A DNA stretch of 63,950 bases, the filler included, from Guillardia theta CCMP2712 (Eukaryota > Protista > Cryptophyta), in NCBI RefSeq assembly GCF_000315625.1. It is 3 parts of 3 records of this genome, joined end to end, with 100 filler letters (N's around TTAATTAATTAA, not from the genome) between each part and the next. Parts side by side here need not be neighbours in the genome. Positions count along the whole stretch, not along the records: positions 32,578 to 63,950 come from NW_005434388.1; 2 more parts are not named here. The stretch is one strand, 5' to 3'. The position numbers and the translations under genes are program-made. Below, piece by piece: positions 1 through 63,950 of this stretch. The first letter of the stretch is position 1; each line of letters begins with the position of its first letter. The notes beneath the pieces are model-generated. The model searched no databases and was not told the origin of the DNA. It saw only the letters and a list, made by a program, of their open reading frames with translations.

Positions 1-153
1 GTACCTGGGTGCCAGCAGTGCTGGTTCTTTTCGGGCTTGTGTTTTGTGTGTGATTGTGCAGCTTCTCGCTGTGGACTGTGTACCTGCCGGTTCAGCTTGT
101 TCCTGCTTTGTTTTGCTTGAGGCACTTTTTATCTTCTGCCAGTAAATCCTATA
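1..153 (+). mobile_element. 3' UTR fragment of the same CRE-like element
   Basis: Matches the reverse complement of ~1489-1636 and ends in CCAGTAAATCCTATA. Confidence 0.85.
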
Positions 154-154
154 T

Positions 155-1066
155 ATGTTGCAGCGTCTGAGAAGATTCGCAAACATCGCGCTGCATATGC
201 CATGACTACTCCTCCTCGAGCGTTCATCCCTCTTGCCATCTCGACGGACGGTACCCTGCATCCTGACACCCTCCGCTTCATCTGGTATTTGGCGGACATC
301 ATTGCTCAGCGCTCAATGCCTCTTGAGGATGCGGCGTTTGGTCGGCACTTCGTGCCTGATGACGGACCTGCTGCTGAGGTCTTGGCTCGCAAACGCGCCG
401 CCACCTATCAGCGCCTCACCATGCAGCTGACGCTGGAGGCGCTCTTGTCTGGTGCGAGGCGCATGACGCCCTTGCGGGCGCAAGCACTTCTCGAGCCAGA
501 GGACAGCTCCTCCTCGGACTTTGTCGAGTCGCCCGAGGGGGAGTCTTCGCCGGAGGTCTCCGACTCCGATGGGGGAAACCCTTCGAGTGGCCCCGACGAT
601 CGGCGCGGAGCTGGCGAGGCGTCTCCGTCCCTCACTGTGACGTCGGGTGCCTCCGGAGAGCTCGACACCACTGGGGTGCTTGCTGCTGGTCCGAGCTCGC
701 CTGCTTCCTCCCCGGCATCGGTCGGGTCACGCCGGTCCTTGGGCATTGCCGCGGCGTCGCCGCCGTCAAGGGCGGCTACCACTGACTCGGCTACCGCTGA
801 CTCGGAGGCTAGCGAGGAGGACTACCTCGAGCGGTACCGTGTTCATGTGTCCAGCCTCCCTCCGTCCGCTGCCCCAGGCGGAACCCCGGGCAACGCCGGC
901 TCCTTGTCGGCGGCTGCCCTTTCTCCGTCCGCGGCCGCCCGCTTTGTGGCGGCAGCGGACGTCTCGACTGACAGTGGTCAGTCGGCTGCCTCCGGGTATC
1001 GCGTGTAAGGGATTTTATTCCTCCTGCATGCTCCTGCTGCTTGTTGCTTGATTGCTTGACCCTTAG
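155..1066 (+). mobile_element. Second, more heavily 5'-truncated copy of the CRE-like element
   Basis: ORF 202-1008 is nearly identical to the last ~268 aa of ORF 1741-3873 and is followed by the start of the 3' UTR; it directly abuts the 3' end of the copy at 1-153. Confidence 0.9.
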
Positions 1067-1488
1067 GGTNNNNNNNNNNNNNNNNNNNNNNNNNNNNNNN
1101 NNNNNNNNNNNNNNNNNNNNNNNNNNNNNNNNNNNNNNNNNNNNNNNNNNNNNNNNNNNNNNNNNNNNNNNNNNNNNNNNNNNNNNNNNNNNNNNNNNNN
1201 NNNNNNNNNNNNNTGTCCAGCCTCCCTCCGTCCGCTGCCCCAGGCGGAACCCCGGGCAACGCCGGCTCCTTNNNNNNNNNNNNNNNNNNNNNNNNNNNNN
1301 NNNNNNNNNNNNNNNNNNNNNNNNNNNNNNNNNNNNNNNNNNNNNNNNNNNNNNNNNNNNNNNNNNNNNNNNNNNNNNNNNNNNNNNNNNNNNNNNNNNN
1401 NNNNNNNNNNNNNNNNNNNNNNNNNNNNNNAGGCTGCTTGTCTGCGCGGCTTCTCGCTTGGGCTGGCGCTGCCGCGTCTGGGTTGCGG

Positions 1489-4026
1489 TATAGGATTTAC
1501 TGGCAGAAGATAAAAAGTGCCTCAAGCAAAACAAAGCAGGATCAAGCTGAACCGGCAGGTACACAGTCCACAGCGAGAAGCTGCACAATCACACACAAAA
1601 CACAAGCCCGAAAAGAACCAGCACTGCTGGCACCCAGACGCGGCAGCGCCAGCCCAAGCGCGAAGCCGCGCAGACAAGCAGCCTAAGGGTCAAGCAATCA
1701 AGCAACAAGCAGCAGGAGCATGCAGGAGGAATAAAATCCCTTAGACGCGATACCCGGAGGCAGCCGACTGACCACTGTCAGTCGAGACGTCCGCTGCCGC
1801 CACAAAGCGGGCGGCCGCGGACGGAGAAAGGGCAGCCGCCGACAAGGAGCCGGCGTTACCCGGGGGTCCGCCTGGGGCAGCGGACGGAGGGAGGCTGGAC
1901 ACATGAACACGGTACCGCTCGAGGTAGTCCTCCTCGCTAGCCTCCGAGTCAGCGGTAGCCAAGTCAGTGGTAGCCGCCCGTGACGGCGGCGACGCCGCGG
2001 CAATGCCCAAGGACCGGCGTGACCCGACCGATGCCGGGGAGGAAGCAGGCGAGCTCGGACCAGCAGCAAGCACCCCAGTGGTGTCGAGCTCTCCGGAGGC
2101 ACCCGACGTCACAGTGAGGGACGGAGACGCCTCGCCAGCTCCGCGCCGATCGTCGGGGCCACTCGAAGGGTGTCCCCCATCGGAGTCGGAGACCTCCGGC
2201 GAAGACTCCTCGGGCGACTCGACAAAGTCCGAGGAGGAGCTGTCCTCTGGCTCGAGAAGTGCTTGCGCCCGCAAGGGCGTCATGCGCCTCGCACCAGACA
2301 AGAGCGCTTCCAGCGTCAGCTGCATGGTGAGGCGCTGATAGGTGGCGGCGCGTTTGCGAGCCAAGACCTCAGCAGCAGGTCCGTCATCAGGCACGAAGTG
2401 CCGACCAAACGCCGCATCCTCAAGAGGCATCGAGCGCTGAGCAATGATGTCCGCCAAATACCAGATGAAGCGGAGGGTGTCAGGATGCAGGGTACCGTCC
2501 GTCGAGATGGCAAGAGGGATGAACGCTCGAGGAGGAGTAGTCATGGCATATGCAGCGCGATGTTTGCGAATCTTCTCAGACGCTGCAACATGGAGGGCGT
2601 CGAGGTTGACCTCCCCCCACTTGGTCAGGTACAGGTCGGCAGAGCTACCAATGTAAGGGTGGACCAACGTCACGTCCGCCATCAAGCCCTCGTACTGCTC
2701 GGACCCTCGATCGCGGATTCCAGGAATGTGGATATCGCCCTTCATCTTGCGGCCATGAGGATGGGAGGGTACCTGCCGTCGAGAACGAGGATCCCCCACT
2801 GTATCGATGACGCTCTGAAGACCAGCTTCGTTCAGCATCGACCGAATCGTACGAGTAAGGTTGTCATGCGCCGTGGGAAGCTTGGAGGATCGGCGTTTGC
2901 AGGTCTGGAGATGATGTGCAGCAACGGAGGGATCGAGCTCGCGCTGACATCCATCACATTTTGTCGGACACTGGCAGATCGGCATGCCATGGAGATAGCA
3001 GTCGAGCATCTGAGCATAGCGGTGCGGGAAGGCCTTGAGGGGGTAGTAGCTCGAGACTCGCATCGGAGAGTGGCTCAGGTCTCGCTCAGGAAAATGAGCG
3101 AAGATGGTAGACTGCAAGACCCTATCCTGCGACTTGAGCGAGTGTGTCCTGCGGCTGTGCAAGGTGAGGATATCACGCTGCTGATCGGTCAGCGCAGCGC
3201 GAGCATGCACATGGCGAGGGAAGACGCGCATGACAAGAGGAGTCACATTTCGCTGCGCAGGGGGAGGAATGAAGTGCTCATGAGACGAGTCGACGAGAGC
3301 GCGCAAACCAGGGATGTGTACCACAGATGCCGGGGGGCGTCCTGCGTCATCAGGCACAGCAGCCGGGGCAGGTGGGATCGCCGCGCCATCTGCAGCCGGT
3401 GCAGGAGCCTTGACACGACGGTAGAGGATCGCTCCAGCATTATGAACGAAGTCGTGCGCCTCAACGAAGAAGGTCGCCAGAGGATGCTTCTGGGCACGGA
3501 GAGATCTCGAGCAGTGAACGTCCAGGCTATGAGGAGAGGGCAAGGTCCGGGACATCGGCTGGTCAGAGTACCAAGCGAGGAAGCGAGCGATAGCTGTATA
3601 GTAAACAGCGGGGTGTAGACCCTCAGAGGGCGTGAACTCGTCCCCTCCTCGACTATGCGGAAGCTCCCGCTTGAACCTCGCAAACTCTAGCAGGTCGGGA
3701 TGCGCGGCAAGGTACTGCGAGGAAGGCCAGCGGTGGTATTTCTCAAGCGCCAGGTGGACAGAGAGGTCAAAGCGACGAATCTGTGATTGGACCCGCGGGA
3801 GAAACGGAGAAGACCCCTGGAGGAAGAAGCGCAGCTTCTGGAGATGGCTCGCCCTCACCAGCGTCTTGAACATGAAGCCATGCTGGACGAGCCCGAGCTT
3901 CGAGAGCTCTTCGTTGAGGGTAGAAACCTTCGCTCGGAGCTGACTAGCATGAAATCCATCCGTGCCGATAGGCAGGCCGCCAAGTGTAATCCCGCCAGTG
4001 ACGACCTCGAAGTGAAGAAGTTGACT
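1489..4026 (-). mobile_element. 5'-truncated CRE/Zepp-clade non-LTR retrotransposon (end of RT, thumb, CCHC knuckle, restriction-like endonuclease, ~250-bp 3' UTR)
   Basis: ORF 1741-3873 stays open upstream to ~4026 and reads GITLGGLPIGTDGF (RT motif 7 of CRE type). It then contains CDGC...HHLQTC, AHDNL, KGDI, ADVT, EKIRKH and FIPLAISTDG, the Zn knuckle plus RLE signature. The 3' UTR ends in CTGCCAGTAAATCCTATA with no poly(A). Confidence 0.85.
1741..4026 (-). CDS. C-terminal part of the retrotransposon polyprotein (RT thumb, zinc knuckle, RLE, Ser/Ala-rich tail); 5' end missing
   Basis: 710-aa ORF plus ~50 in-frame upstream codons; motifs as above. Confidence 0.8.
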   Translation of the reverse strand, partial: SQLLHFEVVTGGITLGGLPIGTDGFHASQLRAKVSTLNEELSKLGLVQHGFMFKTLVRASHLQKLRFFLQGSSPFLPRVQSQIRRFDLSVHLALEKYHRWPSSQYLAAHPDLLEFARFKRELPHSRGGDEFTPSEGLHPAVYYTAIARFLAWYSDQPMSRTLPSPHSLDVHCSRSLRAQKHPLATFFVEAHDFVHNAGAILYRRVKAPAPAADGAAIPPAPAAVPDDAGRPPASVVHIPGLRALVDSSHEHFIPPPAQRNVTPLVMRVFPRHVHARAALTDQQRDILTLHSRRTHSLKSQDRVLQSTIFAHFPERDLSHSPMRVSSYYPLKAFPHRYAQMLDCYLHGMPICQCPTKCDGCQRELDPSVAAHHLQTCKRRSSKLPTAHDNLTRTIRSMLNEAGLQSVIDTVGDPRSRRQVPSHPHGRKMKGDIHIPGIRDRGSEQYEGLMADVTLVHPYIGSSADLYLTKWGEVNLDALHVAASEKIRKHRAAYAMTTPPRAFIPLAISTDGTLHPDTLRFIWYLADIIAQRSMPLEDAAFGRHFVPDDGPAAEVLARKRAATYQRLTMQLTLEALLSGARRMTPLRAQALLEPEDSSSSDFVESPEESSPEVSDSDGGHPSSGPDDRRGAGEASPSLTVTSGASGELDTTGVLAAGPSSPASSPASVGSRRSLGIAAASPPSRAATTDLATADSEASEEDYLERYRVHVSSLPPSAAPGGPPGNAGSLSAAALSPSAAARFVAAADVSTDSGQSAASGYRV

Positions 4027-6760
4027 GGGTGCCAGCAGTGCTGGTTCTTTTCGGGCTTGTGTTTTGTGTGTGTTTGTGCAGCTTCTCGCTGTGGACTGTG
4101 TGCCTGCCGGTTCCGCTTGTTCCTGCTTTGTTTTGCTTGAGGCACTTTTTACCTTCTGCCAGTAAATCCTATACTGGCATATGCAGCGCGATGTTTGCGA
4201 ATCTTCTCAGACGCTGCAACATGGAGGGCGTCGAGGTTGACCTCCTCTGCCAGTAAATCGGATCTATACCTCCTCCCACTTGGTCAGGTCGGCAAACAAG
4301 CAGCAGGAGCATGCAGGAGGATAAAATCCCTTAGACGCGATACCCGGAGGCAAACACACACAAAACACAAGCCCGAAAAGAACCAGCAGCCGACGCGCCC
4401 ACTGTGACCTCGGACGTCGGATGCCGGAGAGCTCGACACCACGATCCTCCAAGCTTCCCACGCACTTTTTATCTTCTGCCAGTAAATCCTATAAGTTACT
4501 GTTCACGACGCATGACAACCGTACCCTGCATCCTGACACCCTCCGCAGCCTCCCTCCGTCCGCTGCCCCTGGCGGACCCCCGGGCAGCGCCGGCTCCTTG
4601 TCGGCGGCTGCCCTTTCTCCGTCCGCGGCCGCCCGCTTTGTGGCGGCAGCGGATAGGATTTACTGGCAGAGGGTAAAAAGTGCCTCAACGGACGTCTCGA
4701 CTGACAGTGGTCAGTCGGCTGCCTCCGGGTATCGCGTCTAAGGGATTTTATTCCTCCTGCATGCTCCTGCTGCTTGTTGCTTGATTGCTTGACCCTTAGG
4801 CTGCTTGTCTGCGCGGCTTCGCGCTTGGGCTGGCGCTGCCGCGTCTGGGTGCCAGCAGTGCTGGTTCTTTTCGGGCTTGTGTTTTGTGTGTGTTTGTGCA
4901 GCTTCTCGCTGTGGACTGTGTGCCTGCCGGTTCAGCTTGTTCCTGCTTTGTTTTGCTTGAGGTTGTATAGGATTTACTGGCAGAAGGTAAAAAGTGCCTC
5001 AAGCAAAACAAAGCAGGAACAAGCTGAACCGGCAGGCACACAGTCCACAGCGAGAAGCTGCACAAACACACACTTGAGGCACTTTTTACCTTCTGCCAGT
5101 AAATCCTATAACTACAACCATATAACCTTACTCGTACGATTCGGTCGATGCTGAACGAAGCTGGTCTTCAGAGCGTCATCGATACAGATACAGTCGGGGA
5201 TCCTCGTTCTCGACGGCAGGTACCCTTCCCATCCTCATGGCCGCAAGATGAAGGGCGATATCAAACCCCCTGGAATCCGCGATCGACGCGACGCCCTCCA
5301 TGTTGCAGCGTCTGAGAAGATTCGCAAACATCGCGCTGCATATGCCATGACTACTCCTCGAGCGTTTATCCCTCTTGCCATCTCGACTGCAGGAAGATTT
5401 ACTGGCAGAAGGTAAAAAGTGCCTCAAGCAAAACAAAGCAGGAACAAGCTAAACCTCCGGGCACACAGCGCACAGCGAGAAGCTGCACAAACACACACAA
5501 AACACAAGCCCGAAAAGAATCAGCCCAAGCGCGAAGCCGCGCAGACAAGCAGCCTAAGGGTCAAGCAATCAAGCAACAAGCAGCAAGCCGAGAGGATGCG
5601 GCGTTTGGTCGGCACTTCATGCCTGATGACGGGGCTGCTGCTGAGGTCTTGGCTCGCAAACGCGCCGCCACCTATCAGCGCCTCACCATGCAGCTGACGC
5701 TGGAGGCGCTCTTGTCTGGTGCGAGGCGCATGACGCCCTTGCGGGCGCAAGCACTTCTCGAGCCAGAGGTCAGCTCCCGAGTCCTGGCACTTTTTACCTT
5801 CTGCCAGTAAATCCCTCATACGCTCTCCTCGGACTTTGTCGCACGGTCGCCCGAGGAGGAGTCTTCGCCGGAGGTCTCCGACTCCGATGGCTCAACGGTG
5901 ATGTACTGGCAGAAGGTAAAAAGTGCCTCAAGCAGAACAAAGCTGGCAGATCGGCATGCCATGAAGATGGCAATGAAGTTAGCAGTCGAGCATCTGAGCA
6001 TAGCGATAAGGGGATAGTAGCTCGAGGCTCGCATCGGAGAGGCTCAGGTCCCGTTCAGGAAAATGAGCAAAGATGGTAGCACGAGCATGGACACGGCAAG
6101 GAACTCGGAAATATCCGCATGACAAGACGAGTCACATTGCGCTGCGGGCCGCAGGCGGAGGAATGAAGTGAGTAAACGAGCGCGCGCAGACTCAGGAGTA
6201 AAACTTCTTTACCTGGCACAGCAGTCTTATGTTTCGTGTGTTTGAGCCGCATTTGTTGCTGCCAGTGTTCCGGGCCCAGTGACTCGCAGAAGGTAAAAGG
6301 TGCCTCAAGCAGAAGAAAGCAGCAACGTCAGGCAGAGAGCACAGAGCAACAAAGCGGTGTACGGAACACAGTTCGCTGCGAAGGCGGAGACACTTCTTAC
6401 CTTGGACTGTTTCCTGCCGACTCGGAGGCTGTGCGGCCTGATGAGTGCAGGACTCAGGAACAAGCAAGACCGGCAGGCATAGAGCACAGAAGAAGTCAGC
6501 CTACGGTACCACGCGGACTCCTCAGAATAGTAAACAGCTAGGTGTTGAGTTTTACTCGCAGACCGTCATGCATAGAGGGCGCAACCTACCTAGGGGGTAT
6601 GCCAGAAGTTCCCACTTGAACCTCGCAAACTCTGCGCGGGAGGTCCTGCTGAAAGTTTTACCTCCGAGCCTAAGCCTGGGGGGGTAAACGCCGGAACGAG
6701 GATGTGCTGGTATTGCATCAAGCAGAAGAAAGCGACGCACAAGCAGGGACTGCTATGCCT
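4026..6760. mobile_element. Scrambled mosaic of CRE-element fragments in both orientations, increasingly degenerate to the right
   Basis: Pieces of ~15-400 bp match parts of 1489-3800 on either strand; the 3'-terminal motif recurs about 10 times. Confidence 0.8.
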
Positions 6761-6947
6761 CACTGCCAGTCGGACTGAGCCCAGCCAGCCTGGCAGTCCG
6801 GACTCCTTATGCCGAGGCCCGGCCCGGAGGCCCGCCCGGACTCCGAGGCTCGGGACTGGGATAGGCCGGACAGGCTACTGAGTGAGTCACGCTACTGAGT
6901 AGTAGGTCCGATCCGATGAGTTTTGAATTTGAAAATGCAGGACGACC

Positions 6948-6948
6948 C

Positions 6949-6979
<31 letters not shown>

Positions 6980-7045
6980 ATGATGATGATGATGATGATG
7001 ATGGTGATGATGATGGTGATGATGATGATGATGATGATGATGATG

Positions 7046-7078
<33 letters not shown>
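6948..7078. repeat. (GAT)n microsatellite
   Basis: Seen directly. Confidence 0.95.
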
Positions 7079-7081
<3 letters not shown>

Positions 7082-7277
7082 TTTGAGGAAGCAGGACCAG
7101 GCCAGCACAAATCATCTCAAGTGAAGAAAGCGTATTCACGAATGAGAGGCGCAGCAATTTGAATAGAGAAAGTCGAGAAACGAGGATTGAGCAGTCATCG
7201 CAAGGGCTGACATGTTACTGCTTTTCAAGGGCTTGCTTGGATGGTTGAGAAGCTAAGGCACTTGTAGTCATCCTAGG

Positions 7278-10200
7278 ATGCTATCAGCCTCACGACCAAA
7301 CACTCCCAGGAGCCGCAGTTCCTGGTTGCGAGCTCCCAACATTCAAGACCTCCTAGGCACCTCCAGGGCGACATACTCCCCGCCCCAACATGTATCTTTC
7401 CGACCCATGTTGACAGCAGACGACAAAGAAAATGAGGACATCCATAATGCAAACACAATTAAGGCTTCGCATCAGAAGAACATGTCAACCAGGTCAAACA
7501 TCGAGAAGCTGGACATGAAGAGCAATGATAAGAGGAGTGACGGGGACAAGGATAAGTACAAAGACATGAGCTTTGATTCCAGTCACCTGTCAGATTCGAT
7601 GCATGAGAAGAAGCTTCGTGCTCAAGCGTCTGATCGACATGACCAGTACATGCGGCGGCTGCACAAACTTTCATTGATGAGACCCCTGGTGCCTCGAGAA
7701 GCAGGAGACTCAGACCACAGGCTGCACGAGCAACAGAGCCTCGCAACCGCGCTTCCTCCGCACAGCTTGTCAAAGATGCGACCCGATGATCATGTAAAGC
7801 CTTCGCTCTCAAATCTGCCAAGTGAGCCGAACAGAGAAGCTGAGGAGTTACTCCAACTGAAAGAAAAATGTCAATCACTGCAGAAACAGCTCGAGCTTGC
7901 AGAGCAATCGAATAAAAATCTGCAGATTAGATTGAGTGACATGACAGAGATGTATGCCATGCTTCAGGTGGTGAAGATAGGGTTCGTCTACTAGTTTTGA
8001 ATCTCATCTTTGCAGAATCGAAGAAGAGAGTCTCTGATAAGGATATCATCTTCAAGATGTCGAAGTAGAGCTCTGATCAGAGCGTTCAGCCAATGGAGTT
8101 GGATGGTATTGCATTTGAGGTTGAGCATGGCAAGGGACTGATTCGATGCAGGTCGTCCTTAAGGACACAAGCGTTCAACACGCACCACATCAAGACTCCA
8201 ACGAAGACGAGGGAGATCAGGTAGCTTGCTCCGATCTATGGCAGTGAGTTTCACTCTTGACCATTTGTTGCATGGTTGTCGGTCTTGCTGTACAGCACTC
8301 TGAGAATGATTTGCATAACATATTGAATTCGATTGAAACAACCACGTCATCCTTAGAGACATGCCTGCGATCGATGAGTGACAAAGAAGGTATTCAAATC
8401 TTGTATGCTTTTAATCTGAGATGGAGAGAAGATTCAAGGTCGAATCTCTCGGAGAAAAGATTTCAATCTGTAAGTGTAGTCCTCGAAATACTTGAGAAGG
8501 AGAAGAACGCCTTGGAGCTCAGGCTTGCAGAGCAAGAAAGCAGACTTGTCATGGAGCAAGTTGGCTTTGACTCGGTGCATGCGAGTGTTGCTGACACCTT
8601 GAACTGCAGGACTCTTGTCAAAAACTAGTTGTTTTGCTCAGCGAGAAAAATTCGGAGATCTCTGACATGCAATCCATAGTACATCAAGTAGAAGAGAGAG
8701 CGCAAGAGGCTCGCGAGGCAGCCTCCTCTTACCAAATTCAAATGAAAGAGCAACAAGCCCTTGTCGAGGTCAGCTCCGTGTGTTTCGATGTCTAGATTCT
8801 AAATTGTGGGCAGAGATTTTACACGACTCAAGGACTATCTTACAAGGATGTACTTGATTTTGAGAAAGAAAAGTACAAACTGGAGGTAAGAATCGAAGAA
8901 TTGCAGGAACAGTTGCAAAAGGTCCGCGTGAAAGATAAAATCCGAGTTTTCGAAGCTTCACCCAGAAATCCGTTCAACACAGAAAAGCAATCAAATCAGA
9001 CTGAACAAGATTTGTTGCCCCAAAATGTTGAGAAATTCTTGCACAAGGTGATAGCATACAATGCACGAAAGCATTCAAGACTTATTCAGCTACGTCACTT
9101 GTTTCATTGGTATCTGTTTGTTGTGAGGAATAGCATCTCAATCAAAGGAGGAAGAAGTGCACTCGATCCCCTCAAACGGATCGACGAGCTTGGCATTGAG
9201 CTCAAGTCGTTGAAGGAGATGTTGGAAAGAGAAAAGAACGGAGCCAGACAAACAGCTAAGGACCGAAGACAAGACCTGCGCCCACAAGCCTTTGAAAGTT
9301 TGCTTGCTGATGACAGCACTCTCGTCACTGTCAGCTCGCTCTCTTTCTCTACCTTTCACTCCGACTGGTCTCCCGTTCAGTCTCAGGCGGATCTGTCACA
9401 TCCGGATGCCTCGGTCGACGAGCAGGTGCTGCTCGTCTCTTTTCCCTCGCCCGCCTCAACGGCTCATCAGGCTCGATCGCTCACCAAACGTTTGGCCTAC
9501 TTCTTGCTTCGGCTCTGTGAGTTTCAAATCTCGATGGGCAAGGCAAACATCTTCGCCAGCGCCTGCTGGGAATTTGCAAACCTGATCCGAAAGAACGAGG
9601 TAAGAATTGATGGCTGTCACAAAAGAATGATGATGTGCGTAGAGCTTCGATGGATCTGATTTCTTCAAACGTTTTGGCCTCTACATGATGATGAAGACAT
9701 GGAAATCAGCAGTCAACGGAGTTTCGAGGAGCTGCTCAACAGATGAGTTGGAAGTCTCTACCAACAGGATCCTCTTCAAGGAAAGCGATGCTTCTATGAT
9801 GTGCTGTACGCACGAAGAAACTTGCGATTTGTCGGGCGTGGAGTTTTCCACAGGAATACGACTGTCATGCAAGATATCAAGAGCAGGCAACGAGGGGCAC
9901 AGACTTGTGGTAGACGACGAGCGTGCAGAGCGTCACAAGAGTCGAGACAAGGTGAGCTGTTTTCCCCGCCTCCTCCCCCATTCCTTTCCCCCTCCCCCTA
10001 CTCCTCCTCGACTCTTGGCCTGACAATTCTCGCAGATGTTTCTCCAGGTGGGCTGTGACCCGCGAACGGTTGAGAATCGATTCTTCGACGTGGACGCATT
10101 ACGAGAAGGTCTGCTGGTCTGCCGGTGCAAGGATCTGAATGCTGGGGCAGCTTGTGACGGCGCGGCACTCTACCGCACATGCTCGCTCGAGCTGACGTCG

Positions 10201-10420
10201 GATGAATTGCCGTCAGTCCCTCCCTTGCACTTAGGCAGCTGACAAGCAATGCAGGACGCAAGAGATCAAGCAGTGGGCGCCGGACTCCAGTGACCAAGAG
10301 GCGAGCAGAGCTGAGTTGCCTTGGACCAGGACAAGCCGGCATAAGTGCAGCGAGGAGGAGAAAGGAAGCCAAGCTTTGCCTCTCCAACCTTTCATCGAGT
10401 TCAATCATGAAAATTCGAGA
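7278..10420 (+). CDS. Multi-exon hypothetical coiled-coil protein (limits approximate)
   Basis: Consecutive + strand ORFs (7278-7994, 8257-8628, 8901-9659 and others) with E/K/Q/L heptad-rich segments, separated by short GT..AG introns. Confidence 0.5.
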
Positions 10421-10718
10421 GACTTTGAGATCGAAGGATTACAGGAAAAGAGCTCGGATGCAGCTGCGAGAAGCAACTCAAGCTTTGATTCTGACGCTTC
10501 AGATGTCAGCACTACATTATTTTTTTGAAAGAAATCGATCTCAATGGAATTTGCGCTACACGCAGACTCACTGACTTCATACCAGTAACATTACCTGTCT
10601 TGGCGTCTCGAACCCTAAGTTAAGCCTGACATCGCCAAGATCTTCTTTCTCGGCGACTTTCAAATTTCGCTCGCCCCTCTCACCGCCCATGACTCGTTGG
10701 AGTAGCAGGAAGAGGCTT

Positions 10719-11980
10719 TCAGTCTGAGCTCGAGCTTGAGTAGCCTCCCAGCAGTCCCGCCAGCTCTGTCTTCTGCCCCTTTGCCGACCCTTCGCCATCC
10801 GCTGCTTCTTCCGCCTTTCGCTTCACCAGAACCCCAGCAAGGCGTTTAGGCTGCGCCTGCACGCCTCCAGTGATAGCAGCTTTCGTGGCAGCCATAACGA
10901 GCTCGCGTTCGCGCTCTCGCGCCTTTTCCTCATCCTCGCTGATCCTGCGGACATTCTTCTCGAACTCTGTCTGCTCAACAAGCTCTTCCTCCTGCTCGAG
11001 CAGACTGAGTTAACATACGTGAAAGAGAAAAACTCACCTCGTCATCGAGCTCGATCTTATCACGAGCATCACCACTCTCCTTCCATCAAAGTTAGACAGC
11101 AAGCGAACCACTCATCGCCACCTGCTCTTTGCGAAGTTTTTCTAAGACTTTGTCCATGTCAACCTTCTGGTGCCTAAATTGAGCCTGAGCGACAGCGGCA
11201 GTGGCATATACTGCATCGACCTTGCATTGAGAGTCTTAGCGTCGTCAAGAGCATCAAGAATGTCCATCTCAATCTAGAAGCGACATTGCCGTTACTTCAA
11301 TCCTTCTCATCGCTGCTCAGCAAAACCTTGTTGTCGTGGGTCTTCTTCTCCAATGCCTTCATGACATCGTTCTCGTCCTCGTCCTCGTCTTCACCACGCC
11401 TGTCGTTCCAAACCTCGTAATTTCCTGAGATCGAGTAATCAGGAATACGAAAAAGATGAAGCAGAGCTAACTCGTAGCTCCATGCTCTAGAATGTAATCG
11501 GCATGCTCGGGATCTGTTCGGAACACGATCTCGCTGGCACAACGAGGACATTTGATGAAGAATCTAAGGGATGGAGTGAGAGGCCGCGAGGAGAAGGGAA
11601 TGCAGAGGCAACCTGTGAATGTGGATACCAAGATACGTCACATCCTGAGCAATCTCCTTCTTGGAATTGAATTTCTTTCCTCGATAGCTGAACTCCTTGC
11701 ACATGGAGCAGCAGCTGGAGGGACAGACAAGTCAATATGACGATGACACGAGTCGGCGGGTACAGGGTGAAGGGGATCATGATGCGAACTTCAATCTGCC
11801 GATCTCCTGCAGCTCAACCTTTGAGAAGCTCATCAAGGGGCCATGGCTCTCACGTGGCTTTCGATTCCTCGGAAGAAGAGTCGGGTCGAAGTCCGGCGGG
11901 TAGTACTTGTTCAGCACCTGCATGTCCCTGTGAGAACAAGCAGCTTAGCTCTTCTCCTCACTCACTTTACGTTCTCCCAT
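10719..11980 (-). CDS. YJU2: Splicing factor YJU2/CCDC94 (CWC16 family), spliced
   Basis: Exons read MGERK|[12 protein letters not shown]...[11 protein letters not shown]...[19 protein letters not shown]...YLGIHIHR|[30 protein letters not shown], ending [11 protein letters not shown]. Confidence 0.93.
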
Positions 11981-12177
11981 CTTGTGCGGTGGAGCAGGTA
12001 AGGAGGCAGAGAGGAGCCGTCCAGGGAGCCTCAGGCTGCGGTCTTGAGTACTCTAGTGACGCCCGGCTCAAAGTGCCGGGCCGCAGCCCGGGCCCGCGCG
12101 ATAAATTTTCGCAATGCAGCAGCGGTCAGGGAGAAGTGGAGCAGCTGTCAGAGGTGGCCGGGATCGAGTTGCCCATC

Positions 12178-13075
12178 ATGACGTTCTTGAACGAGTTGAA
12201 GAACCTATCGGCTGTAGGCAGACCGTTGAAAGTGGTGGAGATTGTTTGCTTTACCTGTCCTGTAGGAGGCAACGAACTCTTTGGAACTAAATTCTGTGCG
12301 TCAATGCTATCAGGACATGATGAAAATTATGTCGCGACCCTTCTCCTTGGAGTAGGGTACCTTGAAGGCAGTAGCCAGTAGACTTTCGCTTCAATCTCTG
12401 ATCATTACGGGAGCTCCAGGGATAGGGAAGTCTGTTTCGCGTGAATGGGGCAACTTTCCGAGACATGTTTAATCCCACCTACCATTAGCCTAATGGAGCA
12501 AGCGCGACAGTTCGATATTCTGTCTAAGCTTTACTCGTACATTCAAATAGCAGTCAGTGACGATGTGGGGATGTCTTCGAGGTTGATCCATCTGGACCCC
12601 GATGATTCATATCAGACGTTCAGGGCTCAGGTGTGCTCAAGAAAGGCAAGTGAGCTGATCTATGAGCAGCAGATGCGATCAGATTGAGATAATGTGATAT
12701 ATGCGATCAGATCGAGATAATGTGATATATGCGATCAGATCGAGATAAATAAATGTGATATGTCTTGCGTTCTCGAAGCTGAGCAGCCTCACCCGCCATG
12801 GCGGTGAGGCAGGGCTGGTATTCGAGGGAATCGCAAGTGATTCGAGCGAGGACACAGTGGTACCTGTTGGGGTGCTGCCATATTACGAGTTTTTGACCAA
12901 CTTCAATGAGACAAGGCAGTGGCAGATCCCAGACCGTACATACTGCAAGCGCATTGACTCACTGTTGTTGTTCAAATCCAGCGGGGCGTTGTTTTTGTTG
13001 GAGATAAGAAGGGCGGAGACTCATCCGATCACACGCAAACTGTTACAGGACATACTAAAAAAAAGAATGAGATAA
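12178..13075 (+). CDS. Hypothetical protein, spliced
   Basis: Protein-like ORF segments 12178-12350, 12445-12630 and 12780-13075 with short introns; divergent from YJU2. Confidence 0.45.
12670..12762. repeat. ~28-bp tandem repeat (GATCAGATCGAGATAATGTGATATATGC), about 3 copies, probably intronic
   Basis: Seen directly. Confidence 0.85.
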
Positions 13076-15010
13076 AGAAGGTGAAATTGATATTACCTGA
13101 TTCTTTTGCCAAGCAGCCTAGTGGGCAACAAAATCAGAGTCTTCAGGGCCTGATACCAGGGAGGTTCGGCGAGTTGAAAATCGTGCAGTTTGCGCTTTTT
13201 TAGACGAAGGCAGCAGCTGAAACTCTCAAAAAGAGCGTAATGAAATGGAATGCGAATTGGCTACCAGTCAAGGATTCCGGTCGTGATCGAGAAGCCGAGA
13301 AGATCAAGACTGCTTCATCATGTTTGTAATAGGAAGCCCGGTACAGCTCGTGCATTCTCACAAGCAGATATTCACTGAACACTCTCCTCCCAAGTTTTCC
13401 AACCACCTCAGCACTTCTTGTCGTGTCTCTTCATCTTCGTTCGCACGCATCCTCCTTACACGTTGTTCGAAACGCTCTACAAGGTATTCACGTCTGCAAA
13501 CCGTTTTTTGCTGTTCATCGAATTCAACCGAGCGTAGCATAGGAATGTTCCTCGTTCTACTCCCACAAAGCCACAAATCGATGTCTTCAACGTGCTTCCA
13601 AGTTCATCCAACTACATAGTATTCGGAAAAGAATCACTTTCTCCAGCCTGTGACGCTCTACCCGCTTTCATGTCAGTGTCCAACGATAATTCTTGAGCTT
13701 CTCGCATCACGTCAAAACATTCGGCTCCGTCGGGACATCTGCACTGGCCCCTGCACTTCCCATGAGCTGTATAAACTCTTTGCCGCACCTTGAACCCGAG
13801 GACTCCTCCTCTTTCACACCTTTCGCAGGCATCCCTTCGCAAACTCCTCAAAAGTGTCCTATCTTCCATTGGTCGATATGAAGCACCTCTTGGCCGCACT
13901 GAGCATGGGCACAGTGTTCTCATCTTGAAAGAGCATTGACGGCCATGAAGGGTGATTTGACTCGAGGTTGTCTTCATGTTGAGAGGATCAGAATGATACA
14001 ACACCATGTTCTGCAACTCCCTTCATATATGCTGACAGTGTCAGAAACAATTGAACGATCACTTTCCTCAGAATCTCATCCCTGTCGATAAAGTGGGGAG
14101 TTAAAATGACAAACTCAGCCTGTTGATCGCTAATCCCGCAACTGTCCGACCTGTACTACATGATGTTATCCGTCATCATCGACTCCGAGAAGCAGATGGA
14201 TTTACCTACGAAACATCTTTTACCCCCTTGTCGCTTCAAACCTCAGATATGTCTCAAAGATACGTCCATGAGCCCACCCTGCTATCGAAATTGCCGCGCC
14301 TGACGCCTACTTGCAGGCACACAGAAAGTCGCAGATCATCGGATCCCTTCCATATGCAAGTGACTCTGCAAGTGAATGCTGATGGGAACTTGGGTTCTGA
14401 TGCGTACCACGGTGGCAGTGCCGGGTTCACCGATACCCGACACAACTTGTCCCCACGGAAGATCTCGTTCAGGGTTGCGAGTCCTCAAGAAGCAATCTTG
14501 AAGAGATCTCTGTTGAGTTGCATGATTTATAGAAAGAGCCGAGTCTAAGTCATGAACAGCTCTGCTGCTGACATCGTTCGTCGCGCGACTCCTCCTTCAG
14601 CAATCGCTGCAGTAGCCAGGTCTCCACCCCTTGATGCTCCCGACAGGAGAAGGGGTAGCGGTTGTAACCCCAATCTGCGATTCAATTCAGCTTCAAATCA
14701 CAGGTGCTGAGGAGTGAAATGAAATCTTGTCAGAGGATTCTTATTTCTCGAGTCCGACGGGTCAAACCTGAACGCTTACCTCCTCGCCACCATGTTCCAT
14801 AGACCACCAATCTCACTCCCTCTTCCTCAATCTCATCTACCCTTGCGCGCCTAATCTCCTTCCAGCATAGCCCTATCACGCCTGCGGCTGCCTTCTTTTC
14901 TGGCACTTCACCAAACAAATTGTTTTGACGGGAGCGTGTAAAAGGACATGAGGTCAACAAAAGCAACAGAGGAGGAAGAGTGGGAGGGACAGCAGGAGGA
15001 GGAGGAGGTC

Positions 15011-15065
<55 letters not shown>

Positions 15066-15068
15066 ATT

Positions 15069-15147
<79 letters not shown>

Positions 15148-15178
15148 TGATGATGATGACGACGACGACGATGATGAC

Positions 15179-15212
<34 letters not shown>

Positions 15213-15215
15213 ATT

Positions 15216-15252
<37 letters not shown>

Positions 15253-15340
15253 TGATGATGAGGATGATGAGGATGAGGATGAGGATGATGATGATGATGA
15301 TGATGATGATAAGGATGATGATGATGATGAGGAGGAGGAG
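15011..15340. repeat. Compound (GAT)n/(GAC)n microsatellite
   Basis: Seen directly. Confidence 0.95.
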
Positions 15341-16578
15341 CGAGTGGATTGAGTGTGACAGTGGTCAGGATCGAGTGGATGGGGAGCGAGGGAGCGAGGG
15401 AGCAGGGAGGGCACATGCTGCCTCCTCTAGGGCTTCTTCACTCTAGGCAGTACGGACGAGCCTACGGAACAACATAAAGTGACCGTACCGGGTGTGCCGG
15501 GCCCGGGCCCGGCGGCTGCGATGCCTCAGTTGGGCCGCACTGGGCTACTGGTGAGTTGAGTAAACATTTACAGGCAGTCCGGAACCACCGGGCAGTGGCA
15601 GTTACATGTGACAACCCCCCACCCCCCACCCCCCACCCCTCTTAGTTCTCAGTATCCACCCCTACCCCTACCGAAGCCTGTGGTACTGCGATGCCCTGGA
15701 CTCATCACGTTCTCGGAAGTTCCCGATCGGTACTCCTACCGGTCAGTTGCTCCACTTGGTCTCTCCACTACCGGTCCTTTCACCAGGACCGGAGGCTACC
15801 GGTGTAGGGTCTCTACAACAAAGTGTTCCACTGGGCCACACATCAGCAATGACCACCCCCCCCTTCAAAATGCAACTCAACTTGGCAAGCTTACCACCCC
15901 TGGTGCCGAGCCCAGGCTCACAGGATCGACACTGACCGGTGGTGCCTACCCACCCTGGGGCCCCGGCATCCCTCTACGTGGTCGCTGCGCCGCTTGCTGA
16001 GCCAATGGCACGAGGGCGGGGGGGTGAGAAGGAAAGGAGATGGACCGGAAGCCGATGACCAGCCAAGTCGACTTCGTTGCGTTGGACCGAGCTCGAGCTC
16101 GAGCTCGAGCTCGAGCATGAGAAGCGTGGGGAGGATGAACTAGAGGAAGAGGAGGAAATCAGGAGAGGACGAAAAAGCGGAGGTTGTGGAAGGATTTGAA
16201 GATTGGATCAACAGAATGAAAGTGTTTATGCAAGCAGGGTGAGATTGAGAAATATTGAAAGAGGATGGAGTTAGATCCGGGAGAAAGAGGAGCTTGGCAG
16301 CAGGAGGAGAGCCATGTGAGAACTGAAGAGCTTGGCAACATGCAGGCATGCTCGATGTTTATGATGAGCTTGAGTAGATGCAACCAATCTTGACGACATG
16401 GAAAAGGAAAGTGTTTGTCTGAAAGACAATTTGATCCAGATGCCATATGACTCCACCGACAACTTCGAGGCCCCGCCGCTTTTGAATGAATCCAGTGTCG
16501 CGGTTTATTCCTCGCCGATGAAGAGTAAGAGCTCGTTGCTGTCCGAACTCAACGCTGAGAGATGAAGCAGCCAACGCG

Positions 16579-18850
16579 ATGGTCACCTACACCAACACGA
16601 ATCAAGCAGTCTCGCAGGTATTCAACTCCGTGACTTCGACTGAGTGAGCTGAATGATCACTTGATCCTTGACAGGTGCAAAGCGTTCAGTTGCACTCATC
16701 GCCTTCCAACCAGCTCCTCTATCCAGTCCAGCAGGTATGCAGCCTCACTTTCACATGAGGTGAGTAATGCTACCGCAAGGTCACTGGGATTGTTCCGATT
16801 CAAAGTCAGGTCTACACCTTGGTATCTTTCAGAATTTTCAAAGCCTGATGTTTGCATGCTCTCAGAATCTTCAAACAATTCAAACTTCAGCTGTGCAGGT
16901 CATGAACACAGGAGGCATTACTTTGTGTGTATTGAAGAGATTTGCCAGCTCTCCCCTGTTTCAATTGTTCGTGAGGAAGCACCGATGGTACGGATTCCAA
17001 GGGAAGAAGTCACTTACATGCAACCAGTGCATGGTTCGCATCGAGTTGTCTCTGTTTCTCCACTGATTCTTCGTCATTCTCAGTCCAGCAAGAACAAAGA
17101 AAAATTGTCATCGAAAATGAAGAACCCGTCTTCAGGAGGATTCCTGTTCAACAGGACCGAATTGTCAACAGGCAAGACCTTCTTTTCTATTGCTATGGAT
17201 ATGGTTTAATTCAGCATAAAGGCATGAAACCTTGTATGTCGAGAACGTAAGAGTCAAAGATGTTGATGTCGAGGTTCAACGCATCAACCTACGCGAGGTA
17301 GTGAAGCTTGTGAACACACGAGTTTGTGCTCTAAGTTGACGGCCAGGAACCTGTTGCTGTGGAAAAGATTGACGTCCAAGAAAAACAAGTGAGTACAGTA
17401 CATAATTCATTCAGTGGGTTTTGCCATTCAAATCTGAAGGAGGAATATTTGGTTGTAGGTGCCTTACGACGTTCCGGTTGAGAACATTATCGTGAAGGAT
17501 GAGATTAAAGAGGTTCCGGTCGATCGCTTGAACATTCAAGAAATCAGTGTTCCGGTTTGTCAGCTTCTCAATTTGTTGCAGCTGATCATTGGTGGGATAG
17601 GTTGACAGGATTCTAGTAAAAGAAGTTCCCATCCCAATCGACAGAATCATTGAGCAGATAGTGGTGCCTTCGGTCAAATGTTGTTTGGTTTTCTCCCTCA
17701 CTCTTGTCAGATGCAAGACGTGCCGGTGGAGAAGGTTGTTGTACAAGAGATTCCTGTTCCCATCGAAAAGATCATCATTCGAGATGTTGAGGTACACGTC
17801 ATGGGAGTGGTGCCACGACTGAGCCTGTTACCAGGTTCCTGTGGAGAGAACTGTTGAAAGAATCATAGAGCGACAAGTTGACAAAGTAGTGAACCAAGAG
17901 AGAATCGTGTATCAAGACAACATCATCTACAAGGATAGGAATGGTTGCAACGCTACATCGGCTCGTTGCTCATGTCTGATCTTGGGGTTCAGTGGAGGTC
18001 CCAGTGGAAAGGCTTGTCTGCAAGGGGAAGGAGAAGATTCAACAGGTTCTGCTCATGAAAATGATTTGATCTAAGAGGGTGCAGTCGTTCATTCAAAATG
18101 TCGGATTCGTCATGGACAGCACCGGCCAGGTTGAAATTGTTGTAGGAAGCTCTTTTGTTGCTGATGCAGATTGCACAGCTTGAGAGGAACAGTGGATACA
18201 TGCTGTCGTACAGCCAACCAAGAAGAGTGCTTTCCAATGTCAGATCTTAATCAAAATTGTGATTCCATTCTAACTCATGCAGAATGCCGGAGTTCTCTTC
18301 AAGACAAAGAAAGTTGGTCTCGGAATCTTGCTCAAGAGAAACTCTCAAGTACTTGCTTGCGTGGGAGTATGGCTTGTGCAAGCTCTGAAAGATATGTCAG
18401 GGAGAGACGTACATCCATGCGCTCCTTCCTGGTGAGCTGACAAGCCAAGTGGTCCTCCCGTGAGACTTCTGCAGGCTTTGCTGGCGCTGAATCAGGCGAA
18501 GTGCAAGTTGACGACATCATAGTCACCATCGACAACCAGGTGCTGCTGGAGAAAGTTGTAGATGAAGCTGTAGATGAAGCTGTAGATGAAGTTGTAGATG
18601 AAGTTTTGTGTGGGTTGACAGTTAACGCTCTAGAATGTCGACAACTGGGACTTGGACGATATCAAGCAGCTCACTGTAGGAGACGAGGGGTCAGCCTGTA
18701 ATCTTGTTCTCCGGCGGCGAGGGCAGACGCATGAGGTGAGAGGTGAAGGTGGTGAACTAGCGTGAAGTGCTGGAGCAGGTGAAGCTGATCCGCATCGGAA
18801 GCTCTCGAGGTCAGCTGGAGAGTTTCGAGAAATCTCCAGGGGCAACTTGA
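16579..18850 (+). CDS. Epiplastin/articulin-like membrane-skeleton protein (VPV/VEK repeats) with a C-terminal PDZ domain, many exons
   Basis: Exons read VPYDVPVENIIVKDEIKEVPVDR, VKEVPIPIDRIIEQ, DVPVEKVVVQEIPVPIEKIII and VPVERTVERIIER. These are followed by PDZ-like AGAESGEVQVDDIIVTIDNQ|NVDNWDLDDIKQLTVGDEGSACNLVLRR. Confidence 0.75.
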
Positions 18851-18913
18851 AGTTAAGCTCCTGGACTGTTGGCGTGCTGACTTGCAGAGGAGTAAAGTTT
18901 AGAAACATTGAAG

Positions 18914-20427
18914 TTAATCCTCAAGGTCCTTGAGATCTTCTCCAGCAAGCCTCAGGTCAATGCCTTCCTCCCCCCTCGAGAGCTCCTGCGATTCAGTGGT
19001 GAAGTGCGAAGTTGTCACCTGTGACCCGCTTTCCAAGTCGTTGAGAGGAAGCGCTTCGAGCTGGAGTAGAGCAGTGAGGGGTGAGCAGGGGAGCAGTGAG
19101 GGGAGACGAGGACAGCAGTGAGGGGAGAAGAGGAGAGCAGTGAGGGGAGAAGAGGAGAGCAGTGGGGTCGGGTCACCTTGGGAAGCAAGCTCTGCCAAGT
19201 CCTCGCCATGTCCTCGTGGAATTGAATTTGAGACTCGCAGAAGCCTCTCAGCGTCTCCCTCACTTCCCACACGCGCAGGTTGTGAAACCTCTGCATCTCC
19301 TGCGACGTCACCTTTGTTGCCTGCTTCCACCTGCCCTCGGCTTTCACCGAAGCTGCTTCGCACTCCTTCTTCTGCTCCTCCAGCTTGCGGATCTGCTCCT
19401 TGGGGCTCTCGAGCGTTAAGGTTTCTTTGAAGATCTCCATCGCCGTCTTTGGCTTTGTGCTCTGCATGTTCTGTTTCACTTGCTCAAACTCTCTCTCAAT
19501 CTTCATCTTAGACTCTCTTAATGCGACCACGTCGCACATGGCGGCTTCTCGATTCTTCAGCAGCTCCTTGGCTGCTGTCGACCACAGCACGAGGTCCCTC
19601 AACCGCTCGACAAAGTATAGCTCGTCCGCTCCTGCCTGCTGCTTCACTCGATCGGACGATGCGCGGAAACTTTTAGCCGCTTCAGCCAAGACACCCGCGA
19701 CTTCATCCTCTGACTGCGAAAGCACTTCCAATGTCGGAGACATGTCGGCCAGATCGTTGCCCAAACCCTCCTGACGCTTTGTGAGCCTCCTTGCAGTTTC
19801 AAGCAGAAGGCTGGTCTGCTCCTCAAGTTTGGTCGTATAGGCGAGGAGGTTCTGGTGTCGGTCTTGCTCAGGGTCTTCGAGCTCCTGGAACTGTCCTCGG
19901 ATCTTCTTCCATGCGCCATCAGCGTCTCGTCGAAGCAGGTGCAGCATCTTTCCCACTTGGTTTGAATAAGCTGCTTGCGTGCTCTCCAGCGCCCAAACTT
20001 TGGTTTCCAGGAAGAGGAGGAGATCTTTCGACTGTGAGAGTACATGATGGTTGCATACCCGATTCATGAAGCTCTGCAGCTGCTCGCACCGCCGTCGGAT
20101 GACCTGCTCCTCATGGCTCGCTTGAGCAGGAAGCTTCTCCTTCTCCGCGAGGACAGGAACGAGAAAGTGAGGGTAATCAGCAGCCAACACGTTGCGCAGC
20201 CAGATGAAGTCGTTGTACTTCCTTCTGACAGCGAACTCTCTTTCACCAAATGCTCCTCCTTTCATTCTTGTTCTCAGCTCATATGTTAGGTAGGCACCAA
20301 TGCCCTGTCCGTGCTTCTCTGGGTTAACAACAATCACCTGGTACTCCACCCCGCCATCTCCTGCCTTGGCTTCTGTTTCATACGCCACGGAGAGATCAGA
20401 TGGAGCAGCCATACTCGTTTCTCCCAC
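18914..20427 (-). CDS. Sorting nexin, PX-BAR type (SNX1/2, Vps5, SNX4-like); first exon may lie further upstream
   Basis: PX motifs YLTYEL..VRRKYNDFIWLR..YPHFLVPVLAEK..RRCEQLQSFMNRVCNHHVL followed by a helical BAR region; the last two short exons end DLKDLED*. Confidence 0.9.
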
Positions 20428-20896
20428 TGTAGAAGGCGATGAATGTTAGAGAATCAATTAAGTTCGTTGCAAGTCGTGCCATTTCCCCGACAATCGTGAC
20501 TTGCTATTCCCATCCTAATCGTCTTCATCTCCTACCTACTGCTGTGCAATGCACCTCTACCTCGTCAAGTTCTCTCCTCTTGTCTCCTCTTCTCCAGTCT
20601 TCTCTGATTCACTCTCTGTTCCTCGTCTCTCTTGTTCTCTCTTGTTCTCTCTTCGCATCTTTCCTTCATCCCTGTCAGTGCATGTTTGTTCGCTTCATCA
20701 TCATGTCGGCTACCCACCCTCTCCAGCTCCAAGATACCCTATCATCCAGGGGTAAACTACCCTTTAATTGAGGGGTGGGTCAAACTACCCACCCGTAGGG
20801 ACTCCAAATAGAAATAAGTTCTATATCTGGGAGCGGGGAGGGCGATGGTGGGAGGAGGGAGATGGTCAGACGCGCTGCAGCTGACGCCCCATGAGG

Positions 20897-22770
20897 TCAA
20901 GAACGGTTTCGCTCCATGGCTTGCGACGCTAACTTGATCTTGCGATGCTGCAGAGTTCTTGCAATCTCCTCCGTCACCTCAACAAACCTGTGCATCGCTG
21001 AATGCCCTGCAGCTGCAAGCATGAAAACTCACCAGCGGTCATGCTCTAGTGCCGGCACCCACACATGAACCCTCCACAAGTAGCCTGCCAGGCGTGAGGT
21101 CAGGCTGGAGTGATCGGAGACATCGCTGGCTCCTCGCCTTTCTCGCCGATGTCGAGGAGGATCACGGATGGAGGGCACGGCTAAGGTGACGTTCATGTCG
21201 CGCATGCGCGTGGGCGAGCAGGAGCACCTGAGCGATCTTCTGCTCCTGTTTCAGCACATTCTTCGTATGCTTGAGCAGGTCCAGCGACATGGCGACCGCC
21301 AGCACCCCCATCATGGAAGCCTGAGGAGAGAGATAAGCTCCAGCTCTCACCCCGCGTCTTCCTTGCCTTCCTGCCTTCCCCATCGACCTCGAAGGCTCTC
21401 AGCACCTGCTCAGTCGTCACGCCAGCAACACTCCTCTTCTTCTGCCTTGTCCCATGCTCTCTTGGGTCCGAAGAGAAGCTGACAGGCGTCACTTTCCCTT
21501 CTCCTCACAATCTCTTGCACCTGCTGCAGATGCTGGAGGTTGGACGGGCTCGCAAGAACCCCCTGCTCGGCCCTTGGGCTGCTTCCTCCTTCCCTTACTT
21601 GCTTCTTCTTTGTGCACCTCACAGGCAGCGAGTCGCTGCAAGCCTTGTGACGCCCCCTCGCCCTTCTCGCCCTCCTCCTCACCTCTTGGGCTCTGCAAGG
21701 TACGCGAACTTGGCGATGGCCTGCAGCAGTTTAGCATGAGCAGCTTGATGGGCTGGCGACCTCCTCAAGAGCCTTCCTAGTGCCCGCAATGTCGGACGAG
21801 CCTGCAAGAGCGAAGGTGAGCAGCAGGAGAAGCGGGGGGGGGGGTAGGGAGACCAGCGACGAGCATCGCCACCTGAACTCGTCGCATGCCACCAGCCTGT
21901 ATCACAAAGTTAGGAAGAACAACAAAGATGTTTCTAAGAGCGTGAGAAGACCGTTAGGTTGTCAATGTATCCAGAGTAAATCTCGTGGTTTGGCATGCTT
22001 ATCTTCCTCCTGTCAGTCTAGTCACACAGGATGGGAAGGGAAGAGAGGGAACCGGTCGTCAGTGAGGAGGGTGGTCTCGAAGAGCATAATCTAACAGCAG
22101 AGCCCTTGAGCTCTCGGAAAAGTGCGCGATGAGACAAGTGACTTTCACCTTGGTGACCCAGCCCATGACGTTGTTGACGCAAATCTTGTCGCCAACCTTG
22201 AATGGGCGAAAGAGGAGCAGAATGACGCCGGCCGCGAGATTCTAGAGCAGCAGGTAAGGGGCAGTTGATGTTGGGAGGGGAGGAGGGCGGAACCTGGAGT
22301 ATCTTCTGGGAAGCAAAACCCGCCTGGGAGGGGAGCATTTATCAAGTCACTCCCTCTCCCCCCTCCTCTCTCCTCGCACTCTCTCACCGCTATGCCAGCA
22401 CTTGCAAGAAGCGCATCCAACCCGACGGCCTCTACCTGTAGGAAGAAAATGCCATCATGCTGCCCTCCTCCTCCCCCTCCTTTCTCCTCCCCTTCCTCCT
22501 TGCTCATTCTTCCTCCTCACTCACTCCCATGGCCTTGAGAATGACTGAGCCTGCGAAAGCCATGGCCGCGTACTTGACGAGTCCTTGCCTACGAGGAGGT
22601 GAGGAGGGAGGACAGCGAACGAGGGCAGGACAGGAAGATGGAGGTCGTGCGGTCAATCTGCAGGTAGGAAACGCAGCTGCAAAAATCCTATGAGTGCGAG
22701 GAGCAAAGTCCTTTAGCACAGACCGTTTCTGAGCACACAAGGCCAGCCAGTGGCTGAAGGCATAACCCGC
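20897..22770 (-). CDS. MscS-family mechanosensitive channel; 5' part runs into a gap
   Basis: Spliced exons give LDALLASAGIA|AGFASQKILQ|NLAAGVILLLFRPFKVGDKICVNNVMGWVTK|IMLFETTLLTDD...KISMPNHEIY...GYLWRVHVWVP...EEIARTLQHRKI, matching the MscS TM3 and beta-domain. Confidence 0.85.
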
Positions 22771-23114
22771 NNNNNNNNNNNNNNNNNNNNNNNNNNNNNN
22801 NNNNNNNNNNNNNNTTAATTAATTAANNNNNNNNNNNNNNNNNNNNNNNNNNNNNNNNNNNNNNNNNNNNAGGAGGTAGAGAGGAGGAGGAGAGGGTGCA
22901 GGTCAAGAGGAAGTGATCATAAGGAGCATCGGGGAGGGGGGTGTGGTCGGAAGGATATGAGATCAGCAAGCAATTGGGAGGGAATGGTTCAGAGGCGGGC
23001 AGAGCACGAGTATATTGACTCCTCCTCCTCCTCCTCCTACACCACCACCACCACGTTTCCACAGAGATCCCACGAAGTCTTCACACCGCCTCACGTAAGG
23101 ATGTAGCAACAGCG

Positions 23115-25793
23115 ATGGAAATGGTTAAGGTGCTTCGAATCCTCCTGGCACTCTTCCTGGTGCTAGTATCCATGAGGACGATGCTAGTCGATATCCCCTC
23201 GACCTCTATCAGCAAGGATGCTTTGCCGACCTCCCAGAGGTTCTTCTTCCGAAGCAGGGCAGGACAGCTGCTGGACTCGATCCGGAGGCTGACTTCCGAT
23301 AGTGCTCCCAGTGACATCTCCAGGGAAGTTTTAGCCTTCGATTCCACGTACCCCTCGTACCCTCTCCCTTCAGACCCGCAGGAGTCTGCATGCTTGCTGG
23401 CGCCTGATGCCTCTGCGCTCATGAGGGAGTGCGGGAGGTTCTCCTCGCTCAGAGGATGCGTCATGGACATCGCAGCGGCGATGCGAACGAGGCTGGGGAA
23501 CGTGACTGTCATCGTGGTAACTTTCACCAGTTTCTCAGCAGGGGATTCCAAGCTCTTGTCTCAGCATGGCATCTTGGTCCCAAGCAACTCCTCCCAGCAC
23601 ACCATCTCCTCCTCTCCTGCCGTGCTGCTGCACGTCTGCAGCAGAGCAGGCAAGGTCGTACACTGCCTTGGGAGAGGAGCAGAAGGCCGCGAGGATGTCG
23701 GGGGAGCTGAAAGTTACGAGAGGTTTGCAAAGGAGAGGAGAGCTGTGGCTGTTGGCAGCCTTGCTCTGCAAGACAAGTGCACAGAGGAGACGAGGAGGTG
23801 GGCTGAGACCAACGACACCTACGTCGACAGTCTGGCGAATATCCTCCACGTCACAGGCGAGAAGATGTGCGCGCTGGTCCGATGCAGACCGGACGGTCCG
23901 ACCTCTCTCTTGCCGGTGAAGAGGAAGGGGAGGAGGAGGAGAAAGGTCGTCGTTATCAACCTGCCCAGGAGAGCAGACAAGCGCGCGCTGATGCGATACA
24001 AGTTGGAGAAGTACGGCATCAAAGCTTACGAGTTCTTCGACGCTGTGGAGTGCCGCCAGCATGCCGCTTGTCAAACTTTCTATCACTCTCTTCTCAAGGT
24101 GCTCAAGCCGAGAATCCCTGGACCAAACTTCCCGTCCTGGGGAGCCGTCGGCTTGCTCTGGACACAGTCGAGCCTCTTCGAGAAGCTCGTGACGGAAGAT
24201 TTTGACGAGCTGCTGCTCTTTGAAGATGACATCTACATGCTCGATCATGCTCACAAGCTCCTTGAGCTCTCATCACAGCACAACTTCTACGAAGACGCTC
24301 CGATGGTCTTCCTTGGCGCCAACCAGCTGCACTGGTCGAAGAGGCAGCTCGAAGAGATCAGGAAAAGAAGAAGACCCTCCTCCTCCTCCTCCTCTTGCTA
24401 CTTCACTTCGACCATGGAGTGGGACTCCAGCCTTCGGCGGTTTGTGCCCTACGAGAACGTCACCGAGTACGATCACACCTACTACACCTACGGCACCTAC
24501 GCCATGCTCGTCCGAAGGCCCATGCTCGAGTTCCTCCTCCGTTGGACCCGATGGACTCTCGCGCATCCGAGCAACATCATCCCCTCCGACGCCCTGCTCA
24601 ACTGGCTCTTCGTCTGCCAGGGGCTGCGCATCCCCGTCGTCTTCCCCAACCTCGTCCTCCCCGAGGTGCGGGACTCGGACAACATGGGCCCCCTCGACCT
24701 CCTCAAGTTCGCTGCTCCTCGTCGCCTCAACTACAGCGCAGTGAAGGACCTGCACGTGTTCGAGAACTTCGCGCGAGTGGCTGGAAGGATGATGCGGGCG
24801 AGGTACACAGCGATCTGGGATGAAAGGGAAGTTCACCATTCAGTCTTGGTGAAGGACAAGGAGCAGGCAGAGCTTGTTCTTAACTTCACCTCCTACTTCG
24901 TCATCATCATCACTGGGTACAACTTCCAAGACGAAATTGAGAAGGCTCTTTCGTCCGTCTGCAGCCAAAACTTCCCCTTCCTTCGGCTCATCTACTTCGA
25001 CGATGGATCGACAGACAGGACGCTGAACGTCACCCGGACGTACCTTAGGAAGCATCCGGCGTGTGGATTCAAGGCCACTATTCTGATCTCTCCGCAGCGT
25101 CGAGGACAGTCGTTCGCACGTCAGGCTGCTGTTCGCCACGTGCTCGACCATGAGGTCGTCGTGTTCGTGGATGGCGACGACTGGCTCATGGACAACAGCA
25201 GCATCCTCTACCTCAACGAGGTCTTCCACACCCCTGAGCTCTGGCCACGATCGGCCAGGACCAACCAACTCCTTCCTCCCCTCATGACTTATGGCAACGT
25301 CGTGCAGTTCCGCTACGGCAAGCTGATGAGCAGGACGATGACGACTGAGGTCTTCCCGGAGAAGGTCAAGCTCGCTTCCTCCTATCGCTCCCACAAGTGG
25401 ATCTCCCATCACCCTCGCGTCGCCCTTGGATGGCTCGCGAAGTCGGTCCCCGACACTGCCGTGATGGACTGGAGTTGCCGATGGCTGACGCGCTGCTCGG
25501 ACATGGCTCAGTCCTTCTTCATGCTCGAGCACGCGGACGGGCGCATGGTGAGGGCGAACCGGACGCTGTACGTGTACAACTTTGACAACTCGAGGAAGAG
25601 TCCGGACTCCTACTTCCTCACCTGGAAGAACAAGACGTTCAAGAAAGAGTACGAGCAGGTCGAGGCTTGGGTACGGGGCAAGTACAAGCCAGCAAGCGGC
25701 AAGTCCATTCTCGATCACGTGGCGCGACCCGATGCTTGCGACCTGAGCGAGGCGAGAAGCCATCACTCGATGGTGCGGAGAGTGCCCGTGTGA
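23115..25793 (+). CDS. Intronless type II membrane glycosyltransferase: GT25-like domain fused to a GT2 domain
   Basis: N-terminal TM; GT25 motifs VINLPRRADKR, FFDAV, GAVG, LLFEDD; GT2 motifs IIITGYN, YFDDGSTDRT, VFVDGDDWL, LYVYN. Confidence 0.85.
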   Translation: MEMVKVLRILLALFLVLVSMRTMLVDIPSTSISKDALPTSQRFFFRSRAGQLLDSIRRLTSDSAPSDISREVLAFDSTYPSYPLPSDPQESACLLAPDASALMRECGRFSSLRGCVMDIAAAMRTRLGNVTVIVVTFTSFSAGDSKLLSQHGILVPSNSSQHTISSSPAVLLHVCSRAGKVVHCLGRGAEGREDVGGAESYERFAKERRAVAVGSLALQDKCTEETRRWAETNDTYVDSLANILHVTGEKMCALVRCRPDGPTSLLPVKRKGRRRRKVVVINLPRRADKRALMRYKLEKYGIKAYEFFDAVECRQHAACQTFYHSLLKVLKPRIPGPNFPSWGAVGLLWTQSSLFEKLVTEDFDELLLFEDDIYMLDHAHKLLELSSQHNFYEDAPMVFLGANQLHWSKRQLEEIRKRRRPSSSSSSCYFTSTMEWDSSLRRFVPYENVTEYDHTYYTYGTYAMLVRRPMLEFLLRWTRWTLAHPSNIIPSDALLNWLFVCQGLRIPVVFPNLVLPEVRDSDNMGPLDLLKFAAPRRLNYSAVKDLHVFENFARVAGRMMRARYTAIWDEREVHHSVLVKDKEQAELVLNFTSYFVIIITGYNFQDEIEKALSSVCSQNFPFLRLIYFDDGSTDRTLNVTRTYLRKHPACGFKATILISPQRRGQSFARQAAVRHVLDHEVVVFVDGDDWLMDNSSILYLNEVFHTPELWPRSARTNQLLPPLMTYGNVVQFRYGKLMSRTMTTEVFPEKVKLASSYRSHKWISHHPRVALGWLAKSVPDTAVMDWSCRWLTRCSDMAQSFFMLEHADGRMVRANRTLYVYNFDNSRKSPDSYFLTWKNKTFKKEYEQVEAWVRGKYKPASGKSILDHVARPDACDLSEARSHHSMVRRVPV

Positions 25794-26092
25794 GGAAGAG
25801 CGAGGAGAGGGCGAGGGCGAGGGTGAGGGAGGGAGAGCAGTTTTCTCGTTCGAAGAGTTGGGGAGTCATTGGATAACTCGAAAGGTAATTCATATGAGTT
25901 TGTTTTGATACATAACAGCACAATAATGCTTCAAGGTTTTGCTCGATATCGCTTTCGCCACCTCTTGCAGCTCCTCTTCGTTGGTCCATATCGACCGCAG
26001 GGCTTGCTCTGCTGTTCTAGTCTACATCTGCCTCTTCCCTTCCAGCTCCTGTCCTATATCCCTTCCCTCCCCTCTCTCTCCTCCCTTCGCCT

Positions 26093-26546
26093 TCACCCCA
26101 TGGCCACCTCGCTCTCTCCCGCCGTCATGTACCAGGCGATCCAGCCCGCGTCCAGCGCCTCCGCCTCATCCTCCTCCCACCTCACCACCCCTCCCGCCCG
26201 GGTCTGCTGCTGCAGGGGAGCTGGGGCGGCCTGGTCGAGGCGAGCGCTCCTCTCATACGGCCAGCGGGCGACGCCGAGCCGCCGGCATGCGCTCTTGAAG
26301 GCCGTCAGCGACAGGCCCTGCAGGAGACACAAGCAAGGAGACACGTCAGGAGGCAGCAGGCAGGGACAGGAGGCAGCAGGGACGTACCAGGGAGGCAGCG
26401 GCGCTTGTCTGGGGGAGGTGGAACAAGGCTGAGACGGTGGAGAGCTTGAGGTGGACGCCAGGGCTTGATCTGGAGCGGAGGGGAGGGGGAGGGAGCAGAG
26501 CTTTCCTCCTGGGGAAGACGCGGACGACAGCGGGGGGAGGATTCAT
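26093..26546 (-). CDS. Small RWP-RK domain transcription factor (2+ exons)
   Basis: MNPPPAVVRVFPRRK...LSTVSALFHLPQTSAAASL|GLSLTAFKSACRRLGVARWPY. Confidence 0.85.
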
Positions 26547-27373
26547 GGAGGAGGAGAGGGAGATAGGAGGGCAGACAATAAGTGTGGGGAAAGGACTCAG
26601 AGGTATCAGGGGGGTTTGAGTAGAGAGGAGGAGGGAGAGGAGGGAGAGGAGGAACGAGGAGGGAGAGGAGGCAGAGGAGGAACGAGGAGGCAGAGGAGGC
26701 AGAGGAGGGTCAGCGTGACAGGAGGGAGAGGGTGAGGAGGGCGAGGGAGAGGAAGTGGTTGGGTGGATAGACAGCGTCTGAGCCAAGGCGTTGGTTGATC
26801 GCACTTGTGGGAATATATTGTACCATCAGAGGTGGGCAGGTTGTTGGGGCTCCGGGTGATTGAAAGGTTCTGTTTTGGCAAGTTTCAAGAATTACAAGTA
26901 TTGTAACGGATATATGCTGACACTAAGAATGGCCCCGGCATCTCCCGGATGCTCCGAGGAGTCACACAAAATCAGCTTCCGTCCAGCGGAATGATGACGG
27001 CACCCGACGGAAGGACCCACTACCCCCTCAACTTACCATGAAAGTCCATTGAAATGAGGGGAGGGTCTGGGGGGTTGTGTGCGTGGTCAGTCACGATACA
27101 TATCACGGTCCACTAAGGTCAGCGAGCGTGACAGCGATGTTGCGACTGCGAGGGCGAAACAAAATCCAACAGGAAGGCGAATGACATAGGCGAGCTGGAG
27201 GCAGCAAGGGAGGCTGGAGGATCAGCGAAATGAAGGCATCAGGAGCAAACGACTGGCAGGAGCACACGATACAAATGCATGCGCTCGTTTCATCTCTCCT
27301 CGTATCGGATTTATGGTACAATACAGCATGACTTCACTAGCTCTTGCTGGTCCACAAGATACCGATGACTCGT

Positions 27374-27712
27374 TTCTAGTCTACATCTGCCTCTTCCCTT
27401 CCAGCTCCTGTCCTATATCCCTTCCCTCCCCTCTCTCCTCCCTTCGCCTTCACCCCATGGCCACCTCGCTCTCTCCCGCCGTCATGTACCAGGCGATCCA
27501 GCCCGCGTCCAGCGCCTCCGCCTCATCCTCCTCCCACCTCACCACCCCTCCCGCCCGGGTCTGCTGCTGCAGGGGAGCTGGGGCGGCCTGGTCGAGGCGA
27601 GCGCTCCTCTCATATGGCGCCAGGGCTTGATCTGGAGGGGAGGGGAGGGGAGGGGGAGGGAGCAGAGCTTTCCTCCTGGGGAAGACGCGGACGACAGCGG
27701 GGGAGGATTCAT
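27374..27712 (-). pseudogene. Duplicate of the RWP-RK gene with the RWP-RK core deleted and a 1-bp frameshift after the ATG
   Basis: Near-identical to 26015-26258 joined to 26456-26547; G5 instead of G6 near the start codon. Confidence 0.75.
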
Positions 27713-27921
27713 GGCAGTGCAAGGAGGGGAGGGGAGGGGAGGGGAGGGGAGAAGAGCAGGGGATTGCTTCTCCTCTACTCTGGTCTCGACGAAGACTCAC
27801 CCTCAAGCTCATGGCAGTTGGCGGGGAAATGGCAAGGGATGTGAGTTTTATCAGATGACGGTAGCAAGACTTGATGGTGGACTTTGACTTCACCGCTTAC
27901 CACGTCTGAATCTGCCGTCAT

Positions 27922-28021
27922 CATGACAACCATGCTTCAACATGACAACCATGCTTCATCATGACAACCATGCTTCATCATGACAACCATGCTTCATCAT
28001 GACAACCATGCTTCAACATGA
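27922..28021. repeat. 19-bp tandem repeat CATGACAACCATGCTTCAW, ~5 copies
   Basis: Seen directly. Confidence 0.9.
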
Positions 28022-28049
28022 TAAGAATGGCTACATGTAGTTTACAGAG

Positions 28050-31000
28050 ATCTCAGCTCTTTGCTTAACTCCTCACTTCCCTCCTCTGGCTTCGTTGACC
28101 AGATGAGCTCTCCTGGACAGAAGTTTCGCTCCAGCACTCGGAAGAGTTGTCTGCGTGCGCAGATTGCGAGAGAGGAAGGGAACATCGACGCTCTGCGGGG
28201 CAAGATAAGAAGAGAGGAGGCAGGGGAAGGAGAAGTCAGGCAGGGGAAGGAGAAGTCTGTACAGAGTCAGGCATCCAAGGGCGAACAAGGCGGGTGCGGG
28301 ATACAGAGGTCTGGAGGGGTTGGCTAGAAGGGATGGAGCACTGAGGGAGGCGGGAGGCGAGGGGTACCTGTTCCTCAGGGGATGACTGATGGAAGGGAAG
28401 GAAGAGGAGGACATCCTGGAGGAGATGCGGGAGACGGAGGAGAGAGCAACGGAGATTGAACGGTCTCGCGTTCTCTCCGTGTGCTCAAGGCTGTCTTGCG
28501 GTCATCCGAGCAGAGAGAGGAGGTGAGAGCAGAACCTTTGATCTTGAGGCGAGTGGGTGCGATGTTCATGCTCGAAGATGGGGGACGACCGCTGAAAGAT
28601 GATCAGAGGGCGGCGGGAGGAGGAGATGGAGGAGAGACATGAAAGTCCAACGCTGACGCAGATCTCTTGGCGGCGCTGTCGTCAGTGTCGATCCTGACTC
28701 CCAAGGCTCTGGTGGCAACGAGGATGAGGAGAATGAAAGAGGAGGAGATGCAGGAGGAGGAAGAAGAGAGGAGCAAGTTTACGAGAGGAAGACAGAAAGA
28801 GGAGAGATCAGAAGAGGAAGAGGGGGAAAGTAAGAAGGTGGCAGGATACACTGCAAGAGATGAGATGAAGGAGAAGAGGAGGGGGGAGGAGAGCGCAGAG
28901 ATGACGATGGAAGGCAGAAGCAGAGGATAGGGAGGGAAGAAAAGGAAATGAGAACCTGAGGCGAAGAGGATTCCCAGACCCGTAAATTGCGATGGGACTG
29001 TGACAGGTGGTCAAGAAGTATCGTGAGAAGAAATAACAAGAAGAAATAACAAGAAGAGATTAGATGAATGAGAAGAAAAAGAGGAGAAGGAAGAGGAGGG
29101 AAAGGAGGAGAAGCAAGACAAGGAGAAGGAGAAGGAAAAGGAGAAGGAGAAGGAGAAGGAGAAGGAGAAGGAGAAGGAGAAGGAGAAGGAGAAGGAGAAG
29201 GAGAAGGAGAAGGAGAAGGAGAAGGAGAAGGAGAAGGAGAAGGAGAAGGAGAAGGAGAAGATGATGAATCAGAAAAGGGAATCACGTGATGAGGAGGGGA
29301 AGAAGAGAGGAGACAAGAGAGGGACTGGTGGAACGAAGGAGTAGCAGGAACCTTGTGCTTCTTGAAAGACGAACTAGAGCATTCATCTTCATTTGATCGC
29401 GAGATGACTCAAAGGAAGTCCACAGAGAAGTCATTCTGCTCTCCTCCTCCATCGACTGCTTTTCCTTGATCCTACTCTGAGACTCAAAAGCTTTGAAGGA
29501 GGAGGAAGACAAGATATGTCGGAGAGTGGAGGAGGAGAAGAGGAGAGGAGAGAAGAGGAGAGAGAGAGGAGAGGAGAGAAGAGGAGAGGAGAGGAGAGAA
29601 GAGGAGAGGAGAGGAGAGGAGAGGAGAGGAGAGGAGAGGAGAGGAGAGGAGAGGAGAGGAGAGGAGAGAAGAGGAGAGGAGAGGAGAGGAGAGGAGAGGA
29701 GAGGAGAGGAGAGGAGAGGAGAGGAGAGGAGAGGAGGAGAGGAGGAGAGGAGGAGGAGGGATTGGTAAGAATTTTACTCGTCCTCATCGTCACTTGTCTT
29801 GACCTCTTTCTTAGACGCTGGTGTTTTCTTTGCATTGTCTTTGAAGCTTGCATTCACTGCGAGCTTTAGCTCCTCTGATCTCATCGCCTGCATCATTTCA
29901 TTGCGTCATTCATTCGGCCCTTGTCTCTTGTTTCTCACTCTCGCGCTCTCGTTGATCTTGATCGTGTCCAACACGAAGATTTCTTCCGATTTGATCATCA
30001 TCCTTGCTTCAAGGTCGTTCAGTGCATGATCGACCTGCCGATTCATCCGTTAGAATCATCTCCTGCCCCCCACGCTCTCCTGCCCCCTCGCTCTCCTGCC
30101 CCCTTCGTCTCCTCCTCCTCCTCCTCCTCCTCCTCCTCCTCCTCCTCCTCTCCAAACTCTCAGCACCGATTTCATGTCTTTCAGATGCTGCACGTGTTTT
30201 CTGCCTTTGCATCCCCGGAAGAATGATTGGATCTTCACGCTTGATGCAACTTTCCTCTGATATCGTTTCTTCATCCACCTGCAACCACCGATCAATGCGC
30301 AAATCTTTGATCATGATGAGAACCCATTTCATTTCTCTCCTCCCTCCTCCCTCCTCCCTCCTCCCTGCTCTCCTTCCTTTTCCCTCCTTTCCTGCTCCCT
30401 GCTCCCTGCTCCCTGCTCCCTGCTCCCTGCTCCCTGCTCCCTGCTCCCTGCTCCCTCTATACTGCATTCTTTGCTCGTCTTTCTCACCGCTGGATTGTTT
30501 TGATCGCCTGCTCTTGTGCAGTCTCGGCGAGCAAGAAGCCTGCGCTCGTTTCTTGTACCATCTTACAGCGACATGAGAAGCGTCTCATTTCCAGGGAAGC
30601 GAGAAGACAGCAGAAGGTGAAGAGAAGCGAAGACAATATGAGGATGAGGATGAACTTGAAGATGAAGATGAAGATGAAGATGAAGATGAAGATGAAGATG
30701 AAGATAATGACGACGACGACGATGATGATGATGGAAAGAGGATGCAGGGGAGAAGAAGAAACGATTGAGATATGAGAAAGATACAAGAAAATTAATGGAA
30801 GAAGATCAGACGAGGATAGGATGAGAAGAAGGAGAGGATATAGGGATATCTTGTGTGAAATGTAGTGTATGTTGAAAAGATCATAACCTTGGCATACAGC
30901 AGATCTTCAGCAAATCTCGTCCATTTGCTCGACGAGTTGGAAACGTGTAGCATTTCCGCCTGAACTAGATCAGTACAAGTTGCAGAGAAGGAATATCAAT

Positions 31001-32300
31001 TACAAACTCTTCTATCATCTTGAGCATTGCAAACCTTGTTGCAGCCTTTTGCTGCGGATGATTTTAATGACGATGTCAACAGTTCCAAACCGTCATCACC
31101 ATCACCATCACCATCACCATCACCATCACCAACACATCACCATCACCATTAACTCATCATGATCATCATGATCACCAACACATCACCATCAACATCACCT
31201 CATCATGATCATGATTATCAGATTCATCATCATCATCACCACCATAACATTCATGACTCTCTCATTCTCACTTGTTGTATCTCGTAATGATCACTGGCGT
31301 CGAGAAAACTCTCAGCAACATTTCCATCCGCGACTGAGAGGTTTGAAAATATGCTGAGAGACACAAGTCAGACATCAAGTGCTGTTTCAACCTCAGCAAG
31401 TCACAAGAAAGATCTCTCGAAACGAACACTGCGATTCCTGCATCTCTCCCGCACGAACTTTTCATACTGCTCCGCACGTTGTAACGTTCTCTTCGTCCAC
31501 ACACAAACCTGCCGGAAGAAGATCAGGAGCATCAAATATTTTCTACTCCTCCTCCCTCCTCCCTCCCTCCCTCCCTCCTCCCTCCCTCCCTTCGTCTCCC
31601 CTTCCTCCTTCTCTCCTCGCTCTCTCCCTCCCCCCCTTCGTCACCCTTCCTCCTCTCCTCCCTCCCCTCTCTCGCTCTCGCACATACTACCTGCTTCAAC
31701 AGAACTTTGGAGGAACAAAGGACCGGTTCTACATGCTCCTTTACGTTGTCCTTCAGGTAAAGTACAGCTTGCAGCTCCCAGTAGATTCGCAACCAGTCGG
31801 GAGGAACAGGAGGAGGTGGAGAGTTGAGAACATCGAGAGATTGAATACATGCGATGTCATTGACAGCTTCGAGGAACAGTTGTACAATCTCGCGTCTGCT
31901 CTTCTTGTCAGCGTTCGCAAGTTTGAATCCTGTATCACCTCAACATGTCCTCGGGTGACAAGGTTAACATGTCTGGCCTGAGATACTCCGGAAGAGAGGA
32001 GAAGAAAATCTCAATCATGTCGTTACTATTGCTGTAAGAAGAGCAGGTTAGCAGAGATGATGGGGAGAGCGAGGAGGAAGAGAAAGAAAGCATGAGAGAC
32101 TGTAAGACGGGTTGAGCAAGGAGCAAGACGAAGATTGAGAGAGGATAAGGGAGCGACAGAGAGCGAATGGAACAGAGCGCCGGGATAGAGGAGGCGAGAA
32201 AAAGGAGAGAGAGAGGAAGGAAAGGAGGTCTGACTTGTTGTCGTCTTGCGGAGGAGGAGCAGGAGACAACCATCCTTGATGTAGGCTGTGAAATGACTGC
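28050..32300 (-). CDS. Multi-exon protein with IQ (calmodulin-binding) motifs and a possible calponin-homology domain; introns rich in microsatellites
   Basis: Exons VKIQSFFRGCKGRK and AIKTIQR are IQ-like; HFTAYIKDGCLLLLL..LSPEDML..ADKKS is weakly CH-like; S/P-rich C-terminal part. Confidence 0.45.
29121..29760. repeat. (GAAGGA)n at 29121-29260 and (GAGGA)n at ~29540-29760, polypurine microsatellites
   Basis: Seen directly. Confidence 0.95.
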
Positions 32301-32661
32301 AAGAAAATAATCTTCATCTTCATCTTCATCTTCTCTATCTCTACGATCTCCATCATCATCATCATCTCTATCATCATCATCACCACCACACCACACCACC
32401 ACCAGCATCATCATCATCATCATCATCTCTATCATCATCATCATCATCATCATCTCTATCATCATCATCATCATCATNNNNNNNNNNNNNNNNNNNNNNN
32501 NNNNNNNNNNNNNNNNNNNNNTTAATTAATTAANNNNNNNNNNNNNNNNNNNNNNNNNNNNNNNNNNNNNNNNNNNNGGGGAGAGGGACAGGAGCGAGGA
32601 GGAGCGAGGAGGAGACGGAGGGAGGAGTAGAGAGGAGGAGGGGAGGAGGAAGGAGTAGAGA

Positions 32662-32852
32662 CCATGAGAAGGAGGAGACGTAGGTGACGTCGAGAGAGGA
32701 GAGCTCGATCCCTCTTTGCGTCATCGCCTTGATGCTTCTGTCATCCTCCGCCCAGCATCTCTAACACACTCACCTTGAACTTGAGGGACAGAGGAAGAGG
32801 AATCTTGACCATGACAAATCTAACGCCCAGTAAGTCGGTAATATTCCCTCAA

Positions 32853-32891
<39 letters not shown>

Positions 32892-34140
32892 ACTGCTCCT
32901 GCTCCTGTTTTTTCTCCCTGATCCTTCTCTCGCCGTTCCATTTCCTCCTCCTATCTCTCCTTGCTCTCTTGTTCCACTGTTTTCTTTCCACCCATCCCCC
33001 TGATCTCTGCCTTCCTTTCCTCGACTTCTTCTTTCCACCTCCTTCTCTTGATACTTTCTTCACTTCCTTCTTGTTACCCTTCACATTCTCCCCTCCTCCT
33101 CCTCCTCCTCCTCCTCCTCCTCCTCCTCCTGACCCGGAAAAGAAGTAGCTGATCAGCCCCATCATGACCATCTTCGACGACAGTCAGTCGAAGAGGGGGC
33201 GAGGGAGAAAGGGGAGGACGAGGGGAAGAGGGAGAGAGAGGAAGAGGAAGAGAAAGGTAGAGGAGGAGGGAGGAGACCTGGGGCAGCATGACAGTGAACA
33301 TTGACTTCTGCTGCTGCATCATCATTGAAGGGTCTGACATCATGGCGAGAGGATCTTTCTCTGATTTGGTGACGTTGGGGTCACTGAAGACGCCTCGATC
33401 CTGACAGTCATCACATCACTTACATGTGCAGAACAAGTTTGAATGACAAGAAAATGGTTGCAGAATGAATCGAGTAACATGCAGACAAGACACGAGAAGC
33501 AAGATAGAAAGAGAACAAGAGAACAAAAAAAGACGGCAAGAGAGCAAGCGAGATTTTGTTCCTCACCTTGTCAGTGTAGAACGCTTTTCGACGCATGAAG
33601 GAAGACTCTGTGAGCCAGTAGCAGTGTGACCTGACGAGCTGTGACCGAGTCAACGCTTGAGTCTCCTTGAACGCCTTGATCTCCTGCCAACCAACATCTC
33701 ACGTAAAGGAGACACGCGGGAACGGGAACATGCGATGAGACAAGTCAGAGCGTTATACGAGATGGACATGGCATCAACGCATCCGGTGGGTTCAAGAAGC
33801 TACCGGGGTAGAAGTTGCGTTCATCATCTTTCCCGCGAGCTCTCTCAGCATAGTGAAGAAGATCATGATGATAAAGATCGGGATCAGCACCTGATCATGA
33901 CCAGTCAGCCAGGCAGCCGAAAGTCTCACATGCTCACCCAGTCTCGAATGCGAGTGTCCAGGATAATGTCTCCGTTTCCGTGATGTTGCCAGTCAAAGCC
34001 TGCCTCCTCTACCTTCTGCAGCCACGTCAGAATTCCCTAGCTTGCGAACAATGTGGTACACACCTTGGCCAAGCTCGACGCCACCAGGGAGAGAGAAGTC
34101 AACGCGCAGAGACTCGACCTGGCGTGCAGCATCTGAAGGG
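32662..34140 (-). CDS. EMC3: ER membrane protein complex subunit 3 (TMEM111); 3' end lost in the gap, 5' limit uncertain
   Basis: Exons DIILDTRIRDW|VLIPIFIIM..., RSQLVRSHCYWLTESSFMRRKAFY, MMSDPSMMMQQQK..MLPQ|MVMMGLISYFFSG|FVMVKIPLPLSLKFK|AMTQRGIELSSLDVTYVSSFSW. Confidence 0.9.
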
Positions 34141-34584
34141 AGCGGTGAGGACATGTATCATAGCCTTTATCTTCCCCCTTATACGTCATTTCACTGTGTA
34201 TGTTTTCATTGACACCATGCTATGTTCCAATCAGATTGTTTATGTTTTGAAATCTTTCTACCAATCATCCATCCTTCTTCCATAACCCCTCTCGTGTCGT
34301 CTCGTCTCCGTCTCGTCTCGTCTCGTCTCTCCCCTCCCCTCCTCTCCTCAACCCCGTGCATCCCTCTGTCGCTATCTGGCTGGCTGGCTGGCTGGCTGGC
34401 TGGATGGATGCCTGTCCGTCCCTCCGCCCCCTCCGTCCCTCTCTGCTCACGCCATCCTCTTCTTCTCCTTCTCATTCTCATTCTCCTTCTCCTTCTTCCT
34501 CTCCCTCCTCTCGCCTCCTGCAACACGCAAGCTCAGTACCCCAAGCATGCGACAATATGATAACACCGACGGTTTCTTTCAGTT

Positions 34585-35560
34585 ACAGTGACGGCCGCGG
34601 CCCAGCCGGGCCGCAGACGGTCCGAGTCCGCCGACTCGGACTGAGGCCCGCCGGGCCGGGCCGGACGGACCGATCCGGGAGTGGCCGGCGGCGGGCCGGG
34701 CCGGGCTGCGGCCAGGCTGTCAGTCTGTGACAGCGGCGCCGACCGCGGCCAAGAGTCACTTCGGGCTGGGATGATGGCTCAATCACCGGCGCGGCCCTCG
34801 GAGTCAGACTCACCGGGCCTCGAGGCAGGCTGTGGCCTGGCCGGGCGCTGCCACGGCGGCGATCCCCTTAGCCTGTCGGAGTGACCGTCGGACGGCTGAG
34901 TGACGCCGCCTCAGGGCCTAGTATCCGAGCCGTACCGTCGGCCGTCAACCGTGAACAGGCCGCTGTCACTCAGTGTGTACGGTCAGTGACTCGGCGGGCG
35001 CCGGCCGCCGGGCCGCCGGGCCGCGGCGGGGCCGCCGGGGCCCGGCGGGTACCACAGTCCGAGCCGGGTCGGAGCCACTGAGCTCGGAGTGTCAAGCCGC
35101 CCTCTGACTCAGGCAGTGAGAGTCAAGGCGCCGCGGCGCTGACAGGCCGAGTCCGTCCTCAGACGGCCCGGTGAGTCGACTCTCCTGATTGTCGCAGTGT
35201 CCTCAGCCTCGTACTGATCCGATCAGATCTTTATCAACTCAACTTTGGCAGTAACCTTGAGGCCATTCATGATTCGGAACTCGGAACCGTTTGCCGGGTC
35301 ATGATCGGACCGGCGCCGTTTTGGGCCCGTGACTGCCGCAGTATACTCTCAGTGTGCCAAGTTTCGCGGCCTCACTCAGCGGCCCCGCAGGGGGCCGGGC
35401 CGGGCACTGAGGCAGGCTCGAAGTGCGGCCCGGCCGGGCGGCCCGCCGCCGGGGCGGCCGCCGGACTGGCACTGCAGTGCCCGGCCGGTCACGGCCGGCG
35501 GCCGGGTCACATGCCGCGTGCCTGGACGCCGTCAGGCTGACTGTCATCATGTCGTGATGA
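34585..35560. other. GC-rich patchwork island (CCGG/GGCC, TGAGTC, CAGTG motifs), intergenic
   Basis: Composition seen directly; similar islands at 6760-6920, 12050-12100, 15480-15560, 40830-41170 and 52975-53050. Confidence 0.6.
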
Positions 35561-35877
35561 CGACTTCTTGGCGATCTCGAAGGCTCTACATTCATTGAGC
35601 TTACTTCAGAGCTTACAGCAGAATGCGACTGATGACCGTAACGTTGCGAACGGGGCTCGAATCGCTGCGTGTTAGCGACATTGATCACGAGATGCTGACA
35701 TTCTCTGATTTGAGTAAACGTTGAGCGGTACTCTGCAAAGGTTGATGAATGTCATCATTAAATTGAAAAGATCTTCTTTCGCGAACAGGGAGGTCGACTA
35801 TTCCCCTTCCGACCACTACTTGACTGTCCTTGTTTACCTCCTTCTCGCATACAAGCACCAACGGACCATCGCACACC

Positions 35878-36132
35878 ATGCTCGACATCGACGATTCCCT
35901 CATCCTCAGCTCAGCTCTCGTCGACGACTACGACACCCTCTCCTCCATCGACTCTCTCTCCTCTCCCAGCCAGCGGTCCCCCTGCTCCGTGCAAGAATAT
36001 GACGTCCATCAGGCTTCAGTGCCGTCATTCCGAGCCAAGCAGCTCCAGGCGCTGCAGCACTGCATCGAGCTGCTTACTCGGGAGGAGAGGCCACGAGTGG
36101 TGAACGCGCTGGGGATCGAGATGGAGCTATGA
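35878..36132 (+). CDS. Small hypothetical protein, copy 1 of a tandem pair
   Basis: MLDIDDSLILSSALVDDYD...VNALGIEMEL; nearly identical to 36716-36985. Confidence 0.5.
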   Translation: MLDIDDSLILSSALVDDYDTLSSIDSLSSPSQRSPCSVQEYDVHQASVPSFRAKQLQALQHCIELLTREERPRVVNALGIEMEL

Positions 36133-36715
36133 ATATATGAAAGGACGGGAATTGCGCATGAAACGGGATGTAAGTGATATGAGGAGGGATGTAGAATAGC
36201 CATATGTACTTGATGTAATGAAGAGATTGTACAAAACTCTCGGTTCTCTTGACACAGCATTGACGTTTTCATCGTCTTCATCGGGAAATGATCTAATCTC
36301 GACTTGCTCGACTCCCTGAATCTGGCGTTGTGTACAACAACTTAAGTCGGGGAGTCGGGCGTATGTGGGTGGGTTTAGCATATCAGCATGCCAACCAAGA
36401 ATCTACTTAACCATCACTTGTATCATTTCAATGCCAATGAGGAAGTGAACACATCTATGATCCTCGTTTTCACTGCTGCATTGCCGCAATCTTTGGAAGC
36501 AAACTGGCGACACATTCGAGGCGGGCCGAGTACACTTCCAGTTTTAACCAAAAGATACCATAGCTCAAACATGCAACGTTTCGATTCTGTCGGTATCTTA
36601 CTCCGTGTAGAGTAAAAGTTAAGCTGTACCATGCAAGGGGAAACAAACCGAAAAGATCTCCTTTCGTGAACGGGGAGGTTCAACCGCTAATCCGCACAAC
36701 AACCTGCAAGCAAGC

Positions 36716-36985
36716 ATGCTCGACATCGACGACAGCCTCATCCTCAGCTCAGCTCTCGTCGACGACTACGACACCCTCTCCTCCATCGACTCTCTCTCCT
36801 CTCCTCACAAGAGGCCTCCCTGCTCCGTGCAAGAATATGACGTCCATCAGGCTTCAGTGCCGTCATTTCGAGCAAAGCAGCTCCAGGCGCTGCAGCACTG
36901 CATCGAGCTGCTTACTCGGGAGGAGAGGCCACGAGTGGTGAACGCGCTGGGGATCGAGCTTCGGGGAAGTGAGGGACCAGGATGA
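36716..36985 (+). CDS. Small hypothetical protein, copy 2 of a tandem pair
   Basis: 89-aa ORF; homology to copy 1 is essentially confined to the ORF. Confidence 0.5.
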   Translation: MLDIDDSLILSSALVDDYDTLSSIDSLSSPHKRPPCSVQEYDVHQASVPSFRAKQLQALQHCIELLTREERPRVVNALGIELRGSEGPG

Positions 36986-37292
36986 TGAAAGGAGATATAT
37001 TCGAAGAGGAGTGTGCATATTTGCGGCATTAAGTGCATGAAGTGACAACCAAGAGACTGCATGTTTGGAAAGAGCCTATACATCCAGGCTGCCCGTCTTC
37101 ACTCCTGCTTCTGAAACCTTTCGTAAGTTACACCACGCCCGCATTGTGAGTTGTTAGAGGTGAAGGAACTTAACTTCTGGAACGAATTAAAAAAAAAGAG
37201 CAACACCAGCATCTTTTCGCTTGTGCAGTCTTTCAAACGACTCCGACATTGACATGTCTCGTCAGATGAGAATGTCAGCCCTCAGCTTTTCT

Positions 37293-37378
37293 CTGATCTC
37301 ACCTGATCTCACCTGATCTCACCTGATCTCACCTGATCTCACCTGATCTCACCTGATCTCACCTGATCTCACCTGATC
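37293..37378. repeat. 10-bp tandem repeat CTGATCTCAC, ~8 copies
   Basis: Seen directly. Confidence 0.95.
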
Positions 37379-37716
37379 AAGCCAGCAAGGTCATCCAGTC
37401 TCGACATTCAAGGTGCCAAGTGTAGGAGTCCGCCTCAGGACCAACATGAAAGTTCTATATGACATTCGGCGTCTGCCCTCAATATTTCAAGGATTCTCAG
37501 ACGAGGCGGACTCGGAAATCAAGAGCGCGTATTTCCGGCGGCCAACATGGCAGGTAGTCGACTGGAGAGGAGGTTCTGAGAGAGCGTTGGGAGAGCAGGG
37601 GGAGAAGGGGGGAGGGAGGAGGAACATATTTGCGTATCATGTTGACGTTTGATGACGAGAAAGAAGAGGAAATGCAGCGGGGGTGGGGGGGAGGATAGAG
37701 CGAGTAGGATAGCCGT

Positions 37717-38771
37717 ATGAAGCAACCAAAGTCGAGTCACTAATGAACTTGCAGGAGCTGCTGTTTCTGAGGTTGTTTGGCAGGATACAGTCAAGCTCTG
37801 CTCGTGATCTTCATCTCCCTTTCACTTGCCTCCGCACAAGACAAGAGCGTCGCCAACCAGCCCCTTGCCAAGTGCGACCGATCCAAGGTCAACGACCCAA
37901 AGTTTCCCACTACAGGTAGCAAGAGGAAATGGAGGAGGAGGAGGAGGATGGAGGAGGAGGTGGTGGCGGTGGCGGTGGTATGGAAAGAAGAAAGTTTTGC
38001 TGGCTGGAAAGGGATCAATGGAGTAGGCGAAGTGGGATGTGTTTGGATGTGTTTGAAGGCCAGATGCGGGGGGGGAAAAGGGGGGGGGGGGGGGGGGAAA
38101 TGGGCGACCCAGCAAGACGTTTGTGAATGACATGTGGGTAGGATGGCGGCGACAGGATCTGTGTACGGCAGAGGACGAGGACCATGGCTCGCACTTTGTT
38201 TGCGTCGACATGCCCTCCGACTTTTGGGTGAAGACAGGACAGGCAAGGACCCCAGGGTGATGTCAGGGAGGAGGAGAGTTCTGACAGGTTGCTCTCAGGC
38301 ATCGTCGCCGCAAGATGCTGCTGAAAACTGGCCAAAGCCTGGGCCATGGTGCATCTGCATGTGGTGATTGCTCCTCCTCCTCCTCCTCCTCCTCTTCCCC
38401 TGCCCCTTCCGCACGCATACGCACATACCTCTCCCTTTCTGATTTTCCCTGCCTGCTTGGTGTTGTCCTTACTCTCTCCCCGCTATCATCTCTCGCCTGT
38501 CCTGCCTCGAGTCCTTACAGCAGCACAGGGCGTACGCCTCCTACCTCACCCAGGAGAGCTCGTTCCAGCAGGACCTGATCTGTGACGCCACCAACCAGTG
38601 GGTCCTTCACAAGTACGACAAGTCAGTTCCCAGCCAGTGCAAGGCCCTGTGAGTGCTTGCAGTTGAAGATCCCACCTCGCTCTCAGCTGGAAATGTGCTG
38701 ACTGAGATGGCAGGATGTCAATCTGCAAGCAGTGCGGACTGAGCGATCCTGTCTGCCCGGCTAGCTGCTGA
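37717..38771 (+). CDS. Secreted DUF2237-family protein, spliced
   Basis: Signal peptide LLVIFISLSLASA; SVANQPLAKC..PTT|GWRRQDLCTAEDEDHGSHFVC..FW..PGPWCICMW|AYASYL..CDATN follows the DUF2237 pattern (PL..C..TGF.RDG.C...D.GSH.VC..PGD.WCLC..ATH). Confidence 0.7.
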
Positions 38772-39150
38772 GAAGGATCGGAGAGCAGAGGAAGCAGACT
38801 GTGACGGGCTGTAATGTGTGGACTCGTCATCACCGATACCGTTGTACTATTGTAACATCAAGATATAAGAGAAACTAATACTTGTCGAGTCTCTCGCATC
38901 AGAATATTTTATCTCGCCTGATTGCTTGGAACTTCATGTTTTCCATTTGTAGAACCGATCCGTTGTTCGCTTCCACAAGCCAATCAGCAGCGTCTTCCAG
39001 CGTCTTCATGCATCTCTCTTGGTGTAGCTGCCCTACACATCCTTGCATCTTATGAATCAAGCTATGGCAAGCTCTGCTCATCTCGCTTGTTTTCAAGACA
39101 AGGAGTCAGCCAGGTATCCCTGACGATACTCATGAATGGACCAGGAGGAT

Positions 39151-40340
39151 TCACAGATATTGCAAGTCCTTGATCAGCTTGAACTGCTCGGGAACCTCCA
39201 TGAGGGCGTTGAGCGCGAAGTATGCGTCTGGACTTGTTCCTCTGGGAACAGAGCTGGAGGAAAGCAGATGAATGAGATGAGATCGCGCCACATCAAATGC
39301 GTCACCTCATCACCCGATTGAATGGAACAAATTGAAAGTTGTCAAATTTCCTGCAACCGCCTCGTCAAACACATGCGATGCAATGCTCATCTCAGTTGAA
39401 ATGTTGGAGTGTGTGGTGGACTGGGTGATCATCAGCTGCTGACCTTGTTGGTAGTTCGTCGTCATACTCCTCCATCTGGAATCATCGAGTTAGCGGGAGT
39501 TGTAGCGATCTTCATCCTTCTCACAGTCTCCCACGGGCCATCCCCCACCCCGACCACGACGATTGAAAGCGGGTAGTTGGAAGCCTCCACGATCGCGTTC
39601 TCTGTATCCTTCTTGTTGGTGACTTGACCGTCAGCAATGATGAGGAGGATATGGTAAGACTTCTCCGACTTGACGATGCTGATGGCTTCGCGGATCACAG
39701 GGCCTAAGGGTTGGACATGAGCTGAACTTTCCTCCTCCTCCTCCTCCTCCTCCTCCTCCTCCTCCTCCTCCTCTTTATCGCCTCACCGAAGTTGGTGGGG
39801 CCGGCGAGCACGATACCTGGCGTGATCTCGTTGTATCGAGTGATCACCTGACGGGGCTGTCAGCGTTGGCTCGACATGTTGCGCAATTGTGTAAGACCTC
39901 GGCGAATCCCTCACAAGGTCTTTTGTCAGGGAAGAAAGGAAAACACTTCTTGTCGGATGTGAAATTGTCTCCAAACCCGAACACAGGAATCAGCTTGTCG
40001 TCATCGAAAACTTCCAGCGTTCTTCCGATGATTTCAATCACTTGCTGGTATGGGTTGGGTCGATCGACCTCTATCGTATGAAGCGATTTGCCGCCAAAGG
40101 TTTTCTCTCCCGTCCAAGTGTTGGATTTTGTGTAGTCGATTCCTGCCCACGTGAAGATTCTCACTGTGATGTTTCAACGCACAAGAACATACCGACTATG
40201 AGGTTGCTGGATTCAAGTCCCACGCTTCTCAAAGCTGCCTGCACCTTCTCGATGGTGTCGAAGTTATCCTGGATCTTGTAGAACTTGCGCAGCTTATGGC
40301 TCGCGCTGGCGTGCGGATGTGCTGATAGACAGTTCCCCAT
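39151..40340 (-). CDS. Copine/RGLG-type vWA domain protein with an N-myristoylation motif; no RING or C2 domain
   Basis: MGNC; GLESSNLIVGIDYTKSN; NPYQQVIEIIGRTL; IPVFGFGD; GPTNF; YHILLIIADGQV; YPLSIVVVGVGDGPW; FDNFQFV; ALMEVPEQF then stop. Confidence 0.92.
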
Positions 40341-41959
40341 CTGCGAGCCCGTCAACGACCTGCATGAGAGAGAACAACTTGATCTGTGGTGTAATAACAT
40401 GGTTGTAACTTCCTTGGAGATGAGTTGCAACTTATCAGATTTGAGTATCTCCCAGCTACTTTCGGGGTCTAGCAAACTCAGGCTGGCTTACACACGAATC
40501 ATCCGATATCCGAATCAGCAGGAAAACTCCCTCCCCTTGCCTCGACAAGCTCTCCATGCTAGCTGCAAATCTCAGATCACTTTGTCTTCTAAGTTCTTTA
40601 ACCCTGGCAAGACTCGGACTTCAGTGGCTATGACCATCAGACTGGTCCTGCCCCCCGCCATTGAAGCACATAATGACCGCGGCCGTCAGTGAGCCATCGC
40701 TCTCATCGCTCAACCTGCCTCTCAGTACGGTCTCTCAGCTCAGCCTGCTGTCATTCCCCATATGAGTGCTTTTGCTGCTTTTTCCGCCTGCAAGGAGTTG
40801 ACGTTGCTCTTTCAACGGTTTCCCGAGCCTCCGGCCGCGCCGCGCCCGGGCGCAACTTACGGGCCCGCCCGGCCGGCAGTACGACGGTACTGGTGACTAG
40901 CACCCGGCCGGGCGCGGCTAGCCTCAGTACCGCCGGGCCCGGCGCCCGGCGCCCACGGCCGACTGAGAGACGGTCCCGCCGTGCCGCAGGGCCCCGGGCG
41001 GCACCCGGCCGCTGCCTGACACTACTAGGGACCTAGTACCGCCCGGCGCCCCCCGCCGCCGGACCCGGGCGCGGCCCGGGCCGGGCCCGGCGCCGCACTG
41101 CGGCGCTGCCAGCGGCATTGCCACCGTGACGGACCGTTGAACCGTTTTGAACCGTGACCGGGTCACCGGTTTGTTACGGTAGTACGGTTCAAGGTTCAAT
41201 TGAACGAATGAGTTGTGAAATTTATACAGTCTATTGTCATTGACACAGTGAAAATAGCATATTTTTATTGATTTCCATTGTGATTCAATAGATATGAACA
41301 TTTTCCCGAAGGGTTTCCCGGACTTGCAGCCCTTGGTTTTTTATTGATTCAGAGGTGTTTTTCATTTTGTTTATAGCATGACTGTACCAGAAGGAGAAGA
41401 ATTGACAATAAAATTTTTGAGGTTTATTTCCGGTTGCTCGTGCCACGCAGTCATGCTGAGAGGACAGGAGAAGGGACGGGGGAGGGGGCAGGGGGCAGGG
41501 CGGGGGGCGGAGGAGGGGAGGATGGGAAGCATAGTGAGAGCTGAGGAAGAGGAAGGAAGGGATAGATGAAGGGCTAGAGCGCTAGGAATGCACCGAAGCT
41601 GATCGCAGAGCGTCAAGAAGCTCAGAGGAGAGGGTGCTAGCGAGAGAAATGTGGTGTAGGCGATCATGAGATGAGGGAAGAAGAGAGGCAAGGAGAGAGC
41701 GGAAAATGGAAGACATGGATAAAACGATGCCATGTTTAATGATTTCTCCAATCATATCATCTGCAGCAGATGATCGAAGCAGCATGCTGGGTGTGAAATA
41801 TCAGTTCTGGTTTTTATGCTTAGGTAGATGGAAGCATTGCATGATAGAATGCAGTAGCTCACCGGCAGTTCTTGACACTCTTGCAATCTTTGTGATACTT
41901 GTATCAAGCTCAAGATGTTAGTCTGAGTCATGTGCTGATCGCTTTGTGCCAGTAGAATC

Positions 41960-43890
41960 ATGGAGCCAGGTTTCTTGCAGCTGTCCACACCCAGTGCGAC
42001 GCACTGCCATCTTCACCCGGTGATTTACAGCTATGCCTCTTCACTCTCCATCACTGACATCAAGACAGCTCGTCATGTTCCAGGTCTTGGACCACCACAC
42101 GCGAAGTGACAAATCAAACCATCGAGGGGCAAGCTTGTGACGTCTTTGCAGGGAATGATGAGACTGGAAGGGTTGTCGGAGCGCTTCTTGGTAGCGCCAA
42201 TGCGGATGGAAGGTAGAAGAGAACATGGCATGAGAAAAACCTGTAAGAAACTGATTGTCGCTCCTCTCAGTGTCGCCATCAGAAACTCGTTCCCCATGAA
42301 TCACGATGACGTCACACATCAAGTAAGGGAACTAGCAACTGTCAGTATGCGCTCATGCTCGTCGCTAGGACTTCGGGCTTTTCTTTAACACCATGGAAGC
42401 CCTCCATCAAAAAGTGAACGCAAGGGAGCATGTGATCGTAACCGATGCTGCAAGACGGCAACGTGACATCGACTTGTAGGTTGTTGGATGGTACACTACC
42501 ACCAAATCCACGGATGACGACAAAGACGAGGTGAATGCTTTCGAGGGATCGTGTACAAACTCTGAATGTTTGTTAGGTTGGAGAGGAGGATGTAGCCCTT
42601 CACTCTTTCTTTGAAGAAAAAGTTGGCGAGAAGTATTTGAAAAAATGTGTTCGAGACCTTTCTCACTGTGGGTAGCAGACATGCTTGTGTGCTCGTACGC
42701 GTGGACTGCAACATTCAGGTCGTCTTTGGATGAATTTTGTGATTACATTGACTTATTTCCTTTCAGCGAGCAAGCAAGTTGGGGGTCAGCGCGTTCACCA
42801 GCTCTAACATGTCTCTTCGGAGCGACAAGGTATCGTTCCCTTACTCCCTTTCTTGCTCCCACACGTCTTTTACCAACTGTGATCCCACTCCTGCACGTAA
42901 ATCTTCACTGCTCATCTCCTTTCCCTGTTGACTGTGGATACACGTGTTTGATTCTTTCTCAACTTGTCGAACTTCATGTGTATGATGCATGCCCTTACGT
43001 GTTCGACAGACTGCTCCTGAGCTTGTGCTCGGCAAGTGCTTCTCGAGGTATTGCAACCTACACCTCGAGCACCTGATTCAAGGGATGACGTTTAAATTAG
43101 AGTGACATGCCACATTCGCGCGTACGAGGCTGAGAGGATCGGAGTCGACTTCATCACTCACAACACCATCGGGCAGGTCAGCCTCACCCCTCCCTCCTCC
43201 TCGTCTTCGCGCGGGCTGACACGATGGATCGGTAGGGCGGTGGTGAAGTTCTTGGAACAGACCTCGAGAAGTTGGAGAGCAGCATGCACAAGCTCATGAT
43301 GATGATAGACCAGGTGGAGCTCGACCTCGTCGACCTCTGCCCTCCCCTGACAAATTGCAGTCCATTCAGCATGTTGACGACGTTCTGGATGGAAATGTTG
43401 AGGCAGACACTAAGGTGCTTTTTCGCATGCATTGTTCGCTTTCTGTCTCCCTCTAGCTCAAGGGTGTTCCCATCTTTGTCAACCTGACTCTAGTCTTGAT
43501 CCCACATGTTACATGCGTCACTTCCCTCTGCTTGTTTGGTCCATATTTGTGTTTACATCGTCTCATCCTATGCAGGTTGGCCGCGCCCTTGCCGAGACGA
43601 TTGCGATGGTGCCGGAGATGAGCGCTGCCGAGTTCGACACTTCCTTCAGGTGACGACCACCCTTTTGTTTCCTGCCGGTTCTTCTTCCTCCTTCTCTTCT
43701 GCAGAGTGTAGCATGAGCTCTGCTTGACAAGTTTATGTGCAGCAAAGGACTGCAGGACATCCTTATGGTGCAATACCTGGCTGCCGTCACTCAAGCACAG
43801 GTGGGTCTATATGCGCTTTCATTGTCGTTTCTGACTGTATGTCTGTAATAGATTTCCTTTTGGCAAAAGCTGCAGAGCATGGGAGCATAA
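41960..43890 (+). CDS. EIF3F: Translation initiation factor eIF3 subunit F (MPN domain), many exons
   Basis: LHP|LVMFQVLDHHTR, RVVGALLG, IRNSFPM, VVGWY, YEAERIGVD, HVDDVLDG..D.KVGRAL..VP, LQDILMVQYLAAVTQAQI. Confidence 0.88.
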
Positions 43891-45002
43891 GGGAAGAAAT
43901 GAATATGAAATGGATTAAAGCTGGTTATTATCGACCTTTGGTTTACAAAACTTCTCCCATTTTTCTCTTGCCTTGTCTTGAAAATGAAGCTAGAAAAGTG
44001 TTGCGAATCTAGTGAGACGAAGACTGTGAATGGAACGACAGAATGAAAGAGGATTGAGGGCGATGAAGAGGTAAGCAGGATTAGCTCCATAAAGCAACTC
44101 TCTGCCATCTCCCTGCTGCTTTTGCTGCTCCTCCTCCTATCCTTGGTCTTGCCAGTCGGGGAATCTAAGTACCCTACCCCTGAATCTCGAGAATAGGACC
44201 GGTACTACCTAGTACCCATGCTGGTTCCGTCTACCACCCCCACTTGCACTCCTTTGGAGTGCCAGCCAGAAATAGACTGCAAGCGGAGCGTTGACCCACA
44301 GCATCATAAATGTATGGGTGGGGTGATACACCCTACCCTATAATACTAACAGTATGTTCACTATCCATGTAGGGTAGTACAATTTCGGGACCGGGACATC
44401 TGGAAGGTCAATGCGATCTTGCCGCAGAATGGCGGAGGAGAGATGTATGAACGCGATCGGAGGAGGGAGGAAGGAGGGAGGGTGAAGGGGTTGGGAAGCA
44501 GGAGAGAGTCAAAAAGGGAGAAGATGAATGAGAATATTTGACGATGAGAGGAGAGACGATCGTCTGCGTCCTCGCAACGTGAGAGCTATCTTGTTTCTTA
44601 ATCCAGCTCCAATGCCAAAGTTTGAACAAGGCATGCACAGGAACGAAAAGATGTAGAATAGAAACTGACTCACCAGCATAAACATTCACACGTAGAGCAT
44701 GACGGTGTTACCCGGCTTAGGATGGAAGCCTTTTGTTAGCGCATCAAGCATTGGCGGGAGGTAGATCCAACGAGAGAGGATAGTGTGGCAGTATCAGTGG
44801 CAAAGGAGACGTGATGAATGCTATACATGCATAATCCGAACGAATCATATGCTAAAAATACGAGACTGATTGTCTTTTTTCAGATTCTCTTTCTCTAGTG
44901 ACATTCGTGAACTGCTTCTCAAGCAGTATGCAAGCAGGAGATCAGTTTCAAGGGTGAGTTGAAGAAGGGATTCTTGCAAGAAGTTTGTGAGAGAGTTGAC
45001 AG

Positions 45003-47570
45003 TATGCAAGACGACAAGCGAAGAAATCTCAGAGTAGCAGCAACTGTGGCCTTCGGCATTGGCCTCGTTGTGGCGCTTGTAACTCTAGCAAATGTCTTGC
45101 AAGGAAACGTCACGGTGTGATGAACCTCGCAATCCCCCCTATCTTCACTTCTACCTGCCCTTGTTCTGCTAACCTCTTACCTTCCCCTTCCCCTTCCCGC
45201 CTCTCCCCCTCCTCCCCTCCTCCCCTCCTCCTCTCCTCCCCTCCTCCCGTCTCGCTTCCCTTGCCCCTTCTCCCTTCCTCCTCATCGCTGCCCTCAGCTC
45301 CTTCAGTGCTCCCCTGACTCCCCTCTGATCGAGTTGCAGGGAGCGAGCGAGATGATCTCATCGCTCGTGAAGGGGGGGGACAACAAGAAGTCTGCACCCA
45401 TTGACATGCATGCTTCTGCACAGCCAGCTGCAAGCAAGCTGTTGAAGTTGGGCACCGACTCAAAGTACAAGAAGTTCAACGAAAGAGTCAAGAAAGAATC
45501 CTCCTCCGAGCTGCAGAGAGACAGCCGCACTGCTGAGGAGCAGCTGAACTCGGAGAAGTCCTACGACAGGATGATCGAGACGCAGAAGAAAGGCATAGAG
45601 GGCCGCGATGCTCACTTTCAGGTTGCTGTCCCCGCTCTCTTTCCTGCTCTTGTCTTGACTTGTTGCGTCCAGCAAAAGTTGAAGAGCATGGTCAACGCCG
45701 AGCACATGCGCGAGCACGAGAAGCTGATGCAGCTTGTATGATTTTGAACTGAGTGAGTTTCCCTTGACGATATACAGAAATCCAAGAAGAGTGCAATAGA
45801 CGGCTATGTTACATCTAGCGATGCTGCGTTTGAAACCTCTCTCAAACAAGCCTTGAAGAAGGAGCGAAAGGTGTCATGCAGACTGTCTCTTGGGAGATGC
45901 TTAAGATGTCGCAGAACAAATCAGAATATGAAAGCTCGTACAATGATGCCGTGCAATCAGTGCAGAATCGAGACAAGGTGGGACCTCCAGGTGCTTGCGA
46001 GAAAACTGACGGGGTTGTAGGAGTTCACGGAGAGGATCAGGCGAGAGATTGAGAAGGAGAGGATCGTGAGTCAGACTGTCTCATGTCGTCTCTTGACATT
46101 CATGTCGCAGCTGCATGCCCAGCACGCCCGATCCCTCGTCAGGCGCGAGAGGTCGGAGGGTCTGCAAGTGAGAAAGGCCTTGGCCAAGGTGAAGAGCTTC
46201 AGGGCTGCGGGTAGAGCCTCTTGGTGACGATTGGGTGCTGGGCAGATTGCGAAGGAGCACACGACAGCATGGCAGGAGGTAGAGCGTGTCTAGCTGAGAC
46301 GCCCGATCTGACCACCAGCAGGGTGAAATGCAAGACCATCAAGCTTCTCAGGTTTGTTGCGGATCAAGTCTCAACCGCATGAGAAGTAACGTAATGGCAG
46401 GCCCTCAACGCTTTTGACGCGCTTGATGCGGAGCGGAAGAGGCTGGCAACGAGATACGCCAAGGAGGTGGTAGACGCTCTTGCCTGTCTCGTCTCACCTT
46501 GTCCTCAGCGAACTGCTCACGACAAGGAGACCCAGGCGCAGGCGTCTGACGTCATGGCGATCACCGGCGGTCTGAGCGATGGAGTTGATCAGCAGGCGCT
46601 CAAGTCGCAGGCAAGTCGCCATGTCGCGATCTCTCGGATGACGTGGCGCAGATCAAAAGACAGCACGAGGCCGAGAAGCAAAGAGAAGCAGCCATCTATC
46701 AGAGGGAGATCAAGCAGGCGAGCTGCTTCCTCCCTGCTCTCTCGCTCTTACAAGCCTTCCGCCAGCGAGAAAGCGACATAGAGGCCATCACTGGAAAGCC
46801 TTTGGTGCACAAGACGGTTAGGAAGCCCTCGCCAAAGGTCAAGATCGTCCACGCGGTGGCAGACCAGGTCAGGATTTTCCGTGCTTGGTTCCTGCTGAGG
46901 TCCAGCAGCATGATCACGAAGCTGTAAGCCCAGCCCATCCTGTGCCGACAGTCAACAACTCCTCAGAGAGCAACGTGAGTCGTTGAGTCTCGTGACGGCA
47001 GCGCAGCAACTGCTCTGTCCTGTTCTGTTCTGTTCTGTTCTGTTCTGTTCTGTTCTGGTATTTGGACGTGTACTGACTAGAGGTAATTTGCTTCAGTCAA
47101 CAAGTGCATCTCTGCCACCTCCTCTTATGTCCTCACCGAACGTGACATCACCAAGCTTGCATCAAATTCCGCGCGCGAAGGCGCTCAAGGTTGTCTCCTC
47201 TTCGCTCTCTCTCCATTCAGAGCCAAAGCACCAAAAGGTAATCCTAATCTTTCCTTCCCCTTTCCCCTCCTCCTCCCTCCCTCCGCCCTCCTCCTACTCG
47301 TCCTCCTTTTCTACAGCTTCCTGTTGCCCCAATTAACTCGCTACAACCATCCCCTCTCTGTCCAGTCTTCCATCCCCTCTGTGTCCAGTCTTTCATCCCC
47401 TCTCTGTCCAGTCTTCTTTTCTTTTCTCATCCTCGTTTTGATCTCTCATCTTTTTTTCGTCTTAGGTGTCCGGAGGAGGCAAGATCGTCTCGCCAAAGTC
47501 GTCGTCAGCTGTCGTTCCTCCAGCTGCAGGCAAGCTGGCGTCAAAGGCCGCAACGAAGTCTCCGCATGAG
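45003..47570 (+). CDS. Hypothetical type II membrane coiled-coil protein, many exons (limits approximate)
   Basis: MQDDKRRNLRVAATVAFGIGLVVALVTL TM, followed by charged helical exons separated by ~45-nt introns. Confidence 0.55.
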
Positions 47571-47741
47571 GTGACCAGGTCGGTGAATAACGAAATGTGA
47601 CAAGATTTCAGGTGACGTCAACGGTCGGAGCTGCATCCGCCAGCCACTAGAAGTTTTTGAAATTTTATTTTCCTTTTTCAGTGTCAATTTATATCTCAGT
47701 TTCTGCATGTTGAAATGAACCTTTGCTCCTTACCAGCTGAA

Positions 47742-49324
47742 CTATTTGCTGGCCTTGACGTCGAGCTTAACCCCAGCAGTTCTCAGGTCGCACCTGCCGC
47801 TCTCTTCACACTCACGTGTTGTCAAACCAGTCGCAGGGCGAAGATGCGGCGGTAGCGGTGGAGATGCTTCTTGAAGACGACGAGAGCGATCGCTGCCAGG
47901 ACGATGAAAGCAAGAAACAGCCACAGCCAGTCGGTAGACTGCTGAGGGTGACGTCTAAGCACGTTCGCTTCCTCCTCATCCTGCTCGTCCAATAGTTTGT
48001 CGCCATCCGTGCTGGCTAGAGTGGAACCAAGGGGAGCACACAAGAACCTGCACTCCTCATTGCACTGCTGGCGGCAAGCTGACTGTGCATCCTCCTCGTC
48101 GTCTTGGCATTCTTCATCGCAATTGTTCGCACAGCTCTTTCCACAGTTCGCGCTTCCGGGCATCGCCTCATCTCCCAGCTCCCCCTCGCCTAGTCCGTCA
48201 CCTCCATCCCCCAGGCCATTCTCTCCCACTAAATCTTCTCCGTCCTCGTCCTCTTTCAAGTCCTCTCCATCCATGCCATCAGTCGCCATTCCTCCGATTT
48301 CACCCTCCTCATCATCAACTGATCCCTTGCCCTCTTCCTCTCCCCCTCTTCCTAATGTCTTCTGCTCCTTGCAGTCTCTCTTGCAGAACTCGTCGCACTC
48401 TGTCCCGCAGCGCCTCTCACTGTTTGTTCCCTGCTGTCTAGTCAGCGAGCGCGGGTAACAGTTTCCCATACGTTCATGCAAGCGGGCAAACATTCGCTCA
48501 TGCAGCCTGGGATGCAGTCGCTATCTCTGAGCACCGTCTCCCTCGTTTTTCGTTGACATGCTGGCATCCTTCTTCGCACATGCTGTCACAGAGAGAAGCA
48601 CAGTCGTGCCTCCTCCCGCCTCCTGACGACCCTTCCGACCGGCTCGCATCTTGGCAAGTCGGTTCGCATCGACCAACACCTGGCAGCAATGTCACTCAGG
48701 AACTTGAGGAGCTACTTTACATGTCTGCTTGCACGTCGCACCAAGCGGAAGGAAGCGAGCAGGAATGCTCCAGCTCCCCATCTCCTGCTCTCACATCAGT
48801 CTCATGTTCCAAAACTCGCCTCAGCCTCACCGGGGGTGCTCGTAGGTCCTGCATCATGGGCGGGAGGATCCCCTGCGAGGGGTCGCCTTCACCTTGTTGA
48901 TACGCGATAGAAGCCTGCGGTATGTCATTAACAGCTCTCCTCCTCCTCCTCCTCCTCCTCCTCCTCCTCCTCCTCCCTCTTTCTTGTCCTCCTCCTCCCC
49001 ACCCACCCACCCCTTTTTTGTCGTCCTCGTCGTCATTCCTCTCCTCTCCTCCACCACCTCCACCACCTGATCATCATTAGCGTCTCACCTGTGCGACCGC
49101 TCCGGCTGCTGATGCCTGTGCGATGGCCGCTGCCTTCTCCGACTTCGCCATCGAGTTCACATGGCTCACAATCCGTCTGAAGCCCTTCACATCACGACTG
49201 CTGACAGCATCCTGCCTCAGAGACCTTATCAGTGTGCGCCAGTCACAGCCTTGCTTCCTCCTGCCACCTGCTGCTGGGCCAGGCAAATCATCCCCAAGCT
49301 GACCAGGAGGAAACGCCGGATCAT
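47742..49324 (-). CDS. Hypothetical type I membrane protein with Cys-rich CxxxCxxxC repeats
   Basis: Signal peptide MIRRFLLVSLGMICLA; repeats CASLCDSMCEEGC, CGTECDEFCKRDC, CGKSCANNCDEEC, CRQQCNEEC; TM WLWLFLAFIVLAAIALVVF followed by basic residues. Confidence 0.6.
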
Positions 49325-49998
49325 CCTACGAAGCAGCGAAGAACAACACAGTCAATGGAACGCTTCTTGTTCAAGCTCTTTTTGTGCTCAAGTCTTTCCC
49401 TCTTGGCGTTCACGACCCATGTCAAACAACTTTCACAATTCATATAAAACAACCTATCCTCCTGTTCCTCCTGCTTTCATTCCCTTCATCGCATCGCACT
49501 CTCATATTTACCAACATCGTGTCCTGTGGGAATCTTAGCCTGTTTTCGCTACTTCTCTGCTTCTGTAAATGTGCAGTAGTTCTTTCCATCGTTTCTTTCT
49601 CGACACTATCCTATTGCAGCGGCTGCTCCAAACGTTGTGCCAGTGCAAAGGTAACACGATCATCCACTATAGCTCTACTTTCTCAGCGATAAACTTCTAC
49701 TTCGTCTTCTCCTCTCGTCTCTTCTTCTCCTCTATCGTCTCTTCTTCTTCCTTTCGCTCGCGTGGTGCCAGCGGCAGCATGGTCATCGTAAAAGCAGAGC
49801 TAGCGAGGTGGGGAACAGGGAGGTGCTGACTCAACTCCACAGATCTAAACCCTCTTTAGGTAGTGTAGTCACTCGAGGAGGTTTAGCTAGATTCAGATTA
49901 GACTGGCTTAGGCTAGGTAATAGGTTTAGGTTTATCATGGAGGGGTGGGGGTCAGAGCAGGAGCAGGGTAGGGTCATCTAACAGGGTGTAGTGTAGGG

Positions 49999-52906
49999 AT
50001 GTCGGGGGGTCGGATTGCAATGGCGAATTATGTGGGGGTCGCGGTGATGGCAGTTGTGTGCTTGGCAGGAGCGGCAAGAGCAGGAGCAGGAGCAGGAGCA
50101 CATGCTCCAGGAGCTTCACGTGGAGCATGCTTTGGAACTTCATTTGCACCTGCACCTTCTCTGTTAAGATCGCACAACCATCCGCTCTCTTGTTTCTCAT
50201 TCAACGCGCTCAGCAGAAGCTCAAGGTATCTGCTGTCTCCGCACAGAAGGTTTGTAGAAGTAAGAACACCAAATGGAAAGCGTTTAGAAACTAGCACGGG
50301 ACTGAGAGGAGTTCAAGCCGTGTCCAAGGAAGGGGTGGTGATTGGAGTGAACAAGTATAGCCATGATACCTCTGTGTGCATCACATGCTGCAAAACCGGG
50401 GATCCTCTCTTGATCTGGTCGAAAGAAAGACATTCACGTCGCAAGCACGATGGAGGTGACATTGCAGGAATGATGCAAGCAGCGCTCGAGGCCCTCGACC
50501 TGTCCCTGCACGACGTCACGTTGGTAGTGAGCAACAATCATCACTTTCGTGTCTTGCCCTACGAGGAGCAGCATGAGCAACTTGCCTGGTCGGCAGCTCT
50601 CGGGCACATTCCTGAGAGCTACACAAGCGATCTTAATCTCTTGCCCGGGGCGAAACACCTCGAGCTCTCGCATCACCTCGCGCACGCATGGAGTGTCGCA
50701 GCGCAGGCCCCGTTTGACGAGGGGCTGGTGGTGGTGATGGACGGAATGGGCGAGTCATTCTCAGCCATGCAGTCAGCTAAAGCGAGGGAAGAAAAGAATT
50801 ACTTCCATGACCTTGCCCTGGCCGAAGATCAGAAGTGCTTGTCAAAGCAGAATGTGGAAGAGGAATGGACAAAAGCTCGGCACGGTTTTCGGGAGGCAGA
50901 GTCAGCTTACATGTTTAAGAGAGACAGAACGACAAACACCATCAGATTCAGTCGGGTAATGAAAAGATGGACAGAGGAATTGTCTCCTCCTGAGCTGTAC
51001 AATCACGGGTTTGAAAACATGGAGTCCGTCGGCGCGGTTTACAGTCGAGTGTCAAGCAACATTTTTGGAGATTGGAATGCTTGCGGCAAGGTAATGGGTC
51101 TTGCCCCCTGGCACAGTCTGTGGAGCAAAGACAGCACGCTGCCACCTCCAATCATGCGAGGAGATTTACTTGAGAATAAGCTCGATATTAACCGCGAGGA
51201 ATTGATGAAAACCCCTCTAGCAGGACAGAAATTTGGACTAGACGCCGGCGATTGGTCTGAGACCACCAAGTACTCGGCCGTTGCTGAAGAAGCGTCAAAA
51301 CTTGCGTATGCGGTGCAGAAGGACCTTGAGTCGATTACCTTGAAGCTGATCAAGGATCTCAAGACACACACAGGGGCTAAGAACTTGTGCTTTGTCGGCG
51401 GAGTTGGGCTCAACTCGGTGTTGAACGGCAGGATTAGTCGAGAGCTGGGCTTTGATAAAGTATACATTCCTCCTTATCCCGGAGATGACGGCATCGCTGT
51501 TGGCTGCTGCGCTTTTGGCCTATTCTCTGAGCATGGTCGCAAGGTACTTGAGCAACAAGAGCAATCTCCCAAGCTCTGGGCTGGGCCCCTCTCACCGTAT
51601 CAAGGCCCGAAGTACTCCCTTACTGACCTTCAGGAAGCCATGGACTCTTCCCTTCCTTGGCTTCTGATCGAAGAGGCACAGAGTGTCGACGAGTTTGTTC
51701 ATCGCATGGTGCAAGAGATGGCAGACGGGCAGGTCATCGCTTGGTGGCAAGGGCGGTCAGAGGCTGGTCCACGAGCCCTCGGGCATAGAAGCATCTTAGC
51801 TGATCCTCGCAAAGCCAGCATGGTGTCGTTCATCAATAGCAAAGTCAAGGGGAGAGAAGCCTTCCGTCCTTTCGCGCCCTCTGTGCTTGCAGCAGGTAGC
51901 CCTCGTGTTGAGGCCTGAGCTGTTGCTGACGACCTGGCAGAGGCGCATGAGTGGTTTGAAGGGATTCCTGCTGGAAGTAGCCAAGGGGACGTGAGCCCAT
52001 ACATGTCCATCACCAGCTTTGTCAAGGATGACAAGCGAGATAAGATTCCAGCAGTCACGCATGTCGATGGAACGTCGCGTCTACAGACTGTGACTCAAGA
52101 TTCCGAACCGCTTTACTACGCTCTCATCAAGGCATTCTTCCGACTGACGGGTGTGCCGATGGTTCTAAACACATCGTTCAACACCATCAAGTCAGAGCCC
52201 ATCACTGAATCCCCTTCCGACGGCATCCGCTCGTTCTTGAGCGCTAGAGGCTCCATCGAGAAGCTTTTCATGGAATCCAAGTGGATCATCTCAAGGAGAC
52301 CGTTCCCTTCCTTGGACTTGAGCTCGGACGAGGAGCTGAGCGCTGTGTATCCTCGCATGGCTGTAAGGTCGTGCGATTGAGGTGAGATGCTGACGCGTGA
52401 TGGCAGGGAATATTCGCGTGTGAGACTTCAGAGAGTATCGGGGAGGGAGGGGAGGGAGTTGTGACTCGAGTCAGAGTATCGATGCCGTCCTCCATCACGT
52501 CAGTGGGAGATGAATGGAGGTGACCGACCTGCTTATCATGATGCAACTATCAACATTTACATGTAGAGTTTTGACGGATTCCCTGGAGTCCGAGATCCTT
52601 GCAAGGTGACATCGTCAAGCATTGGAGTTGATCGATTCACAATGTCCGCAGTTGCAATGGAGAAATCTCTGTGTTTGAGATGCTCGAGCTCTTTGTGACA
52701 AGAGAGGTGTGACATTGTTGAGACAAGCGTTGAGATGACGGGATTGCAGACGAGCAATGAAGAAGAAGAAGAAGAAGTACGTCTCGAAGAGCCCGAGGAT
52801 CTCACTGACTTATGGGCAGGTAACAAGGGAGGACGTGCTTGAGAGGCTGCAAAATCTCTACCACCTCTGCCTGATCTACTTCGACTGTAACATTGCTTCA
52901 GTGTGA
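49999..52906 (+). CDS. NodU/CmcH/TobZ-family O-carbamoyltransferase with a bipartite (signal + transit) leader
   Basis: HDTS, HHLAHA, DGMGE, GKVMGLAP, GGVGLN, PGDDG, GRSEAGPRALGHRSILADP, VKGREAFRPFAPSV, PAVTHVDGTSRLQTV, LNTSFN, EPITESP. Confidence 0.93.
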
Positions 52907-53163
52907 TCGCACTCCTCGCTGACGGTCAGGGTTGTATCAACAGAATGACCGGGCATCATCCGATTCCTTGGTAGTACGGTTAGTGGCCACCGGCCCCGGG
53001 CCGCGCCAGTGTCTTCAAGTCCGATTCGGACCGTGACCGTGAGTCATTCAGTAGTGTGCGAGAACACTTGAACTTTCAACCACTTTTCATCTATTATACT
53101 CCAAGTAGTTCAACCATGCTTGCCAAGTTGAAACTTGACTCCAGAGTATTCGGCGTTTACTCA

Positions 53164-53435
53164 AAGTTAAGTTAAAATCAGTACGAGGACAATCAGGAGA
53201 GCAGCCTGACAGTGAGGACTCCTGAGGCTTGAGAGAAGAGAAAAGACAGCGAGAACCAACGATTATACTGCCAACTGCTGTCCCCCAAACTTAACTGATA
53301 CCTCAGTCACTTATTGTTTTAAATGCGCGCATGACCATCCCCCCGCGCCGTGCGACATTTATTAGTAGTAATAACTAATAGAGTCATCAGGGTCAACTCT
53401 CCTGATTGTCCTCGTACTGATTTTTAACTTAACTT
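53164..53435. mobile_element. MITE-like element with ~38-bp terminal inverted repeats
   Basis: 53164-53201 AAGTTAAGTTAAAATCAGTACGAGGACAATCAGGAGAG is the reverse complement of 53397-53435 except for one extra T; no clear target-site duplication. Confidence 0.6.
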
Positions 53436-53487
53436 CCCCCATCTGTGATTTTGTAAACTTGATGAATTAAAAAGCCTACTATCCAGT

Positions 53488-53599
53488 TTTTAAACATACA
53501 TGGTTTTAAACACACATGGTTTCAAACATACATGATTTTAAACATACATGGTTTTAAACATACATGGTTTTAAACATACATGGTTTTAAACATACATGG
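53488..53599. repeat. 16-bp tandem repeat TTTTAAACATACATGG, 7 copies, followed by one TTTAGGG
   Basis: Seen directly. Confidence 0.92.
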
Positions 53600-54233
53600 T
53601 TTAGGGCTCACGGCAGAGAGGGGTAATATGGGTACCTACAGGGGTACCTAGAGACCTCTAGCCGGATTTCGGCAAGTTTTTACTCAAAGCCTCCAAGTCG
53701 GTTCAAACCGACTGAAAATTGCTTCTTAGTACCGAAATACTTACTCAATCAATGAGGCTTAGATGTCCGGTAACTCCGGCAACTCCGAACCGCCAATGTC
53801 TACTTTACTCAATTTTACAGCATTTGACAGTGTTTTATTATTTAAAATTACCTCGCTGACCCTGACACTACTAGTAAAGTGTTATTACTAAAGTAAAGCT
53901 CTTATAAATCTTCTGTGGACCCCCACTAGCAAGCTCTCGTACCCCCCATTATTGTAATTAAATTAGATGGTCAGCCTTTTTTTTCTGGCGAGGCTGGGAT
54001 GCTCGAGGCGACAGGAGAGGAGGTACAGGCTGAAGGCAAGCAGGAGGCGAACGCCTAGGAGAAGACAAGAGACAAGAGACAAGAGACAAGAGAAGCCAGA
54101 AGAGAAGAAGAGCGAGGGAAAATCAAAGGGAAGAAGAATATTAAGGAGTGCAAATAGACAAGAGAAGAGGGGAGAGTAGTAGAGGAGACGGAGACGGAGA
54201 CATCCAACTACAAGGGAAAACAGCAAAAAGGCT

Positions 54234-57200
54234 ATGACTGAAGAAGCCAACATCGCCAACTGTGCTGGTACTTCTCGTGACGAAGACATGGAGGTTTCAT
54301 TGGCAATTCAATCGGAATCCTCGTCGGGTCTGATCTCTCCTACGGATCTGAAAGATTTCTGGGAGGCGCGCCAAGAATTCACTTCCAACTTCGTCCGAAT
54401 GTACACTCAGCTGCCAGGAGACAACATGCAGCGAAGCCTCAACAAGAATGTCATATACCAGAAGAGGCCAAAGCTTGTTCTCTTCTCACAAGATCCGATC
54501 TCAGCAGCGATGGCGCTCACTGGGTTTCGCTTCTTGCTCGGTGCCGGGGGGTTTGCTTGGATTGTGGCGATAGCGCTCAAGGTAAAGGAGGTGCACGGGT
54601 CGGGGTATTTCGCGTACCTGATTGAGGAGAGAGTGCGACAGTTTTCCATGGCAGACATGACGGAAACAGGAAAGCTAGCATGTGGTTGGGAGTCGTTCTT
54701 GGAGGTGTTCACCAACTTCCTTGTTGGTGTGATTGCTATGGCTGCAGGAATGTTGAGCATGGTGAGTGTGAGGCTAGTCAAGCAGGTGAGAAGTTGTGTG
54801 GGCAGTGATATTGATTGCTCAAGCTGTCTTGTTTGCCTGCAGATCATCATAGTGGGTGGACTGATAGATGCGGCTTGCAACTTGTGTGTGTTTACACAGA
54901 TGATGCTCACCGCACGCGAAAGGACGGTGATGGGGACCACATGGTATGTGTTCTTGATCGCCATGCTCACGGTGAGACAGAGGCAGTTGTCAAGGTTGTT
55001 GATTGAACTTTGTGTTGGCAGGACTTGTTGATTTTTCCCCTACCTTTGATCCGATGGGAAGCATACACAATTGAGCTGATAGCAGTGGGGTCGCTCATTC
55101 GAATTATCAGCATCGCTGCAAGCTCGACGGTACCGTACAAGTGCCTTGCCATCTTTGTTTTCTTTGCGACGTTGCTTGGATTGCGAGAGGGGATTCGGAG
55201 GCGGATGATGAACAAGGCAGCGGGCCTCGGAGAGCAGTTCGACGAAGAGTGGAGGCAGCTGAGAGAGCTCAATGCGGTACAGGAGCTCAAGGAGGCTGTC
55301 TGCCGGGCTCAGGTTAAATCAACAATGTCTCAAGAAGTAGAAGAAGGAGATGGGGGGGGGAACTCGATCACATGGCTCAGACGACAGTCCCTGCTGTCTT
55401 CTTCGACATCTACCCTTCCGTCGTCGTCACAGCCGAGCATGATAGTTCAGTACGCGCGGGAGTGTGAGGGCAAGGATCTAGACCAGCTGTATTCTCAGGC
55501 GGTACTTGTGTCACCCATGTTCTTGAGCAAGGTACAGTCCTGGGCGGAGGCGAGCGACGGATATTTCCTCATGAACATCCCGTCAGCAAAGAGGAAGCAC
55601 TACCTTCGATGGCGAGACTGCAAGGACGACAGCTCCAAGCTTTCTCGAATCAAATGGGCGTCCATCAAGAACGCTAACCGAGCCATCGAAAAGATCCTGC
55701 TGTTGTGCAATGGTGATACGTCGAAACTTACAGACGTGGTCCGTCAGACGATCGTGTTCAAGGAGCTGCGGCAGCTTGTCGAGTGCGTGGAGGTCATCAT
55801 CAACGACCCGGAAGTGGAGGTGGTGAGGATCAAGAACCGGCTCGACCCGGACTACGACGCGTCGACGTCGGGAGGCTACAGGGACGTGGGGATAAACTTG
55901 CGGGTGATCCACGAGGGGGCGAAGAGGTGGGGGGTAGCTGGGCACGTCTGCGAGCTGAGACTGGCGGTACAATCGCTCCATGCCCTTATAGACTCGCAGC
56001 ATCATGCGTTGTATTTGTCGATGAAGACCGTTCTTCGTTTCAGGCAATCACAAGAGACGGAAGTTATGAGGGGGAACGAGCAAACAGAGAGAAATCAGGA
56101 CAGGAGGAGACGGTCGTCGACGTCGTCGGCGACATTGCTTCCTACCCACATGTCGAGCTCCATGGGTTATTCAAAGTCTCTCGCGCAGGAGAAATCCGAC
56201 ATTTCGCTGCTTATCTACAAGAGCATGTATCCCGGCAATATTCTGGACAAATACCTGACATCTTCTGGTCATGGCGTGTCGAAAGCTGATACAACGAGCA
56301 TTCTGTATTCGTCACACCCGCTGAAGAACGTTCTGCACAAGACTTTGTTTCAGCTGCTGCTGCTGCTTGCGGGGATCGGATTTATCATTCTTTACAGCAA
56401 CAACTTTCGGTTGAATTTAATCTTCACCAATCACGTTTTACCTGTTAGGCATGCCAGGTTCACATTTGAAGGGTACAAGAACATGAACATCTCTATCAAA
56501 GACCACAGCGTGAGGATAGAAGACTTTCTCCTCGTCAGAGACTCTTGTCAGGTGTACAACTGGACTTCATCCGTGACAGTCGCGAACAAGGTCTTCTTCA
56601 CGTTCCCTCATCTGGTCTATCCCAATGGCTTCAAAATCAAGCTGACTCCGGCGCTCATGTCGTACCTCAAGACAGATGCGCTCACATTCCACTACCTGAC
56701 TGAAGAGGGCGTTGAGGACGTGGCGGTTGACAGAAAGGAATGGAAATATGTCATTCCTCCTTCGGTAAGCTGCAAGCTTTTCCCTTCGTTGCCTCTTTGT
56801 CAATCAGACTTTTTGCCTCGTGCTGACGAGTCTCTTCTTGTTGACTTGCGCTTCACCTGGCAAGCGACTTGCATATTCCTCATGGCGATGCTGCAGAGCA
56901 TATGCTGTCTAGGAGCCGCATTCTTCGCCCGGCTTGGGAAGGTTCAGCTCGCAAAGCTCTTGTTTACCTCTGCCTTCCACCTTGTCGGACTTTTTGAGAT
57001 CTTTGCTGCTTTGTCCCCCGAGTCTCTGTATGCCAATCGGAGAGACTTCTTCATCGCATGGGGAGTGCTCGACGTGTCGGTGGGTCTTGTGGTTCAGTTC
57101 CAAGAGCGCTACATGCTCAAGGCCTTCGTCGTCTACTGCACGATCTCAGCCTTCCTGCCTCCTCTAGCTCAATACTATTGGGACGCGTCCAAGCTCAAGG

Positions 57201-58125
57201 AGTCAGACATCGGGTTGAGCAGCCTAGTCTTGCTTGCTCTGGTTATCTTCTTCGTGTTGAACAGAAAGTTCATCGTCTACAAGTCTCGGTGGCAGATCAG
57301 AGGAGACCAGAAGATGTACGACGACTGCTGGAAGGACTTGCTATCCCGGGAGGAAACTCAGCAGCTCCTGAGCTCCCTCAAGATAACATGCGGGCGGGTA
57401 AGGCCGCAGCCAGCGCTGCAGTTGAAGATCTTCGATGCCTTGTGCGAGGTGGAGCTTACGATTCTTGACCCGCTGTCGAGCGTGTTGAGGAGACAAAGAA
57501 CAGCAGCTTTGCTAGGACTTACTTGAAGCGGTCAAAGGGGACGATTATGAAGCAGGACAGGGAGATTGAGTCCCTCGACCAGCTGTACGCGCAGGCGATC
57601 TTGCTGGAGCCAATGTTCTTGAGCAAGGTGCAGTCCTGGGCGGAGGCGAGCGACGGATATTTTCAGGGGATGGAGGGGGATCTAATTCGCTGGAGGGAGT
57701 GCGCAGAGGAGGCAGAAAAGGCGTCGCAGGTCAAGTGGGCGTCCATCAAGAACGCTAACAGAGCCATCGAGAAGCTCGTCAGGTCCTACTTTGGGAGAGT
57801 CTCGAAGCTCACAGACGTGGTCCGTCAGACGATCGTGTTCAAAGAGCTGCGGCAGCTTGTCGAGTGCGTGGAGGTCATCATCAACGACCCGGAAGTGGAG
57901 GTGGTGAGGATCAAGAACCGGCTCGACCCGGACTACGACGCGTCGACGTCGGGAGGCTACAGGGACGTGGGGATAAACTTGCGGTTGATCCACGAGGGGG
58001 CGAAGAGGTGGGGGGTAGCTGGGCACGTCTGCGAGCTGCAGCTGCTGCTGGAAGAGTTCGCGGCACTGAAATCAGCGGAGGGGCACAAGAGATACGTGAT
58101 CTTTAGAAACTCAAGATGTGAGTAG
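54234..58125 (+). CDS. Polytopic membrane protein with two RelA/SpoT-like nucleotidyltransferase domains (6TM-SYNTH-6TM-SYNTH), ~1240 aa, 4 exons
   Basis: Predicted introns 54786-54842, 54972-55021 and 57449-57498 join the ORFs in frame. Both domains carry IKNANRAIEK, TDVVRQTIVF, RIKNR and GGYRDVGINL; they end in CELRL and CELQL respectively. Confidence 0.75.
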
Positions 58126-59399
58126 AGAATGGAGGTGATAAAAATGAATCAAGTGCATGAAGGGAGAAAAAAGGTGTGCTCTCATGAAGATTCGCCCGAT
58201 TTGTTAAGTTTTGAGGTAATTGAAATAAAATCAAAGTGGAACGAAAAAAGCCTAAAATCACCGCAACAAAAAGATGCGAAAAGCATCTCAGTGATGCTGT
58301 GATCAAGCCACATCCCTCCTCGTCATTCTCATCAATCACCATCTTCTCTTCTTCGTTTTCTGCTGCCTTTCAAATCTTTTCCTTCCCACGTCCCTTCCTT
58401 CAATCCTCTCGCTTGACTCTCTTTGCTCTGTTTCTACCTGTTGGAATTCATAAGTCATCAAAAGATTTTGAGGGAGCTGCACAAGCAGATCGATCGATGA
58501 AATGCATTTAATTATTCTACCTTTGCTTGCCTCTCAGTGTTTAGATTTACGTTCCTCAACATAGCTCAAGACATCTGGTTCGTGAAGAAGCAATTCAGTC
58601 CTCTGAGGGATGAATTGGACTTGCTGCGCAAGCAACAACCCCCGGCGTGTACTTCTCTCCCATCTGATTAGTAAAGATGAGATTGTTTGTTGATCGTCGC
58701 GCCGTGGTCGAGCAGGGCGACGGTCTGGTGAGCATGAACTCGAGAAGAGCTGATGCTGACGGGGAGCCGAATAAGATCGGGTAAGGCGAGCTGTAGCTGA
58801 CGGCTGAGGGCTAAGCAGGGGCAAACATGGAGTTGAACCGTAGGAAGGGACGCGGCCGTTGAGCACGACGCGTTCCGATCAGCCTCCGCGGCAGCACGAA
58901 ATGGCTTAGCGAGCTCCGATGAGAAGGTAAAGCGCTGCTACCTGGTACTACGGTAAGAGAGGGCTGGGACAAAGACCAGCGGCAGGAGGAGCGAGTGATG
59001 CTCCCCTCTCTTTAGCTGCCGCTGCTACTCGGTTCCCGCACGCGTCGCGAGCGGTTGAAGAGCAGCTAAAAGCTGAACATGCTGTTTATGCTGGGTCGTC
59101 ATGAGTTTGTCATGGCGCTCCTGCTGGAGGGCGACTTCGCGCTTGTATTGCTCGCAGTCCGGCTTGATTTAGCAGTGGCTTGATTTTTAGGCTGCTTGGA
59201 CGTCAGTGGGTCGCCATCGTGATCTTCATCTTCATCTTCAAGATCCTGCTCGAACCCTCTCAGGAAGGTGTCACTGTGTTGCAGAGCGGCAACCCGCACT
59301 CCACCACGTGCTCCGACCATCACCCGCTTGCCGCGTTTGAACTGTACAACCCCTTGCTCGCAGCTAAGCCCGGCCTCAGTCTGGGGAGGCCCGGGATTT

Positions 59400-61210
59400 A
59401 GCGGCTGGCATCGGTCTGGCAGGAAGCAGGCCGCCGGACTCAAAGGCAAGGCCGCCGGACTCAAAAGCAGGGTTTAGGGTTTAGGAGCCGGCCCTTAGTA
59501 AGAGCTGCGAGCAAGAGGTTTGTATCGTTCAAAAAGCATTCTAAGCATGGTACTACAGTATGATGAGAGAAGGTGAAGAACTTCACCAAGCGTTATCCGA
59601 ATAGTCGGACAGCTTATGCTTGCAGAGCTGAGGGGGGATGCACTCCCGACGCTATCGCTGAAGCCATCCGCTCGACATGTCGGCAGGCGAGACGCGACCT
59701 GTTTGAAGACTCTCTGAGCGAATGGAGCTCAGAGTCGAGAGCATGGTTTATTCAACAGATGGAGGAGGCCAAGAAGCAGAATGTCGAGACATACATCGGC
59801 ACCGAAGGCACCGAGGGGACCTCCTTCATCTCCATGACTCTCCTAGGGATTTCCTCGACTCGATGATGTATGTTCGACAAGAAGACAAGTTGAAATCGAA
59901 GCTTATGGAGCTGGGTCTCATGGTAGACTCAGTCGCACCTTACAGACCTGAGATAGCACGAGCACTGTCGGACGACATCTCAGTCACCGTCTCCTTCCTT
60001 CGGAATGAAGCAGCCATGGAGCTATGGGTCGGAAGGCAGGAGAGAATACTGCATAGACGGCAGACCGTTTCGAGCCACAGAGGTGAGCATTGCACATGAC
60101 CGGTCCTTCAAGCTTCGAGCCAAGCGAGGACCTTGGGGCAAGGGAGGGAGCCTTGCCGAGCTATCGCAGCGCTTAGCTCTTGGAGGAATGTCGACGGCCG
60201 AGATCGCTCAGATCTATCGATTTCAGCTGCTCTCGCAATCTCTTGCAGCCGCAGAGGTACAACCGCTTGCAGGCATGCTCGTGCAGAGTCCTGGGCAGAG
60301 AGGTCGCAAGGGGCCGAGCCCGAAGACGTATGTTGCTGTTGGAGCAAGCACTGGAGCTTTGCAGCTGCGAGAAGTGGAATGGGTACTAACATGCCCGACG
60401 TTGACCAGCTGCGAGCAGACCTTGGTCTCGTTCAGAGAGAGCGAGGCGATGGAGGGGGTGCATCTCACTCTCATCAGCGACGACGCCAAGCTCAGAGAGA
60501 CGTTTGCAGTCGAGCTCACAGCAGACACCTTCGTTCCTAGGGGAAAGATCGCCAAGCAGAGGAAGGTACTTCGCGACAGGGACCAAGCTAGGCACAGCAG
60601 CTTTAGAGTACAGATCAAGTCGAGGTCAAGCATGAGCACAGGCCGCTTCTCGAGGAAAGAGATGGAAGCGCTGTGCGGAGGAGGTAACACATCGATCACG
60701 AGAGTCAAGCGAGCCATATTGGAGTTAGCAAGAAGAATAAATCTCAAGCTGGTCAGCGTCGAGGTCCGAGGAGGATCGTGACACGCTCAGCTGGAATGGG
60801 AGCCTGATAGCTCTCTCCCTGGCGACCAAGGCAGAGACTCGACGCTTGATGGACGACCGACATGCCCTTTTACTTGGAAGGGATCCTGGAAGTCAAGCTG
60901 GAAGCTGTGGGTTTTAAGCTCAACCCTCAGCATGAGGAGGAGAGGAGCCCGAGCAGCGAGGAGCAAGCCCAAGAGCCCCAAGGGCACTGAGCAGCAAGGC
61001 GCTAGATGGCTGGAGCTCAGCGACATCGACAGGATCACCATGGAAGCAGCGTCACAAGAGTGTTGGCAACCTGCATGACACCTTCTGCTCGCCGGGCAAC
61101 GTGGAGTTCATGACGCTCGGAGCTTGGGCGGCCACGCTGACGCTGGGAACGAAGCGAAACATGTTGAAGGAAAAGCTCAGAGCATACCTCGGCGAGCAGC
61201 GCTGGACACG
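59400..61210 (+). mobile_element. Telomere-associated element, copy 1 (diverged, frameshifted, with internal deletions)
   Basis: ORFs 59573-59866, 59722-60099 and 60005-60781 are homologous to 61425-62417; the head has a 21-bp direct repeat followed by GGGTTTAGGGTTTAGG (59470-59485). Confidence 0.75.
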
Positions 61211-61239
61211 GGTTTACGGTTTTGGGTTTAGGGTTTAGG
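61210..61239 (+). repeat. Interstitial telomeric tract (degenerate, then perfect TTTAGGG)
   Basis: GGGTTTACGGTTTTGGGTTTAGGGTTTAGG. Confidence 0.85.
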
Positions 61240-62522
61240 CCGTTATTTTCGGCAGAAGGCCGTTATTGTCGGCAGCATGGCTCCTTGCCTGGTTTAGGGT
61301 TTAGGGTTTAGGATTTAGGGTTTAGGGTTTAGGGTTTAGGGTTTAGGGTTATTTCAGGCACCATGGCTGCACGCGTGGTGTAGGGGAAGCTGCCAGGGCG
61401 CCAAGGAAGCTGCAAGCGAGAGGTTTGTATACTTCAAATAGCTTTCTAAGTATGGTTCTTCAGTATGATGAAAATGTTCGCAACCTGCTGTATCGGAGAT
61501 CATGCCAATACACGCAGAGCGGACTTGTGGATGCCTCTGTCCTCGAAGCTGATCTCGTCGAGAGGGTGAAGAGCTTCGCGAAGCGTTATCCGAACAGCAG
61601 GACAGCCCAGGCTTGCAAGGCTGTGGAGGGATGCACCCCCGACGCTATCGCAGAAGCCATCCGCTCGACATGTCAGCAGGCACGACGTGAGCTTCTGCAA
61701 GAAGCGATGGCTGGATGGAGTGACGCATCCAGAGAGTGGTTTATGCAGCAGATTGAAGAAGCCAAGAAGGAGAAGGTCGAGACATACACCGCCTCAGCAG
61801 GCAACGAGGTGACTTCCTTCATCTCCATGACTCTCCTGGGCATCTCCTCGGTGTATGTCAACCATGAGGAGAAGTTGAAGAAGAAATTTGAAGAGATCGG
61901 ACTGATCGTAGACTCAGTGCAAGAGAGTAAAGCAATCATGTGGAAGGCTCCGTATAGACCCGAGATAGCGAGTGCTGAGGAGATCCCGGTGACTGTTTCC
62001 TTCCTCCGCAATGCACAAGCGGAGAAGCTCTGGCAGGGAAGAGAGGACTTCGCGATCGATGGTCGCAAGTTCACAGCTGTACATGTGAGCATCGTGCACG
62101 ATCGATCTTTCAAGATTCGAGCCAAGAGAGGACCCTGGGGCAAAGGGGGCAGCTTGGCAGAGCTGACTCACCTGCTAACCTTGGGCGGCATGACAACGGC
62201 TGAGATAGCTGCCGTCTATCGCTATCAGCTGCTGCGCCAGTCCCTTGCAGCGGTCCAACTCCAGCCGCTGGCAGGCATGCTGGTCGCTGGGGCGCCAGGC
62301 CAGCAAGTCCACAAAGGCTTAGGTCAGAAAGGCTTCATCGCTGTAGGGGCCAACGTCATCTGGAGACAGAGGGAGGTGGAGTGGATCGTCTATTCCGAGC
62401 TGCCCAGAGGCAAATGATACAGCATTTCGAGCTTTCCGAGAGAGCGAAGCGATGGAGGGAGTACACCTGACTCTGTTCAGCGAGGACCCGAAGATCAGAG
62501 AGGCGCTCGCAGTCGAGTTGAC
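61240..62522 (+). mobile_element. Telomere-associated element, copy 2, with an internal (TTTAGGG)~8 tract at 61291-61350; truncated at 62522
   Basis: Head CCGTTATTTTCGGCA is identical to the copy 3 head; sequence matches copy 3 up to GTCGAGTTGAC and then switches to TTTAGGG. Confidence 0.85.
61452..62522 (+). CDS. Unknown ORF of the telomeric element, possibly RRM/ORF1-like; frameshift near 62395 and truncated
   Basis: The ATG (MVLQYDE) is conserved in copy 1; ISMTLLGI..EEKLKKKFEEIG..VTVSF..AEKL..IDGRKFTAV resembles an RRM beta-alpha-beta-beta-alpha-beta pattern. Confidence 0.55.
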
Positions 62523-62739
62523 TTTAGGGTTNNNNNNNNNNNNNNNNNNNNNNNNNNNNNNNNNNNNNNNNNNNNNNNNNNNNNNNNNNNNNNNNNNNNN
62601 NNNNNNNNNNNNNNNNNNNNNNNNNNNNNNNTTTAGGGTTTAGGGTTTAGGGTTAGGGTTTAGGGTTTAGGGTTTAGGACTTTAGGGTTTTAGGGTTTTA
62701 GGGTTTTAGGGTTTAGGGTTTAGGGTTTAGGGTTTAGGG
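62523..62739 (+). repeat. Telomeric (TTTAGGG)n tract, partly in a gap
   Basis: Seen directly, with TTAGGG and TTTTAGGG variants. Confidence 0.95.
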
Positions 62740-63950
62740 CCGTTATTTTCGGCANNNNNNNNNNNNNNNNNNNNNNNNNNNNNNNNNNNNNNNNNNNNNN
62801 NNNNNNNNNNNNNNNNNNNNNNNNNNNNNNNNNNNNNNNNNNNNNNNNNNNNNNNNNNNNNNNNNNNNNNNNNNNNNNNNNNNNNNNNNNNNNNNNNNNN
62901 NNNNNNNNNNNNNNNNNNNNNNNNNNNNNNNNNNNNNNNNNNNNNNNNNNNNNNNNNNNNNNNNNNNNNNNNNNNNNNNNNNNNNNNNNNNNNNNNNNNN
63001 NNNNNNNNNNNNNNNNNNNNNNNNNNNNNNNNNNNNNNNNNNNNNNNNNNNNNNNNNNNNNNNNNNNNNNNNNNNNNNNNNNNNNNNNNNNNNNNNNNNN
63101 NGACTGGATGGAGTGACGCATCCAGAGAGTGGTTTATGCAGCAGATTGAAGAAGCCAAGAAGGAGAAAGGTCGAGACATACACCGCTCAGCAGGCAACGA
63201 GGTGACTTCGTTCATCTCCATGACTCTCCTGGGCATCTCCTCGGTGTATGTCAACCATGAGGAGAAGTTGAAGAAGAAATTTGAAGAGATCGGACTGATC
63301 GTAGACTCAGTGCAAGAGAGTAAAGCAATCATGTGGAAGGCTCCGTATAGACCCGAGATAGCGAGTGCTGAGGAGATCCCGGTGACTGTTTCCTTCCTCC
63401 GCAATGCACAAGCGGAGAAGCTCTGGCAGGGAAGAGAGGACTTCGCGATCGATGGTCGCAAGTTCACAGCTGTACATGTGAGCATCGTGCACGATCGATC
63501 TTTCAAGATTCGAGCCAAGAGAGGACCCCGGGGCAAAGGGGGCAGCTTGGCAGAGCTGACTCACCTGCTAACCTTGGGCGGCATGACAACGGCTGAGATA
63601 GCTGCCGTCTATCGCTATCAGCTGCTGCGCCAGTCCCTTGCAGCGGTCCAACTCCAGCCGCTGGCAGGCATGCTGGTCGCTGGGGCGCCAGGACAGCAAG
63701 TCCACAAAGGCTTAGGTCAGAAAGGCTTCATCGCTGTAGGGGCCAACGTCATCTGGAGACAGAGGGAGGTGGAGTGGATCGTCTCCTCGAGCTGCCCAGA
63801 GGCGAATGATACAGCATTTCGAGCTTTCCGAGAGAGCGAAGCGATGGAGGGAGTACACCTGACTCTGTTCAGCGAGGACCCGAAGATCAGAGAGGCGCTC
63901 GCAGTCGAGTTGACAGCTGATCGCTTTGTGTCCAGAAATAAGTGAAGAAG
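62740..63950 (+). mobile_element. Telomere-associated element, copy 3 (nearly identical to copy 2, runs off the window)
   Basis: Same head directly after telomeric repeats; ORF 63136-63945. Confidence 0.85.

Follow-up and report, generated by a model that had tools for sequence, protein, structure and literature searches.

A Guillardia theta protein combining two six-helix membrane modules with two domains of the RelA/SpoT synthetase superfamily

RelQ (SAS1) and RelP (SAS2) are soluble homotetramers whose subunits carry a single synthetase domain of the RelA/SpoT (RSH) superfamily without an HD hydrolase domain. Tas1/Apk1 of Pseudomonas aeruginosa, a (p)ppApp synthetase of the type VI secretion system, is an interbacterial toxin domain that is secreted and has an immunity protein, and CapRel and FaRel2 have the RSH fold and pyrophosphorylate tRNA, not nucleotides. 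The long RSH enzymes (RelA, SpoT and Rel; RSH1-3 in plants) are marked by HD and TGS/ACT domains. The RSH enzymes characterised earlier all act in the bacterial cytoplasm (PMC12691689), and the exported alarmone synthetases described in the same work indicate that SAS-like domains also function outside the classical stringent-response setting, with an acceptor specificity that varies within one exported-synthetase clade. Eukaryotic RSH enzymes are known as soluble proteins of the plastid; in plants and algae, the RSH1-4 and CRSH proteins are soluble, long and plastid-targeted, with HD, TGS, ACT or EF-hand domains, and those of the red-lineage algae have been surveyed (PMC6881373).

Here we describe a gene of Guillardia theta CCMP2712 whose product shares the superfamily of these enzymes but differs from all of them in architecture. 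It is a single gene on the + strand, at positions 54234-58125 of the window (the whole stretch of 63,950 nucleotides that was analysed), and lies on a 31,373-bp scaffold. The protein is already deposited as GUITHDRAFT_122152 (P0160; 1244 aa), annotated as hypothetical. Like plant and algal RSH1-4/CRSH, it is nuclear-encoded in a photosynthetic eukaryote; unlike them, it has twelve membrane helices, no HD, TGS, ACT or EF-hand domain and, as judged by eye, no plastid leader. A preliminary description made from the DNA alone had read it as RelA/SpoT domains set in an adenylyl cyclase-like frame.

Soluble domains of the RSH synthetase superfamily

The two soluble domains, C1 (55475-56065, + strand) and C2 (57559-58125, + strand, stop codon included), are 71% identical over 55475-56065 and 57559-58122. 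By fold and by profile alike they belong to the RSH synthetase superfamily, and they are of the single-domain 'small alarmone synthetase' type. The AlphaFold model of C2 had a pLDDT of 92 and a pTM of 0.86, and all 50 of its top 50 Foldseek matches in the PDB were RSH synthetases, led by RelP 6fgj (E 1.6e-5); the RSH-type nucleotidyltransferase fold first proposed from motifs, an alpha/beta fold, was thus recovered in the model. In VIA comparisons, the C2 model gave Z 14.0 with RelQ 5ded (rmsd 2.6 over 146 residues), 13.6 with RelP 6fgk, 12.0 with Tas1 (23% identity) and 11.9 with CapRel, whereas other nucleotidyltransferases (TdT, Pol mu) reached only about Z 7. RelQ and RelP (5ded, 6fgk and 6ewz) were the best structural matches as a group, with Z 13-14 and an rmsd of 2.4-3.2 over about 145-152 residues, although identity was just 12-16%. 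The exported alarmone synthetase SaEAS (8vx3), likewise a single domain of RSH fold, was found with a Foldseek E of 8.3e-5 and a VIA Z of 12.1; exported synthetases are secreted, soluble and bacterial, whereas the G. theta domains are membrane-tethered and predicted to face the cytoplasm.

The family profile (A2) was searched against PDB sequences and returned only two matches at E<=10, Tas1 (6ox6) at E 3e-4 and YwaC/RelP at E 9e-4. In the profile alignment to YwaC/RelP all five motifs were in register, including the motif 2 Asp, the motif 3 GYR, the motif 4 E.Q and the motif 5 H..Y, in keeping with the motif order noticed by eye. The Pfam family RelA_SpoT (PF04607), which had been put forward as a check, matched neither C1 nor C2 even at E<=1, let alone at the gathering score; weak sub-threshold matches to it were found in 15 of 38 family members (best E 5e-4). 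NCBIfam gave no match for C1, C2 or the second membrane module, and a Pfam search of the three ORF pieces at E<=1 returned noise only. As anticipated, Pfam detected no HD hydrolase domain on any part of the protein, and the HD and TGS/ACT hallmark of long RSH enzymes was not found at E<=1. Regulatory TGS or ACT domains, the class III cyclase domain (PF00211) and a toxin delivery domain of the Tas1/Apk1 kind (PAAR, LXG or signal peptide) were also sought by Pfam and none was seen.

The ATP-site motifs depart from the canonical pattern. The two Lys residues remain, the first Arg has no counterpart, an Arg stands in the place of Ser and the motif 2 Arg is shifted, which gives K...R...K and D..R for the R.K...S...K and D..G.R of RelQ and RelP. 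Tas1, the best match by profile and the one with the highest identity in structural alignment, has the same versions of both motifs. Since the donor motifs follow the Tas1 pattern and not the canonical one, the product cannot be read from the sequence; the missing first Arg and the D..R motif further mean that substrate binding may differ from that of (p)ppGpp synthetases.

Residues D86 and E159 align with the Asp of YwaC DIAGVR and the Glu of EIQIRT, and their equivalents are present in both C1 and C2. D86 is found in 121/121 single-domain copies and E159 in 120/121, and both are in 25/25 C-terminal copies; across these 121 single-domain and 25 C-terminal domains K64, K72, G133 and R135 are also invariant or nearly so. 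The N-terminal domains are more variable, with Q161 changed to R, V or L in 16 of 25 and Y134 changed in 12 of 25. G. theta C1 follows this trend: it keeps the Asp and Glu but has ELR for ELQ and lacks the GH.RY...R motif, while C2 has every family-invariant residue. At these positions, C1 is degenerate and C2 fully conserved. The two domains also share a direct repeat of 237 nt (55721-55957 in C1 and 57802-58038 in C2, both + strand; 98% identical), read as a gene-conversion tract.

Membrane modules, topology and family

Each soluble domain (~190 aa) follows a six-helix module, to which a conserved juxtamembrane helix connects it, and hydropathy, jackhmmer and AlphaFold agreed that the M1-C1-M2-C2 order first outlined is real. 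Kyte-Doolittle analysis gave six peaks for M1 (54522-55195, + strand; residues 97-285) and, for M2, one peak at residues 668-686 and five at 844-973, about 150 aa further on; the gap corresponds to the loop noted earlier. M1 and M2 are homologous, as each finds the other in jackhmmer searches. In the AlphaFold model of M2, TM1 (56342-56404, + strand; residues 668-688, also seen by hydropathy) is followed by a beta-sandwich and then by five more long helices (TM2-TM6; 56858-57259, + strand; residues ~840-973), the last of which runs on into the predicted cytoplasm. The beta-sandwich (56444-56845, + strand; residues ~702-835, with its strands at residues 63-196 of the M2 model) is a predicted extracytoplasmic ectodomain, in whose place M1 has a loop of ~48 aa. 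Behind TM6, a juxtamembrane helical linker (57260-57558, + strand; helices 320-396 of the M2 model) leads into C2 and carries a nearly invariant Y...W motif (KMYDDCW; alignment A3). Basic residues follow TM6 in both modules (RRRMMNK and NRKFIVYKSRWQIR) and N-X-S/T sequons (NIS and NWT) are located in the M2 loop; we infer that the C domains face the cytoplasm. The N-terminus is acidic and, to the eye, unlike a signal or transit peptide, in line with the remark that the protein shows no plastid leader.

Mammalian transmembrane adenylyl cyclases are built in the same way, as two repeats of six helices plus a catalytic domain, of which one catalytic copy is conserved and the other degenerate. Cyclases form their active site at the interface of C1 and C2, RSH enzymes within one domain. 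The likeness that had been drawn to these cyclases stands for layout but not for homology, the soluble domains having an RSH fold and not the class III cyclase fold; it is an analogy only. No adenylyl cyclase was among the best structural matches of the membrane module in the Foldseek and VIA-wide searches, and the M2 model had no PDB match at E<=0.001 in Foldseek. The ectodomain retrieved only generic beta-sandwich proteins in an atlas fold search, with a best target-normalised TM-score of 0.62 to a DUF2808 cluster. Kinship of the membrane module with seven-helix receptors was also considered: TMEM45A scored Z 9.7 and GPCR, rhodopsin and adiponectin-receptor-like bundles Z 7-8 (VIA-wide). These scores are under the noise mark for helical bundles, and therefore no 7TM-receptor relationship is claimed. 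As these searches gave the membrane module no structural relative that convinces, a sensing role for it is a guess.

The family is large. A domain search returned 2193 representative clusters (counted at 50% identity) at E<=1e-3, and all named members of this family of >2000 clusters are cryptophytes; phage and bacterial relatives appeared as well in the atlas fold search. In 118 of the retrieved family proteins the domain comes together with the membrane module. About 30 of the 2193 clusters have two domains in 1000-1700 aa, and the commoner form has one module in 600-850 aa; such one-module proteins presumably dimerise, and they parallel the one-module cyclases of the mycobacterial Rv1625c type. 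G. theta itself has at least 16 family gene models, among them two paralogs with 84% and 57% identity that are collinear over the full length, and some paralogs are already named 'RelA/SpoT domain-containing protein' in UniRef.

A literature search on alarmone synthetases and RSH proteins in cryptophytes, haptophytes and eukaryotes at large turned up no account of the family. In its text, the survey of the RSH superfamily PMC3153485 nowhere uses the words transmembrane, protist, diatom or ciliate, and Guillardia and Hemiselmis are absent from the supplementary files of PMC12691689, including its list of 2,959 Apk1/Tas1 homologues. The RSH superfamily itself is known, but a receptor-like architecture with twin RSH domains was found nowhere in the literature searched.

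Proposed function and alternative readings

The G. theta protein is thus an expressed, polytopic, two-module protein with SAS-type RSH domains, and it is most likely, though with room for doubt, a signal-regulated nucleotide pyrophosphokinase. A stimulus would be sensed at the ectodomain or the membrane domain and relayed by the linker helices to the cytoplasmic domains, where C2 would transfer the beta,gamma-pyrophosphate of ATP to the 3'-OH of a purine nucleotide, yielding (p)ppGpp and/or (p)ppApp, while the degenerate C1 would be its partner in a regulatory or structural role. Catalysis, the nature of its product, control by the ectodomain and gating by a ligand are all proposals at this point. 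More tentatively, the protein might be an alarmone synthetase of receptor type, the first of its kind, and also the first RSH synthetase of a eukaryote outside the plastid; an ectodomain sensor would then control the cytoplasmic synthesis of (p)ppGpp, (p)ppApp or a similar nucleotide pyrophosphorylated at the 3' position. If so, cryptophytes would have a second-messenger system built like membrane adenylyl cyclases on another enzyme fold, in which one copy is active and the other regulatory, and its large family would represent a new coupling of outside signals to alarmone-type nucleotides. Such nucleotides would then be placed in the eukaryotic cytoplasm, which bears on the source of non-plastid eukaryotic (p)ppGpp-type nucleotides. 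With C2 conserved and C1 degenerate, the protein independently follows the same design logic as mammalian adenylyl cyclases.

It is conceivable, but unlikely, that the RSH-like domains are non-catalytic regulators that bind nucleotides or alarmones, and that function resides in the two six-helix blocks, for example as a nucleotide-gated channel or transporter. Twelve-helix pseudo-dimers are typical of transporters, C1 is clearly degenerate, the donor-site motifs are off the RSH canon and the domains fall under Pfam thresholds. Yet the metal-binding Asp and the catalytic Glu are nearly invariant in the single-domain relatives, which is the pattern expected from purifying selection on catalysis, and C2 keeps both, while the membrane module showed no transporter or channel fold above noise. 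We consider it rather improbable that catalysis is directed at macromolecules, the domains being tRNA 3'-CCA pyrophosphokinases of the CapRel/FaRel2 type or other macromolecule modifiers that bring about a local or signalled translation shut-off with no diffusible messenger. CapRel 7ztb is indeed among the best matches (Foldseek E 3.9e-5, with model residues 1-188 covered), and the phage and bacterial relatives could be read in this direction. RelQ and RelP nevertheless score higher than CapRel, the protein with the top sequence identity and the best profile E-value is the nucleotide-acting Tas1, and membrane anchoring would be odd for a tRNA-modifying enzyme. Tas1 in turn is a secreted toxin, whereas the G. 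theta protein is an integral membrane protein of an algal multigene family; and RelQ and RelP are soluble, whereas the G. theta domain is eukaryotic, tandem-duplicated and fused to a six-helix membrane module.

A further concern is whether the two-module protein arises from a gene model that fuses two adjacent one-module genes. The prevalence of one-module relatives and the presence of one false intron in the deposited model (see below) would favour such an artefact, but an unbroken ORF of 838 aa (55010-57526) spans the last part of M1, C1 and the whole of M2, overlapping RNA-seq contigs tile 56190-57984 from M2 into C2, and >25 two-domain relatives have the same order, independently called metagenome genes among them. 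A fusion artefact is accordingly very hard to credit.

Gene structure and the false third intron

Splicing of the three GT-AG introns of 50-57 nt as first proposed gave an ORF of 1244 aa (stop not counted) that was identical to GUITHDRAFT_122152 at every residue. Exon 1 (54234-54785, + strand; ORF and spliced model) holds the start codon, the acidic N-terminal region, TM1-TM2 of M1 and the start of TM3. Intron 1 (54786-54842, + strand) is a GT..AG intron of 57 nt, a multiple of three; all 57 nt are skipped in a contig of run X4 and retained in a contig of run X2. Exon 2 (54843-54971, + strand) encodes TM3 and TM4 of M1. Intron 2 (54972-55021, + strand; 50 nt, GT..AG) is a prediction found by pattern, whose removal the frame requires; the alignment of the intron-1-spliced X4 contig ends at 54972, its putative donor, and the peptide at the predicted junction (IAMLT/DLLIFPL) is collinear with the paralogs.

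The third intron did not survive the RNA-seq check. Positions 57449-57498 (+ strand), within the linker, are crossed unspliced by contigs from three runs of three studies (X1, X2 and X4), X4 being the same run that splices intron 1, and in every one of these contigs an extra A is present behind 57494. The A-run of the scaffold at 57495-57497 is thus one A short. With the added A, the frame is restored without splicing and 17 residues are gained, VELTILDPLSSVLRRQ plus one more, a stretch that is conserved in both paralogs (VESTILDPLESVLRRQK in P0161 and LESTILDPLASMLKSQK in P0001). The extra A in the contigs, together with the conservation of these 17 aa, therefore points to a 1-nt error or variant in the scaffold A-run; the third intron is an artefact of this assembly indel, the segment is coding, and the protein has ~1261 aa against the 1244 aa deposited. 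In the deposited scaffold and gene model, the 1-nt error costs 17 conserved residues. With the A that is missing near 57494 put back, exon 3 (55022-58125, + strand) is most likely unbroken to the stop and encodes everything from the last part of M1 to C2, with C1, M2 and the linker in between.

RNA-seq contigs and reads show that the gene is transcribed and polyadenylated. Raw reads of run X12 covering 57988-58275 define a 3' UTR that extends to a poly(A) site (58126-58249, + strand), and behind 58249 a loose A15 tail is present in three of the X12 reads.

Gene structure and transcript evidence

The scaffold piece that carries the gene (54234-58125, + strand) spans 32578-63950 and comprises 31,373 bases. 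In a word-indexed protein search, the long exon was 100% identical to GUITHDRAFT_122152, a deposited 1244-aa protein of Guillardia theta CCMP2712 that is annotated as 'hypothetical protein' and has no precomputed Pfam domain in its record. The splice with three GT-AG introns proposed in the preliminary description equals this protein residue for residue, so that the JGI gene model had been found anew from the bare sequence.

Transcript support was assessed by comparing four sequencing runs (X1, X2, X4 and X12) with 54100-58400. Intron 1 (54786-54842, +; 57 nt, GT..AG) was shown directly, being spliced out in one X4 contig, and X4 therefore holds processed RNA. One X2 contig, in contrast, retained intron 1. 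The intron is a multiple of three without an in-frame stop, and its retention would insert 19 extra residues within TM3; the contig that retains it may derive from unprocessed RNA or from DNA. Intron 2 (50 nt) is supported indirectly: the X4 contig that splices intron 1 ceases to align at 54972, the intron 2 donor; the intron is needed for the reading frame; and the junction peptide agrees with both paralogs.

The supposed third intron (57449-57498) did not survive the comparison. It was traversed unspliced by contigs of X1, X2 and X4, which come from three different studies, and all of them carry one additional A behind 57494. This A joins the upstream frame to the downstream frame and restores 17 residues, VELTILDPLSSVLRRQ plus one residue; the same place reads VESTILDPLESVLRRQK in paralog P0161 and LESTILDPLASMLKSQK in paralog P0001. 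The third intron was rejected as an annotation device that bridges a 1-nt error or variant within an A-run: at 57494-57498 the scaffold is short of one A that is found in the contigs of the three independent studies. In the deposited GUITHDRAFT_122152 a spurious 50-nt intron masks this frameshift, and 17 conserved residues are thereby missing; the corrected protein is about 1261 aa.

Contigs overlap to tile 56190-57984, and a single uninterrupted 838-aa ORF covers the end of the first membrane module (M1), the first soluble domain (C1) and the second membrane module (M2). Both halves are therefore one gene, as had been proposed, rather than separate genes. At the 3' end, raw X12 RNA-seq reads span 57988-58275, with an A15 tail behind 58249 in three reads; the 3' UTR is ~124 nt on the + strand.

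Fold and conservation of the soluble domains

Pfam gave no match on GUITHDRAFT_122152, RelA_SpoT included, and the second soluble domain (C2, 57559-58125), compared as a single sequence with PDB sequences, had Tas1 as its top match at E 0.6. With a 38-sequence profile, exactly two PDB sequences matched at E<=10: Tas1, with E 3e-4, and YwaC/RelP of B. subtilis, with E 9e-4. Its alignment with YwaC covers all synthetase motifs, placing K..R..EK of the family over VKSFESIVNK, D.vR over DIAGVR, KN over VKD, GYRD over GYRS, ELQ over EIQ and H.RY over HKIY. The AlphaFold model of C2 was confident (pLDDT 92, pTM 0.86), and the top 50 PDB matches found with it by Foldseek were all RelA/SpoT homologue (RSH) synthetases (RelP, RelQ, CapRel, Tas1, the exported SaEAS, FaRel2, SpoT, Rel and RelA). 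VIA re-alignment gave Z 14.0 for RelQ (rmsd 2.6 over 146 residues), 13.6 for RelP, 12.0 for Tas1 (23% identity) and 11.9 for CapRel; TdT and Pol mu, which represent the next fold class, followed at ~Z 7. Weak PF04607 matches were present in 15 of the 38 family members, and a few paralogs already bear the UniRef label 'RelA/SpoT domain-containing protein'. The soluble domains, C1 (55475-56065) and C2, almost certainly have the RSH fold, in agreement with the earlier reading of their motifs.

All full domains were then aligned to the family profile (25 C-terminal, 121 single and 25 N-terminal). The C-terminal and single domains keep K64, R68, K72, D86, R89, K119, N120, G133, Y134, R135, N140, H156, E159, Q161, G175, H176, Y179 and R183 with hardly any exceptions. 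The N-terminal domains keep the Asp and Glu. In 16 of these 25 domains Q161 is replaced by R, V or L, Y134 varies in 12 of them, and R121, N140 and G175 also vary; C1 of this protein has ELR in place of ELQ, and its GH.RY...R end is missing. This pairing of one conserved with one relaxed copy, as judged from the alignment, is the main new observation, and it is in this respect that the protein truly resembles mammalian adenylyl cyclases and other enzymes that are pseudo-dimers.

The ATP-site motifs of the family follow the Tas1 pattern (K...R...K, D..R), unlike the canonical RSH pattern, and acceptor specificity within the Tas1/Apk1 clade differs between adenine and guanine nucleotides (PMC12691689). 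Given these two points, the product is not readable from sequence. The protein is a reasonably likely candidate for a nucleotide pyrophosphokinase that is both active and regulated; the further-reaching interpretation as a 'receptor alarmone synthetase' is tentative, and we regard it with some doubt.

The coding sequences of C1 and C2 share a direct repeat of 237 nt with 98% identity, at 55721-55957 and 57802-58038 respectively, between far more diverged flanks. The tract stops exactly before the codon for Arg in C1 and Gln in C2 (ELR versus ELQ). In P0001 and P0161, the C1 and C2 cores are nearly identical within each paralog and different between paralogs. The pattern suggests that intragenic gene conversion of the cores is still going on, within limits set by selection on the C-terminal part, where the copies differ.

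Membrane modules and topology

Hydropathy analysis gave six peaks in M1 (residues 97-285) and, in M2, one peak (668-686), a hydrophilic stretch of ~150 aa and five further peaks (844-973). Searches with iterated profiles across the retrieved proteins showed M1 and M2 to be homologous; in 118 of these proteins the membrane module accompanies the soluble domain. The ~150-aa ectodomain is kept by both modules in the two-module relatives P0003, P0007 and P0027, and is present only in M2 in this gene, P0001, P0004, P0013, P0155 and P0157; most of the TM1-TM2 insert has been lost from M1 (M1 window 54522-55195) in the subfamily of this gene. The AlphaFold model of M2, built from a 41-sequence alignment (pLDDT 84, pTM 0.77), runs from TM1 through a beta-sandwich (model residues 63-196, with NIS and NWT sequons) to five long helices and two more helices. 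These lines of evidence bear out the proposed layout of two units of six helices plus soluble domain, with a ~150-aa loop after the first helix of the second block. The last of the five long helices reaches ~20 residues past the membrane in the model, and the Y...W motif of this juxtamembrane helix is nearly invariant in the family alignment. Given the basic clusters behind TM6 of each module, the acidic N-terminus and the sequons in the loop, the M2 loop would lie outside or in a lumen and both C domains would be cytoplasmic.

The M2 model had no Foldseek match in the PDB at E<=0.001, and an atlas fold search returned generic beta-sandwich matches only. An exhaustive VIA search with the membrane module gave TMEM45A (Z 9.7) and 7TM-like bundles (Z 7-8), values below the tool's noise mark for helical bundles, and no adenylyl cyclase membrane domain was among the structural matches. 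In these searches the membrane module had no convincing structural relative.

Family range and genomic surroundings

Two full-length collinear paralogs were identified, GUITHDRAFT_115559 (P0161; 84% identical) and GUITHDRAFT_112018 (P0001; 57-61%), and no fewer than 16 gene models of G. theta belong to the family. A full HMMER scan returned 2193 representative clusters at E<=1e-3, 196 of them at E<=1e-30. All organism-named matches were cryptophyte (Guillardia, Hanusia, Hemiselmis, Rhodomonas and Cryptomonas), the others being metagenome or transcriptome fragments. In the atlas search, the nearest clusters were labelled eukaryotic, a few putative diatom or ciliate records were based on 2-4 members, and the nearest clusters with Pfam RelA_SpoT were bacterial. 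A survey of algal RSH proteins is confined to RSH1 and RSH4, which are long, soluble and of plastid type (PMC6881373), and a non-exhaustive literature search found no account of a eukaryotic RSH synthetase that is anchored in a membrane or arranged in tandem. The protein, already deposited and uncharacterised, adds a new variant of domain architecture to the RSH superfamily.

Telomere-type repeats occur downstream of the gene (GGTTTAG x 8.6 at 61291-61350; TTTAGGG x 15 at 62632-62739) and are followed by AT-rich sequence (GC 0.30) as far as the end of the scaffold. This places the gene ~3-4.5 kb from the telomere-like repeats, in a position that is possibly subtelomeric. The upstream neighbour, a 639-aa ORF (49999-51918, +), has the N- and C-terminal domains of a NodU/CmcH-type carbamoyltransferase (PF02543, E 5e-20; PF16861, E 3e-25). 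The 5' flank of the gene contains seven copies of a 16-nt tandem repeat, TTTTAAACATACATGG, at 53488-53602, and a short AGACAAG array (x 4.4) at 54063-54093, just upstream of the start codon.
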